A stretch of DNA of 40,873 nucleotides from a virus. Positions 1 through 40,873 of the stretch are shown here, piece after piece. The translations under genes and the position numbers were made by a program. Numbering within the stretch: the first letter of the stretch is position 1; each line of letters begins with the position of its first letter. The notes under the pieces were generated by a model. The model did not search any database and was not told where the DNA came from. It saw only the letters and a program-made list of their open reading frames with translations. Where the stretch lies: positions 1 to 40,873 of the IMG/VR virus record IMGVR_UViG_3300028536_000001. The stretch is one strand, 5' to 3'.

Positions 1-617
1 ACTGGACAAGTGAACTCAAACTGATTGCCTAGATTTTTTTCTTCTACGCAAAATTCAGGAAAGAAAAGATTCATTAGGCTTGGGGTACGCTGCCTGATTG
101 TGAAATGTCCCTTCACTTCATCCAAACTACCTACCGCCAAATCCTTGGCAGCGGTCAAGATTAGAATACGGATGGATGGAAAGTTTAGAATCCACTGAAC
201 AATATCGGCACGACCCACCGTGCTTTTCATGCTGCCTCGCGGATACAGAATCAATCTACTTTTGATCTGACTTTGTTCCGCTATAGACCGACTCTTATCT
301 TTCTTTACGAAGAAATCAAAGAAAGGTTCGTGGTTTTCCCGACGTATTAAATTTTGATGAATCTCTAAATCTTGGGCTACAACTTCAGGATTAGTTTCGT
401 GAAGAAAATAACCTGCCAACCATTCTAAATCTTGTTCCGATCTGCGAGCAACTTCTTTGGCCCATATCTGATCTCTAAGGATACCTTTTTCAGCCAAGGC
501 TTGTAAGCCCTCACGGTTAGAATTCAGGTAATCGTACAGGTCGTCATTAGATACAGCAGTCCAATCGGTTATTTCACCGTCGGTGCCGTATTTTTTCTGG
601 AGGTCTTGAAGGTCCAC
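1..617 (-). CDS. terL: Terminase large subunit, N-terminal part (runs off the window)
   Basis: Hand translation from GTG at 617 gives RLILYPRGSMKST...IVQWILNFPSIRILILTAAKDLA, a TerL-type Walker A (PRGxxKS) plus the following strand; open to base 1. Confidence 0.8.
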   Translation of the reverse strand, partial: MDLQDLQKKYGTDGEITDWTAVSNDDLYDYLNSNREGLQALAEKGILRDQIWAKEVARRSEQDLEWLAGYFLHETNPEVVAQDLEIHQNLIRRENHEPFFDFFVKKDKSRSIAEQSQIKSRLILYPRGSMKSTVGRADIVQWILNFPSIRILILTAAKDLAVGSLDEVKGHFTIRQRTPSLMNLFFPEFCVEEKNLGNQFEFTCP

Positions 618-627
618 GAACTAGGAA

Positions 628-786
628 CTACTTTCCTTTTACACGTTTTAAATTCGGATTCTTTCGTTTTGCTGCGGCGCTAGCATTTCTTGTCGCGCTC
701 GCTAAAATTGCGCCTGCGTCCTTGACGCCTTTTTGTTTAGCAATCTTGGATTCTACTGCTGCAAATCCTGGATGTTTCGATGCCAT
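628..786 (-). CDS. Small basic hypothetical protein (MASKHPGFAAVESKIAK...)
   Basis: ORF track 628-831; ATG at 786 has an AAGGA RBS and avoids overlapping the upstream gene. Confidence 0.65.
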   Translation of the reverse strand: MASKHPGFAAVESKIAKQKGVKDAGAILASATRNASAAAKRKNPNLKRVKGK

Positions 787-796
787 GATATTTTCC

Positions 797-952
797 TTAT
801 CTCTTCTTTTTAGGAACCTTTTTGCCCGCACGTCGGTCTTCCGAAAGGCCGATGGCGATTGCCTGCTTGCGGTTTGTAACTTTTTGTCCAGACGAAGACT
901 TGAGCGATCCAGACTTAAACTCTTCCATCGTTCCTTTAATACCGGGAGCCAT
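797..952 (-). CDS. 51-aa DUF6496-like small basic protein (not in ORF track)
   Basis: MAPGIKGTMEEFKSGSLKSSSGQKVTNRKQAIAIGLSEDRRAGKKVPKKKR; KVxxRKQAIAIGLSE is the DUF6496 signature; TAATG-coupled to the upstream gene. Confidence 0.75.
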   Translation of the reverse strand: MAPGIKGTMEEFKSGSLKSSSGQKVTNRKQAIAIGLSEDRRAGKKVPKKKR

Positions 953-1230
953 TATTCACCGTCCTGATCAGTATCGGCAACCTGCTCTGGCATATGTTGA
1001 GCCAAGTGCTGTTGCATTCCAGCCAAATCAGGAACCGAATGTTCTTCTTGGTTCGACTGATCGCCGCCCATCATTGCATTCATCATATCTTCTTTGGAGG
1101 GGCTTTCCAAGTCATGCTTTACTAAATAGCCGCCGCTCTTGCCGGGACGAATGTGCATCTCGCGAACCTTACGTCCTGACCGCTTGCTAGATTTTCCGCC
1201 CATTGCGGATTTTGCTCTTGATTCTTTCAT
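952..1230 (-). CDS. Hypothetical protein
   Basis: 92-aa ORF with AAGGA RBS, co-oriented in the operon. Confidence 0.65.
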   Translation of the reverse strand: MKESRAKSAMGGKSSKRSGRKVREMHIRPGKSGGYLVKHDLESPSKEDMMNAMMGGDQSNQEEHSVPDLAGMQQHLAQHMPEQVADTDQDGE

Positions 1231-1288
1231 ATATTCCTTGTGTCCAGAAAATGGACAGTTAATTTAAATAAGTATTTGACTAATTTCA

Positions 1289-4200
1289 TTATTGGACGCA
1301 TGTGTAAGTCCAGAAGTATGTGGTAGCTGCTACTAAAGTTCCGGTTATCACGAAATTAGACGTCCCGCTTGACAGGAAAACCGTATTGGACACCCCAGCC
1401 GCAGATGCGTTACCAGCAGAGAATGTACAGTTCGGAGCCGTCCCATAGGCCGTGCCGAAAGTTAATGTGCCTATCACTCCCGCTGCCGCTCCAGTTCCAG
1501 TCGCTATCTCTATCGTCCCGCTTGAATCATGCACATTGATGAGAGTGACTGTTGGCGTTGTTCCTGCCCCTGCTCCCGCTGCGAAGGTGGGCGCGGTTCC
1601 CGTTCCGATAAGGTGAAGCGCTGAGGATGTTCCGGTTGCAGAAAATGCTCCAGTGTGTGCCCATGAACCTGATCCGCTGGTCGATGTAATCCCTGTGACT
1701 CCGCCCGCCTGTCCCCCAGTGATCTGGAGAGCGGCCAAAGCGGTTGCCTGTGAGTCGCTCTTAAATCTGATCTGATATGCGCCTTGAAACCAAATCGCCT
1801 CTACAATGCGGTTATTGGCCGTTTGAGTTGAGTCGTAATAAACCTCATCGCCAACGTTGGAGTTAGCGGTAAGAGCTACGCCAGTATTTGTGATACTAGC
1901 CGGGTTTGTGTTTATCGTTGAGTTAACAGTTCCTTGGACATTGACATTTCCTGTTACATTTACAGTTCCAGCCGAAACTATTCCCGTTGTCGTAAAAGCT
2001 GTGGCAGTCTCAGTGCCTCGCGTTATCTGGTTGCCGCTCGTATCCCAGTAGGCCGAGGCATGGCAGGATGTGTAGTTGGTGAACGTCGGGCAGTTGAGAA
2101 TTGCCGAAGCGCCAGACGTTACCAAAGCATCCACTATGACGGCATGATCGTTGTCATATGCCGCTGCCGCCCCTTGAAAGCTGCTGCTTCCGTTATTGTT
2201 GAAGAGGATGCCGGGAATGATGCTTGTAGCCGCTGGATTGCCGATTCCCACCCCATAAATCTGCCACCAGTTTGCGAATCCTGATGCCACGGGATTTGCC
2301 ACCATAGGACTATTGATGATCGGACCCGAAGGCTGAAGATTCTGATATTGGGCGGAGCTTGCACCCTTCCCTGCAAGGTTGGGATAGAAGATGTTCCATC
2401 CAGCTGCGGTAGCAGCCTTCTCGTCAGTCAGAGCTTCGTTCCAATATCCGCAGTCATTCGGATGCAACGGTTGATTCCCTCCAGGGCATGCGGCATTTGC
2501 CGCTCCGTTGGCCATGTCGGTTGATGTGTTGACGCCGGGAGTCCCAGTGCGCATATCGGAAAAGATCACATTGATATGATCCGAGATTGCGGTATTCACC
2601 GTATTCAGGGCAGCCGTGTTGTATGCGGCAGTGGCGGCAGAGAGCGCATCGGCAAATTGCCGCAGCACGCCTTCCATGATGACGTAGGATGGTGGATTCA
2701 CGAATGCGGCGGAAGGCGGCGCGTCGATACCTTTAATCGCTACGATATTTCCCGCGGCGGTCGTGGAGCTTACCGTGAACACTACCACGTGTGAAGTGGC
2801 TGGGCTCACGGTATACTCTTGCCGCATCACCTCTCCGCGAGAATCCGGCAGAGTCTGGCCATTGCAGCCGAAATTGTTGAAGGTTGTGCTGGCATTGCAG
2901 ACATCGTTCACTGGCGTGCCATCTATGGTTGCCGTAAACGTGCCAGCGCTGGTATTGCCAGCTACATAAACAATACCGATTTTGGTTTGCGCCGTAGTTG
3001 TCGTAATCGTGCAGGTAAGCGTGCTTCCATTGGTAGTATTTTGCAGGGTTGCATAATTCAGTGCAGCCGCATTCATTGCCGGGCCGATAGTGGGATTAAC
3101 CCATGATCCGGAAGCTGTGCACGCACTGGCCTGTATGCGGCTCGCCGGAGGTAAGCCAACATAGTAGAGTATGGCGTTCAGCGCATTGGTGTAGTTGTTG
3201 ATTCCCCCGGTAGTGTTCCCAACAAAGTTGGCATCGTTGATGCCGCCATTCATCACTATCTTCGGTATGCGCTGTGGCGATGCTGCGCCGGGAACGAAAT
3301 AGTTATATAAATTGTCTCCTACGTTGGACATGTAATAGCCCGACACGCCATAATCGACTGCTAGACCTAAGCTGTCGCCAGCCAAGATAGAGAATTGGCA
3401 ATTAGCAGGCGTAGAAGGACCCGACCCATTAGGACAGGCTATCGTGCTATCGCCGAATCCGTAGAGGATTCCGTAGTTATAACCCTGCGAGAGGTTCAGC
3501 GCCGTATTCATCTTTGCAGTGGTTGCAGCCGTAGTGTTCCCGGACCCGTCACCCGCAAGTACCGCTGTAGTTGTCGTGGCAGCCGCCGTGCCCGCCACGG
3601 TTGCCAGAGTTCCGCTCGCTACAGAAGGGAGATTCACGCCACCGGCAAAGTCTGGCGTGGTTACCGTGTAGGTATTCGTGCTTGGCGAGAACGTAGTGCG
3701 GTATTGACCTAAATGTGGAACTATGCCAACTAGCGAGCCTGTTCCATCTTGTATTCCTAAACCACCGTATTGCAGTATCTGATAACTCTGAGAGCCGCAA
3801 TTAGTCTGCGTGCCGATATTGTCGCAGATCACGCCCTGCGGCAGGACTGTGGATATCCACGAGTTCCCTGCTCCGTCGTCCGCCCCATATAGATTAATTC
3901 CAGCAGCGGTAGTACTGTTCCAGAAGTCGATTGTCGCGGCGGCATAAGGATTGCCGCCGTTCGTCGTGCCTGGACGAATCTGCGGTCCGGTACCGTTGAA
4001 GCGAATTGGCTCTGTCGAAGAAATCGTACCGCTGGCGTCGCTCAAGGCGCTGTTGCCAATCGTGTTCCCCGTTACCCATTTCGTGACAGCGTTAACAGTT
4101 GGCGTACCCGCCGCTGATAAGGTTGTGGAAGGCAGATCAGCTATGCTGATAGCGCGGGTCAATAACGTCCCCGATGATCCAGTTGGCGACGCTAAAAACT

Positions 4201-4468
4201 GATTTGCGGCAAGCGAGCCATAAAGATTAGCGATATCCCCGGTAGTTGCACCACGCGAAGTAGTTGAACTTAGTCCATAAACGACAGCATTCGTAGGTAA
4301 CGTGGCACCTCCCCCGCCGCCTCCACTAAACGTGCAGGTAAACCCAGTACAGGAAACTCCCGCGCCAGTGAAAGTAAATGGTCCAGAAATCCCGTTGATA
4401 CTGGTAGAAGGGGATTGACCGTAGGCAAAAGATCCTACGAACAGGAATAATGTAAGTAGTTTTTTCAT
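1289..4468 (-). CDS. Large fibre/tailspike-like protein with SGNH(GDSL)-esterase domain and signal-peptide-like N-terminus
   Basis: G/T/S/A-rich beta protein with SGNH blocks FGDS, GVSG, GGIND and LHPN; C-terminal fibre-tip-like domain; likely start MKKLLTLFLFVGSFAYGQ, directly after the upstream stop. Confidence 0.7.
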   Translation of the reverse strand: MKKLLTLFLFVGSFAYGQSPSTSINGISGPFTFTGAGVSCTGFTCTFSGGGGGGATLPTNAVVYGLSSTTSRGATTGDIANLYGSLAANQFLASPTGSSGTLLTRAISIADLPSTTLSAAGTPTVNAVTKWVTGNTIGNSALSDASGTISSTEPIRFNGTGPQIRPGTTNGGNPYAAATIDFWNSTTAAGINLYGADDGAGNSWISTVLPQGVICDNIGTQTNCGSQSYQILQYGGLGIQDGTGSLVGIVPHLGQYRTTFSPSTNTYTVTTPDFAGGVNLPSVASGTLATVAGTAAATTTTAVLAGDGSGNTTAATTAKMNTALNLSQGYNYGILYGFGDSTIACPNGSGPSTPANCQFSILAGDSLGLAVDYGVSGYYMSNVGDNLYNYFVPGAASPQRIPKIVMNGGINDANFVGNTTGGINNYTNALNAILYYVGLPPASRIQASACTASGSWVNPTIGPAMNAAALNYATLQNTTNGSTLTCTITTTTAQTKIGIVYVAGNTSAGTFTATIDGTPVNDVCNASTTFNNFGCNGQTLPDSRGEVMRQEYTVSPATSHVVVFTVSSTTAAGNIVAIKGIDAPPSAAFVNPPSYVIMEGVLRQFADALSAATAAYNTAALNTVNTAISDHINVIFSDMRTGTPGVNTSTDMANGAANAACPGGNQPLHPNDCGYWNEALTDEKAATAAGWNIFYPNLAGKGASSAQYQNLQPSGPIINSPMVANPVASGFANWWQIYGVGIGNPAATSIIPGILFNNNGSSSFQGAAAAYDNDHAVIVDALVTSGASAILNCPTFTNYTSCHASAYWDTSGNQITRGTETATAFTTTGIVSAGTVNVTGNVNVQGTVNSTINTNPASITNTGVALTANSNVGDEVYYDSTQTANNRIVEAIWFQGAYQIRFKSDSQATALAALQITGGQAGGVTGITSTSGSGSWAHTGAFSATGTSSALHLIGTGTAPTFAAGAGAGTTPTVTLINVHDSSGTIEIATGTGAAAGVIGTLTFGTAYGTAPNCTFSAGNASAAGVSNTVFLSSGTSNFVITGTLVAATTYFWTYTCVQ

Positions 4469-4470
4469 AT

Positions 4471-4812
4471 CTAGCTGCGATACCACAACCAAAGTCTTGT
4501 TGAAGTGGCGGTCAGACCTGTGACAGCAAAATCGGCCCAATTCATGAGAGAATTAGGCTCGTCTAAATACAATATAGAACCAGCAGTTGCTCCTGCGGCC
4601 ACGGGCATGGGTGGGAATAGATTTGTTCCGTCACTTGGTTTTGTGATGGTTACCGTTCCGGCCACTGAAGTAGCGTTGACTTGCAGAACAAGTTTCCACA
4701 CGTTCACATTTGTTGGAACATTACTGGTGGGGGCCACAAGTGTTTGCGCCGCACGATAGCTTGCGATGTCCGTATCCAGTTGGATCGGCATCTGGTTATA
4801 CAAATTAGCCAT
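4471..4812 (-). CDS. Hypothetical beta-rich protein, possibly virion-associated
   Basis: 113-aa ORF abutting the fibre-like gene. Confidence 0.6.
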   Translation of the reverse strand: MANLYNQMPIQLDTDIASYRAAQTLVAPTSNVPTNVNVWKLVLQVNATSVAGTVTITKPSDGTNLFPPMPVAAGATAGSILYLDEPNSLMNWADFAVTGLTATSTRLWLWYRS

Positions 4813-4913
4813 GTTGAGATGTTGTCCGGAAAATGGACAAGAACTTTCTTGAAAATAATACTAGGGCGCAGACTTATCTGGTTTTTCAGTTACACCGTCT
4901 GCATCGGGCTTAA

Positions 4914-5585
4914 TCATGCGGCTAGATACTTACAAAACTCAAAATACGTTTTGTCACCTTTTCGACTGTTACAACTAGCACAGGCTGGTACTAAATTGGA
5001 AGGCCAGTTTGTTCCGCCTCTTGACAAAGGAATCATATGATCTATAGTTGTCACTTCCTCACTTAGATCTTTTGAACAATACCTACATTCGTTATCAAAA
5101 TAGTCAAATCTCGCCTGTATCTGTTCCGCAGTGAAACTTCCTGTAGCACCTCGTTTTAGGGCGCGATGACGCTGTTTACAGGCTTTAGATATTACAGGAT
5201 TTTCTTTTGAGTACGTGCGCATATTTTCAAGCAATACCTCTTTGTTATCTTCGTAATAACTTTTTAAGTATTCTTGTATGCGAGATTTGTTCTTTGCATA
5301 GTAGCCTACCATGTATCTTAGGTTACCTTTGTTCTTACGCTTGCGTGCGCAAGAAGAGCAGTATAAAGCAACAAGAGAAGTAAGAGACGTGCAACAAGTT
5401 GAGCAATATCTAGGTTCTTTAGGTTTAAGAGAGTAGGCTAATTTTTGTTTCTGTAAAATCCACTCTTTATTTACCTTATAGTATTCAGACTGACGTTCTC
5501 TTCGATTCTGTAGGAAACAAGCATCAGAACAGAATTTACTTCTAGTTGTCGTACATCCGCACACGGGACAAAGTTTTTCACTCAT
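4914..5585 (-). CDS. HNH endonuclease
   Basis: CRYC...TIDHMIPLSRGGTNWPSNLVPACASCNSRKG. Confidence 0.9.
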   Translation of the reverse strand: MSEKLCPVCGCTTTRSKFCSDACFLQNRRERQSEYYKVNKEWILQKQKLAYSLKPKEPRYCSTCCTSLTSLVALYCSSCARKRKNKGNLRYMVGYYAKNKSRIQEYLKSYYEDNKEVLLENMRTYSKENPVISKACKQRHRALKRGATGSFTAEQIQARFDYFDNECRYCSKDLSEEVTTIDHMIPLSRGGTNWPSNLVPACASCNSRKGDKTYFEFCKYLAA

Positions 5586-5609
5586 AGTTATAACTAGCGC
5601 GGTTGTACC

Positions 5610-6392
5610 CTATTGATCGCTGTCTTTTTTGTGAACCGGAGTGGCATCGTCAGGGTTTTCTACCCAGTGTTTATATTTTCCAGTTGTGATTGCTTTGCGT
5701 AAATTAATCAATCTACTTACAGGCATGGCCGTTATAGTTGAGCGATTTGCTGACCCCACAATAAATGCACAGGCAGCCTTTTGATCTAAACAAACAACAG
5801 CCGAACCACTTGACCCGCCATCGGTACCAAACATTTGCAGAGTCACCACGTGCTCCCAATTCAAATCACCGTCGATAACAGGACGATTAAGGGACGCAGA
5901 GGTCACAGATCCAGTAAAAACCTGTTTACCAAGTCCCAAAGGGCTCGCCACGTTTACTACGGCTTCCATTACCTTTGGGTCTGTTCCCAGCGCTACTACA
6001 GGAAAGTTTTTGGTAGTATTAAATGTTACGAGAAGAAAGTCATCGCCCGCGTGGCGATAACCGCATCCAACTATCTTGGCTTTGAAGAAATCTTTATCTT
6101 GATCGTCGTCGGAAGTTACATAAAAAGAAGTCTTCTCTGGCGTGACTGTACGAGTATCTTCATTCTCTTCGCAACCACAATGACTAGCAGTCACGGCTTC
6201 GTAGCCTGTATCTGTTTTATCAATTACCGTTGCAGTGCACCGCATCTTTAGGCTACCATGTTCGTCCTGCGCGTACAAAAGAACAGTGGCAGGTGAAAAC
6301 ACGTTTGAAACGTATTCGATATCGGATTTACTGGTCTGAGCAACAAGACCAAGAGGAAGGAACAACGCCAGCAGAGTGAGAACTTTTTTCAA
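5610..6392 (-). CDS. Trypsin-like serine protease with signal peptide
   Basis: Triad motifs TASHC, DDFLLV and GGSSGS; N-terminus MKKVLTLLALFLPLGLVAQ (TTG start). Confidence 0.85.
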   Translation of the reverse strand: MKKVLTLLALFLPLGLVAQTSKSDIEYVSNVFSPATVLLYAQDEHGSLKMRCTATVIDKTDTGYEAVTASHCGCEENEDTRTVTPEKTSFYVTSDDDQDKDFFKAKIVGCGYRHAGDDFLLVTFNTTKNFPVVALGTDPKVMEAVVNVASPLGLGKQVFTGSVTSASLNRPVIDGDLNWEHVVTLQMFGTDGGSSGSAVVCLDQKAACAFIVGSANRSTITAMPVSRLINLRKAITTGKYKHWVENPDDATPVHKKDSDQ

Positions 6393-6407
6393 AGATTCAC
6401 CCCTTTC

Positions 6408-7256
6408 TTATGATGAAACTACAACTATTTTTATTTCACGGTTTCCTTTGCTAATGTTTTCTAAGTGCCACATGGGTTGTAAGTTTAGATAATAGTTAGC
6501 TAGGATGAAGTGTTGTCGGTCACTTAGGTTAAACCTTGATAACGGAATGATATGATCTATACTCCAAGAATCTTCCGTCTTTCCATAATTATCCCAAGTC
6601 ATTGTGGGTTGAAATTTTGATTCTAAGTGTATTTTTAGTTCTGCAATTGAACATCCAAGATCATCAACCGCTGATCCAGCTTTGTAATTTTTACGTATAG
6701 CGATACCAAGTCTTTGCCGGAGAGCACACCCTAAACGATAGTTAACATCTCTTTTTACTCTATCTTTATGCCGAGCAAGAGACATCTGTTTAGCGTCTGG
6801 TTGAGATTGATAAATCTTTTGGAGCGCTAGAATAGATTCACGATTGTTGATGTATAATTCTGCATGATACTTTTTCGACCTTTCTTTGATTTCAGGTCGA
6901 TTTCTATACTCTTTTTTCTTTTGTCTATTCTCTTCTACTTGAAGCCATGCTCGGCCTTTTTCCCGTTCTTTTTCTTTTACTTCAGGATTTTGGCGTCTTC
7001 TTCGAGAATTCTCTAGGCTAATATTTTTATACGTAGTGAGATAGTATTTTCTTTGCTGTTCTCTGTATTTATGTTTATTCTGCTGATAAAACTCAGAAAC
7101 ACATGTTTTACATTTGTTACGGAGACCGTCTCTAGCGTGCCTGTCTTTTCCAAATTCTTGTGGATCTTTGAATTGATGACAACGATAGCATCTTTTCATT
7201 TTAGGAAAACTTTTTACGAGATTCGTCGCTTGCTTCAAACTCATTGCAGCAGCCAT
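6408..7256 (-). CDS. HNH-family homing endonuclease-like protein
   Basis: N-terminal CxxC...CxxC; C-terminal LGCSIAELKIHLESKFQPTMTWDNYG...WSIDHIIP...NLQPMWHLENISKGN. Confidence 0.8.
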   Translation of the reverse strand: MAAAMSLKQATNLVKSFPKMKRCYRCHQFKDPQEFGKDRHARDGLRNKCKTCVSEFYQQNKHKYREQQRKYYLTTYKNISLENSRRRRQNPEVKEKEREKGRAWLQVEENRQKKKEYRNRPEIKERSKKYHAELYINNRESILALQKIYQSQPDAKQMSLARHKDRVKRDVNYRLGCALRQRLGIAIRKNYKAGSAVDDLGCSIAELKIHLESKFQPTMTWDNYGKTEDSWSIDHIIPLSRFNLSDRQHFILANYYLNLQPMWHLENISKGNREIKIVVVSS

Positions 7257-7467
7257 CAGGACCGTTGACTATTTTCAAGCCACTAACGGAGTCTTTTGGT
7301 ATCTGAGTATCTCGAAGAACTATTCTATTGTTACACAGAGTGCCCTTCGAGAAATATTCACAGTATTGACAGGCCTTTGGTACGGGCGTCTCAATATACC
7401 CGCTAACCCTTGTTTCACGAGGATTCGGAATGTGCTTCCCGCCGAGAATTTCTTTTGCGACAGCCAT
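7201..7467 (-). CDS. Small Cys-rich protein with HiPIP-like Cys spacing
   Basis: CQYCEYF-x5-C...VNGPDGCCNEF. Confidence 0.55.
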   Translation of the reverse strand: MAVAKEILGGKHIPNPRETRVSGYIETPVPKACQYCEYFSKGTLCNNRIVLRDTQIPKDSVSGLKIVNGPDGCCNEFEASDESRKKFS

Positions 7468-7673
7468 TAGATTTTAGACTTCAGATAGGATACGACTGCG
7501 GCGATATCGGACTTCGCTTCCGACTCAGCCTTGACTGCGGCGGCTTCAAGGTCAGAAACTGCCTTGGTGAAGGTAGCCTGCGCTTCGCCTTCGATTTCCT
7601 TGAGGTTCAGGTGTTTGGAAAAGTAAAGGTAACCAATGAGGATTACGGCGAGTAACAATACGAAATCTAACAT
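7467..7673 (-). CDS. Small single-pass membrane protein
   Basis: Hydrophobic N-terminus followed by an Ala/Glu/Lys-rich helix; GGAG RBS. Confidence 0.7.
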   Translation of the reverse strand: MLDFVLLLAVILIGYLYFSKHLNLKEIEGEAQATFTKAVSDLEAAAVKAESEAKSDIAAVVSYLKSKI

Positions 7674-7696
7674 AAGTCTCCAACTCCTTTGAAGTT

Positions 7697-7914
7697 TGGA
7701 GGGCCAGGTGAAAGGAGGAGAAAGACCTGGCCCTCGGGGAGCGCTAAATCAATAACTAATAGCAGCGCTCCAACCTAAAATTCGCCCGTATCAGACCTCG
7801 CAGAGGATAGTTTATTCTTGGAGACTACGGGCCGTTCCAAAAAGTAAATCAACTGCACTAGGTCGTATGAATGTGTGCCCGCCTACGGGCGTAACGGGTT
7901 TCGTGCCTAGCACT
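7697..7914 (-). ncRNA. Putative multi-hairpin ncRNA or structured 5' leader
   Basis: Begins 7 nt after a TACAAT box; four stems (CTAGG/CCTAG, GCCCGTA/TACGGGC, GGAGCGCT/AGCGCTCC, GAGGGCCAGGT/ACCTGGCCCTC); no ORF. Confidence 0.5.
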
Positions 7915-7920
7915 AAATAC

Positions 7921-7949
7921 ATTGTACTACGTTATTGGTTTGCTGTCAA
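7921..7949 (-). promoter_or_regulatory. Sigma70-type promoter
   Basis: TTGACA-17 nt-TACAAT. Confidence 0.75.
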
Positions 7950-7953
7950 GGGG

Positions 7954-8553
7954 TTATGCGTTAGAAATAGCGAATTCCTTGAGGTTGAGTGTTGTAGTTC
8001 CAGTTTGAGCCGTCATCGTCACTGATAAGGTGAATATCAGACCAGATTCCGCAATACTCGCACCAGCGTTTGTCAAAGCTACGACGGCTGCCGGGGCGTT
8101 GTTACCAACCTGATAGCTGTATGTTCCGTTTAATGCTTTGCTCGTAGAATCCCAAAGCAAGTTTGCAGTAAGCTGAAAATTGTAGGAAAGTGTCGCAGTT
8201 ACAGCATTTGAGGCACCAGCCAATGGAGCCGCGAGTTGGTTTCCGCTGATCAGAGTTGTGCTGTTTCCGATGTAAAGAAACGGACGAAAATTGGTTGCTG
8301 CTGTTCCAGCCGTCAAAGTTCCTACGATCTTAACGTTGAAGGGGTGACCATCTACGCCCGAGGCTCCAACTGCGATATCAGCAGGATATTGAACCTGCAA
8401 AGGAGCGCCAGCCGCAAAAGCTGGAGATGGAACAGGTGAACCACTGTTGTAGGTGAAAACTGGAACTACGATCTGAGTTTCTGTAGCTCCTGTAATAGAA
8501 ATTGGTACGGGAAGTCCAAGACTGAACCCGAACGCCGTATTTACGTTTGCCAT
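7954..8553 (-). CDS. Hypothetical beta-rich protein, possibly virion-associated
   Basis: 199-aa ORF rich in T/A/G/S with few charged residues; AGGA RBS. Confidence 0.65.
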   Translation of the reverse strand: MANVNTAFGFSLGLPVPISITGATETQIVVPVFTYNSGSPVPSPAFAAGAPLQVQYPADIAVGASGVDGHPFNVKIVGTLTAGTAATNFRPFLYIGNSTTLISGNQLAAPLAGASNAVTATLSYNFQLTANLLWDSTSKALNGTYSYQVGNNAPAAVVALTNAGASIAESGLIFTLSVTMTAQTGTTTLNLKEFAISNA

Positions 8554-8655
8554 ATATTATTGGTCCTAAAGTACTTAGGTTATTTTAATTTATTTCCGCC
8601 GCGAGGTCCAAGGAACTCCAGCAGGCGTTGACCGCCCGAGGGCCGGTTGAAAAAT

Positions 8656-8731
8656 TGGTAGTTCTGACTGGACTCAAACCAGCATAACATTCTTCGGAGG
8701 AATGTGTCCTTTTCTATTGAACGACAGAACC
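8656..8731 (-). tRNA. tRNA-Arg(CCG)
   Basis: Cloverleaf; loop CT-CCG-AA; CCA. Confidence 0.85.
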
Positions 8732-8735
8732 AAAT

Positions 8736-8810
8736 TGGGAACCGCACTGAGATTCAAACTCAGATACTCTTTGTTAGGACCAAAGGACTTTTTCGTTAAG
8801 TTATGCGGTC
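8736..8810 (-). tRNA. tRNA-Arg(CCT), atypical (G32, C73)
   Basis: Stem CTTTG/CAAAG; loop GT-CCT-AA; CCA. Confidence 0.75.
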
Positions 8811-8814
8811 AAAG

Positions 8815-8890
8815 TGGGGTAGCCATCCGGACTCAAACCGGAATCGTTGAGGTAGAAGCTCAAGGCCCTATTCTATTGGACGATGGCTAC
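8815..8890 (-). tRNA. tRNA-Arg(TCT)
   Basis: Stem TTGAG/CTCAA; loop CT-TCT-AC; CCA. Confidence 0.85.
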
Positions 8891-8895
8891 GAAAG

Positions 8896-8972
8896 TGGTG
8901 GGACGTCTGGAACTCGAATCCAGCTCTGGAGGTTAAAAGCCAACTGCATCTAACCATCAATGCTTACGTCCC
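8896..8972 (-). tRNA. tRNA-Lys(TTT)
   Basis: Loop CT-TTT-AA; two mismatches in the anticodon stem; CCA. Confidence 0.8.
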
Positions 8973-8978
8973 AAAAAC

Positions 8979-9056
8979 TGGGAGAGTTGGGCGACACGCA
9001 GTCGATCCCTATTCTCTTTAGCGTGAATAACTGATTTCAGGATCTTTCCAATCCTC
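8979..9056 (-). ncRNA. Putative 78-nt structured RNA ending in stem+CCA (not a cloverleaf)
   Basis: 5' GAGGATTGG pairs with CCAACTCTC, followed by CCA; inner stems GATCCT/GGGATC and TATTC/GAATA; 5' end coincides with the predicted TSS. Confidence 0.45.
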
Positions 9057-9062
9057 AAATAC

Positions 9063-9091
9063 ATTATACCAAATAGATTGGTGTTTGTCAA
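9063..9091 (-). promoter_or_regulatory. Consensus sigma70-type promoter
   Basis: TTGACA-17 nt-TATAAT. Confidence 0.85.
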
Positions 9092-9101
9092 CAACTATTT
9101 T

Positions 9102-9176
9102 TGGTGCAGCCAGAAAGGATTTAACTTTCGCCAAACAGGGTAAGAGCCTGATATACTGACATTATACGATGGCTGC
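9102..9176 (-). tRNA. tRNA-Lys(CTT)
   Basis: Loop CT-CTT-AC; CCA. Confidence 0.8.
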
Positions 9177-9179
9177 AAG

Positions 9180-9274
9180 TGGGCTAGGCTGAGGGTGTCG
9201 ATCCCTCCCGGTACTCTAATCTGGAGTTTCTCTGCGGTTTATAAGACCGCACTGCACAGCCGGTGCTAACCTAG
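9180..9274 (-). tRNA. tRNA-Ile(TAT)-like with long variable arm
   Basis: Stem TGCGGT/ACCGCA; loop CT-TAT-AA; ~25-nt V region; 5-nt D loop; CCA. Confidence 0.7.
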
Positions 9275-9281
9275 TTAAAAA

Positions 9282-9356
9282 TGGCGCGGGAACTCGGAAC
9301 CGACCCGAGAAGTTTGGTTTTGGAGACCAACAGTTTTCCAGTTAGCTTATTCCCGC
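9282..9356 (-). tRNA. tRNA-Trp(CCA)
   Basis: Stem TTGGT/ACCAA; loop CT-CCA-AA; G73; CCA. Confidence 0.85.
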
Positions 9357-9583
9357 GTAATCTGTAGCTGATTCGAACAATACGAATAAAAGGGTCTTAT
9401 ACCTGTTCCTATCAGTTTACAAGTTGTTTTAGAAACTTCAATATCTTCTCTACGAACAAATTTTCCTTTGATTCGCGTTAAAAGTTTATTGCATGTTTTC
9501 GGGACAGGAACACCATCCAAGTTGAGGATAATGTCGTCGCGCCCGCAAGCGTCACACTCGATATGGTATCTAGTTTCTGTCAT
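9347..9583 (-). CDS. Hypothetical protein within the tRNA array
   Basis: 78-aa ORF filling an inter-tRNA gap; CxxC motif. Confidence 0.5.
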   Translation of the reverse strand: MTETRYHIECDACGRDDIILNLDGVPVPKTCNKLLTRIKGKFVRREDIEVSKTTCKLIGTGIRPFYSYCSNQLQITRE

Positions 9584-9589
9584 TTAAAA

Positions 9590-9675
9590 TGGAGCACCCG
9601 ACAGGACTCAAACCTGTATGTGGAAATTAATCCCTACGTTCGTAGCGTAGTGCCTTTTCGTTAGACTACGGATGC
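9590..9675 (-). tRNA. tRNA-Arg(ACG) with long variable arm
   Basis: Stem CTACG/CGTAG; loop CT-ACG-AA; 16-nt V region (GGA-TTAATT-TCC); CCA. Confidence 0.8.
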
Positions 9676-9684
9676 GTTTTAAAA

Positions 9685-9758
9685 TGGTCGGGATACTCCG
9701 ATTCGCACGGAGGACACATGTGCCCAAGACATGGATGTTGCTTCTACACTATATCCCG
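9685..9758 (-). tRNA. tRNA-Pro(TGG)
   Basis: C1-G72, A73; loop CT-TGG-GC. Confidence 0.85.
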
Positions 9759-9767
9759 TTAAACTTA

Positions 9768-9843
9768 TGGTGCCAACTATCCGTTTTGATCGGATTTCTT
9801 TTCCTCTTCAGGGAAACGTAATAACCCTATCTACGAAGTTGGC
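9768..9843 (-). tRNA. tRNA-Phe(GAA)
   Basis: Stem TTTCC/GGAAA; loop CT-GAA-GA; CCA. Confidence 0.8.
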
Positions 9844-9865
9844 AAATCGTTGATACTAAATAAGT

Positions 9866-9941
9866 TGGTGGAGCCTGTCGGCTTTGCTCCGACCGCCTCT
9901 TCGGTGCAAGCGAAGTGCTCTCCTGAATGAGCTAAGGCCCC
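9866..9941 (-). tRNA. tRNA-Ala(TGC)
   Basis: G3:U70 pair; loop CT-TGC-AC; CCA. Confidence 0.9.
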
Positions 9942-9947
9942 TAAAAT

Positions 9948-10079
9948 TTATGCAAACAAAATTTGTCTTGCTTCTGTCGCGCTGATAATACCCGCATCAA
10001 ACAGATTTCGGACACAAACAGCTAAATCTGCGCCAAACACAATTTTAAGTTGTTTAGCTAACTTATTTGTTAATTCCAT
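9948..10079 (-). CDS. 43-aa hypothetical protein (not in ORF track)
   Basis: AGGAGG RBS, then MELTNKLAKQLKIVFGADLAVCVRNLFDAGIISATEARQILFA*. Confidence 0.6.
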   Translation of the reverse strand: MELTNKLAKQLKIVFGADLAVCVRNLFDAGIISATEARQILFA

Positions 10080-10113
10080 ATTTCCTCCTGTCCATTTTCT
10101 GGACAAAAAAATT

Positions 10114-10192
10114 TGGAGAGGGAGAAACTGAGTCCTCCCCCTCGCACCGTGTCTGAAACGTACGGTGGGACGCCTCGCGGCGCTAAGCCACT
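10114..10192 (-). ncRNA. Putative 79-nt structured RNA ending in stem+TCCA
   Basis: Hairpins CGCC-GCGA-GGCG, CACCGT/ACGGTG and GAGGGGGAG/TTCTCCCTC, then TCCA and a T run; begins at the predicted TSS. Confidence 0.45.
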
Positions 10193-10198
10193 AAATAC

Positions 10199-10227
10199 AT
10201 TGTACTATCATATTGACTGGCTGTCAA
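10199..10227 (-). promoter_or_regulatory. Sigma70-type promoter, twin of 7921-7949
   Basis: TTGACA-17 nt-TACAAT with the same downstream GTATTTAGTG. Confidence 0.75.
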
Positions 10228-10235
10228 GGGTAAAA

Positions 10236-10312
10236 TGGGGTGTACGGGACGAATCGAACGTCCTTAAACAACAGAGTCACAGTCTGAGGCCGCACCAATT
10301 GGCTTCGCACAC
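10236..10312 (-). tRNA. tRNA-His(GTG)
   Basis: Loop CT-GTG-AC; C73; CCA. Confidence 0.8.
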
Positions 10313-10318
10313 GTAAAA

Positions 10319-10393
10319 TGGAGCCTCCACAGAGAGTTGCGCTCTGCTCTATAGTTTACAGGACTATTGCATCGCTGTCAATGCTTTGGAGGC
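10319..10393 (-). tRNA. tRNA-Thr(TGT)
   Basis: Stem ATAGT/ACTAT; loop CC-TGT-AA; CCA. Confidence 0.8.
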
Positions 10394-10395
10394 GG

Positions 10396-10932
10396 TTAAT
10401 CTTGTTGCATCGAAGTATTCTCGAAATACAAATATTTACGCCAAAGTGGATCATCTTCGCCCATCGCCCGGATCACATGACGGCTGGTGTGCATGTTCAC
10501 GGGCTTGTATCTTTTTGAAAGCACCATTCCCGCTTCTTCAGGAGTACGGTTTGCTTTGAACAAGTTACAAGGCTTGCAACACGCGGTTAAGTTGGACCAA
10601 GTTCCGCGTCCGCCCCTAGATTGGGGTTGAATATGGTCTAAAGTAAGATCCGATGACGAAAATCTCTTTACACAATAAGCACAGGTGTATTTATCCCGAA
10701 GGTAAATGTTCTTACGAGTCAAAACTTGTAGTCTATGAGGAATGTATACGTGCCGAAGAAGACGGATTACCGAAGGGACTGGAATATCGGGACGCAGGTA
10801 CTTATTTTTGTGCTCGGTAATCTCAACGGCGTTCTTAACCAGCAACTTGACGGCGTTCTTGACCGTAGTGATTTGGCTAGGCTCATAAGCCACATTAAGG
10901 ACCAAGACCGGCGATGAAATTAAACTTGGCAA
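10396..10932 (-). CDS. HNH endonuclease (McrA/HNH_5-like)
   Basis: VLVLNVAYEP...PSVIRL...TRKNIYLRDKYTCAYC...TLDHIQPQSRGG...WSNLTACCKPCN. Confidence 0.9.
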   Translation of the reverse strand: MPSLISSPVLVLNVAYEPSQITTVKNAVKLLVKNAVEITEHKNKYLRPDIPVPSVIRLLRHVYIPHRLQVLTRKNIYLRDKYTCAYCVKRFSSSDLTLDHIQPQSRGGRGTWSNLTACCKPCNLFKANRTPEEAGMVLSKRYKPVNMHTSRHVIRAMGEDDPLWRKYLYFENTSMQQD

Positions 10933-10979
10933 CGAGCAATATCCTCCTCAAAATACGTGCTCTTAGTGTAACATACTTA

Positions 10980-11054
10980 TGGAGCCAGCAGCCAGGTTTA
11001 AACTGGCGTCTTTTCTTTACGAGAGAAAAATTCTATCAATTGAACTATGCTGAC
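10980..11054 (-). tRNA. tRNA-Thr(CGT)
   Basis: Stem TTTCT/AGAAA; loop CT-CGT-AA; CCA. Confidence 0.85.
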
Positions 11055-11058
11055 GATT

Positions 11059-11445
11059 CTACCACAATCCAGAAAAAGCCCCAACCTTTGCTAGTCGTTT
11101 CATTTCTTTCTGAAAGTCGGGACCGTGATCATGACGGCTTTTACGAAGTTTTAATTTCAAGTGGACAATTTCGTGAAAAAGTGTTAGCAGCACAGTACGC
11201 TTACCAACATCATATAGATTGGTATTAATTCGTATAGTGTGCTTTCTTTCGTACGTTTTTCTGTACGTTCCTTTATCGTTTCCTCGAACTCTCTGAGCGA
11301 GTACACATCTTTCGGGACTATAGTCACCCATAACATTTTCAGGAAGTTCAGAAGACCAAAATACTCTGCAATCTGTCGGAAGAGTATTTCTATAGTATCG
11401 AGAATTGATTACGTCGTAATAATGTTTAAGACTGTATCTAGACAA
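11059..11445 (-). CDS. SprT-like zinc metalloprotease
   Basis: TLFHEIVH...HGPDFQKEMKRL; TTG start after GAGGAGG (the longer ORF-track start lies inside tRNA-Gln). Confidence 0.75.
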   Translation of the reverse strand: MSRYSLKHYYDVINSRYYRNTLPTDCRVFWSSELPENVMGDYSPERCVLAQRVRGNDKGTYRKTYERKHTIRINTNLYDVGKRTVLLTLFHEIVHLKLKLRKSRHDHGPDFQKEMKRLAKVGAFSGLW

Positions 11446-11465
11446 ACGTCCTCCTCGTTTCAACT

Positions 11466-11541
11466 TGGTTCCGGAGGTAGGATTGCAACCCACATTCACT
11501 GGTTCAAAGCCAGATTTCCTAGCATCTTAGAAGACTCCGGA
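11466..11541 (-). tRNA. tRNA-Gln(TTG)
   Basis: U1-A72; loop CT-TTG-AA; CCA. Confidence 0.85.
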
Positions 11542-11546
11542 ATAAA

Positions 11547-11705
11547 CTATTCTTCGTTTTCTAAAGCTCTTTCCAACTCCAAGTCATCCAAGTAGTGACC
11601 GAACTGCTTGATCGCCTCTTCATCAACAACAAAACCTTCTTCGGCCAAGATAGCCTGTAAACGATCATCTTGGAAGTGCGATTTAATGCGGTCGGATGTG
11701 CTCAT
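11547..11705 (-). CDS. Small acidic hypothetical protein
   Basis: MSTSDRIKSHF... with AAAGGA RBS, lying between tRNAs. Confidence 0.6.
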   Translation of the reverse strand: MSTSDRIKSHFQDDRLQAILAEEGFVVDEEAIKQFGHYLDDLELERALENEE

Positions 11706-11723
11706 TGGAAATCCTTTCAGATG

Positions 11724-11800
11724 TGGATGCCTCTCTTGGTCTCGAACCAAGCCTATTCTTCGTTCAGAGCGAAGTGCCATACCAACTAGGCGAAGAGGCA
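11724..11800 (-). tRNA. tRNA-Gln(CTG)
   Basis: Stem CTTCG/CGAAG; loop CT-CTG-AA; CCA. Confidence 0.85.
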
Positions 11801-11809
11801 GTAAAATTT

Positions 11810-11901
11810 TGGCTGTAGGGGTGGGAGTCGAACCCACAGTTGACTACTTGATTCGTCGATTGGTTAACGGCCAATTGCCTTCCCATTCAGCGCACCCTAC
11901 A
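11810..11901 (-). tRNA. tRNA-Asn(GTT) with long variable region
   Basis: U1-A72, G73; stem ATTGG/CCAAT; loop CC-GTT-AA; 21-nt V region. Confidence 0.8.
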
Positions 11902-12417
11902 TCAGTTTCTAATAATCTTGATAATCTCAAGCGCATCAGAATATTTAACCCACTCTCCATCCTCAGAGTGAACATTATATTTATCTAAGAGTTCCTGTTC
12001 CGCTTTTCTTCTATTCAAACAAAACTCGTAGTGTTTTATGTAGAACTTTTTAAACGGATCATACGTTTGGTAAGAGGACAGCCTAGATGCTGTATCTACA
12101 GTCATACCTATTTTAAGATGATCTGGCCAAGCAGGATTAGCTATAAGATAAACCATTCCTTCCTTACAGTTGTTGGTCTTTGCCCCGCGTGACAGTTTCA
12201 ATCTTAAAAGTTCAAGTCCAGCTAGTTTTCTGGCATAATTTCTTTGAAACTTTTTGTTATTGGACTCACCTAAATTTCCGTACACTTCAATGTAGGCTGA
12301 TAACATTTCTTCAGTTATGTCAAATGCCGTACACGTAGGAACCCAACCTGTTCGGGTGAGTATATCAACTGTTCTTTTAATTCTATCAGTTCTTCCAACA
12401 TCTGTTGGATTACTCAT
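11902..12417 (-). CDS. GIY-YIG (T5orf172/MUG113-like) nuclease
   Basis: GMVYLIANPAWPDHLKIGMT...RLSSYQT.DP...AEQ...GEW. Confidence 0.8.
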   Translation of the reverse strand: MSNPTDVGRTDRIKRTVDILTRTGWVPTCTAFDITEEMLSAYIEVYGNLGESNNKKFQRNYARKLAGLELLRLKLSRGAKTNNCKEGMVYLIANPAWPDHLKIGMTVDTASRLSSYQTYDPFKKFYIKHYEFCLNRRKAEQELLDKYNVHSEDGEWVKYSDALEIIKIIRN

Positions 12418-12505
12418 CCTTTATCCTTGAAACATTTATTAAAGTTGATATTTACGTCAATTTCATTCCAAAATAGAACTAAATTGACGTATACATCATT
12501 TAATT

Positions 12506-12581
12506 TGGAACCAGCAACCAGAATTGAACTGGCATTCTCTGTTGGAAAGACAGGAGTCCTCGACCGTTAGACGATGCTGGC
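12506..12581 (-). tRNA. tRNA-Glu(TTC)
   Basis: Loop CT-TTC-CA; Glu-type D arm; CCA. Confidence 0.85.
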
Positions 12582-12585
12582 AAAC

Positions 12586-12762
12586 TTAACTTACAGAAGC
12601 GTGACGACCTGCGACAGCGTAGGCTCTATCCCATCTCGACTCACCAGAAGCATTAAATCGGAGTCCGCAGGAACATGCTACTGAAGCTACATCATCTCCA
12701 ACCCTTGAAAGAGTTATTCTGTGAAACAAGGAACGAACTAAAGTGCGTAAAAATTTTGGCAT
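12586..12762 (-). CDS. 58-aa hypothetical protein (not in ORF track)
   Basis: AAGGA RBS; MPKFLRTLVRSLFHRITL...ACSCG...GRHASVS*; fills the gap between two tRNAs. Confidence 0.5.
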   Translation of the reverse strand: MPKFLRTLVRSLFHRITLSRVGDDVASVACSCGLRFNASGESRWDRAYAVAGRHASVS

Positions 12763-12778
12763 TGTTTTCCTTTTAAAG

Positions 12779-12853
12779 TGGCGATCTCGAAGGGAATCAA
12801 ACCCTTAACTTACACCGTGACAAGGTGGCGCTTTATCGTTAAGCTACGAGACC
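12779..12853 (-). tRNA. tRNA-Asp(GTC)
   Basis: Loop TT-GTC-AC; G73; CCA. Confidence 0.85.
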
Positions 12854-12854
12854 T

Positions 12855-12928
12855 TGGTTGCGTGTCTGGGAGTTGAACCCAGTTTTTGGGATTATGAGCC
12901 CCACGTAGAGCCGTTCTACTACCCCGCA
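12855..12928 (-). tRNA. tRNA-Met(CAT), initiator-like
   Basis: Stem TGGGG/TCCCA; loop CT-CAT-AA; 5' TGCGGGG; CCA. Confidence 0.8.
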
Positions 12929-12933
12929 TTATT

Positions 12934-12962
12934 AGAATAACACAAAACTATTCAGTTGTCAA
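12934..12962 (-). promoter_or_regulatory. Sigma70-type promoter just upstream of tRNA-Met
   Basis: TTGACA-17 nt-TATTCT. Confidence 0.6.
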
Positions 12963-12970
12963 TAAAAATC

Positions 12971-13056
12971 TGGTGAGTGCGCTCAGGATCGAACTGAGTG
13001 TGCTCTAAAGCGCCTGTTCTACAGACAGGTGGACTTGCCTTCAGTCCATCGCACCC
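12971..13056 (-). tRNA. tRNA-Tyr(GTA)
   Basis: Loop CT-GTA-GA; class II V arm; A73; CCA. Confidence 0.85.
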
Positions 13057-13066
13057 GTTTTCTGGA

Positions 13067-13492
13067 CTACTTCTTAGACAGTGTAATTTTTACCCAGTTT
13101 GCAAATTCGTGTTTGGAATAATACGGATGATTGAAGATACATTCCCAACCTCCGCGAGGAATACCATCGGAACAACCTCTGTAAACCCGCCACCGTGATT
13201 CTGCGGTTTTCTTGACCGTACAAAGCCGGGCTATTTTTCCACAGATCTGACAAACTTTGATAGACTTGATATCTTTTTCGGCAATCGAATCTACGTACTG
13301 TCCGATGTGCTTTTGAGGGCAGGCATATCCAAAACTATAGGCTATCACATCTTCTGGCTTGGTGTCCAAATCGGGTTCTGGATCTGGTGCTATAATTTTT
13401 ACGGTTTCAGGATTATCACATGGAATACACGTACCTGGTTTTGGGTATGTATCCAACACGATAACTTCTTCCTTTTTATTTTTCCAAAACAT
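13067..13492 (-). CDS. Hypothetical protein, probably Zn-binding
   Basis: 141-aa ORF; AAGGAG RBS; CxxxH and CxxC motifs. Confidence 0.65.
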   Translation of the reverse strand: MFWKNKKEEVIVLDTYPKPGTCIPCDNPETVKIIAPDPEPDLDTKPEDVIAYSFGYACPQKHIGQYVDSIAEKDIKSIKVCQICGKIARLCTVKKTAESRWRVYRGCSDGIPRGGWECIFNHPYYSKHEFANWVKITLSKK

Positions 13493-13508
13493 AGTTCTCC
13501 TTTAAAAA

Positions 13509-13604
13509 TGGAGGAGAGAGTGGGATTTCAACCCACGGTGCTTGGGTTTAGCAAGACACGACGGTTTTCAGGACCGCTGCAATAAAACGCTCTGCCACCT
13601 CTCC
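13509..13604 (-). tRNA. tRNA-Ser(TGA)
   Basis: Loop CC-TGA-AA; long V arm; CCA. Confidence 0.85.
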
Positions 13605-13605
13605 A

Positions 13606-13691
13606 TGGCCGAGAACGTTGGAGTCGAACCAACTAATCCTTTCGGATTTACAGTTTAGCAAACTGCTGCATTACCGTCCTGCCCGTTCTCG
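13606..13691 (-). tRNA. tRNA-Ser(GCT)
   Basis: Loop TT-GCT-AA; V arm AATCC-GAAA-GGATT; G73. Confidence 0.9.
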
Positions 13692-13698
13692 TAAATTG

Positions 13699-13776
13699 TG
13701 GCACGGATGACTGGACTCAAACCAGTAAACATCTTATTTTGAATAAGATAGGTATTTCAATTCCCACCACATCCGC
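13699..13776 (-). tRNA. tRNA-Leu(CAA) lacking the long variable arm
   Basis: Stem TCTTA/TAAGA; loop TT-CAA-AA; 5-nt V loop; G73. Confidence 0.75.
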
Positions 13777-13777
13777 G

Positions 13778-13966
13778 TTAATCTAATCCAATATACTCCG
13801 ACAAAGCCTCGGCTGCCCAAACGTACGCAACTCTTAGTTTGTGGAATTCCTTATCATTTATTTCCTTGAAGGTTGAGTAAGATCGAAAGGTGTAGTCAAA
13901 ACCTTCCTGTCCTACTCGCTGGCGTACTGGTTCAAACTCATCCTCAAAATCGTCGTCGCCGTACAT
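13778..13966 (-). CDS. Small acidic hypothetical protein
   Basis: AAGGAGG RBS; MYGDDDFEDEFE... Confidence 0.7.
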   Translation of the reverse strand: MYGDDDFEDEFEPVRQRVGQEGFDYTFRSYSTFKEINDKEFHKLRVAYVWAAEALSEYIGLD

Positions 13967-13981
13967 GTTTCCTCCTTGATG

Positions 13982-14069
13982 TGGTACCCGATGAGAGATT
14001 TCAACTCTCAATGACCTTTACGATCGACGCGGCCTAAACGCGTTGTGTCTTGCGTTCCACCAATCGGGC
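13982..14069 (-). tRNA. tRNA-Leu(TAG)
   Basis: Stem ACGCG/CGCGT; loop TT-TAG-GC; V arm; A73. Confidence 0.85.
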
Positions 14070-14540
14070 GTATTTAAACTTCTTACTTCTACTTTTACTC
14101 CTGCAATCTTTACAGTAAGCCTGTATACCATCTCGCCTATTTCCGTTTTTGTGAAATAGACTTTTACAGAGATAATCGGCGCACCCAACACACCATTTTG
14201 TATCTTCTGGCGCATCTAAGTGTCTGGTATTTGGTGGAAGAAACGATTTTGGACGAGGGCCGATTCTCGGTCTACTACACCCCACATTACACCTTAGATG
14301 AGAAAAGGCAATATTATCCAAATCCCAGAATAAATTAGAATCTAGACCAAGCCACGGTTCTTTATGGTCTACACTCAACTCTTCAGGAGTCTCTATTATC
14401 TTCTTACAGCGATAACAAATGTTTTCTTTTAACCTGCAAACAAGAGAAAATAGTATTCTCTTCTTTAACCTACCACTCGCTCGGCCTATGGGCATTCCAA
14501 GTTGATCGGATTTTCTTTCGTTAGATGTATTTATGTACAT
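14034..14540 (-). CDS. HNH endonuclease
   Basis: CYRC...SVDHKEPW...NIAFSHLRCN plus C-terminal CxxC...CxxC; start trimmed to the ATG downstream of tRNA-Cys. Confidence 0.75.
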   Translation of the reverse strand: MYINTSNERKSDQLGMPIGRASGRLKKRILFSLVCRLKENICYRCKKIIETPEELSVDHKEPWLGLDSNLFWDLDNIAFSHLRCNVGCSRPRIGPRPKSFLPPNTRHLDAPEDTKWCVGCADYLCKSLFHKNGNRRDGIQAYCKDCRSKSRSKKFKYARLVERKTQRV

Positions 14541-14547
14541 AGATATT

Positions 14548-14624
14548 TGGAGTCGGCAGAGAGAATCGAACTCTCGCATTTCAGGTTTTGCAGACCTGCG
14601 CTTTACCGTCTTAGCTATGCCGAC
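14548..14624 (-). tRNA. tRNA-Cys(GCA)
   Basis: Loop CT-GCA-AA; U73; CCA. Confidence 0.9.
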
Positions 14625-14629
14625 AAACT

Positions 14630-14712
14630 TGGAGCGGAAGACGAGACTCGAACTCGCATGGCTTGCGCCGTTAGTTTGGAAAACTAATTCCTTACCGTTA
14701 GGATACTTCCGC
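14630..14712 (-). tRNA. tRNA-Gly(TCC) with long variable arm
   Basis: GCG/CGC acceptor top, U73; loop TT-TCC-AA; 13-nt V region (GGC-GCAA-GCC). Confidence 0.85.
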
Positions 14713-14721
14713 ATTAAACTT

Positions 14722-14796
14722 TGGTCCACCCTGCTGGACTCAAACCAACGTATCGCTCTAATCAGGAGCGCGTCCTAGTCGCTGGACGAAGGGTGG
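14722..14796 (-). tRNA. tRNA-Ile(GAT), atypical U37
   Basis: Stem CGCTC/GAGCG; loop CT-GAT-TA; A73. Confidence 0.75.
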
Positions 14797-14797
14797 A

Positions 14798-14872
14798 TGG
14801 AGCTACGAGTCGGAACTGACCCGACAACTATACCTTACCGAGGTATTATGTTTCCCGTTACACTATCATAGC
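14798..14872 (-). tRNA. tRNA-Thr(GGT)
   Basis: Stem ATACC/GGTAT; loop TC-GGT-AA; CCA. Confidence 0.8.
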
Positions 14873-14874
14873 AT

Positions 14875-14950
14875 TGGTACCGGATGCAGGCTTTGCTCCC
14901 GCCACTTCAATCTTGTAAGGATTGCACTCTACTGAATGAGTTAATCCGGC
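14875..14950 (-). tRNA. tRNA-Val(TAC)
   Basis: Stem CAATC/GATTG; loop CT-TAC-AA; A73. Confidence 0.85.
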
Positions 14951-14957
14951 ATAAAAC

Positions 14958-15035
14958 TGGTAGCGACGCCGAGCCTCGAACTCGGAAACATCTCATTTTA
15001 AAGGAGATAGGTATACCGATTCCCTTCACGTCGCC
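14958..15035 (-). tRNA. tRNA-Leu(TAA) lacking the long variable arm
   Basis: Loop TT-TAA-AA; 5-nt V loop; A73; CCA. Confidence 0.75.
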
Positions 15036-15098
15036 AAAACAAAACTGTCCTTATTGTATATAAACCCATTTTTCCAAACTTAGTTGCGATTTGTCAAG

Positions 15099-15437
15099 CT
15101 ATTTCTTTGAATCGGTACTTTTTTCTGTTTTCTGGATAGACCAAGTGTTTGATTGGGCATCGAACTTGTATGTCTCATCCCATCCATTATCCTTCTTGAT
15201 TTGCTCAATTAGGGCTTGGGCTTCGCGGTCAAAGTTGTCGAGCACGGGTTTTACATTCGTGAAGTAGTCTTGCTGAACCTTGATATTAAATTGGTTCTGA
15301 ACGGTGGTGTACTGTGACCTGTTCAGTTGCAGCTTTACCGTGTTGGTAGATTCCTTCGGAACCACCGTATTCGCTGGCTGCGCTGCCTGAGCAAACGCAG
15401 ATGCGGTTAGAAGGGCTAGAGTAAAAAGTGTTTTCAT
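15099..15437 (-). CDS. Putative secreted protein
   Basis: Signal peptide MKTLFTLALLTASAFA-Q. Confidence 0.7.
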   Translation of the reverse strand: MKTLFTLALLTASAFAQAAQPANTVVPKESTNTVKLQLNRSQYTTVQNQFNIKVQQDYFTNVKPVLDNFDREAQALIEQIKKDNGWDETYKFDAQSNTWSIQKTEKSTDSKK

Positions 15438-15871
15438 ATTTCCTTTTGAATAACCAACGCCCTTGACGGCGCATCGATTACTATCTCTTTCATGTTAAGG
15501 TACTTAGCGTATTCATCAGCCTTTTCCTTGCTGTAGAATTCGCCGACTTCTTTGTCTTTAAGGGCCTGTGTATCAACTACGTAGTACTGAGCCACTCCGA
15601 TATCCGTAGAACTGATAAAAATCTGGACTTCGTACCGGTCATTCGGAGCCATGCGGATCTGGCGGAAAATATCCCGATCCCTGAACATCAAGGCTTCCTG
15701 GTTCTCTTTGGTTTTCAACACCAAAGGACATGGATGCCCGGTATAGTAATCAACCTTAAAAGGTGTAAGTGCTTCAGTTTCATCCCAATACAAAATTTTG
15801 TGACCACGTTTAAAATCATTTACATCAAAATCAGGAAGAGCCCGGAATTCTTCGTACGTCATCTGCGCCAA
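15434..15871 (-). CDS. Hypothetical protein
   Basis: 145-aa ORF, ATGA-coupled to the next gene. Confidence 0.65.
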   Translation of the reverse strand: MAQMTYEEFRALPDFDVNDFKRGHKILYWDETEALTPFKVDYYTGHPCPLVLKTKENQEALMFRDRDIFRQIRMAPNDRYEVQIFISSTDIGVAQYYVVDTQALKDKEVGEFYSKEKADEYAKYLNMKEIVIDAPSRALVIQKEI

Positions 15872-15891
15872 TCAACTCGTATATTTGAATT

Positions 15892-16218
15892 TCATATTAA
15901 CCTGGTAAACGCCCCTGCGTCAAGCAGTCTCTTTCTTTCTTTTCGCCACAGGGGACCGTGGTACTGTTTTTCCTTGTTGCCTATGCCAACGTGTGCCATT
16001 TCATGAAGTACTAGTATATTAACATACCTAGGGAGATTTCGCAACCCCCTGTCAACAATAATTTCAACAGCCTGCCCGTCCATAAACATGGTTACCGCCG
16101 CGATCTTTTTGTCCCGAATCAGACCAAACCGCACCGGCAGTTTTGGCGGCAAAGTGTCGTGGAAGTACTCTCTGTTGTACCCAACGTATTGACGCCGCAA
16201 CCACTTGTCAGTCAGCAT
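15892..16218 (-). CDS. SprT-like zinc metalloprotease
   Basis: YNREYFHDTLP...LVLHEMAH...HGPLWRKE. Confidence 0.75.
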   Translation of the reverse strand: MLTDKWLRRQYVGYNREYFHDTLPPKLPVRFGLIRDKKIAAVTMFMDGQAVEIIVDRGLRNLPRYVNILVLHEMAHVGIGNKEKQYHGPLWRKERKRLLDAGAFTRLI

Positions 16219-16622
16219 TTACCATGAACTCTTTTCCAGTACTCGTAGGGAACCAACATCAACCCAGTCTCGTATCCCAAACCTTCGATATGCTTTCTGG
16301 TCTCGGGGTGCAATTTTATCTCATCGCGGTGAGAGTAATACCATTCGGTTACATCGCCCAGCTTACCCTGCTGCCTTGCGGTAGCGGACCAGTCAGCCAG
16401 CATCTCATTTGAGTACTCTGGCGGCATATAGTGCGCGGTCTCTCCATCATACCAGAACTCCCAGTGGTGTGGCGTGTGAGAATTATGGAACTCAATCGAT
16501 GAGTTCCAATTTAGTTTATCTAAGTCGTGTACAACCAGTTGTTTAGCTGATACATGAAGTTTTCTGCCTTGAATCAGGAGGTAGTATTTGTGCTTGATGA
16601 TTTGCCACAAGTGCTTGAACAT
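16212..16622 (-). CDS. DUF5662-like HD-type protein
   Basis: H...HK...HDLDK...HHWEFW...MP...EMLADW. Confidence 0.7.
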   Translation of the reverse strand: MFKHLWQIIKHKYYLLIQGRKLHVSAKQLVVHDLDKLNWNSSIEFHNSHTPHHWEFWYDGETAHYMPPEYSNEMLADWSATARQQGKLGDVTEWYYSHRDEIKLHPETRKHIEGLGYETGLMLVPYEYWKRVHGKC

Positions 16623-17029
16623 CGCTGATTTCTCTCCCTGTACTTTGTTCTCAAAAACGATTCTGTCAAATAGGTTACTACCCGTTCCTCGTGGCCGTCA
16701 TTGCAATCGGGGCTTATCTCAGATAACAGCGCATGGCACATCTCGTGAACCACAACCGCCTCTGTTCGTTCATCTGATAAGTCTTCCGCAACAAAGATAC
16801 CGAGGTAGAAAGATAATATAGCGGTCATGTGCTGCCAGTCTGCTTGGCACTTCGCCAACGCAAATGGCGCGTCCGGGCAGGGAACGTAAGTGTAGTCTAC
16901 GCTAAGTTCTGCCCACGAGTCAAGCCCCATTACTGGAGCCCAGTAGTTTACATATTGACCAATTAACTTGCGGTAGTGTTTAAGTCGTTTAGTATGTTCG
17001 CTTATCAACGATAGCCCTTTACATTTCAT
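16574..17029 (-). CDS. Putative HEXXH metallopeptidase
   Basis: AVVVHEMCHALL...HEERVV. Confidence 0.65.
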   Translation of the reverse strand: MKCKGLSLISEHTKRLKHYRKLIGQYVNYWAPVMGLDSWAELSVDYTYVPCPDAPFALAKCQADWQHMTAILSFYLGIFVAEDLSDERTEAVVVHEMCHALLSEISPDCNDGHEERVVTYLTESFLRTKYRERNQRCSSTCGKSSSTNTTS

Positions 17030-17222
17030 CTATAGTTTGCATCAATCTTTTCGTAAGCATATAAGCTAATTCGTGAACTACTCGCGCAGCGGAAGAACTG
17101 AGTAGGTACGGAAGACACGCGTACCGTTGATTGTTTTTATAGTGGACATAATCTACGTATCCTCCCAGCGAGTTCGGGTCTAAACCGCAGCGAGGGCACA
17201 ATGTTTCACGGGGAACGTTCAT
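17019..17222 (-). CDS. Hypothetical protein
   Basis: 67-aa ORF overlapping its neighbours in the operon. Confidence 0.5.
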   Translation of the reverse strand: MNVPRETLCPRCGLDPNSLGGYVDYVHYKNNQRYACLPYLLSSSAARVVHELAYMLTKRLMQTIDEM

Positions 17223-17374
17223 ACTAAACTCTTTATCATCCTTTTCTGCAAATGTTCGTCTACTGCAATTTTGATTATCTGAGTCGCCCTGCGTTTGCCC
17301 ATACCTAGCTGTTTTCGAAACTCATTTAAAGTAGGAATTGGAGCAGTCAGTTGCGCTGGTTTTTGTTTAGGCAT
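17219..17374 (-). CDS. 51-aa HTH-like protein (not in ORF track)
   Basis: GGAG RBS; MPKQKPAQLTAPIPTLNEFRKQLGMGKRRATQIIKIAVDEHLQKRMIKSLV*; overlap-coupled on both sides. Confidence 0.55.
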   Translation of the reverse strand: MPKQKPAQLTAPIPTLNEFRKQLGMGKRRATQIIKIAVDEHLQKRMIKSLV

Positions 17375-17606
17375 AGTAACACTCCAAAAGGAGGTTCTTC
17401 CGTTCCTTTACGTCCCGATATACTGAGCAGCATAATTCTCCGAACACTTCATCTCTTATAGGACGATCCTCAAATCCAAGGTCTTTTCCATTAATCTCGA
17501 TTAAAGGGTAATCATATCCCTCTTCGGCATCCATGTGGCATGATCCGCAGCAACCGCCAGTATAGAGTCCGAGTTCATTTAAATTCCAACAAGTTATGCG
17601 CATCAA
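17367..17606 (-). CDS. Cys-rich hypothetical protein
   Basis: 79-aa ORF; CCGSCH...LCC. Confidence 0.6.
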   Translation of the reverse strand: MMRITCWNLNELGLYTGGCCGSCHMDAEEGYDYPLIEINGKDLGFEDRPIRDEVFGELCCSVYRDVKERKNLLLECYYA

Positions 17607-17932
17607 AAATTCCTTTTACAATTATCACAGCGTTTACTCGTCCCAAAAGGCACCAAAGGGGTTCGGCATGCCGGGCACCTTGGAGATGACACAATTAATA
17701 CTCTGGCCTTTTCTGGAAGCGATTCTTTGACTTGTTCGGTTCGACCTACTTCAGGTTCTAGCTTCTCGACGGCTCTTTTAACAACTTTAGGTTTCGCTGG
17801 TTTATCTTCAGGATGGTGCCAATTTACAGTCCTGCATTTTCTGCTTGGGCAGCGCTCTGGGTCTAACGACGAAGGAATCCAAATGTGTTCACATTCATCG
17901 CACTTGCAACATTCTATTTTTATATAACTCAT
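17603..17932 (-). CDS. Zn-ribbon protein
   Basis: Four Cys pairs: CDEC, CPSRKC, CPAC, CDNC. Confidence 0.6.
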   Translation of the reverse strand: MSYIKIECCKCDECEHIWIPSSLDPERCPSRKCRTVNWHHPEDKPAKPKVVKRAVEKLEPEVGRTEQVKESLPEKARVLIVSSPRCPACRTPLVPFGTSKRCDNCKRNF

Positions 17933-17959
17933 TATACCTTATCCTCGTGTATTTGTCAA
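17931..17959 (-). promoter_or_regulatory. Consensus leftward promoter
   Basis: TTGACA-17 nt-TATAAT. Confidence 0.75.
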
Positions 17960-17973
17960 CGGAAATCTAGCGC

Positions 17974-18040
17974 GGTACAGGGTACCAGATTCTTGCCGGT
18001 TCTGGTACATAGTACCACAGTTATTATGGTACAGGGTACC
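17974..18040. repeat. Three GGTAC-N3-GTACC palindromes
   Basis: At 17974-17986, 18004-18016 and 18028-18040. Confidence 0.85.
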
Positions 18041-18331
18041 AGAAAAGAAGATGAAGTTTTGCTATGCAAACTAGTTCCGACGCCAAGAGCCTCGAGGGGC
18101 TTCCACTCCCCGGGGTCCACGAGACAAATAGGGTCCCCTCTACGACAAAACCATACTACCAATGATATCAACGAGATACACACACGGCAGTCATGTGGTG
18201 GACTATACTACCTCGGAGATATCCAGTCACTGATTCACCCGTTTACTGATATGTTTTGCAGTTCCTTGCGAAAACTTGCGCGATGTTGTTTATTTTCAGC
18301 GTGGTGTATAGTCTACGCAAGTGCGTCTACA

Positions 18332-18364
18332 GTGTAATTTTTACACACCGTGTAATTTTTACAT
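18332..18364. repeat. Two tandem TGTAA-TTT-TTACA palindromes
   Basis: GTGTAATTTTTACA at 18332 and 18350. Confidence 0.8.
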
Positions 18365-18705
18365 AGTTTGGAAAATCCATATTCCTATATGAGAATGTAT
18401 CTGTCCTGTTCCCTTTGTTATCAATGACTTAGCTGTTAGTCTGCGCTATCATTTGTTCCTATCCCAGACCTACACCGAATCAAACCTGTGACTGACAATC
18501 CTCTTGTCAGTCTTCTATGGTTATCCTCTTGTGCTTTATATCTATAGGCTTTGGTTTGGCGGTCAAGTGATTATTAACGGTCTATGATTCATTCTATATC
18601 CATCCAAATTGTCCGGAAAATGGACAGTACATCTCTATTAGTAGCGAGTTAACCCTATACAAACCATCACCTTACAAAAATCTTTGCCTCTAGCGCATTT
18701 TTCTA

Positions 18706-18735
18706 TTGACAACCATTCATATTGGCTGCTTTAAT
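18706..18735 (+). promoter_or_regulatory. Rightward early promoter
   Basis: TTGACA-18 nt-TTTAAT with an extended TG. Confidence 0.55.
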
Positions 18736-18758
18736 TGCGAACCATAGGAGATACAACA

Positions 18759-18914
18759 ATGACTGACTGGAATCGTTACGGACATGGCGCATTCGCTAAA
18801 CAGATGCGTAAAGAAATGCAAACCAGCGAAGCTGATGAATTAGATCGTCGCGCACAGCGAATTGACAATCACCACACTCGGATTAGCTACAGTTCGTGGT
18901 TAAACGAACAATAA
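18759..18914 (+). CDS. 51-aa hypothetical protein (not in ORF track)
   Basis: AGGAG RBS; MTDWNRYGHGAFAKQMRKEM... Confidence 0.55.
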   Translation: MTDWNRYGHGAFAKQMRKEMQTSEADELDRRAQRIDNHHTRISYSSWLNEQ

Positions 18915-18973
18915 CAGTCCGAAATGGGCGAACCTGCCCATTCAAGCGTTATGCGCTTGCTGATGAGGACAAT

Positions 18974-19189
18974 ATGAAAGTTCGGTTGCTTGTATATCGC
19001 GGTCACGAGGTAATGGGTGAGTATCCCGTTAACTCCACGGTTGACAGCGTCGCCATCGCGAGAGATGCACTCACAAAGCTGAAGCCTGAGTTGTCTGGCG
19101 TAATCTTAGGCGAGTACGGTCTTCTGGCTCACAGCGCCAACCTACCAAAAGACAATCCTCGGTATAATGAGCTAGTGCTTCACGTGTAG
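18974..19189 (+). CDS. Hypothetical protein
   Basis: GAGGA RBS before MKVRLLVY; followed by a terminator. Confidence 0.6.
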   Translation: MKVRLLVYRGHEVMGEYPVNSTVDSVAIARDALTKLKPELSGVILGEYGLLAHSANLPKDNPRYNELVLHV

Positions 19190-19208
19190 TCTCTTCCCTG
19201 TTCCCCTT

Positions 19209-19235
19209 ACCCGTCCTAGTGGCGGGTTTTCTTTT
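19209..19235 (+). terminator. Rho-independent terminator
   Basis: ACCCGTC-CTAGT-GGCGGGT followed by TTTCTTTT. Confidence 0.75.
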
Positions 19236-19365
19236 GCAGCCAAGGTGTACGACGTTCCGTGACCATAAACCTATACCTATCTAGCGATTAGCTGCAAACA
19301 ACTGTCCGGAAAATGGACGATTTAGCAAGATAAATTGATACATTTTTCTCACCGTTATTATTTCC

Positions 19366-19394
19366 TTGACAGCGGCTTTGTATCATGCTTTAAT
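19366..19394 (+). promoter_or_regulatory. Sigma70-type promoter
   Basis: TTGACA-17 nt-TTTAAT with an extended TG. Confidence 0.6.
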
Positions 19395-19419
19395 TATAGG
19401 CGTAGTTGATAGGAGAAAC

Positions 19420-19671
19420 ATGACCCAAGACACACAGCAAATCCTAGAGAACCATTTCAAGCCGGGTAACGTAGTTTATTCCTTTTACCGGCGCAGCTAC
19501 GATTTAGTTCACGCTTTTGACTACCTTTCAACTCCGTATGGCTTCTCTTGGGTAGTCACGGTCCAAGCGTGCGACAAAGACGGCAACATTGCTCTTGGCG
19601 CGGCTGTCCGTACTCACTCTACCTATCCAGACTTTATACGTGGGGATAAGGTAGTTGCAGTCAAGGTATAG
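19420..19671 (+). CDS. Hypothetical protein
   Basis: AGGAG RBS before MTQDTQQ. Confidence 0.65.
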   Translation: MTQDTQQILENHFKPGNVVYSFYRRSYDLVHAFDYLSTPYGFSWVVTVQACDKDGNIALGAAVRTHSTYPDFIRGDKVVAVKV

Positions 19672-19885
19672 CGGCAGTTAACTTTAACATAACATAGGAG
19701 ATAGAATGATAATCAATCAAAAGGATATGGTGAAACAGCTTAAGAAAAAGCAGGAAATAATCTGCCTAGACCGCATCTCTCAGGTCAACTACTCCGCCTT
19801 AGCCTTGCGTGAACTGTATGCAGGCAGAGTGGTAAAAGCTACGATTGTTAAGGGCTGGAAAGACTAGATTTTCACTGCCCCGCTC

Positions 19886-19914
19886 ACCCGCGTCTTCGGA
19901 TGCGGGTTTTTCTT
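19886..19914 (+). terminator. Rho-independent terminator
   Basis: ACCCGCGTC-TTCG-GATGCGGGT followed by TTTTCTT. Confidence 0.8.
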
Positions 19915-19960
19915 GCCTTGATAAGCCTTTGGCCGCCACCATAAATTTATTAGAATTGTC

Positions 19961-19990
19961 TTGACAACCGTTGTTTGGTGTGGATATAGT
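19961..19990 (+). promoter_or_regulatory. Sigma70-type promoter
   Basis: TTGACA-18 nt-TATAGT. Confidence 0.55.
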
Positions 19991-20026
19991 TTGAATCGTA
20001 GTCAAGTAATACAACTAGGAGAAAAT

Positions 20027-20254
20027 ATGCAAACGACCACGGTTTTAGTTACTCTCGCCGTAGATATAGAAATAGATACCGAACTTCCCGTCAATTTTTT
20101 AGATGATAAAGTTCTCGGGTCAGTGCAAAACGCAGTAGTACGCGCTGTCAACTTAAACATGGATCAAGAAGATTTTGATTTTCAGGGACTTGATGGTGTT
20201 TATCCCTTACGCGTAGCAGGCAAATGGGCTGCGCACGAAGTTACACCTGAATAG
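20027..20254 (+). CDS. Hypothetical protein
   Basis: AGGAG RBS before MQTTTV. Confidence 0.6.
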   Translation: MQTTTVLVTLAVDIEIDTELPVNFLDDKVLGSVQNAVVRAVNLNMDQEDFDFQGLDGVYPLRVAGKWAAHEVTPE

Positions 20255-20280
20255 ATTTATGATCTTTAGGAGAAAAGACG

Positions 20281-20616
20281 ATGCCAACGGCAAAACGCAT
20301 TCAATCAATCACTGTCAAACGGGTGGATGACGAGTTCCCAGATACTAGCTATCTCACTCAAGAGGGATTTGAGGACAGATATGCGCAATATCAAAATGAC
20401 CTGTTCGGGTTTATTGGTATTCGCGCAGAGGCCAAAATAGTTATCGGTGATACCTGCCAAACAATCAAATCTATGGGTTTGTCGGGTATTGAATCTGATT
20501 CGGATGAAGACTACCTCAAAGAGATCGAGCAAGAGGAGTTAGCTTCGTTGCGCTCTATACTCTATGAGATGGGTTTTTCCAAACGAGCAATTGCAACCGC
20601 AGTCAAGGGGGTGTAA
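20281..20616 (+). CDS. Acidic hypothetical protein
   Basis: AGGAG RBS; 111 aa. Confidence 0.7.
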   Translation: MPTAKRIQSITVKRVDDEFPDTSYLTQEGFEDRYAQYQNDLFGFIGIRAEAKIVIGDTCQTIKSMGLSGIESDSDEDYLKEIEQEELASLRSILYEMGFSKRAIATAVKGV

Positions 20617-20732
20617 AATGTGCCTGTTTTTCGCACCAGCGCTACTGTCTATTGCTTTGATCTTAGCACTATCGATCAAGGCTGCTATCAAGGGTAACTA
20701 ACTGTCCGGAAAATGGACAAATTGAGGTTGTC

Positions 20733-21005
20733 ATGAAAGCAATACGTACACGATATCACGGACCGACAAACACTCGCGGTTCTCGCATCAGCGCTACTGA
20801 TAGTGATGGTAATCGCGTCACTATTTCTTACGACTACTCTCTCAACTCCGACAAACTACACGAAAAGGCGGCATATACTCTCATGGAAAAGATGATGTGG
20901 CCTAATGAAGTAGTCGGGGGTGGGTTTGGCTCGGACACGTTTTGGATCATGCTGCCGCGAGAAATCCACTTGATTCCTTTTTACAAAGTTTATTTCAACT
21001 CTTAG
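20733..21005 (+). CDS. Hypothetical phage protein (AIxTxYxGPTNTRGSRI type)
   Basis: GAGG RBS; N-terminal motif familiar from phage early proteins. Confidence 0.7.
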   Translation: MKAIRTRYHGPTNTRGSRISATDSDGNRVTISYDYSLNSDKLHEKAAYTLMEKMMWPNEVVGGGFGSDTFWIMLPREIHLIPFYKVYFNS

Positions 21006-21627
21006 CAGAGGACAGGGCAAACCAGCCCTGCAATGTGCTGGCAGCCAGTTCCAAGTCTGGTGCATTAGGAGAATGTCATGCGAGACAGAAAATGGGAAGC
21101 AGAGGTAGACAAATTCGTTGCAGAGCATCCAATCGATGCGTGCGGGTATCCACTTGCGACAGGCATTGAGAAGCATTGGGCGCAGGAGAGCAGCACCTTC
21201 ACTTTGGCCGATATCGCGTTCCTACAGGAACTGCATATCACGGTAGGTGAGCTATGATGCCTACAGAAACCGTACAGTCATGCCACTGCCGATTTGGAAC
21301 TACGTGCGGTGTCTGCCGTGATGATCTATTCGGCAAGATAACTTTCAACGATGGGTTTCTGATAGCAGGAATCATCATCGGTGTGATGATTTTACTCGGT
21401 CTATGATTTGTCCGTTTTCTCGACACCCGGCTCAGCTCTATGCTGAGCCATACTTTTTGTATGTGGCTTTATTGAACGTCGCACCAAACCAAATCCTGTG
21501 GAAAACTAAACGGCTACCAAACAGGATTTGTTCTAAATCACACATTTCAAAGGAATTACGAATTTTATTGACAAATAAAATCGAACGTGCAATGATTAGG
21601 TGTCTTAAAAGTTGAGGAGCGCACAGT

Positions 21628-21864
21628 ATGACAGTTTTAACGAAAAGAAAATCAAGATTGGTGTTTACCACCGAAGATTGCGTCCGTGAACATGGCCGCC
21701 TTCGCGAAGTAGTAATAGAAGCTCATCCTTACCATGCTGAGATCCGGCTTAAAGGTATGCGGTCAAGCTATATGATTAGCTGGTCCGGGATGTACAACGT
21801 CGCAGTTAAGAACGCGGTTGAGAAAGCACGCCAGGAAAAGAAAGCTGCAAAGAAATCAAGGTAG
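21628..21864 (+). CDS. Hypothetical protein
   Basis: GAGGAG RBS; TTGACA-17 nt-AATGAT promoter candidate at 21568. Confidence 0.7.
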   Translation: MTVLTKRKSRLVFTTEDCVREHGRLREVVIEAHPYHAEIRLKGMRSSYMISWSGMYNVAVKNAVEKARQEKKAAKKSR

Positions 21865-21883
21865 TTCACGCATAGGAGAGATA

Positions 21884-22117
21884 ATGCGCTTTACAGTACG
21901 TATGATCTTTACTCTTATTTTCATAACTTCATGTGTGCCTATAGGGGCTACATGGATGATATTTATATTTCCCCTGTCCGGGTTGTTTTCCTTTATCGCG
22001 GGCGATGGATTTTGCTATCGAGAACTCTGCAAAGAGGCTTTGGAAGCGTTCAAGCACTCTTTATCTGTAATATGGTCAAGTCCAAGTTTAAAGCGCTCGG
22101 AGAAAAAGGGAATATGA
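21884..22117 (+). CDS. Putative membrane protein
   Basis: AGGAG RBS; hydrophobic N-terminal half. Confidence 0.55.
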   Translation: MRFTVRMIFTLIFITSCVPIGATWMIFIFPLSGLFSFIAGDGFCYRELCKEALEAFKHSLSVIWSSPSLKRSEKKGI

Positions 22118-22290
22118 CGATTACTCCAGAGGAAATGCAGCAGCAGGAAAAAGACGCCATGTTTGCAGACTATTATGTGTTGGCAGAAGAAACTTTACTG
22201 TCTATGTGGATGTGTTCTGACTGTGGAGCTATGGTGCGCAATACAAGTATTCATTACCTTTGGCATAAGAAATTGGAAGGAAATCTATGA
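22114..22290 (+). CDS. Small Zn-finger-like protein
   Basis: CSDCGAMV...HYLWH; ATGA overlap. Confidence 0.55.
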   Translation: MTITPEEMQQQEKDAMFADYYVLAEETLLSMWMCSDCGAMVRNTSIHYLWHKKLEGNL

Positions 22291-22720
22291 CACGGATTAC
22301 TTACGAACTCGCAATGGCCGCAAGTTGGGATGCAGGCAATCGATCCATGCGTAAATCTGGTAGAAGCACATGGAATCAAGATGATTACAAAGTGGCAGCA
22401 AAGGAATTTGAACGTATCTACAAGGCATAACTATCCAAGACTGAAGCGTGGTGTATTGCTGTAGCTGCTATTCGATGGATGCTGCCGATGAAGAGCGAAT
22501 AAGGCAGGAAAGATTTTCAACTTAGAGTTGAAGACTTGCGAGTGAGCTCCGTGCTCAGAAATGACGACTAGCAGCTACAGGAGTACATCGGAGAGGATAC
22601 TATGACACGCGTTAAAACTGCTTATTGTGGTCTGTGCTCAAAAACGGTAGAGATTGTATTTGGCTACCGTTGTATTCAATGTGGCGCAAGAATTGCTACC
22701 GAACAAGAAGAGAAACAGAA

Positions 22721-22894
22721 ATGACACCCTCAGAGTTTTGGGACGGAGCAGGAAAACTGGAGCGTAGTTTCTGGTTCATGAAGTATGGACCAGATCACTT
22801 GAGCGTACTGGACGGTAGGTGGACCTATGACTTGCTACCTACTGGAGTCAAGGTAGCGTTGAGCCAAACGTTACAGAACATGAAAGTGCATTAG
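22721..22894 (+). CDS. Hypothetical protein
   Basis: MTPSEFWDG... in the early gene run. Confidence 0.45.
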   Translation: MTPSEFWDGAGKLERSFWFMKYGPDHLSVLDGRWTYDLLPTGVKVALSQTLQNMKVH

Positions 22895-22998
22895 TGTCTT
22901 GCCGTGGTTACTATTGAAAAGCTAGCTGGCAACGGATATAGATCCCGAAAGGGTAACGACCAGAAGTCCGAATAGATAGTAACCTCGGGAATACATTA
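22892..22998 (+). ncRNA. Putative rod-like structured RNA (strand inferred from context)
   Basis: ~23-bp imperfect closing stem including GGTTACTAT/ATAGTAACC; inner CGGA/TCCG and ATCC-CGAAAG-GGT hairpin; intergenic. Confidence 0.45.
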
Positions 22999-23024
22999 AT
23001 CCATTTTTATGGATAGGAGGAAGT

Positions 23025-23168
23025 ATGAGAAATACAAAATGTCAAGCATTTACTAAAAACGGACAAAGATGTTCGCATCCAGCAAAGTTTATCAGAATTA
23101 GAAACGGAAAACGCAGCAAGTTCATCTGTGGGTTACACACGAACGCCGTTAAAGTAACATTTAGGTAG
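23025..23168 (+). CDS. 47-aa Zn-finger protein, DUF5763-like (not in ORF track)
   Basis: AGGAGG RBS; CQAFTKNGQRC...CGLH. Confidence 0.6.
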   Translation: MRNTKCQAFTKNGQRCSHPAKFIRIRNGKRSKFICGLHTNAVKVTFR

Positions 23169-23176
23169 AGGATATT

Positions 23177-23458
23177 ATGCTAACTCCCAGATCAGAGTAT
23201 TGCATGTTGCATCAAGTGTATTATCCAGCGTACGGACATTGCTTTGACTGCCGGAAGGCTACTCAACGGAGGATAGGTATGGGAAACTCTAACTATTGCC
23301 GTCAGCACGACAGGTGGTACTTGGAAGACGGTACCTGTCCTTCGTGCCGCAGGGCTGTGATCGACCGTCTAACTTTTACTGCGCGGCCAGAGAACTGGGT
23401 GCCGAAGTTTGAGGAGACAGACACTATTCGGTTGGCCGGATTAGGGGTGTTGGTATGA
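23177..23458 (+). CDS. Hypothetical protein with two CxxH...CxxC repeats
   Basis: GAGGA RBS; repeated Zn-finger-like unit. Confidence 0.6.
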   Translation: MLTPRSEYCMLHQVYYPAYGHCFDCRKATQRRIGMGNSNYCRQHDRWYLEDGTCPSCRRAVIDRLTFTARPENWVPKFEETDTIRLAGLGVLV

Positions 23459-23832
23459 AACATCATGGATCAACCCGCAAACAGGATGAAGCAGGCGTCA
23501 AACACGCGCTAGAGCTAGGTGTACTGCTGACTGCGTTACTCCTGTTGTTCGAGATATTCGGCGGTCGGCTATGAGAGTTGACTACAACATGGGAATTGAC
23601 TACAGGTATCCGCTTAAACGCTGGCTACGAGGAGTTGCAGTTTTATTTCTTGCCACCTTGACATCTGCCTTAATTTGGTGTATGGTTTTTCTAATCGGAA
23701 GGCAAGTCTGGAGATGGCTATGAGTGTATATGAATGTTTAGCTTGTGAATGCCGTCAAGCGTGCGAAGGTTTGCCGTGGTTCTGCATCAAATGCCGCCGA
23801 GGAAGTGCTTGGCTGAAGTTTATTTGCACAAT

Positions 23833-24126
23833 ATGAACCCAATGGAGCAGTTTCGATGGGAGATTTGTGGATTAGAACGAGAATATCCGCTTGAGAAGCA
23901 CAATTACGACGCACGTATTCTGATTTTAGCATCGTGGTCGTCTTGGATACTTGCAATGATCGATGAAACTCATGTTGCCACGAATCGCAGAGCTAAAAAC
24001 TGGTGCCGGAAATTTTATTGCGCGGCTAGGCAAATATGCAATTGGGATCTGCTGGATAGAAAAGGAATGCCAGAAAGAATGCTACAAGTTTGCGTTGCAT
24101 TTCACCGTTGTAAAGGATTAGTTTAG
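23833..24126 (+). CDS. Hypothetical protein
   Basis: 3' part of ORF 23749-24126, starting at MNPMEQF. Confidence 0.5.
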   Translation: MNPMEQFRWEICGLEREYPLEKHNYDARILILASWSSWILAMIDETHVATNRRAKNWCRKFYCAARQICNWDLLDRKGMPERMLQVCVAFHRCKGLV

Positions 24127-24156
24127 TTGTCTGGAAAATGGACAGAAAGGTAACAA

Positions 24157-24318
24157 ATGAAAATACCGCAGGTACTACAGAAGGCACAACCTGGCAGCGC
24201 TCGGCTAGAGTACTACAAACCGGGCAAATCGGAAGAGTTTGGATTGAACAAGCGGACGCGCAGGATTGCGCGGGGAGAAGCGGTTACTAAAGCGGATGGG
24301 AGTGTGGAGAAGGGATAG
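24157..24318 (+). CDS. 53-aa hypothetical protein (not in ORF track)
   Basis: AAGG RBS right after a 17-bp motif; followed by a hairpin and T tract. Confidence 0.5.
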   Translation: MKIPQVLQKAQPGSARLEYYKPGKSEEFGLNKRTRRIARGEAVTKADGSVEKG

Positions 24319-24347
24319 TACTTAAAGAGCACCAAATATAGAAGATA

Positions 24348-24378
24348 GGGTCGGCCTTACGCTGACCCGATTTTTATT
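24348..24378 (+). terminator. Terminator between convergent genes
   Basis: GGGTCGGC-CTTAC-GCTGACCC followed by GATTTTTATT. Confidence 0.6.
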
Positions 24379-24414
24379 AGACAAGCGCCCAAATAATACT
24401 TGACAACGCAAAAA

Positions 24415-24624
24415 CTACTGTTCCTTTGGCTTCTTGCCCAGCATCTTTTCAATTGCCTTCTTCTTGGGGTCGCGTTTGAACGGCTGACGGCGGCCAAGGA
24501 CTACTAGTGCTTGGTTCGAGGCTTCTAGTCGGTCTGAGGTTTCCAAATTTGGGTTCTCGGCAATCTCCAACAAAAGTCGGAGCAGCCTATCGCCGTGTCG
24601 AATTCCGCGTTTTTGTTCAGTCAT
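24415..24624 (-). CDS. Small basic hypothetical protein; lone minus-strand gene in the plus arm
   Basis: MTEQKRGIRHGDRLLRLLLEIAENPNLETSDRLEAS... Confidence 0.55.
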   Translation of the reverse strand: MTEQKRGIRHGDRLLRLLLEIAENPNLETSDRLEASNQALVVLGRRQPFKRDPKKKAIEKMLGKKPKEQ

Positions 24625-24652
24625 ACAGTTTCCATAGTCCATTTTCCGGACA

Positions 24653-24790
24653 GAGATTTGCCCGAGCCTTGAAGGAGGGCAAGGCTCGGGACTCGAAGCC
24701 AGATGAGCCGTTTCGGATACCGGCGGGGCGCAACTGGCCGCTTGGATTGTGCCTTAGGAGGGAGAAGGCTGCGCAGGGCTGTTGAATCTG
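24653..24790 (-). ncRNA. Putative multi-hairpin RNA with CCUCCU loops
   Basis: CCCGAGCCTTG-CCCTCCTT-CAAGGCTCGGG and GCCTT-CTCCCTCCT-AAGGC hairpins; strand uncertain. Confidence 0.5.
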
Positions 24791-24877
24791 GGCTTCAATA
24801 TAGTACAATGCAATTGGGAAGCGTTTTAGCGATCAGGGTGAAAAATAAGTTGTTTTTGTGCCTGAATACGATTTTTC

Positions 24878-24906
24878 TTGAGTTCATGATCTTTTTCTGG
24901 TACAAT
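24878..24906 (+). promoter_or_regulatory. Sigma70-type promoter
   Basis: TTGAGT-17 nt-TACAAT with an extended TG. Confidence 0.55.
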
Positions 24907-25117
24907 GATCTTATATCGTGACTAGGATGCGTCTAAGCAAAAAGTCCATGAAGATGAGGTTTTTAAAGTTCATGGACTTTATCGCAACTAGACAAACGCT
25001 AGTGGGACAACTTCATTAAGTTTATCTTGGCTAGTTGTGAATAAGTCTATGGTATCAGGCTAGGGTTATAAAAGAACTAAAATCTATAGAAGAAAAAAAT
25101 CTATTCCAAGGAACAAA

Positions 25118-25792
25118 ATGACACTATTTGAAAAAGTGAAGACATGCGTATACGCAGCTTCAATACATCGGCGTACTAAAAACAATACCTCTTTTAAAGG
25201 CTGGGCTAATGCTTGGCTGCTGGGAGTGGATAGATCCGTTTCGGGTTCAGAGAGCGTGGCAAATGGACACAGGAGCGCAGGCAGTCTTAGCGCGAAGTCA
25301 GCCAATTGTTATGGTCTGGCTGCGCAGGAAGAAATTCCAGAACGTAAAAGAGCGCATGAAGTAGCAGCAAATCGATGGACGGAAGAAGTATTTGCCCTTC
25401 TTGGTTACTCCGAAGAAGGCGTTACGGCGCTACTAGAAGAAGCAAAAGTCTATCCTGATGACACTAATAACTTTGACGCGCCTTCCGGTTATCGAGGTTA
25501 CGTTAACAAAATTCCAAAGTATCTGACACAAGAACAATGGGACGCGAAAATGGATGAACAAAATCACGCGTGTGCGATATGTAGAAAGCCTGCATCTCTT
25601 TGTTTGAAATATAGTTGGATAGACCGCAAGAAAAGTCCAGGATTAGTTCGAGACCACGACCATGTAAACGGAAGAATCCGTGGACTGCTGTGTACTCAAT
25701 GTAATCTTGGACTTGGAAACTTCAAAGAAAGTATTCCAACCATTTTGAGAGCGATGGAGTATTTGCAAAAATATTCCTTGACATCTGAATGA
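25118..25792 (+). CDS. Endonuclease VII-domain protein
   Basis: QNHACAIC...DHDHVNGRIRGLLCTQCNLGLGNFKES. Confidence 0.85.
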   Translation: MTLFEKVKTCVYAASIHRRTKNNTSFKGWANAWLLGVDRSVSGSESVANGHRSAGSLSAKSANCYGLAAQEEIPERKRAHEVAANRWTEEVFALLGYSEEGVTALLEEAKVYPDDTNNFDAPSGYRGYVNKIPKYLTQEQWDAKMDEQNHACAICRKPASLCLKYSWIDRKKSPGLVRDHDHVNGRIRGLLCTQCNLGLGNFKESIPTILRAMEYLQKYSLTSE

Positions 25793-25833
25793 AACTATGA
25801 AATAATTCTCAAGAAAATTGAAAAGGAGGAAAC

Positions 25834-26046
25834 ATGAGTTACAGTATTGAAAAGCATTATCGCGTGTACGACGATTCCGATGGTTCTTATATCAGCGTAT
25901 CTCCAGATGCCGATGGTTTGAGTCTTGTAGAAATTCGACAAGTCTTGCCGGGCGGAACAATCTTGAGTAGGATTACTATGACCCGCGAGCAAGCAGATCT
26001 TCTACAAGTACAACTTTCATCATATTTAGCAGATGTTCACGAATGA
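25834..26046 (+). CDS. Hypothetical protein
   Basis: AAGGAGG RBS; TTGACA-17 nt-AATAAT promoter candidate at 25778. Confidence 0.7.
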   Translation: MSYSIEKHYRVYDDSDGSYISVSPDADGLSLVEIRQVLPGGTILSRITMTREQADLLQVQLSSYLADVHE

Positions 26047-26348
26047 AATACACCACAAAATCCGGCGCAACCTACGATTTCTCGGGATGGCGAGGAGAAG
26101 ATCCCACTACATCCTTTGACCGTCAAGACTGGTTAGGTTGTCTTCACGGCTGCATGCTGTGTCTGAGTCTGCTCGGCAAGGAAAACTGGACACAGATGAG
26201 CATAGCGGATGACGGACTATTGCACGAGCTAGTCCACTTGGCTGCCGGATCTGAAATTTGCACACATAATTCTCTTGACAAAATGCGAGAAGAAGTGATA
26301 GAGTTACAGCGTAGTTTCGAGAAATTCCTTGAAGAGGTTGAATTATGA
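26043..26348 (+). CDS. Hypothetical protein
   Basis: ATGA-coupled ORF; contains LLHELVH. Confidence 0.65.
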   Translation: MKYTTKSGATYDFSGWRGEDPTTSFDRQDWLGCLHGCMLCLSLLGKENWTQMSIADDGLLHELVHLAAGSEICTHNSLDKMREEVIELQRSFEKFLEEVEL

Positions 26349-26731
26349 GCGAACACAGATGCTCGGAGCTGATGTTTAACCGAAATAGCTACCGTGGTCA
26401 AACCTGTACACGTAGTGCAACTGTTGAGCGCGAGGGAAAGTGGTACTGCAAGCAACACGATCCTGTGAATGTAGAAGAGCGCCGTGCTAAGCGGGATGAA
26501 AAATGGGATGCTGAATATAAGGCAAGAAATTCTCAATTTATTAAACAGAATACCGCTCTTAAGTATCACGAAAAGCTGGTAGATGCTTTGCGGAATTTAT
26601 TGCATGCCTATACGAAGATATCCAGTGAAAAGTTCCACGAAAGTTTATCCGATCTAATGTGTGATGCGGGTGAAGTATTACGAGAGATCGATAAGCAAAC
26701 GGAGAAGAGGGGATCGAGCAATGACACTTAG
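26345..26731 (+). CDS. Hypothetical Zn-finger-like protein
   Basis: C...CTR...GKWYCKQHDP. Confidence 0.65.
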   Translation: MSEHRCSELMFNRNSYRGQTCTRSATVEREGKWYCKQHDPVNVEERRAKRDEKWDAEYKARNSQFIKQNTALKYHEKLVDALRNLLHAYTKISSEKFHESLSDLMCDAGEVLREIDKQTEKRGSSNDT

Positions 26732-26915
26732 CAAACTACTGAGCGAAGAATTGCACGAAAAGACATTAAATTCCACGCAAAAGAATCGCATTTCAGTTCT
26801 TATGGAGGAAATTGAAAATGTGACTATGCACTATTGTACTGCTGAATTGAGACTCCGAAGTTGCCGTGCTAAATTAGAAGACTACTTATCATCAATCCAG
26901 AAAGAGAAGCCATGA
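26721..26915 (+). CDS. Hypothetical protein
   Basis: Coupled small ORF. Confidence 0.55.
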   Translation: MTLSKLLSEELHEKTLNSTQKNRISVLMEEIENVTMHYCTAELRLRSCRAKLEDYLSSIQKEKP

Positions 26916-27241
26916 GCATTAGCGAGGAAGAGCTGCAAAAGTGGGAAGCAAGAGTATCAAAACTAGGTAGTGGCTTATTCTACGGGGAATCTCTGCGTCT
27001 CATCCAAGAAGTGAGGGAGCTTAATGATCAATTGAATTATGAGCGTATGGAAGCATATAGGCTTGATAAGAAGATTGGAGAAATCAAGTCTCAAGCCAAT
27101 GCAGCCGAACATCACGAGAAGGTGGCGATGAGGGCGCTGGCGAACGCGATTGCCGCTTGGAATGGAGAGGATTTTCCGCCAAACATGTCCACATCCCCGC
27201 TGGAACCTTGGCTGGAACAGGCCGAGAAGGAGTTGCAGTAA
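26912..27241 (+). CDS. Hypothetical coiled-coil protein
   Basis: ATGA-coupled, 109 aa. Confidence 0.65.
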   Translation: MSISEEELQKWEARVSKLGSGLFYGESLRLIQEVRELNDQLNYERMEAYRLDKKIGEIKSQANAAEHHEKVAMRALANAIAAWNGEDFPPNMSTSPLEPWLEQAEKELQ

Positions 27242-27471
27242 TGAGACGTAAAGGATCAAGACAACTTCGTGGAACCATCAACGCTTCAGAAGTAAAACTA
27301 CTTAAAATGGCCCTAAAGTCGGCCCTTCTTGAGGACTGCGCATGCAGTGAAACATCCAAGCAGGAGCTTAGTTTGTACCTTGATTCATGGGTGGCTCATC
27401 CGATTCAGCAAGTTTTGAATGCGCTTAAGGATAGACACAACAAAAAGATAAAGGATCGATCCATCCAATGA
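27241..27471 (+). CDS. Hypothetical protein
   Basis: AAGGAG RBS; TAATG coupling. Confidence 0.6.
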   Translation: MRRKGSRQLRGTINASEVKLLKMALKSALLEDCACSETSKQELSLYLDSWVAHPIQQVLNALKDRHNKKIKDRSIQ

Positions 27472-27722
27472 CCAATGAACTTAGCTTAGAGCAGAGAGCA
27501 AAAAAACGCGCCCAAGTCCAGGTAACGCGCACTCGATTTGTGAAGGATTTTCCTAGTGCAACCATGGCCGAAGTGAATTTGTCTCGCCAAGTAGAAGAGT
27601 TGCGCATAGCTCTAATCAATCTAGTCGATAGCATCGAGGATACTGGAGGCCACGATGAAAATGGCGATGTATTCGACATACGAGAGGCTTGCGCGATATT
27701 AGATAAAACGGAGGTTCTATGA
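27468..27722 (+). CDS. Hypothetical protein
   Basis: ATGA-coupled. Confidence 0.6.
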   Translation: MTNELSLEQRAKKRAQVQVTRTRFVKDFPSATMAEVNLSRQVEELRIALINLVDSIEDTGGHDENGDVFDIREACAILDKTEVL

Positions 27723-27904
27723 GGTGCTGCTGGTTGTTCCTTCATCGATGGTCAAAGTGGGAGCCTTACAAATGGCAAGGAGAACAATTTTCAGTTTCTA
27801 ATTTGACCGGGATTAGGATGGACAGCTACGAAGTGACCGAGGATCGACAGAAGCGGCACTGTGAACGCTGCGGATTAACACAAGACAGGATGATTGAATC
27901 ATGA
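27719..27904 (+). CDS. Small phage protein, DUF1660-like C..H.W...CxRCG
   Basis: CCWLFLHRWSKW...RHCERCG; GGAGG RBS. Confidence 0.6.
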   Translation: MRCCWLFLHRWSKWEPYKWQGEQFSVSNLTGIRMDSYEVTEDRQKRHCERCGLTQDRMIES

Positions 27905-28212
27905 GTGAATTTCTGGAGCAGGCAATTCGGGATGTGGCAATAGCTTTGAGTTTGCAAGACAACCGAGTGGAGAATCAACTTGAAAATCTAATGTTCATTC
28001 CTCAGATTCCATATGTCATCGCACAGCGCGAACGCGTCCTAGAGCTTGAACAGGCGCTACGGGAAATTCGTGATCGCAGCCACAGGCAAGTGATTGAACT
28101 GGCAGATGTACCTTGCGCACCGAGAATTGAATTCTGGGCAGATCAGATAGAGCAATTGGCTAGTGAGGCACTGGTGCGAGAGAAGAAAGAGGAGAGTCAT
28201 GGAAAAGCATAA
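27901..28212 (+). CDS. Hypothetical protein
   Basis: ATGA-coupled. Confidence 0.6.
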   Translation: MSEFLEQAIRDVAIALSLQDNRVENQLENLMFIPQIPYVIAQRERVLELEQALREIRDRSHRQVIELADVPCAPRIEFWADQIEQLASEALVREKKEESHGKA

Positions 28213-28834
28213 AGAAACACGCGAAGAGAAAGCAGACCGTTTTAAGCGAGAAAGCGGTAAAGAGTTTAATGCTTCCGATTGCTCTACTAGCATAGCTCCC
28301 GCAGAAGAGCCGGGGCCGTGTGATTGCGATGCAGATGATCCCGCTATCGGCTGGATAAATGTGGTGATTGGTTGGGCACGCAGGCCTCAGCTTGAAGCCA
28401 AAGCTGTTATATCGGCACTGGGCCATGCAAAAGATTTTGTAATTGACTATAAATCACGAATACTGGAGCTTGAGCAACAGTTGAACAAATTCCAAAATAC
28501 GATATGGAGCGAACAGGCAGACGTGCAAGAAGCCGTGTTGCAAAAATTCGATGTGCGGAACAAGATGGCACAACTTGAGCGACAGCTTGAAGAGCGGGAT
28601 GCGGAGGTATCCGAATGGAAATCCAAATATGAAGGAGCAAAGATAGCTTTCAACAGCGCCTGCAATGCAGAGAAAAATATCCTCGCGGAAGGCCGCAAGG
28701 CTGGACTTGAGGAAGCTGCAATAGTAGCTGAAACTGAGATGCACCAATGGGACAGTATGGAGGCAGATATGGCTACTGCCCTAGTTACTGCAATTCGCGC
28801 ATTGTCCAATTCAGAAACGGAGAAGAAGGGGTGA
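28199..28834 (+). CDS. Hypothetical coiled-coil protein
   Basis: GAGGAG RBS; ends with GLEEAA...AIRAL. Confidence 0.65.
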   Translation: MEKHKETREEKADRFKRESGKEFNASDCSTSIAPAEEPGPCDCDADDPAIGWINVVIGWARRPQLEAKAVISALGHAKDFVIDYKSRILELEQQLNKFQNTIWSEQADVQEAVLQKFDVRNKMAQLERQLEERDAEVSEWKSKYEGAKIAFNSACNAEKNILAEGRKAGLEEAAIVAETEMHQWDSMEADMATALVTAIRALSNSETEKKG

Positions 28835-29082
28835 GTAAGTGTCAACAGTGTGCTCTTAACTTACTTCGAGCGAAGCGGCTTTGGTTTACCTACGAAGTAC
28901 CGGATAGATTTGTGCAAAATAGAACTCACAGTGGTTATGATAGCGGGTATGAAGCCGGTTGGCGCGGGTGGGAATATTCCAATCCGTACACAGCCCACCA
29001 TTGGGTAACAGCCTACCACCACGGCTATTGTGACGCAAACACAGCCCTACACCAGGAAGCGCTAAAGGCGTCCAAGCCATGA
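28831..29082 (+). CDS. Hypothetical protein
   Basis: GTGA-coupled; GY..GY.AG...NPY pattern. Confidence 0.55.
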   Translation: MSKCQQCALNLLRAKRLWFTYEVPDRFVQNRTHSGYDSGYEAGWRGWEYSNPYTAHHWVTAYHHGYCDANTALHQEALKASKP

Positions 29083-29303
29083 ACCGCCCAACGGATGAAG
29101 AGATCGTGAAGCAGAAATGGCCGGACGCGCACATGGGATATTGGAAACGGATTGGCTACAGACTTAATCCAAACAGTGAAGAGTTGGAATATAAGCAGAA
29201 GTTCCGAGTCTTTGTAGATGAAGACATACCATTAAGTGACCCAATGGATTCGGAAGAGGAAGCATGGGCCGAGATTGCGCGGTGTATCGAGGGGGAGAAA
29301 TGA
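29079..29303 (+). CDS. Hypothetical protein
   Basis: ATGA-coupled. Confidence 0.6.
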   Translation: MNRPTDEEIVKQKWPDAHMGYWKRIGYRLNPNSEELEYKQKFRVFVDEDIPLSDPMDSEEEAWAEIARCIEGEK

Positions 29304-29578
29304 ACGAAATAGTCTTTGAACCTTACGATGAAGATGAAGACGATGGCACCATTCACTGTACTACTTGCAATGGCTCAGGATGGGTTCATGGATGCTGCGA
29401 TGATCTATGCCGCTCATCAGGTGATGGCGCATTCGACTCCTGCATGAATGCTCGAATTTGCTTTACTTGCAAAGGAAACGGTTATGTTGAATTTGTTTTA
29501 GATATAAGGTCTGATTTACATGAAATTCTCGGTAAGGCTCTTGAGAACTGTGCGCCAAAGAAAGAGGATCAACCATGA
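29300..29578 (+). CDS. Protein with DnaJ-type CxxCxGxG Zn-finger repeats
   Basis: CTTCNGSG and CFTCKGNG. Confidence 0.6.
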   Translation: MNEIVFEPYDEDEDDGTIHCTTCNGSGWVHGCCDDLCRSSGDGAFDSCMNARICFTCKGNGYVEFVLDIRSDLHEILGKALENCAPKKEDQP

Positions 29579-30222
29579 AACCAATCATCATCGCATTGCT
29601 GTTGGCAGGCACGGCGTGGGGACAGCCGCTAATTGGGACAAATCCAACTCCCCAAGATAAGTCTATCCTTGCAGGCCGTGAGGTTGAATGGGATCAGTAT
29701 TCCCCGGACCCTCATCGTCCCGGATACTACTGCGCCTTTAAGCACAAGAAATTATTGACGTGTGGGCTGCCTGCTTTGGCTCCAATAGCGCCGCATCCAG
29801 ACCCAGATATCATCTTTTCTGACAAAGTGAACTATCCGTGCCGCGCACCTGAACCCTCTGCGAACTATGGCTGCGAATATGGAGAATCCGGGCCATACAT
29901 CTGCATGAAATCGGACTGCATTGGTTTACTTTCGGCACGCTCCGACTACTACTTCGCCTACCAAGCCATCGTCAACGTTCTCGACCATGCTCAGCTCAAT
30001 AATTCCGAATGGGAGAATCTTAATGCGCTGGCGCATGCCGTAAACAATGTCCACCTATTCCTTGGCACGAGCAAGGCTACTGAGACGGATGCGGCTAAGG
30101 CTAGGTTGGAACTCGAGGCGCTTCACATAGGCGAGAAATTAGCCAAATATCACATCCCTACGCATGAAGAGGATATGGGTGAGTTGTTGCGCAAGATGGA
30201 CGGCTGGGGGAAGAGGCTGTGA
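29575..30222 (+). CDS. Putative secreted Cys-containing protein
   Basis: Signal peptide MKPIIIALLLAGTAWG-Q; six Cys. Confidence 0.65.
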   Translation: MKPIIIALLLAGTAWGQPLIGTNPTPQDKSILAGREVEWDQYSPDPHRPGYYCAFKHKKLLTCGLPALAPIAPHPDPDIIFSDKVNYPCRAPEPSANYGCEYGESGPYICMKSDCIGLLSARSDYYFAYQAIVNVLDHAQLNNSEWENLNALAHAVNNVHLFLGTSKATETDAAKARLELEALHIGEKLAKYHIPTHEEDMGELLRKMDGWGKRL

Positions 30223-30410
30223 AACTATCAGACGCGCAAGAAAAATCGATAGAGATATTCGGACCTTCTGGACGAGCGGTGGAACACGACGGTATGTACT
30301 ATATCGGTTTCAACATAACTCCAGATTTCATAACAATGGTTGCAATTTCAGAGGTTTCGTGGGAAGATGTTTTTGAGCAGGCAGTCAGGTGGAAAAATGG
30401 CAAAAATTAA
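30219..30410 (+). CDS. Hypothetical protein
   Basis: GTGA-coupled. Confidence 0.55.
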   Translation: MKLSDAQEKSIEIFGPSGRAVEHDGMYYIGFNITPDFITMVAISEVSWEDVFEQAVRWKNGKN

Positions 30411-30657
30411 GAAACATCCAGTTCAACCAGTTATGAAAGACTCCTTCGGAACTCTTCGATTCAAGAAGAATGAGATTGTGTGCTTTCTTTTAGATCACGG
30501 ACCCTTTGATATGAATAAACTTGCTTGCCTGCCGTTTAGCCAAGAGGATTACGAACAGTTTGCTCAATTAATCGGATATTCGCTCAGTGGGTTTGGTGAC
30601 TTGAGTTATGTATCAGATGAAACCCATAATCGAGCGACTAAGAAGGTGAAATCTTGA
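30397..30657 (+). CDS. Hypothetical phage protein
   Basis: HPVQP...GTLRFKKNEIV...QFAQLIGYSLSGFGDLSYVSDE. Confidence 0.7.
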   Translation: MAKIKKHPVQPVMKDSFGTLRFKKNEIVCFLLDHGPFDMNKLACLPFSQEDYEQFAQLIGYSLSGFGDLSYVSDETHNRATKKVKS

Positions 30658-31211
30658 AATCTCAGTTATGCTACGCCTTCACTAGTTCTATTATTTTCAG
30701 TGGACCGGCCTATCCTTCTGTTCGAGAAGCCTTAAACTGGGCGCGGGGCGACGTCCTTCATATCGTTGAGATGTCCGGAAAATGGACAGAGCACAAAGGC
30801 GGATTCCTGGCACAGGAAATGTTACCTTTACTCAGCAAAGATGCAACTCTAATCTTACAGCATTTTGCGCGGAGATCTGCGTTTGCGGGGCTGAAAACTT
30901 TCTCAGGAAAACACTTGACAGAATCTCTAGAAGGGTTGTATTATTGGCTTCACTGGGGTAAGGTTTCTCAGTCGTCATGGGAAAATTTACGAGACTGGGC
31001 CGAGGACAACGAGATGTTGTGGATGAATGGCGGTCATGTTGAGGCGGCAGCTTGCAACGCAATCTTGTCCTACATTCCAGATCGGGAGCCGCATTATCAC
31101 GCGTGGTTGGCTGGACAGCATATAAAAATGCAATTCGGGAAAGCTGAAATTGCGCGGCAGGAAAAAAGCTTGAAGCAATCGGTTACTAAAATGTTTGGAG
31201 AGATGAAATGA
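30654..31211 (+). CDS. Hypothetical protein
   Basis: 185-aa coupled ORF. Confidence 0.6.
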   Translation: MKSQLCYAFTSSIIFSGPAYPSVREALNWARGDVLHIVEMSGKWTEHKGGFLAQEMLPLLSKDATLILQHFARRSAFAGLKTFSGKHLTESLEGLYYWLHWGKVSQSSWENLRDWAEDNEMLWMNGGHVEAAACNAILSYIPDREPHYHAWLAGQHIKMQFGKAEIARQEKSLKQSVTKMFGEMK

Positions 31212-31516
31212 TTTGGATATTCATAGTTTTGTGGTTGTTTTCAGGTTACTTTGTAGATAAATATTACATTAGCATAGAAGGAAACTGGCTGGAGTACAAT
31301 TATTTCGCCCCAAGCAAATTTATACGGCTTATGTGCTATGTATTTCCTTTTGCAGCATTTATTTCGGCTGGCATTGTCTACGAATGGATACCAAAGCAGT
31401 GGCGAAATAAGCCTTTAACCGCAGAAGAACGCTATAATAATTTCAACAAAAAATTTCCAGCGTTGGCGTGGGACTATCCTACTTTGGAGAGTTTCCTGAA
31501 GGAATACCCACAATGA
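31208..31516 (+). CDS. Putative membrane protein
   Basis: Two hydrophobic segments. Confidence 0.6.
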   Translation: MIWIFIVLWLFSGYFVDKYYISIEGNWLEYNYFAPSKFIRLMCYVFPFAAFISAGIVYEWIPKQWRNKPLTAEERYNNFNKKFPALAWDYPTLESFLKEYPQ

Positions 31517-31752
31517 AAATTCATGTTACTGAAAAGCACATTATAAACGGTAAAACAACTAATCCTTGGCAGTGTCCCGTTGCTTTGGCTATCAAAGAAG
31601 CAACGGGAAGAAAGCCAACAGTAATTTCTGAGTGGTATAGTTTTAACAATGAAGAATTGCCTCTTCCGGAAAAAGTGACCAAATTTATCGATAATTTCGA
31701 TAGAGGGAAGAAAGTTAAGCCTTTTAGTTTTGTGTTGAAAGAACTACAATGA
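31513..31752 (+). CDS. Hypothetical phage protein
   Basis: MKIHVTEKHI...CPVALAIKE...FIDNFDRG..VKPFSF. Confidence 0.65.
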   Translation: MKIHVTEKHIINGKTTNPWQCPVALAIKEATGRKPTVISEWYSFNNEELPLPEKVTKFIDNFDRGKKVKPFSFVLKELQ

Positions 31753-31949
31753 AAGTCGAAACCTACCAGTGCGAGGAGTGCAACAAATTCCGTCAAGCAC
31801 CGGAACCTTGGCTGATGGCTTTCCTGGAACAGGAAGACGCTCTGGAAGTCCAGAAATGGAACGATGAAGTTGCCGCGTGGCACCGCTCAAAACATTTTTG
31901 CAGCACCGGATGTTTTTTGAAGTTTCAATACAGGTGGTTTAGTAAATAG
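31749..31949 (+). CDS. Small Zn-binding protein
   Basis: CEEC...HFCSTGC. Confidence 0.6.
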   Translation: MKVETYQCEECNKFRQAPEPWLMAFLEQEDALEVQKWNDEVAAWHRSKHFCSTGCFLKFQYRWFSK

Positions 31950-31974
31950 TCCATTTTTCTGAACGGGAGGAAGT

Positions 31975-32139
31975 ATGAAAGTTAAAGATCTTATTGCAGA
32001 ATTATCTGAGTTTGATGAAAACTTGGAAATCGGAGTTCGTTATCCAAACGACGATCAAGCTTTTACTGCTTACCTAACACTGTACGAAATAAAAGATGAC
32101 TACAAAACGGTTGGTACTATAGACCTAGAGGATGAGTAA
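31975..32139 (+). CDS. 54-aa hypothetical protein (not in ORF track)
   Basis: GGAGG RBS; MKVKDLIAELSEFDENLEI... Confidence 0.65.
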   Translation: MKVKDLIAELSEFDENLEIGVRYPNDDQAFTAYLTLYEIKDDYKTVGTIDLEDE

Positions 32140-32387
32140 TGCAACCAAAACCGTGGAGTAGCGCAGGAATAAAGCCGCCTCAGTTTGAAGATCCACCTAA
32201 GCGAACCGTGTGGCAAACCTGTTTGTACGTAATTCTGATGGTCGTGTTTTCAGTCATCGTGTCCTTCATTTTTGTTGGGATAACCAACTCAGGACCGAGC
32301 GCGGACAAGGAATTCATGGGTGTAACATCCGTGCTTTTCATGCTGTGCCTGTTTTTCAGCGGAGTTTTGGAGAATCATAAATCATAG
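32139..32387 (+). CDS. Two-pass membrane protein
   Basis: Two hydrophobic helices. Confidence 0.6.
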   Translation: MQPKPWSSAGIKPPQFEDPPKRTVWQTCLYVILMVVFSVIVSFIFVGITNSGPSADKEFMGVTSVLFMLCLFFSGVLENHKS

Positions 32388-34424
32388 ATGATACTCGATT
32401 TAGATTATGAGAGCAGGTCTTGCGTCGACTTAACATCCGTCGGGATACATAACTACGCCTCTCATCCATCTACCGAAATTATCCTCGCTTCGTTTTCGAT
32501 AGATGAAGGACCTATAAAACTTTGGCAGCCACATTTAGAACCTATCCCAGAGGAGTTAAAATGGGCGCTCGAAGATCCCTTAGTAGAGCAAAAATGGGCT
32601 TTTAATGTGGCTTTTGAGAGAATCATGACGTGGAGGAAACTTGGCATCAAAGTTCCTTTTGAAGAATGGCGCGACGTTCAAGTAATGGCGCGTTACTATT
32701 CTTTGCCAGGTAATCTTGAAAATGTTGGCGCAATTCTTAAAATTGAGTCCCAAAAACTAAAAGAGGGTAAGTCTTTAATTAAACTGTTTTGCGAGCCTTT
32801 CATAGATCAAAAAGATACCCCTTTATTCGGACTAACAGATCCGGTATTCAAGGATTGGAATACAAATCCAGTGGAGTGGGAGCGATTTTGTCAATACAAT
32901 ATCCAAGACGTACGTGCGCAGCAGGAAGAACGTTGGAAACTAAAGGATTTTGATTTACCTGCACATGAGTGGAAAATGTGGTTCTTAGACCAGAAAATAA
33001 ACAACTGTGGTTGGCTGGTAAATCTTGACCTCATAAATGGAGCCATTGACGTTGTTGAAAAAGAACAGACACTTTTGCTGGACGAACTTCGAGATTTGAC
33101 GGGAGCAGACAACCCCAACTCGGCGACGCAAATTCTCCAATGGGCTAAGACGCAAAATTATCCATTCAGCGTCATGGGAAAAGCTTTTGTGGACAGAGCT
33201 ATAAAGGGTGAAGGTGGAATTACAGACCTTTGTAAGAGAGCGTTGCTTATCAGACAACAAGTCTCAAAAAGCTCAGTCAAAAAATTATATGCTATCCGGA
33301 GTAATGCGTGTGCGGACGGACGCATCAGGGAGCAGTTTGTCTTCGGCGGGGCCGCTAGGACGATGAGATGGAGTGGACGAGATTGCCAGCTTCAAAACTT
33401 AGCTCGACCCACAAAAGAGGTCGAGAAAAATACAGATCGAGCCATCGATCTCCTGACTGCTGTTGATCATGCGACCATTAAATCTGAGTTTAGTTCGGTT
33501 ATCGACGTAGCCACGTCTTGTATTAGACCGACACTCATCGCACCAAAAGGAAAAAAGCTAGTCGTAGCAGATTTTTCATCAGTTGAAAACCGTGTTATTG
33601 GCTGGGTATCGGGTTGTAAACGAATGTTGGAGGTTTTTGAAAAAGGCTTAGACCCTTACAAAGATTTTGCATGTGATATGTTTAACAAACCATATGATAG
33701 TATTACTAAAGAAGAACGCAACCAATCGAAACCAGCGACATTGGGGTGTGGTTTTGGTCTGGGCGCTGGTGAAGAAAAAGTTAACGAGGCGGGCGATTTA
33801 GTGCGGTCAGGTTTGCTTGGGTATAGTTATGCGATGGGAATCAGTATGACGCAGGAAGAAGCTAACCGAGCTGTACAAATTTTCCGTAAAAAGTTTCCTG
33901 AGATTCCGCGCCTTTGGAAAGCATTAGACTCAGCAGCCATTGACGCTGTGCAAGAAAAAGAACCGCAACAAATTGGTGTCCTTACTTTTGATTGCGCAGA
34001 TGATCGTGTTCTCCGGATGATTCTCCCATCGGGTCGCGTCCTTCATTACGCAGATCCCTTGGTCCAAGAAGAAGAGAGAATTAGCAGAGATGGTGAATCT
34101 TATACGAAAACCTTTGTTTCGTTCATGGGTATGGATCAAGTTACGAGACAATGGACTAGAATGCAGTCTCGACCTGGGCTGTGGACAGAAAATAGTGTAC
34201 AGGCAATTGCCAGAGATCTTTTAGCAAACGGACTTCGAGAAGCAGATAAAGAAGGAATGATAGTCATCGGACATATTCATGATGAGATTATTTGTGAGGC
34301 TGATGAAAATGATGAAAAAGCCCTTGATAATTTAATTCAATGTATGATAAAATTACCAAAATGGGCAGCAAAACTTCCAATAGGAGCTGAAGGCTTCTGT
34401 AGCCCTTATTACAAAAAGGGATGA
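32388..34424 (+). CDS. polA: Family A DNA polymerase with 3'-5' exonuclease
   Basis: Exo motifs LDYE, FNVAFE, YNIQD; polymerase motifs A (ADFSSVENR), B (RNQSKPATLGCGFG) and C (HIHDE). Confidence 0.93.
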   Translation: MILDLDYESRSCVDLTSVGIHNYASHPSTEIILASFSIDEGPIKLWQPHLEPIPEELKWALEDPLVEQKWAFNVAFERIMTWRKLGIKVPFEEWRDVQVMARYYSLPGNLENVGAILKIESQKLKEGKSLIKLFCEPFIDQKDTPLFGLTDPVFKDWNTNPVEWERFCQYNIQDVRAQQEERWKLKDFDLPAHEWKMWFLDQKINNCGWLVNLDLINGAIDVVEKEQTLLLDELRDLTGADNPNSATQILQWAKTQNYPFSVMGKAFVDRAIKGEGGITDLCKRALLIRQQVSKSSVKKLYAIRSNACADGRIREQFVFGGAARTMRWSGRDCQLQNLARPTKEVEKNTDRAIDLLTAVDHATIKSEFSSVIDVATSCIRPTLIAPKGKKLVVADFSSVENRVIGWVSGCKRMLEVFEKGLDPYKDFACDMFNKPYDSITKEERNQSKPATLGCGFGLGAGEEKVNEAGDLVRSGLLGYSYAMGISMTQEEANRAVQIFRKKFPEIPRLWKALDSAAIDAVQEKEPQQIGVLTFDCADDRVLRMILPSGRVLHYADPLVQEEERISRDGESYTKTFVSFMGMDQVTRQWTRMQSRPGLWTENSVQAIARDLLANGLREADKEGMIVIGHIHDEIICEADENDEKALDNLIQCMIKLPKWAAKLPIGAEGFCSPYYKKG

Positions 34425-34433
34425 GTTTAAATC

Positions 34434-35231
34434 GTGTATAAAGCTATAGATATAACTGGACAACGTTTTGGGAAATTAATCGTTATTGAACGCGACAAAA
34501 GCAAATATAATAACAAGAAATACAGTAATACTGCGGCATATTGGAAATGTTTATGTGATTGCGGGAATGAAAAATCTATCCATAGTCAGTCTCTAAGAAA
34601 AGGTAAATCGCTTGGGTGCGGTAAGTGTAATTTTGAAGACGAAAGCGGCAAGAGATATGGAAAATGGACAGTAATAAAAAGAGTTGACACTCCTCTCGGA
34701 CTTGCATATCATGTTTTCTTTCTATGCCGTTGTGATTGTGGTACAGAAAGAGCCGTAAATGGTAAAATGCTTCGTAACGGAGGCTCAGAAAGCTGTGGTT
34801 GTTCTAAGGTTTTACCAAACAACGGTGGTGCTTGTAATGCTATTTATAACAGCTATATGAGACAAGCTGACAACAGAAAGCTTACTTGGTCGATTGATAG
34901 AAACACGTTTAAAATTCTGATTGAGAAAGACTGTCATTATTGTGGTGCTCCTCCAAGTCAAGCGTGGAACTATAGTAAGAGTTCAAAACAGATATACAAC
35001 GGTTTAGATCGAGTGGATAATCAACTCGGCTATGTGGAAGAAAACATTGTTCCTTGCTGTAAGACATGTAATTATGCAAAGAGAAGCCTCACACTTGATG
35101 AGTTTCATGATTGGACAAAAAGAGTATATTTCAGATCTATATATGTTGAACCCAGTACACAAGACAGAGAAATCGAAGGAAGTCTTACCGTAGATCACGA
35201 AGGTTGTTACGTACACGAAGTAAGCGAATAA
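34434..35231 (+). CDS. HNH homing endonuclease-like protein
   Basis: Repeated GxRFGKLxV...CxCDCG modules; CHYCG...NGLDRVDNQLGYVEENIVPCCKTCN. Confidence 0.85.
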   Translation: MYKAIDITGQRFGKLIVIERDKSKYNNKKYSNTAAYWKCLCDCGNEKSIHSQSLRKGKSLGCGKCNFEDESGKRYGKWTVIKRVDTPLGLAYHVFFLCRCDCGTERAVNGKMLRNGGSESCGCSKVLPNNGGACNAIYNSYMRQADNRKLTWSIDRNTFKILIEKDCHYCGAPPSQAWNYSKSSKQIYNGLDRVDNQLGYVEENIVPCCKTCNYAKRSLTLDEFHDWTKRVYFRSIYVEPSTQDREIEGSLTVDHEGCYVHEVSE

Positions 35232-35246
35232 ATTCTCAATTTTAGA

Positions 35247-35604
35247 ATCAATTAAGGAGTAACATGTTAAACCTAGTAGCGAAGAAATGGGTTGCCGCGT
35301 TACGCAGTGGAAAGTACGAGCAAGGAACAGGACAACTGAGAAACGGAGACACATACTGTTGTTTAGGTGTGCTATGTGACGTGGCGTTGAAAGAGGGAGT
35401 ATTGGATATCTTTCCACAGACAGCGGGCACTTTAATTAATGTTCCTGTTGTTCAAAAGTGGTCCAAGTTAAGTAACAGTTGGGGTGGTTATTCGAAAAAG
35501 GGATCTCTAGTTGACGATAACGATGCCAATAAGACTTTCTCCCAAATCGCAGACATAATAGAATCAGAACCCGAAGGATTATTTATCAATTAAGGAGTAA
35601 CATG
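35247..35604 (+). repeat. Perfect 20-bp direct repeat flanking one gene
   Basis: ATCAATTAAGGAGTAACATG at 35247-35266 and 35585-35604. Confidence 0.9.
35264..35593 (+). CDS. Hypothetical phage protein
   Basis: WVAALRSGKYEQGTGQL...CCLGVLCD...ND...TFSQIADIIE. Confidence 0.75.
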   Translation: MLNLVAKKWVAALRSGKYEQGTGQLRNGDTYCCLGVLCDVALKEGVLDIFPQTAGTLINVPVVQKWSKLSNSWGGYSKKGSLVDDNDANKTFSQIADIIESEPEGLFIN

Positions 35605-36579
35605 GCAGAACATTCATTATTTGGCTCGACATCACCAGACCAATCAGCTTCCGAACCCACGGAAAAATCCTCTAACCGCGCCGACAAGGTTTCGTATACG
35701 GATTGGGCGTGTGGACCCAACCACACATATTACGCGACTTCACCTTCGGTCAAGACAATACCGCCCGGTACTTACAACGTCAACGTTTCAGATGGTAGGG
35801 TATTTTTTCAGAAAATGGATACAAATACTGACTCCCTGCTTGAATTGAGCGACAGCCCTACCCGCAAGGTCATTGACGGAATCCGAAAATTTTGGAAGAT
35901 GAAGGAAAAATACACAGAATATGGAATTATGTATCGCAGGGGCTTGCTTTTGTCGGGCCCGCCAGGTGCGGGAAAAACGTGTTCTATTTCAATTTTGAGT
36001 AAAGAACTAGTTGACGCAGGCGGAATCGTGGTCTATGTAGGTCATCCAGCAATCGCGGCTCTTGGTCTCAAACATCTTCGTCAAATCGAACCGCATCGTT
36101 CTCTCATCGTAATTTTTGAGGACATAGACGAGATGCTGGAACAGTACGGTGAGCACGTATTGCTTTCTCTTTTGGATGGAGAAAACCAGATAACCAACGT
36201 CACGAATATCGCAAGTACCAATTACCCTGAACGTTTAGGCGCTCGTATTGTGAACCGCCCAAGCCGTTTTGACGAACACATTTTGATTGACATGCCTAAT
36301 GAGGTTTCACGGCGTCAATATCTTGAACACTTGGCGAAGAAGTTTCCGTTGGATGAGGCCACGTTAAATAAGTGGGTTCAGGATACCAACAAACTTGGGA
36401 TCGCGCACCTCAAGGAACTATTTGTCGCTGTTCGCTGCCTTGAGAATCCGTATGAAGAAGTAATCAAGCGTCTCAAGGATATGGCATCCAAGGCTCCAGC
36501 TCCGTTTAAGGAGTACGGCAGCCAAGAGTCGCGTGGGTTTACAGGATTTTTTGAAAAACCTTCTAAAAGCGAATGGTAA
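35602..36579 (+). CDS. AAA+ ATPase
   Basis: RRGLLLSGPPGAGKT; IFEDID; LLDG; STNYPERL; RPSRFD. Confidence 0.9.
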   Translation: MAEHSLFGSTSPDQSASEPTEKSSNRADKVSYTDWACGPNHTYYATSPSVKTIPPGTYNVNVSDGRVFFQKMDTNTDSLLELSDSPTRKVIDGIRKFWKMKEKYTEYGIMYRRGLLLSGPPGAGKTCSISILSKELVDAGGIVVYVGHPAIAALGLKHLRQIEPHRSLIVIFEDIDEMLEQYGEHVLLSLLDGENQITNVTNIASTNYPERLGARIVNRPSRFDEHILIDMPNEVSRRQYLEHLAKKFPLDEATLNKWVQDTNKLGIAHLKELFVAVRCLENPYEEVIKRLKDMASKAPAPFKEYGSQESRGFTGFFEKPSKSEW

Positions 36580-37559
36580 TGAAATATCATACGGGGTTTG
36601 GTAGTCACAAATCCGATAAGATACTAAATATCGGACGGCGTGTTCGCAACCGCGAAAAGAAACATGCGCTATCAAACCCGTATGTCTATGCTTTTATAGA
36701 ACGATTCAAGCAGGAGATTCTGGAACTGAAAAAGCCCTCTACCTACGACGGCTGGTCAAAAATATATCAAGAGATGGCTGAGGAATTCGGTCACTTGAAG
36801 TTCGATAAACTGGACAAGCAGGTAATCCAACTTTATTTTACCAAACTGTCAAAACGCTTGATGCCTTCCTCTGTTCAACGGCACTGGACAGCACTTTCGG
36901 CAGTTCTCAAGTACGCAGTCAAACAGAACGTGATAGAAGGTTTTGAGCGCCCGGAGCTGCCTAGAAAGGCCAGATCGCAGCAGCAATGGTTGGATTTGGA
37001 ACAGATGAAGAAACTTCTAGCACATTCCTTTGGCCGCCTGCATCTATTAGTCATGATTCTTTGTGAAACAGGGTGTAGAAAAGGAGAAGCGCTTGGATTA
37101 AAAACCAGTGATGTTGATTTTATCAACAAAACTTTGTCCATTAAACGGACAATTTTCAAAGGCAGGCCCAACTCTCCAAAAACAGATTCCTCGAACAGAA
37201 CACTTGCAATTTCTGACGAACTGTGCGATACTTTTAAGAGTTTAGTTCCGAAGAAAGACGGCTATATTTTCCACACCAAATACGCAGAACCATGGAGCTA
37301 CGGGTGGGCTGAGAAACAGATGTGGGGGTTGTGCGATAAAGCTGGAATTCCGAGAGTTGGATTTCATGCTTTTAGACGCGGTAATATAACTCACTTGGTT
37401 CGGGATCTTGAAATCCCGGAGACGATTATCGGCCAACGTGTCGGGCACCTATCTGAGGGAATGACTTTAGGAGTATATGTGCAGCGAAGTAGTGGGTTGG
37501 ATAAGAAATACATTGGAATGATCGCGGAGAGTTTATATGGGAAAAATGAATCTTTTTAA
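36573..37559 (+). CDS. Tyrosine recombinase/integrase
   Basis: TGCRKGE (R), PKT (K), HAFRR (HxxR), VGH, GVY (Y). Confidence 0.88.
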   Translation: MVMKYHTGFGSHKSDKILNIGRRVRNREKKHALSNPYVYAFIERFKQEILELKKPSTYDGWSKIYQEMAEEFGHLKFDKLDKQVIQLYFTKLSKRLMPSSVQRHWTALSAVLKYAVKQNVIEGFERPELPRKARSQQQWLDLEQMKKLLAHSFGRLHLLVMILCETGCRKGEALGLKTSDVDFINKTLSIKRTIFKGRPNSPKTDSSNRTLAISDELCDTFKSLVPKKDGYIFHTKYAEPWSYGWAEKQMWGLCDKAGIPRVGFHAFRRGNITHLVRDLEIPETIIGQRVGHLSEGMTLGVYVQRSSGLDKKYIGMIAESLYGKNESF

Positions 37560-37809
37560 AAAGTTGTTTAAGAAGCGAAAGAAAGAGTTAGAGTGGCCTT
37601 CTCTTCTGTTTTCGACAGAAACAGTGGAGATGCTTAAGAGGCAACTACCTCTTCTAGAGTTTTGTAAAACACGTCCGCTTCCTTATAGCCGTCCAATCGC
37701 AATGTTGATGGGCTATCCTGTTATCGACTCACCACATAAACGAATGTTTATGTATTCATACTCACCGGAGAACCCAAATGCAATCTCTCGCGATCAGTCT
37801 GCGTCCTAA
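37537..37809 (+). CDS. Hypothetical protein
   Basis: 90-aa ORF bridging the recombinase and clamp-loader genes. Confidence 0.5.
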   Translation: MGKMNLFKKLFKKRKKELEWPSLLFSTETVEMLKRQLPLLEFCKTRPLPYSRPIAMLMGYPVIDSPHKRMFMYSYSPENPNAISRDQSAS

Positions 37810-38716
37810 AACTTTTGATGAGGTTATCGGCCAAGAATCGGTAGTGGCTTCTCTGCGATCAAAAATGGATAACCCGCCTACCGCAATTCTTTTCTGCGGG
37901 GAAACCGGCACCGGAAAGACTACTCTAGCCAGCCTAGTTGCCCGCGCAGTTCAGGGTGATGATCCAAACGAGGATATGTGGGATATCCAAGTAAAGAACG
38001 CGGCCAGTGAAAACGGGGTTGCAGTTGCGCGTCAACTCTGCGAGGATACTCGATACTCCACTACCCACGGCAAATACCGCGTCATCATTTTGGAAGAAGC
38101 GCACATGATGACCAACGAGGCCCAAAACACACTACTAATTCCGATAGAGAAACCAGATTCCAATACAATTTGGATTTTCTGTACTACTGAACCAGAGGAA
38201 ATTATTGGCGCACTGCGTTCGCGGTTTATGGTGTATGAGTTGAAACCTCTAGATAAATCAGGAATTTTTATACTGCTAGGACGAGCGGCGTACCCTGAGC
38301 GGGAATTTCCAAATGATTTTTATGAAGAAGTTATAAAAATTGGCTTGACAAACACCCGAGAGATACTGTATTCTTACGAGAAGTACATCAGCGGTGTACC
38401 CTTGGCCGAGGCTCTTATCCCTCCCCCAGATCAGAATCCGCTGTATACGGATATTGCTAAGTACGCGGTCAAGGGTGACTGGAACCGAACGCGGGAATTG
38501 CTCCAAAAAACCAAGGTTGCGGATTCCAAAGGACTGAAATCGGTGGTTTGTGGGTTTCTGCGGTCCAACTTGATTAACAACTACAGACCGGAAGCAAACG
38601 ATGCAATCTCAGAGGCATTGATCCGAATTGGAAATCTGAATGCGTTTGAGTCCGGTGTTGACTACTCGGCCTTGGTTGGAATACTATATAATTATGCTAA
38701 GAAGGTGAGAAAATAA
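37778..38716 (+). CDS. Clamp-loader AAA+ subunit (DNA Pol III gamma/tau, DnaX-like)
   Basis: LRPKTFDEVIGQ; GETGTGKTT; IILEEAHMMTNEAQNTLL; TTEP...LRSR. Confidence 0.85.
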   Translation: MQSLAISLRPKTFDEVIGQESVVASLRSKMDNPPTAILFCGETGTGKTTLASLVARAVQGDDPNEDMWDIQVKNAASENGVAVARQLCEDTRYSTTHGKYRVIILEEAHMMTNEAQNTLLIPIEKPDSNTIWIFCTTEPEEIIGALRSRFMVYELKPLDKSGIFILLGRAAYPEREFPNDFYEEVIKIGLTNTREILYSYEKYISGVPLAEALIPPPDQNPLYTDIAKYAVKGDWNRTRELLQKTKVADSKGLKSVVCGFLRSNLINNYRPEANDAISEALIRIGNLNAFESGVDYSALVGILYNYAKKVRK

Positions 38717-39538
38717 ATGGAACGAAGTGAATCAGTAACAAAACTTGTGCCTGCTTTGATCGCGGCGCAAAAATCATATAAACCGCTGGTCAAAAACAAG
38801 ACCAACCTCTATTTTGGCAGCAAATACGCTGATTTGGCTGACGTGATTGAGGCTACGCAGGATGCACTCAATACTAACGGATTGACAATAGTGCAAGGTG
38901 TAGATTTTATCGAAGGTCAAACTGTAGTTCATACCGTTTTGGTGCATGAATCTGGCGAATACATGTCTCAATCCTTGCGGATTCCGGGTGCGCAGGCAAG
39001 CGCTCAACTCGTGATTGCGGCTTCTACATACGCAAGGCGCGGTCAGTGGGTGGCGTTAGCGGGTATTGCGGCGGATGACGACATGGATGGAAACGCTCCA
39101 GAGTCCAAAAAGCAACCCAATCCACCTGACCGCCCGAAGGTAAACCAAAAACCATCTACGGCAACTACCGCTCCTCGTCCAGAAGAGAAGGGACACTCCA
39201 ACCTAGCCCGCACCGCCGCCGGGAAAACAACTCTTGAGAGCAGAATTGTCCTGAAAATGGACGAATCCAAGGAACAAGCGATCACTGGAGCAACAATTAT
39301 TAGTGGCGGCGAGACAACTATACATACGCAGTCAACAGCAGATACTCCTTACACCAAGGAAGAGTATCTCGCGGTCGTGGCTCCGAAAGTAAAGAGTTTC
39401 TACGACAAGGCTGATCGGGCTGATATTCTAGCCTTCATCAAGGAAAACTCTGGCGGCAAGAAGACCGAGGAATTGTCCAGAGCCGAATGGACTGTGATTT
39501 TCTCAAAGATGGATGAAAAATTTGGAGGTAAGCAGTGA
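38717..39538 (+). CDS. erf: ERF-family ssDNA-annealing recombinase
   Basis: KNKTNLYFGSKYADLADVI...TVLVHESGE...TYARR...GIAADDDMDGN. Confidence 0.88.
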   Translation: MERSESVTKLVPALIAAQKSYKPLVKNKTNLYFGSKYADLADVIEATQDALNTNGLTIVQGVDFIEGQTVVHTVLVHESGEYMSQSLRIPGAQASAQLVIAASTYARRGQWVALAGIAADDDMDGNAPESKKQPNPPDRPKVNQKPSTATTAPRPEEKGHSNLARTAAGKTTLESRIVLKMDESKEQAITGATIISGGETTIHTQSTADTPYTKEEYLAVVAPKVKSFYDKADRADILAFIKENSGGKKTEELSRAEWTVIFSKMDEKFGGKQ

Positions 39539-39924
39539 ACATCGTAATTTTAGCAGGGCGACTTGGTAAAGATCCCGAGAGCAAAGCTCTTCCGTCGGGT
39601 AAAACCGTTGTCAATTTCTCTCTGGCTACAGAGGATGGATTTGGTCAGAACAAGCACACGAACTGGCACAACATCACATGCTTTGATAAAACCGCTGATG
39701 CGGTTACGCAGTATACGGCTAAAGGAAGCCAAGTAGCTGTTACTGGCCGCGTGGACTATCGTTCTTGGGATGACAAGGACGGTAACAAAAAGTACCGCAC
39801 AGAAATCATCGCTGACCGTGTGGAATTTCTCGGCACTAAGCCTCGCGATGAGTTCAATCAGGAAACAAATTATCGCGAACCTGCCACTCAAGAAGTTGCA
39901 GACGACCTAGACGTGGCTTTTTAG
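39535..39924 (+). CDS. ssb: Single-stranded DNA-binding protein
   Basis: NIVILAGRLGKDPE...WH...KGSQVAVTGR...TEIIAD; acidic tail DDLDVAF. Confidence 0.95.
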   Translation: MNIVILAGRLGKDPESKALPSGKTVVNFSLATEDGFGQNKHTNWHNITCFDKTADAVTQYTAKGSQVAVTGRVDYRSWDDKDGNKKYRTEIIADRVEFLGTKPRDEFNQETNYREPATQEVADDLDVAF

Positions 39925-39957
39925 CAGGTAAACCGTGGAATAAGGAGGAGTTTAATC

Positions 39958-40143
39958 GTGTTAAAATCAGAAACGTATTGTGACGCTCTTATCGGTGTGA
40001 AACACCGTCGAGCCGAATATAAAGAACAATTGCTTCTTGCTAAGTCGGACGTAGAGCGGTGGAACAGAGAATTAGCGCTTCTTGACGTAGCCGAAGAATC
40101 AATTAATGAACAATTTACGAAATTCCTAAAAGAAGCGAAATGA
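39958..40143 (+). CDS. Small coiled-coil protein
   Basis: AAGGAGGAG RBS. Confidence 0.6.
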   Translation: MLKSETYCDALIGVKHRRAEYKEQLLLAKSDVERWNRELALLDVAEESINEQFTKFLKEAK

Positions 40144-40562
40144 AAAAGGAAAGTATAAACAGCGTAGCTACGCTTGTTCTGTTGACGGCGGTCGTCGTGT
40201 TTATCGCCGCTCACGTTTTTCAGATCGGCGTTCTAAACGCAGTATCCATTTCTATTTATATTCTGGGAATGCTTACATTGCTGCGGGTTCAGTTTTGTGT
40301 GGGCAGGAGCCTTACTGTGTTGGGAGCACTGTCAAACTTGACTGCGATTGTCTCTAATCATTGCACTATGCCGGTATATGATAATCTGGATAAAATCGGC
40401 GTAGACTACGTGCATTCAATAGCTACCGCGTCTACCCGATTCCCTCTACTATGCGACCGCTTTTCCCTGTTCGGAGGAAACGCAATCGCCAGTATCGGGG
40501 ATTTTACGATTGTTGCGGGTGTTATAATCATTTTGTTACAGAAATTTCTGAGGAAAGCATAA
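40140..40562 (+). CDS. DUF5317-like membrane protein
   Basis: G..SN...I..N...MPV...TRFPLLCDRF...SIGD. Confidence 0.65.
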   Translation: MKKESINSVATLVLLTAVVVFIAAHVFQIGVLNAVSISIYILGMLTLLRVQFCVGRSLTVLGALSNLTAIVSNHCTMPVYDNLDKIGVDYVHSIATASTRFPLLCDRFSLFGGNAIASIGDFTIVAGVIIILLQKFLRKA

Positions 40563-40717
40563 TGAACTACACTCAAAGAAAGTTTACGCTGCCCTCGTCG
40601 AGCCTTAAAACCTCTGAGAGACGATGGGACTACTGTTTTCTGGATAAAGAGAAGTTTCTAACCAAATACGGGCAGGATGCGGAAGAATACGCGGAGCCGA
40701 AGAGTGGAACTGAATGA
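40562..40717 (+). CDS. Small hypothetical protein
   Basis: GAGGA RBS; TAATG coupling. Confidence 0.5.
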   Translation: MNYTQRKFTLPSSSLKTSERRWDYCFLDKEKFLTKYGQDAEEYAEPKSGTE

Positions 40718-40873
40718 AGAACAGCAGGCAGTTGTCAACGCAGAAAGCGGTTACTGGGTTTGCCGTGCTTCGCCCGGATCAGGCAAGACACGGTGCCTTG
40801 TCGAACGCTCGGTGCGACTATTCGAGTCTGGCTGCGAACCAGAGGAACTCCTCATACTTACTTTCACATCCTC
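40704..40873 (+). CDS. UvrD/PcrA-like helicase, N-terminus (runs off the window)
   Basis: MELNEEQQAVVNA...CRASPGSGKTRCLVER...EELLILTFT (Q motif, Walker A, motif Ia). Confidence 0.85.
   Translation, partial: MELNEEQQAVVNAESGYWVCRASPGSGKTRCLVERSVRLFESGCEPEELLILTFTS

What the first reader, a model, noticed from the sequence alone, without database searches (positions are those of the whole stretch)
7697..10227. Three sibling promoters each start a structured non-tRNA RNA ending in stem+CCA
Seen: promoters at 7921-7949, 9063-9091 and 10199-10227 (TTGACA-17-TAYAAT) are all followed by GTATTT and a purine start. Each predicted TSS begins an ORF-free structured segment: 9056-8979 (78 nt, 5'/3' closing stem then CCA), 10192-10114 (79 nt, 9-bp hairpin then TCCA) and 7914-7697 (~218 nt, last hairpin ending ...CCCTCCA). 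None folds as a cloverleaf, yet two are tRNA-sized and sit in tRNA slots of the array. Inference: an unannotated set of phage small RNAs or tRNA mimics matured by the tRNA-processing machinery, for example decoys for anticodon nucleases, RelA or acceptor-end toxins.
Basis: partly seen in the sequence, partly recalled or inferred. Interest (0 to 1): 0.72.

Follow-up and report, generated by a model that had tools for sequence, protein, structure and literature searches.

The report
Three sibling promoters, no tRNA mimics
Three near-identical strong promoters inside this soil phage's tRNA gene array are real, but the RNAs they start are ordinary-looking leaders rather than tRNA mimics; one promoter is the counterpart of the one that drives true tRNA-mimicking Y RNAs and a Ro60 protein gene in the phage's relatives, a module that this phage lacks.

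Summary
The three promoters (TTGACA-17-TAYAAT-GTATTT, minus strand, at 10227, 9091 and 7949) are real and are copies of one another. The claim that each starts a tRNA-sized, CCA-ended tRNA mimic does not hold.

- **Element C (7914-7697):** its promoter sits where eight related phages have the same promoter driving 3-5 Y-RNA modules, including tRNA-like YrlA, plus a Ro60 gene. This complete 106.5-kb genome has neither Y RNAs nor Ro60. The last 80 nt of C (7772-7693) is a double hairpin that lies just after the Ro60 stop codon in relatives. It is supported by covariation (relatives-only model: E=4e-12). Its "CCA" reads GCA in every relative.
- **Element B (9056-8973):** it is the leader of the tRNA-Lys/Arg operon. 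It folds no better than shuffled sequence. The matching promoter-to-tRNA spacing in relatives is only 17-42 nt, against 90 nt here.
- **Element A (10192-10114):** it is specific to this lineage. It has three hairpins, the last terminator-like, followed by CAAAU7, the genome's 17-bp motif and a 43-aa ORF.

None of the three matches tRNA, YrlA or any Rfam family. Whether A and the 5' part of C accumulate as separate small RNAs remains untested.

The parts
10199..10227 (-). Promoter P_A: TTGACA, 17 nt, TACAAT. It is followed by GTATTT (10198-10193) and a predicted start at A10192.
   Evidence: It is 86% identical to P_C over 42 nt. It is absent at the same place in relatives L049 and L057.
10114..10192 (-). 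Element A: a 79-nt ORF-free leader with three hairpins. H1 is 10183-10170 with a GCGA loop, H2 is 10167-10145, and H3 is 10143-10116.
   Evidence: Fold -33.6 kcal/mol, z -2.1 to -2.7. No Rfam, tRNA or Y-model match. No homologue found. L049 has an unrelated 75-nt structured insert without a promoter at the same site.
10105..10143 (-). Terminator-like end of A: an 11-bp hairpin H3, then CAAA, then seven U.
   Evidence: Best-ranked terminator-like site in the first 20 kb. The U run starts 4 nt after the stem, unlike the phage's canonical terminators.
10089..10105 (.). One copy of the genome-wide 17-bp motif TGTCC-N7-GGACA, lying between A and the ribosome-binding site of the 43-aa ORF.
   Evidence: Seven copies in the window against 0.02 expected. 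The same layout of hairpin, CAAAU run and motif recurs at 24652 and 64057 and in L049.
9948..10079 (-). 43-aa ORF with an AGGAGG ribosome-binding site. It is the first gene downstream of P_A and is followed by tRNA-Ala, Phe, Pro and Arg.
   Evidence: No PHROG or Pfam family. No homologue in the relatives' loci.
9063..9091 (-). Promoter P_B: TTGACA, 17 nt, TATAAT (12 of 12, with TG before the -10), then GTATTT. Predicted start at G9056.
   Evidence: An orthologous promoter stands before tRNA-Lys(UUU) in 7 relatives.
8973..9056 (-). Element B: the 84-nt leader of the tRNA-Lys(UUU), Arg(UCU), Arg(CCU), Arg(CCG) operon.
   Evidence: Fold z -0.9 and -0.4, not significant. In relatives the distance from the -10 box to the tRNA is 17-42 nt, against 90 nt here. 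No Rfam or ARAGORN match.
8899..8972 (-). tRNA-Lys (anticodon UUU), the first gene after leader B. ARAGORN missed it; Rfam found it.
   Evidence: RF00005, 37.7 bits. The anticodon loop CUUUUAA was read from the sequence. Homologues are called Lys(ttt) in relatives.
7921..7949 (-). Promoter P_C: TTGACA, 17 nt, TACAAT, then GTATTT. Predicted start at A7914. It is the orthologue of the Y RNA/Ro60 operon promoter of relatives.
   Evidence: It stands just after the stop codon of the 199-aa ORF, as in all relatives. The 21 nt TAACGCATAACCCCTTGACAG are identical in L055, and L052 has TACAATGTATTTAG.
7780..7914 (-). 5' part of element C: 135 nt of modest structure, in the place of the Y RNA array and Ro60 gene.
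   Evidence: z -1.8 for the whole part and -2.4 for the 117-nt closed domain. One hairpin, ACGCCCGUAGGCGGGCA, matches a spacer hairpin in L056 with one compensatory pair (score 29, null maximum 23). A Y-module-like stretch is only borderline and is not found by model R1.
7693..7772 (-). Conserved double hairpin. H1 is about 7775-7736 and H2 is 7735-7699. The H2 loop CUUUCUCCUCCUUUC (7724-7710) carries the invariant CCUCCUUUC.
   Evidence: Model R2, built from 5 relatives only, hits here at 55.9 bits, E=4e-12. It is a single copy in the genome. In relatives all 20 pairs are 100% paired, 7 with compensatory changes, and all slid controls fail. Fold z -6.2.
7467..7673 (-). 68-aa ORF with an N-terminal hydrophobic helix. 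It is the first gene downstream of P_C, and small hydrophobic ORFs of 59-61 aa sit at the same position in relatives.
   Evidence: The next gene (88 aa, 7201-7467) has homologues at 48-52% identity in the same order in relatives.
7954..8553 (-). 199-aa ORF of no known family. It served as the anchor that led to the related loci.
   Evidence: Homologues P0002-P0010 at 60-73% identity. Contigs L049-L060.

Best explanation
The three sites are copies of one strong promoter of the host sigma-70 type, spread through the phage's tRNA array. Each starts a different transcription unit with its own leader. They do not start a family of CCA-ended tRNA mimics.

1. **P_C** is the counterpart of the promoter that in the nearest relatives drives 3-5 Y RNAs (one or two of the tRNA-like YrlA type), a Ro60 gene, a conserved double hairpin, and then a small membrane-protein gene. 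In this phage the Y RNAs and Ro60 are absent. I infer they were deleted, but that is not proven. The promoter now reads through about 135 nt of leftover or spacer-type RNA straight into the double hairpin and the 68-aa gene. The second hairpin shows CCUCCUUUC in its loop. In this phage that loop can pair with the gene's AAAGGAG ribosome-binding site, so I infer that it damps translation.
2. **P_B** is the conserved promoter of the tRNA-Lys/Arg operon. Its leader is longer here but has no special fold.
3. **P_A** is a lineage-specific copy of the promoter inserted after tRNA-His. It makes a three-hairpin leader that ends in a weak, terminator-like hairpin, then CAAAU7 and the 17-bp motif, ahead of a 43-aa gene and four tRNAs.

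Shown: the promoters, the gene-order homology, the absence of Ro60, Y RNA and tRNA features, and the conserved hairpin pair. Inferred: the deletion, the translational role, and that the leaders act on their own transcripts.
For: - **Promoters.** Three exact matches against 0.10 expected. The GTATTT class occurs only at these three sites in the genome. A and C promoters are 86% identical.
- **Relatives.** Eight distinct phages show the order: 199-aa ORF, same promoter, ORF-free Y array, Ro60 gene, double hairpin, small ORF, homologue of the 88-aa ORF.
- **Ro60 in relatives.** Identified by TROVE and vWA_Ro60 matches above cut-off. The best PDB match is Thermus phage phiLo Ro60, E 1.7e-17. It is 70-94% identical among relatives.
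- **Y RNAs in relatives.** YrlA matches at E 1.6e-5 to 7.5e-7 in L054, L055, L056, L057 and L059. Model R1, trained on module 1 only, recovers the untrained modules.
- **Own genome.** No Ro60, no Y module, no YrlA.
- **Double hairpin.** The relatives-only model hits 7772-7693 at E=4e-12. All pairs are kept and 7 are compensatory.
- **CCA.** It reads GCA in relatives.
- **Loop and ribosome-binding site.** The duplex is -12.3 kcal/mol in this phage.
- **B.** Fold not significant. Relatives have 17-42 nt from the -10 box to tRNA-Lys, against 90 nt here.
- **A.** L057 has no insert at that site, and L049 has a different insert without a promoter.
- **No tRNA likeness.**
- **Not an assembly error.** The sequence is 100% identical in two other samples.
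Against: - No expression data exist, so start sites, ends and stability are all predictions.
- A, and the 117-nt closed domain in the 5' part of C, fold somewhat better than shuffles (z about -2.4 to -2.7). Each is followed by an AU-rich spacer like those that separate tRNAs here and Y RNAs in relatives, so excision as stable RNAs is plausible.
- The relatives' operons also carry variable structured inserts that are not Y RNAs. One of these shares a hairpin with C. The slot therefore does collect RNA cassettes.
- The invariant loop CCUCCUUUC is not explained by pairing within the same transcript in relatives. There the loop-to-ribosome-binding-site duplex is only -2 to -6.6 kcal/mol.
- Loss versus never-gained for Ro60 is unresolved. 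The 199-aa tree is a star, with the window on the longest branch.
- Only 5-8 relatives were available, and none for A.
Confidence: 0.6

Rival explanations
1. A, the 5' part of C, and perhaps B are separate, stable early small RNAs. They would be cut out of the array transcripts at the AU-rich spacers (RNase E-type sites) and trimmed back to their terminal hairpins. The neighbouring tRNAs are released this way, as are the Y RNAs of relatives. They would act on other molecules, with unknown targets, comparable to the T4 RNAs RNAC and RNAD.
For: - Strong dedicated promoters.
- No ORFs.
- Folds at z -2.1 to -2.7 for A and -2.4 for the closed domain of C.
- Each element ends in a hairpin plus an A/U-rich tract like the tRNA trailers.
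- The slot of C holds stable RNA genes in every relative: Y RNAs in eight close relatives and tRNAs in two distant ones.
- Relatives' arrays hold other non-tRNA RNAs, such as a CyVA-1-like RNA at 39.9 bits.
- T4 has two small RNAs of unknown role in its tRNA region (PMC3014915, PMC9697503).
Against: - No homologue or covariation was found for A, B or the 5' part of C.
- B is not structured.
- Each element is directly followed by genes that need the promoter.
- The z-scores are modest.
Confidence: 0.25
2. One reading: the three RNAs are tRNA mimics that mature to a stem plus CCA through RNase P, 3' trimming and the CCA-adding enzyme. They would serve as decoys for anticodon nucleases, RelA or toxins that attack the acceptor end.
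For: - CCA or UCCA letters follow a stem in all three.
- Two are tRNA-sized.
- True tRNA mimics (YrlA) sit at the orthologous locus of C in relatives.
- M. smegmatis YrlA is cut by RNase P and gains CCA (PMC4201824).
- The 3' ends of A and B are weakly alike (score 28, reached by 1 of 300 shuffles).
Against: - No tRNA or YrlA match at E<=10.
- Relaxed ARAGORN gives no call.
- No T loop or D arm.
- No similarity to the 30 tRNAs.
- CCA reads GCA in all homologues of C's end.
- None has a 7-bp stem followed by a discriminator base and CCA, as the array's own tRNAs do.
- B's leader is missing in relatives.
- The genome has no Ro60 partner.
Confidence: 0.05
3. The promoter-proximal hairpins act on RNA polymerase from within the transcript, like the put RNAs of phage HK022 or the lambda pR'-tR' leader. 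Transcription that starts at these promoters would then read through the many hairpin-plus-U-run sites, such as tRNA ends, in the array.
For: - Structured RNA lies directly after two of the three promoters.
- The array is full of stem-plus-U-run sites.
- A carries its own terminator-like hairpin before the genes.
- The comparison with put and lambda rests on my own knowledge, not on a tool result.
Against: - A, B and C share no sequence or structure.
- The relatives' tRNA-Lys promoters have leaders too short for such an element.
- In relatives, the Y RNAs begin about 12-17 nt after the predicted start.
Confidence: 0.05
4. A and B are decayed tRNA genes, keeping remnants of a T arm, a 3' acceptor strand and CCA, left behind by recombination between the CCA-plus-U-run junctions of the array.
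For: - B shares the 10-mer AGGGAUCGAC with the T arm of the neighbouring tRNA-Ile(UAU).
- B is 78 nt long, with an 8-of-9 closing stem and CCA.
- Inserts at the site of A in L049 and in the window both end in CCA just before AAUUUU.
Against: - The 10-mer score lies within the shuffle range (20 against a 95th percentile of 22).
- No covariance-model or ARAGORN signal.
- There is no discriminator base before CCA.
Confidence: 0.05

Closest known systems
Ro60 (Rsr) and Y RNA / YrlA operons of bacteria and phages (Chen et al. 2014, PMC4201824; Thermus phage phiLo Ro60 with Yrl1 and Yrl2, PMC12135203)
   Same: In the eight close relatives, the promoter orthologous to P_C drives this kind of operon. 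Several Y modules share a GGUGAUAG-type 5' strand. At least one module has T and D arms (YrlA matches). A TROVE/vWA Ro60 gene lies directly downstream, and its best structural relative by sequence is phiLo Ro60.
   Different: The window's phage has the promoter and the downstream hairpins but no Ro60 and no Y or YrlA module. The relatives' YrlA matches score 32-44 bits, below Rfam's 69-bit cut-off. Their operons sit inside a tRNA array and hold up to five modules plus unrelated structured inserts.
T4 small RNAs RNAC and RNAD (species 1 and 2) in the T4 tRNA region (PMC3014915; PMC9697503)
   Same: Non-tRNA, non-coding segments embedded in a phage tRNA gene cluster, of unknown role. This is the model for the small-RNA rival.
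   Different: RNAC and RNAD are shown to accumulate. Nothing is known about the expression of A, B or C, and no sequence comparison was made.
Inhibitory hairpins at translation start regions, such as T4 genes e, soc, 49 and I-TevI (reviewed in PMC3014915)
   Same: Hairpin 2 of element C lies about 10 nt upstream of the ribosome-binding site. Its loop can pair with that site at -12.3 kcal/mol.
   Different: Here the ribosome-binding site is not inside the stem. Instead, a loop copy of the anti-Shine-Dalgarno sequence would capture it, forming a pseudoknot. In relatives the loop is invariant while the complementarity is weak, so pairing within the transcript may not be its main role.
Other structured RNAs found beside tRNA genes in phages: CyVA-1, GOLLD and ROOL (Weinberg et al. 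2017, PMC5737381)
   Same: Non-tRNA structured RNAs that travel with phage tRNA clusters. A CyVA-1-like RNA (39.9 bits against a cut-off of 41.4) lies in the arrays of relatives L057 and L049.
   Different: No such match exists in the window. A, B and C are unrelated to these families.
Promoter-proximal leader RNAs of lambdoid phages: the lambda pR'-tR' '6S' transcript and HK022 put RNAs (from my own knowledge, not checked here)
   Same: A strong constitutive promoter followed within about 80-200 nt by hairpins, with a terminator-like site before the genes. This fits element A.
   Different: No sequence or structural likeness was tested or seen. No antiterminator protein or conserved element is known here.

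Membership tests
Bacterial sigma-70-type promoter | A -35 TTGACA and a -10 TATAAT separated by 17 +/- 1 bp | tested here: met
   11-12 of 12 consensus positions with a 17-bp spacer at all three sites. Three exact matches to the extended pattern against 0.10 expected.
tRNA or tRNA-like cloverleaf | Match to the tRNA covariance model or a cloverleaf call | tested here: not met
   No RF00005 match on A, B or C at E<=10 with permissive filters, while all neighbouring tRNAs score 37-52 bits. ARAGORN at lowered thresholds, and in its combined tRNA/tmRNA and tmRNA-only modes, finds nothing.
tRNA or tRNA-like cloverleaf | A 7-bp acceptor stem followed by a discriminator base and CCA | tested here: not met
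   Read from the sequence. In B the CCA follows the closing stem with no discriminator base. In A the 11-bp stem is followed by CAAA. In C it is followed by CAAAC, and relatives read GCA there.
Y RNA / YrlA (Ro60-bound RNA) | Encoded next to a Ro60 (TROVE) gene | tested here: not met
   No Ro60 anywhere in the complete genome (tblastn best E 5.3). The feature is met in all eight relatives.
Y RNA / YrlA (Ro60-bound RNA) | A closing stem with the conserved Ro60-binding strand (GNCGAAN0-1G in PMC4201824; GGUGAUAG-type in these phages) | tested here: not met
   Model R1, built from 8 relatives, finds untrained modules in relatives at E 1e-10 to 0.01. It finds nothing in 7600-10300 at E<=10 with filters off or in the whole genome. 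A motif scan of the genome gives only chance hits in coding DNA.
Y RNA / YrlA (Ro60-bound RNA) | A tRNA-like domain with T and D arms (Rfam RF02553) | tested here: not met
   No RF02553 match in the window or the genome. Relatives score 32-44 bits, E 1.6e-5 to 2e-3, below the 69-bit cut-off.
Conserved double hairpin downstream of Ro60 (family defined here) | Two adjacent hairpins, the second with the loop CUUUYYYCCUCCUUUC, just upstream of the small membrane-protein ORF | tested here: met
   The relatives-only model R2 hits 7772-7693 over its full length at 55.9 bits, E=4e-12. Covariation in relatives is documented.
Intrinsic (Rho-independent) terminator | A GC-rich hairpin followed at once by a U tract | tested here: inconclusive
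   A's hairpin H3 (11 bp) is the top terminator-like site. However, CAAA separates the stem from U7. Canonical terminators of this genome have the U run directly after the stem.
Stable small RNAs of phage tRNA clusters (T4 RNAC/RNAD type) | Accumulate as discrete processed RNAs during infection | not testable with these tools
The host is unknown.

The most novel reading that the evidence does not exclude
The three promoters make three discrete, abundant early small RNAs, released at the AU-rich spacers as the tRNAs here and the Y RNAs of relatives are. Element C would be a Ro60-independent successor of the Y RNA array. Its terminal hairpin shows an invariant copy of the 16S rRNA 3' tail (CCUCCUUUC). 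That copy would act on other molecules: on Shine-Dalgarno sequences, or on a factor that recognises the 16S tail.
Probability: 0.12. Interest if true: 0.65.

Novelty: new variant of a known kind. Interest (0 to 1): 0.36.

Why it matters
The result removes an attractive but unsupported claim of a new class of CCA-ended tRNA mimics. It replaces that claim with a testable evolutionary picture.

- In one group of about 100-kb soil phages, a Y RNA/Ro60 module is embedded in the tRNA array. It holds up to five Y modules, including tRNA-like YrlA, and is driven by a conserved consensus promoter.
- This phage is a natural variant that lacks the module while keeping its promoter and its downstream hairpin pair. 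Comparing it with its relatives could show what phage Ro60 and Y RNAs are for.
- The work also defines a small new conserved RNA motif: a double hairpin with an invariant anti-Shine-Dalgarno loop.
- It shows that the tRNA arrays of these phages collect assorted structured RNAs.

Tried and rejected
- **Phage GenBank DNA search** of 7600-10400: no match.
- **IMG/VR searches** with the 199-aa ORF, the DNA polymerase and an alignment of the 199-aa ORF: no relatives.
- **A 16-mer of the promoter plus start in IMG/VR:** 46 hits, all unrelated.
- **JGI metagenome scan** with the alignment: only the contig already held.
- **Earlier-findings search for look-alike stretches in other genomes:** nothing.
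- **Second and third contigs with the identical 199-aa protein:** 100% identical DNA, so useless for covariation.
- **Y-RNA relic in the 5' part of C:** there is a borderline local match to module 1 of L057 (score 24, null maximum 25). Model R1 does not see it, so I do not claim it.
- **A as a short paralogue of C:** the alignment is not significant (97 of 300 shuffles score as high).
- **A versus the L049 insert at the same site:** not significant (33 of 500).
- **MAFFT alignment of the A and B cassettes:** only the promoter aligns.
- **Tree of the 199-aa protein to decide loss or gain of Ro60:** unresolved star.
- **Weak R2 hits** at 24697-24655 (E 0.91) and on A at 10170-10111 (E 2.1): not significant.
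- **Scan for the hairpin-2 loop in IMG/VR and in genomes:** only the short hairpin or loop matches, in unrelated contexts.

Full report
**Setting.** The window is the first 40.9 kb of a complete 106,512-bp virus record with terminal repeats. Positions 8,650-15,040 on the minus strand hold about 30 tRNA genes, interleaved with small ORFs and homing-endonuclease genes. The finding concerns three ORF-free gaps at the downstream end of this array.

**Observation.** Reading the minus strand confirms three promoters:
- TTGACA-17-TACAAT at 10227-10199
- TTGACA-17-TATAAT at 9091-9063
- TTGACA-17-TACAAT at 7949-7921

Each is followed by GTATTT and a purine. These are three of the four strongest minus-strand promoter-like sites in the first 20 kb. 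The extended 35-nt pattern matches exactly three times, where 0.10 matches are expected even with up to three mismatches. Other consensus promoters in the genome lack GTATTT. The first and third promoters are 86% identical over 42 nt, including flanks. 'Sibling promoters' is therefore correct.

The segments downstream contain no credible ORF. Their folding differs:
- Element C (218 nt) scores z -3.9. Its last 77 nt alone give z -6.2, and its first 135 nt only -1.8.
- Element A scores z -2.1 to -2.7.
- Element B scores z -0.9 and -0.4, which is no better than shuffled sequence.

**Tests for known RNA kinds.**
- Rfam at its gathering thresholds finds only tRNAs in the window.
- At E<=10 with permissive filters on 7600-10300, it finds nothing on A, B or C.
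- ARAGORN at lowered thresholds, and in its combined tRNA/tmRNA and tmRNA-only modes, finds nothing.
- Local alignment of A, B and the 5' part of C to all 30 tRNAs gives scores inside the shuffle range.

The elements are not recognisable tRNAs, decayed or otherwise.

**Relatives.** DNA and single-protein searches of the phage collections found nothing. The 199-aa ORF between B and C (7954-8553) has homologues at 60-73% identity in public assemblies. Their contigs (L049-L060) represent eight distinct related phages that cover the region, plus a ninth (L060) that is cut off at the promoter.

In all eight, the 199-aa ORF is followed by the same promoter. L055 shares 21 identical nt across the stop codon and the -35 box. 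L052 reads TACAATGTATTTAG. After the promoter come:
- 380-770 nt without ORFs
- a 445-451-aa gene
- a hairpin pair
- a 59-61-aa hydrophobic ORF
- a homologue of the window's 88-aa ORF

**The 445-451-aa gene is Ro60.** It matches TROVE, vWA_Ro60 and VWA_2 above Pfam cut-offs. Its best solved relative is the Ro60 of Thermus phage phiLo (9KOP/9L5Y, E 1.7e-17). It is 70-94% identical among the relatives.

**The ORF-free stretch is an array of Y-RNA-like modules.** Each module has:
- a closing stem that covaries
- a 5' strand of the type GGUGAUAG
- an inner helix
- UUACUUC
- a 3' strand ending in GUUC

The last one or two modules carry a T arm (GGUUCGAAUCC) and a D arm (UAGUUCAGYGGYAGAAC). They match Rfam YrlA at E 1.6e-5 to 7.5e-7, which is below the family cut-off but far from chance. 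This is the architecture described for bacterial and phage Ro60 loci in PMC4201824, where M. smegmatis YrlA is even cut by RNase P and given CCA. The same pairing is described for phage phiLo in PMC12135203.

**This phage lacks the module.**
- A search with the relatives' Ro60 finds nothing in the genome (tblastn best E 5.3).
- A covariance model built only from module 1 of the eight relatives (A2/R1) recovers the untrained second modules and YrlA modules in relatives at E 1e-10 to 0.01.
- The same model finds nothing in 7600-10300 with filters off at E<=10, and nothing in the whole genome.
- Rfam YrlA is also absent.

**What remains of element C.** A model built only from the five relatives' hairpin pair downstream of the Ro60 stop (A5/R2) hits the window at 7772-7693 over its full length, at 55.9 bits and E=4e-12. 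It is the only copy in the genome. In the relatives, all 20 pairs are kept in every sequence. Seven pairs carry compensatory changes, and every slid control collapses to 33-47% pairing.

The loop of the second hairpin is invariant in CCUCCUUUC. The bases after the stem are CAAAC here. In relatives they are GCG-CAAAC, UCG-CAGAA and UUG-CAAAA.

The loop can pair with the ribosome-binding region of the 68-aa ORF at -12.3 kcal/mol in this phage. In relatives the figure is only -2 to -6.6 kcal/mol. A role within the same transcript is plausible here, but it does not explain why the loop never varies.

**The 5' 135 nt of C.** This part has no clear homologue. One hairpin (ACGCCCGUAGGCGGGCA) matches a spacer hairpin between Y modules in L056, with one compensatory pair (score 29 against a null maximum of 23). 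A stretch that looks like the 5' half of a Y module is only borderline, and R1 does not detect it.

**Loss or gain of Ro60.** This is unresolved. Two distant relatives (L061, L062; 32-38% identity) have two tRNAs in this slot and no promoter, Ro60 or hairpin pair. The tree of the 199-aa protein does not resolve the close clade. The promoter and the hairpin pair flank the module in every relative, and the first hairpin overlaps the Ro60 stop codon. For these reasons I favour a deletion in this lineage, as an inference only.

**Element B.** The promoter is conserved in front of tRNA-Lys(UUU) in seven relatives. There the distance from the -10 box to the tRNA is 17-42 nt, against 90 nt here. The extra sequence is unique to this phage and thermodynamically unremarkable. 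Its shared 10-mer with the T arm of tRNA-Ile(UAU) is within chance. B is best read as a tRNA-operon leader.

**Element A.** The order tRNA-His, AAUUUU, 17-bp motif is shared with L049 and L057.
- L057 has nothing between the CCA of tRNA-His and the AU-rich tract.
- L049 has an unrelated 75-nt structured insert without a promoter (z -2.3 to -2.7).
- The window has the promoter copy plus the 79-nt element.

A therefore arose within this lineage. Its last hairpin is the top terminator-like site in the region. However, CAAA separates the stem from the U run, unlike the phage's canonical terminators. The same composite of hairpin, CAAAU run and 17-bp motif recurs at 24652 and 64057. It looks like punctuation at the start of a transcription unit.

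A may be a leader or attenuator for the 43-aa ORF and four tRNAs. It may also be a short terminated RNA. The data do not decide between these.

**Comparison and verdict.** For the locus in relatives, the closest known system is the Ro60-Y RNA/YrlA operon. The window fails every defining feature of that family. For the small-RNA rival, the closest precedent is T4 RNAC/RNAD (PMC3014915, PMC9697503). The finding is a real promoter family plus a mis-read set of leaders. The most useful result is the Y RNA/Ro60 module in the relatives' tRNA arrays, its absence here, and the new conserved hairpin pair. The sequence is identical in two further samples, so it is not an assembly artefact.

Noticed in passing
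L049:10640-12317; also L052, L054, L055, L056, L057, L058, L059 downstream of the homologue of the 199-aa ORF: Eight related phages carry a Ro60 gene inside their tRNA array. It is preceded by 3-5 Y-RNA-like modules (one or two YrlA-like, with T and D arms) and by variable structured inserts of 40-190 nt that are not Y RNAs. The whole unit lies under one consensus promoter.
   Followed up: partly
L057:271-345 and L049 about 8045-8125: A CyVA-1-like RNA (RF02965, 39.9 bits against a cut-off of 41.4, E 5.8e-6) lies inside the relatives' tRNA array. In L049 a gene caller placed an 89-aa ORF over part of it. The window has no counterpart.
   Followed up: no
L057:63-146 and L049:7851-7935: An 84-nt element starts inside the right arm of the 17-bp motif. 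It has a good T arm (AGAG-UUCGACU-CUCU) and ends in GGUCCACCA. Neither ARAGORN nor Rfam calls it a tRNA, and its fold is at chance level (z -0.07). It could be an odd or decaying tRNA.
   Followed up: partly
window 24655-24697 (-), 10105-10143 (-); genome 64057 (-); L049:7820-7857: A recurring composite: a GC-rich hairpin (often with CCUCC in the loop), then CAAA plus a U run or a plain U run, then directly the 17-bp TGTCC-N7-GGACA motif and a gene start. This suggests that the motif marks the beginning of transcription units just after terminator-like sites.
   Followed up: partly
window 7710-7724 (-); L067:4531-4559, L068:10128-10156, L069:4185-4213: The invariant loop CCUCCUUUC of hairpin 2 equals what I recall as the 3' tail of many bacterial 16S rRNAs (recalled from memory, not checked). 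A similar hairpin (GGGCGGU-CUUUCCCCUCCUUUC-ACCGUCC) occurs between genes in three other IMG/VR contigs of 34-148 kb that are not close relatives.
   Followed up: partly
window 8899-8972, 9105-9176, 11469-11541 (-): Rfam finds three tRNAs (37.7-51.6 bits) that ARAGORN does not call. The first two read as Lys(UUU) and Lys(CUU) from their anticodon loops. The ARAGORN list therefore understates the set, and Lys is not missing.
   Followed up: partly
window 7954-8553 (-): A 199-aa Ala/Gly/Thr-rich protein with no Pfam or PHROG family is conserved at 60-73% identity at the downstream end of the tRNA array in all relatives, and at 32-38% in a second clade. Its function is unknown.
   Followed up: no
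L064 (Logan SRR7975446) and L065 (ENA ERZ27253151): The same phage occurs at 100% nucleotide identity over 11.4 kb and 7.2 kb in two other public samples.
   Followed up: yes

Follow-up and report, generated by a model that had tools for sequence, protein, structure and literature searches.

By the textbook rule, a long variable (V) arm is reserved for the tRNAs of Ser, Leu and Tyr (and Sec). Four genes in a tRNA array of about 30 genes, carried by a 106.5-kb soil phage, raise the question of what becomes of a tRNA of another isotype that has such an arm. A first-pass annotation of the window, that is, the whole stretch of 40,873 nucleotides of phage DNA analysed here, had assigned V regions of 13, 16, 21 and 25 nt to tRNAs with Gly(UCC), Arg(ACG), Asn(GUU) and Ile(UAU) anticodons, and ARAGORN calls at the same positions, all on the minus strand, agree. 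The coordinates of the four genes were rechecked against the sequence letters. We favour, with a probability of roughly 0.6, the view that these are working, cognately charged tRNAs, in which a small extra V hairpin sits on a class I body of the matching isotype, and that this is a recurrent design of tRNA arrays.

Four tRNA genes with enlarged variable regions

The array (8656..15035, minus strand) covers all 20 amino acids with its approximately 30 tRNAs, every one of which has an encoded CCA. Among the tRNA genes lie two HNH nuclease genes, a T5orf172/GIY-YIG-type gene directly upstream of the Asn gene and a SprT-like gene. In its density, its interspersed homing endonucleases, small ORFs and promoters, and its spread by horizontal transfer, it resembles the arrays of large virulent phages such as T5 and the long tRNA arrays of bacteria (PMC8421152, PMC4758250). 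Neither of these papers describes V-arm-bearing class I isotypes, and the Asn tRNA of T5 is an ordinary 78-nt gene, against 92 nt here. The complete 106.5-kb genome gave no Pfam match to the aminoacyl-tRNA synthetase families PF00133, PF00152 and PF00587, in line with charging by the enzymes of the host.

The gene for tRNA-Gly(UCC) (14630..14712, minus strand) is 83 nt long including its encoded CCA and scores 59.3 bits against the Rfam tRNA model (RF00005, gathering score 29 bits). Its V region, c-GGC-gcaa-GCC-at (14658-14670), contains the hairpin GGC-GCAA-GCC (14660..14669), and minimum free energy (MFE) folding recovers a cloverleaf with five arms (z = -2.9). Five-arm cloverleaf folds were also obtained for the Ile tRNA and for tRNA-Arg(ACG) (9590..9675, minus strand; 86 nt with encoded CCA, U73; 45.2 bits), in whose V region, GGA-ttaatt-TCC-acat (9618-9633), a 3-bp stem encloses a 6-nt A/U loop that is not of GNRA type. 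The tRNA-Asn(GUU) gene (11810..11901, minus strand; 92 nt, G73) scores 43.2 bits and has C33 in place of U33 in its anticodon loop. Its V region, c-GAC-gaatcaagta-GTC-aact (11838-11858), is poorly paired, with a stem of just 3 bp (GAC/GTC) around a 10-nt loop, and its MFE fold contains no cloverleaf (z = -0.96). In all three genes the Rfam model places the extra bases as an insertion in the V region. ARAGORN, Rfam and MFE folding support genuine inserts that are for the most part paired, although for Asn the pairing is weak.

With the class II tRNAs (Ser, Leu, Tyr, Sec) the four share the additional stem-loop between anticodon arm and T arm, but in anticodon (UCC, ACG, GUU, UAU), discriminator and body they do not match the tRNAs for Ser, Leu or Tyr, and their extra stems are shorter than those of the Ser tRNAs in the same array. 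They are similar in size to the V arm of the phage's own Tyr tRNA (3 bp and a tetraloop). Set against canonical class I tRNA-Gly(UCC), Arg(ACG) and Asn(GUU) as modelled in RF00005, the phage versions have the same anticodons and cognate-type bodies that exceed the gathering score, and the acceptor/discriminator identity bases of Gly and Asn match. It is the V region that departs from class I, being 13-21 nt long with a hairpin (25 nt in Ile) instead of 4-5 nt with no stem.

Recurrence and lability of the extra arm

Pattern scans of viral contigs for long-V tRNAs produced 57 loci with 23 distinct tRNAs for Gly(UCC), and at least 118 matches each for Asn and Arg; ARAGORN identified at least 37 distinct long-V Asn and at least 12 distinct long-V Arg(ACG) tRNAs in viral contigs. 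In arrays unselected for isotype, long V regions are found in 23/32 Ile(UAU), 12/68 Asn, 3/83 Gly(UCC) and 1/38 Arg(ACG) tRNAs, and in none of those for Ala, Asp or Val. The isotypes enriched for arms are Ile(UAU), Asn, Thr(UGU), Lys(UUU) and Cys, along with some Arg and Gly, and many arrays hold long-V and short-V versions side by side. The V-arm design is therefore not peculiar to the soil phage but turns up in many tRNA clusters of phages and mobile elements. The annotation had allowed that such isotypes might prove common and already characterised in phage arrays. Common they are, but our literature search found no paper characterising V-arm-bearing class I isotypes there.

The arms are structured. 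Hairpins are commoner in V regions than in shuffled versions of them, and 39 of the 47 V-arm tetraloops, taken over seven isotypes, are of GNRA type. Elsewhere in viral contigs the arm of Gly, Arg and Asn tRNAs is usually a 3-5 bp hairpin with a GNRA cap. The V-arm covariation that the annotation had proposed to look for in related arrays is seen both in the Ile V stem (see below) and in the Gly GNRA hairpin: other viral Gly(UCC) tRNAs have the compensatory stems GAC/GTC, AAC/GTT, TCC/GGA and TCA/TGA, and 95% of cells are paired in the Gly alignment, compared with 55% after shuffling, in a set preselected for a GNRA loop and at least two flanking pairs.

Comparison with the closest relatives shows how readily the arm changes. 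The closest relative, L299, is syntenic with the window and 82% identical to it over the Gln and Asn genes. Its Asn gene is near-identical, with the same V stem and a loop 5 nt shorter, its Arg tRNA keeps a long V arm with a different stem, and its Ile arm is retained as GCTC-cagatta-GAGC, whereas its Gly(UCC) tRNA has a normal short V loop. The Gly arm is likewise absent from two further near relatives, L318 and L313, while a hairpin identical to the window's GGC-GCAA-GCC occurs in L025. In L233 the Arg tRNA has a long V arm ending in the same ACAU tail as that of the window. No consensus V stem was predicted in the alignment of Arg tRNAs from relatives, because their V arms do not align in register. 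The Asn tRNA has been recovered with identical sequence in a second soil study. The suggestion of a systematic re-shaping of the four tRNAs finds no support in this comparison, which instead presents them as separate recurrent lineages. The Gly, Arg and Asn arms are short hairpins that are labile in evolution; most relatives have 3-5 bp beneath a GNRA or GAAUA cap.

The Ile(UAU) tRNA and its family

The 95-nt tRNA-Ile(UAU) gene (9180..9274, minus strand) was delineated by ARAGORN, MFE folding and alignment with 23 viral relatives. Its acceptor stem is 7 bp long and is joined by a 1-nt linker to a D arm of 4 bp and a 5-nt loop; the anticodon stem has 6 bp and the T stem 5 bp, the latter closing a non-canonical T loop, ATCGACA. 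Within the 25-nt V region (9208-9232) lies the hairpin ACTC-CAGATTA-GAGT (9213..9227). There is no match to the Rfam tRNA model (RF00005) even at E <= 10, and the best Rfam match is to tRNA-Sec, at 24.5 bits, below that model's threshold of 47. The body is idiosyncratic, its best match after masking being another Ile(UAU).

We define a V-arm Ile(UAU) family by two features, the UAU anticodon and a V hairpin whose 3-5 bp stem covaries and whose 7-nt loop reads Y-A-G-A-U-U-A. Across 24 sequences the loop never varies at its G and A residues and has U in at least 90%; the inner three pairs of the stem are formed in 23-24 of the 24, with 3, 14 and 7 two-sided changes. The window's gene shares the anticodon and V hairpin of the family, but has C73 where all 23 aligned viral relatives have A73. 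Its exact hairpin core is common to 35 viral contigs, and an unannotated Ile(UAU) gene in L233 has an identical V hairpin and 90% identity to window positions 9205-9267 (63 nt). A cultured representative is provided by Acinetobacter phage vB_AbaS_qsb1, in which an 88-nt gene annotated as tRNA-Ile has the V hairpin CGA-cagataa-TCG. The family is also present in tRNA arrays of bacterial genome assemblies, and the V-loop pattern yields 55 bacterial matches, mostly in Acidobacteriota MAGs. Judged from these alignments, the Ile arm is an old, conserved element, and its near-invariant loop, CAGAUUA, would imply a sequence-specific partner.

The nearest described designs are the allo-tRNA(UAU) of Acidobacteria (Mukai et al. 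2016, PMC5389517) and the nev-tRNAs of nematodes (Hamashima et al. 2012, PMC3333845). Allo-tRNA(UAU) resembles the window's Ile tRNA, alone among the four, in its long V arm, its lengthened (6-bp) anticodon stem and its compact, Sec-like D arm, as well as in the UAU anticodon; the Acidobacteriota MAGs and the tRNA-Sec match extend the parallel. The two differ, in a comparison made with the published description, in that the 12-bp branch of allo-tRNA is divided 8/4 or 9/3 between acceptor and T stems, against 7/5 in the window's gene and its relatives, and in that allo-tRNA has the Ser-identity bases G73 or U73, against A73 in the Ile family and C73 in the window's copy. The nematode nev-tRNAs, Gly(CCC) and Ile(UAU), likewise combine a V arm with Gly and Ile(UAU) anticodons. 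They are, however, eukaryotic, with Leu-type bodies and charged with Leu, whereas the Gly and Ile(UAU) tRNAs here belong to phage and mobile-element arrays and the bodies of the Gly, Arg and Asn tRNAs resemble those of their own isotypes.

Identity, codon meaning and the role of the arm

The bodies were compared with V region and anticodon masked, counting the 25 nearest tRNAs. Gly accounts for 16/25 of the neighbours of the Gly body and Arg for 20/25 of those of the Arg body; the best match of the Asn body is an Asn tRNA, as are 9/25 of its neighbours. In E. coli, identity depends on G1-C72, C2-G71, G3-C70, U73, C35 and C36 for Gly, on GUU and G73 for Asn, on C35 and A20 for Arg and on A73 for Ile. 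Scored by these rules, from which the host's may differ, the Gly and Asn elements are present, the former including the complete acceptor set (G1-C72, C2-G71, G3-C70, U73), and Ile has C73. The Arg tRNA, by the same rules and with the same proviso, has C35, an A at the likely position 20 in its D loop AACGAAA, and U73. The U73 of Gly and G73 of Asn noted in the first-pass annotation are thus correct, and cognate identity appears to be kept, given the Gly acceptor set, the Asn anticodon and discriminator, and masked Gly, Arg and Asn bodies nearest to their own isotypes. In the phage DNA polymerase, moreover, GGA or GGG encodes 11/11 conserved Gly columns, AAC or AAU 6/7 conserved Asn columns and CGN 7/7 conserved Arg columns.

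These results bear on the proposal that the extra arm leads to charging with Ser or Leu, so that sense codons would be recoded during infection. A long V arm is indeed a main identity element for SerRS (PMC7609411), nev-tRNAs with Gly or Ile anticodons carry Leu (PMC3333845), and since G73 and G2-C71 of the Asn tRNA fit part of the Ser identity set, some serylation of it is possible on sequence alone. Yet the cognate-type bodies, the discriminators of Gly and Asn and the polymerase's use of GGR, AAY and CGN at invariant Gly, Asn and Arg sites together make recoding very improbable; in addition, the discriminator of the Ile family is near-invariant A73, not G73, and the array already encodes ordinary Ser and Leu tRNAs.

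Another suggestion was that the arm shields the phage tRNAs, its altered shape escaping host tRNA-cleaving defence nucleases or tRNA-modifying toxins while cognate identity is retained. The concentration of arms in certain isotypes and not in others, and their presence in phage and array tRNAs far more often than the textbook rule permits, would suit such a role. So would the known attack of anticodon nucleases on several arm-enriched isotypes: on Lys by PrrC and PARIS, on Asn by colicin E5 and on Arg by colicin D. These enzymes, however, work at the anticodon loop, distant from the V region, arms are gained and lost between close relatives, many arrays retain a short-V version as well, and our analysis tied no nuclease or toxin to the four tRNAs; we regard shielding as unlikely, if worth keeping in view. 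Somewhat more doubtful still is that some of the genes, mainly Ile(UAU) and Asn, are decaying or non-translational, in the manner of those allo-tRNA(UAU) species that showed no activity in suppression assays; Mukai et al. report six suppressors derived from allo-tRNA(UAU) as inactive in E. coli (PMC5389517). The window's Ile(UAU) copy may be weakened, given C73, the odd T loop and the sub-threshold Rfam score, and C33, the weak V stem and the non-cloverleaf MFE fold count against Asn. But the Ile T-loop type is also found in L216, L274 and L233, and so is a trait of the lineage and not random decay; the anticodon loop, every stem and the V hairpin are intact; the gene is the only AUA reader found in the array, AUA making up 11/678 codons of the phage polymerase; and the Asn sequence recurs unchanged in the second soil study. 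Finally, the insert might act at the DNA level by breaking a homing endonuclease site within the tRNA gene, the hairpin being simply the form in which an insert is tolerated. The HNH and GIY-YIG-type genes of the array, the V-loop indels between close relatives and the reported preference of T4 SegB for cutting within tRNA genes (PMC8421152) accord with this. It nevertheless seems a slender prospect, as it leaves the invariant Ile V loop and the GNRA bias unexplained and no cleavage site is known for the array's nucleases.

We therefore return to working tRNAs with a cognate body and an added hairpin. The V region is the only known site at which an L-shaped tRNA accommodates an extra helix, as in Ser, Leu and Tyr tRNAs, and for this reason host GlyRS, ArgRS, AsnRS and IleRS would be expected to charge the four phage tRNAs, which would then read GGR, CGN, AAY and AUA with their standard meaning. 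The arm of the Gly, Arg and Asn tRNAs is probably an extra that is tolerated or that stabilises the fold. The Ile(UAU) design is shared between phage arrays and the arrays of bacterial genome assemblies. As far as can be judged from the genes themselves, the extra arms most likely leave the genetic code of the phage unchanged.

Long variable regions on four class I tRNAs

A long variable (V) arm is, by the textbook rule, found solely in tRNAs for Ser, Leu, Tyr and Sec. The first-pass annotation had nevertheless ascribed one to four other tRNAs of the window, and ARAGORN together with a check of the sequence bears this out in every case. All four lie on the minus strand: tRNA-Gly(UCC) at 14630-14712 has a V region of 13 nt (c-GGC-gcaa-GCC-at), tRNA-Arg(ACG) at 9590-9675 one of 16 nt (GGA-ttaatt-TCC-acat), tRNA-Asn(GUU) at 11810-11901 one of 21 nt (c-GAC-gaatcaagta-GTC-aact) and tRNA-Ile(UAU) at 9180-9274 one of 25 nt that includes the hairpin ACTC-cagatta-GAGT. 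The observation is correct and is not due to chance.

The Rfam tRNA model scores the Gly, Arg and Asn genes at 59, 45 and 43 bits, handling the extra bases as an insertion. The Ile(UAU) gene falls below the tRNA threshold and its top model is tRNA-Sec, where it reaches 24.5 bits of the 47 required. This fits its unusual body, in which a linker of 1 nt joins the acceptor and D stems, a D stem of 4 bp carries a 5-nt loop and the anticodon stem has 6 bp; the gene also has C73 and a T loop of ATCGACA. When folded by free energy only, the Gly, Arg and Ile genes form a five-arm cloverleaf and the Asn gene, whose anticodon loop has C33, does not. The possibility that the inserts are introns was rejected, since they form stable, covarying hairpins; bacteria are not known to splice small introns of this kind.

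A soil metagenome assembly yielded the virus record, complete at 106.5 kb and with direct terminal repeats, whose first 40.9 kb make up the window. Identical phage fragments from within 8600-15100, including the Asn tRNA and its insert, occur in contigs of two other soil studies, and no sequence variants of the four tRNAs were seen among the soil metagenome DNA contigs compared. The array (8656-15035, minus strand) contains 27 genes called by ARAGORN, each with an encoded CCA at its 3′ end, and three found by Rfam only; its tRNAs span all 20 amino acids. The three that ARAGORN missed, also on the minus strand, have anticodon loops that read by eye as Lys(CUU) (9105-9176), Gln(UUG) (11469-11541) and Lys(UUU) (8899-8972), the anticodon stem of the Lys(UUU) gene being poorly paired. 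The sole CAU-anticodon tRNA found in the array (12855-12928, minus strand) has two acceptor-stem mismatches, and the base of its anticodon stem consists of three G-C pairs, as in initiator tRNAs; neither an elongator Met nor an Ile2(CAU) gene was recognised in addition. Protein genes on the same strand are interspersed: a T5orf172/GIY-YIG-type gene directly upstream of the Asn tRNA (11902-12417), two HNH nuclease genes (10396-10932 and 14034-14501) and a SprT-like gene (11059-11499). The layout resembles that of the tRNA region of phage T5. T5 was considered as a possible source of the V-arm Asn tRNA and rejected, its own being an ordinary gene of 78 nt.

Recurrence and hairpin form in viral arrays

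IMG/VR viral contigs were scanned with isotype-specific patterns that required a long gap between anticodon loop and T loop. The Gly(UCC) pattern found 57 loci, containing 23 distinct long-V Gly(UCC) tRNAs by ARAGORN, and the Asn and Arg patterns gave at least 118 matches each. Many of the Arg matches are probably due to Arg(ACG)-like genes lacking a D arm and having a V region of 22 nt, as at L229:781-870, L264:2847-2935, L292:3741-3830 and L258:3610-3700. ARAGORN calls none of these four, which match the window's Arg(ACG) at about 94% identity in the T arm and the 3′ strand of the acceptor stem.

Run over 293 loci, ARAGORN returned 2774 tRNAs. Frequencies were taken solely from arrays unselected for the isotype in question, counting each distinct sequence once and a V region of at least 9 nt as long. 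By this measure long V regions are most frequent in Ile(UAU) (23/32), followed by Thr(UGU) (16/83), Asn(GUU) (12/68), Lys(UUU) (10/85) and Cys (9/86); they are found in 3/83 Gly(UCC), 1/38 Arg(ACG) and 1/84 Ile(GAU) tRNAs and in no Ala, Asp or Val tRNA. The reverse anomaly, a short V loop, affects Leu: in the viral arrays sampled around half of its tRNAs are short-V, in the bacterial-genome arrays most are, and in the window both Leu(CAA) (13699-13776, minus strand) and Leu(UAA) (14958-15035, minus strand) have V loops of 4-5 nt. The four tRNAs are cases of a recurrent but under-described design of phage arrays, which for Ile(UAU) extends to arrays in bacterial assemblies. The proposal of systematic reshaping or recoding is thus right only in part: the arms are real, but they belong to a design seen across phage arrays, and decoding is most likely normal.

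In Gly, Arg, Asn, Thr, Lys and Cys tRNAs, stems of at least 3 bp are commoner in the long V regions than in shuffled versions of them. GNRA sequences make up 39 of 47 V-arm tetraloops over seven isotypes including Ile(UAU), against a chance expectation of about 3%, and GAAUA is the second commonest cap. The window's Gly hairpin, GGC-GCAA-GCC, has the standard form and recurs identically in L025, while further viral Gly(UCC) tRNAs surround the GNRA loop with GAC/GTC, AAC/GTT, TCC/GGA or TCA/TGA. Across the GNRA set 95% of stem cells are paired compared with 55% after shuffling, a figure somewhat inflated by choosing the set for GNRA and at least two flanking pairs. A search for a common fold of the long-V Arg(ACG) tRNAs with RNAalifold gave no V stem, because the V arms are out of register in the alignment. 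There is also a second long-V Gly(UCC) family, with a conserved, weakly paired V region of 15 nt, a-GGCGAATAG-(G/T)TT-(C/A)C (loci L001, L010-L013, L017, L019-L021, L027, L029, L036, L038, L040, L041, L044, L052 and L055). Its contigs are mostly of 150-480 kb, and some carry an ordinary Gly(UCC) as well.

Relatives of the phage show how the arms differ in persistence. A 47-kb viral contig, L299, has a syntenic array, with 82% identity to the window across the Gln(CUG) and Asn pair. Its Asn tRNA shares the window's acceptor stem and V stem (GAC/GTC), the V loop being GAATA as against GAATCAAGTA in the window, an indel of 5 nt; the 10-nt form of the loop, as GAATTAAGTA, is also present in the unrelated Asn tRNA of L041. 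The same contig encodes an Arg(ACG) with a V arm of different stem (GAGA-gaaa-TCTC), an Ile(UAU) with GCTC-cagatta-GAGC and A73, and an ordinary 75-nt Gly(UCC). Two more contigs, L318 and L313, have a long-V Asn tRNA together with short-V Arg and Gly, and L233 contains an unannotated Ile(UAU), 90% identical to window 9205-9267 with an identical V hairpin, along with a long-V Arg(ACG) that shares the ACAU tail of its counterpart in the window. These patterns indicate that the Asn and Ile arms are conserved, the Arg arm variable and the Gly arm sporadic. No GenBank phage matched the array by megablast, the matches of the individual Gly and Asn tRNAs in distant blastn were no larger than a T arm, and the array-flanking proteins had no relatives in the viral contigs. 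The DNA polymerase has homologues of up to 64% identity, among them P0003, whose 94.9-kb contig begins with the polymerase gene, and its relatives L398, L385 and L405, among the viral contigs scanned, contain no tRNAs.

The Ile(UAU) family

The window's Ile(UAU) was aligned with 23 distinct long-V Ile(UAU) tRNAs from arrays unselected for Ile. Outside the T arm and CCA end, the anticodon UAU, A37 and the G and A of the V loop are the only invariant positions; a U follows this GA in at least 90% of the 24 sequences and the loop consensus is C-A-G-A-U-U-A. The V stem covaries across these arrays, a check that the first-pass annotation had put forward: its inner three pairs form in 23-24 of the 24 sequences, with two-sided changes numbering 3, 14 and 7, comparable to the anticodon and T stems of the same alignment. 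The contrast between an invariant loop and a stem that covaries freely suggests that the arm has a specific partner. Pairing of the loop's GAUU with a T-loop AAUC was tried as an explanation and rejected, since the V loop is the same in members with T loops ATCGACA, ATCGTTA and GGCAGCA. A sub-family (L083, L192, L206, L216, L221, L244 and L274) has the compact D arm and the anticodon stem of 6 bp in common with the window's gene; in L216 and L274 the ATCG-type T loop is shared as well.

A pattern scan found the exact core of the window's V hairpin in 35 viral contigs. In a collection of species genomes the V-loop motif is present in 55 contigs, mostly Acidobacteriota MAGs, the others including Rhodobacteraceae, Nostoc and Acidithiobacillus. 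Nearly all of these bacterial loci have 7-38 tRNAs within 8 kb and so are tRNA arrays, and members with a readable 3′ end have A73. The upper extreme is an Acidithiobacillus sp. chromosome (L352), with 38 tRNAs in its 8-kb locus, while in Nostoc (L351 and L375) the V-arm Ile(UAU) is a lone tRNA call. Long tRNA arrays have been published for Acidithiobacillus and Nostoc, and the publications consulted make no mention of the V-arm Ile(UAU). Two Acidobacteriota MAG contigs have the arm GCGG-cagatta-CCGC on tRNAs with anticodons GAU (L346) and UGU (L366), apparently Ile(UAU) scaffolds whose anticodon has switched. The family also has a member in the cultured Acinetobacter phage vB_AbaS_qsb1, where the gene is annotated as a plain tRNA-Ile.

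Among the non-canonical tRNAs already described are tRNA-Sec, allo-tRNAs with 8/4 or 9/3 acceptor branches, known from phages too, and nematode nev-tRNAs (PMC7609411, PMC5389517, PMC3333845); V-arm-bearing class I isotypes are unmentioned in publications on bacterial and phage tRNA arrays. The nev-tRNAs are Ser- or Leu-type bodies with swapped anticodons, unlike the window's four tRNAs. Allo-tRNA(UAU) is described as including five-stem-junction variants and as being inactive in assays of Ser suppression (PMC5389517). Compared by description only, acidobacterial members of the Ile family may overlap it; on the same basis, points of difference are the 7/5 acceptor branch of the window's Ile tRNA and its relatives and the A73 of the family.

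Identity, decoding and significance

The other half of the first-pass proposal, that tRNAs charged with Ser or Leu recode sense codons, finds little favour. Every acceptor element of the E. coli-type Gly set is present in the window's Gly tRNA, as is U73, and the Asn tRNA combines the GUU anticodon with G73. When the bodies, with anticodon masked and V region removed, were matched against some 3300 array tRNAs, Gly accounted for 16 of the closest 25 to the Gly body and Arg for 20 of the closest 25 to the Arg body. The Asn body had Asn as its top match and for 9 of its nearest 25, and the idiosyncratic Ile body was closest to another Ile(UAU). As judged from these comparisons, none of the four is a Ser- or Leu-type body that has acquired another anticodon. 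Host enzymes must charge them, since none of the aminoacyl-tRNA synthetase families PF00133, PF00152 and PF00587 has a match anywhere in the complete genome of the phage. Codon use was followed in the phage DNA polymerase, aligned with 47 homologues, at columns conserved in at least 80%: GGA/GGG falls on Gly in 11/11 cases, AAC/AAU on Asn in 6/7 and CGU/CGC/CGA on Arg in 7/7, with AUA once on Ile and once on Leu. The phage genes thus follow the standard code, and Ser or Leu inserted at those codons would harm the phage's own essential polymerase.

The four tRNAs most likely decode normally. The reading we favour, at a probability of roughly 0.6, is that they are cognate, working tRNAs bearing a V hairpin at the one site where the tRNA fold takes an extra helix. 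The arms possibly serve to evade host nucleases, and the window's Ile and Asn copies may be partly decayed, to which C73 in the former and C33 in the latter would point. In the Gly, Arg and Asn tRNAs the hairpin is short and evolutionarily labile, and its usual cap elsewhere is GNRA or GAAUA, which suggests an addition that is tolerated or stabilises the fold rather than an identity switch.

The Ile(UAU) arm invites a more specific idea. Bacterial IleRS normally reads G34 or lysidine-34, and a tRNA with the anticodon UAU has neither. Its V loop is of anticodon-loop size and contains GAU, the standard Ile anticodon; conceivably C-A-G-A-U-U-A acts as a built-in surrogate identity signal, which would let the tRNA be recognised by IleRS or a U34-modifying enzyme in any host that the phage or mobile element enters. 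This would explain why the arm accompanies UAU (23/32) rather than GAU (1/84), why the V-loop G-A(-U) is as invariant as the anticodon and why the V stem covaries freely. We consider it unlikely because the V arm lies far from the anticodon-binding site of IleRS. Were it true, Ile(UAU) would be a portable AUA decoder independent of TilS.

The rule on long V arms is embedded in textbooks, in models of tRNA identity and partly in annotation tools, and the sampled viral arrays break it both ways, with mini V arms on class I tRNAs and none on about half of the Leu tRNAs. Phage tRNA annotation is affected, several V-arm genes being missed or mis-scored, and the finding bears on the ways in which phage tRNAs might remain functional or elude control by the host. 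For tRNA engineering, the V region appears to be a place where hairpins with a GNRA cap can be inserted and are naturally tolerated, Gly, Arg and Asn tRNAs included. Experiments would be best spent on the Ile(UAU) arm and its conserved loop and, because a cultured Acinetobacter phage has a member, the family offers a testable system for lysidine-free AUA decoding.
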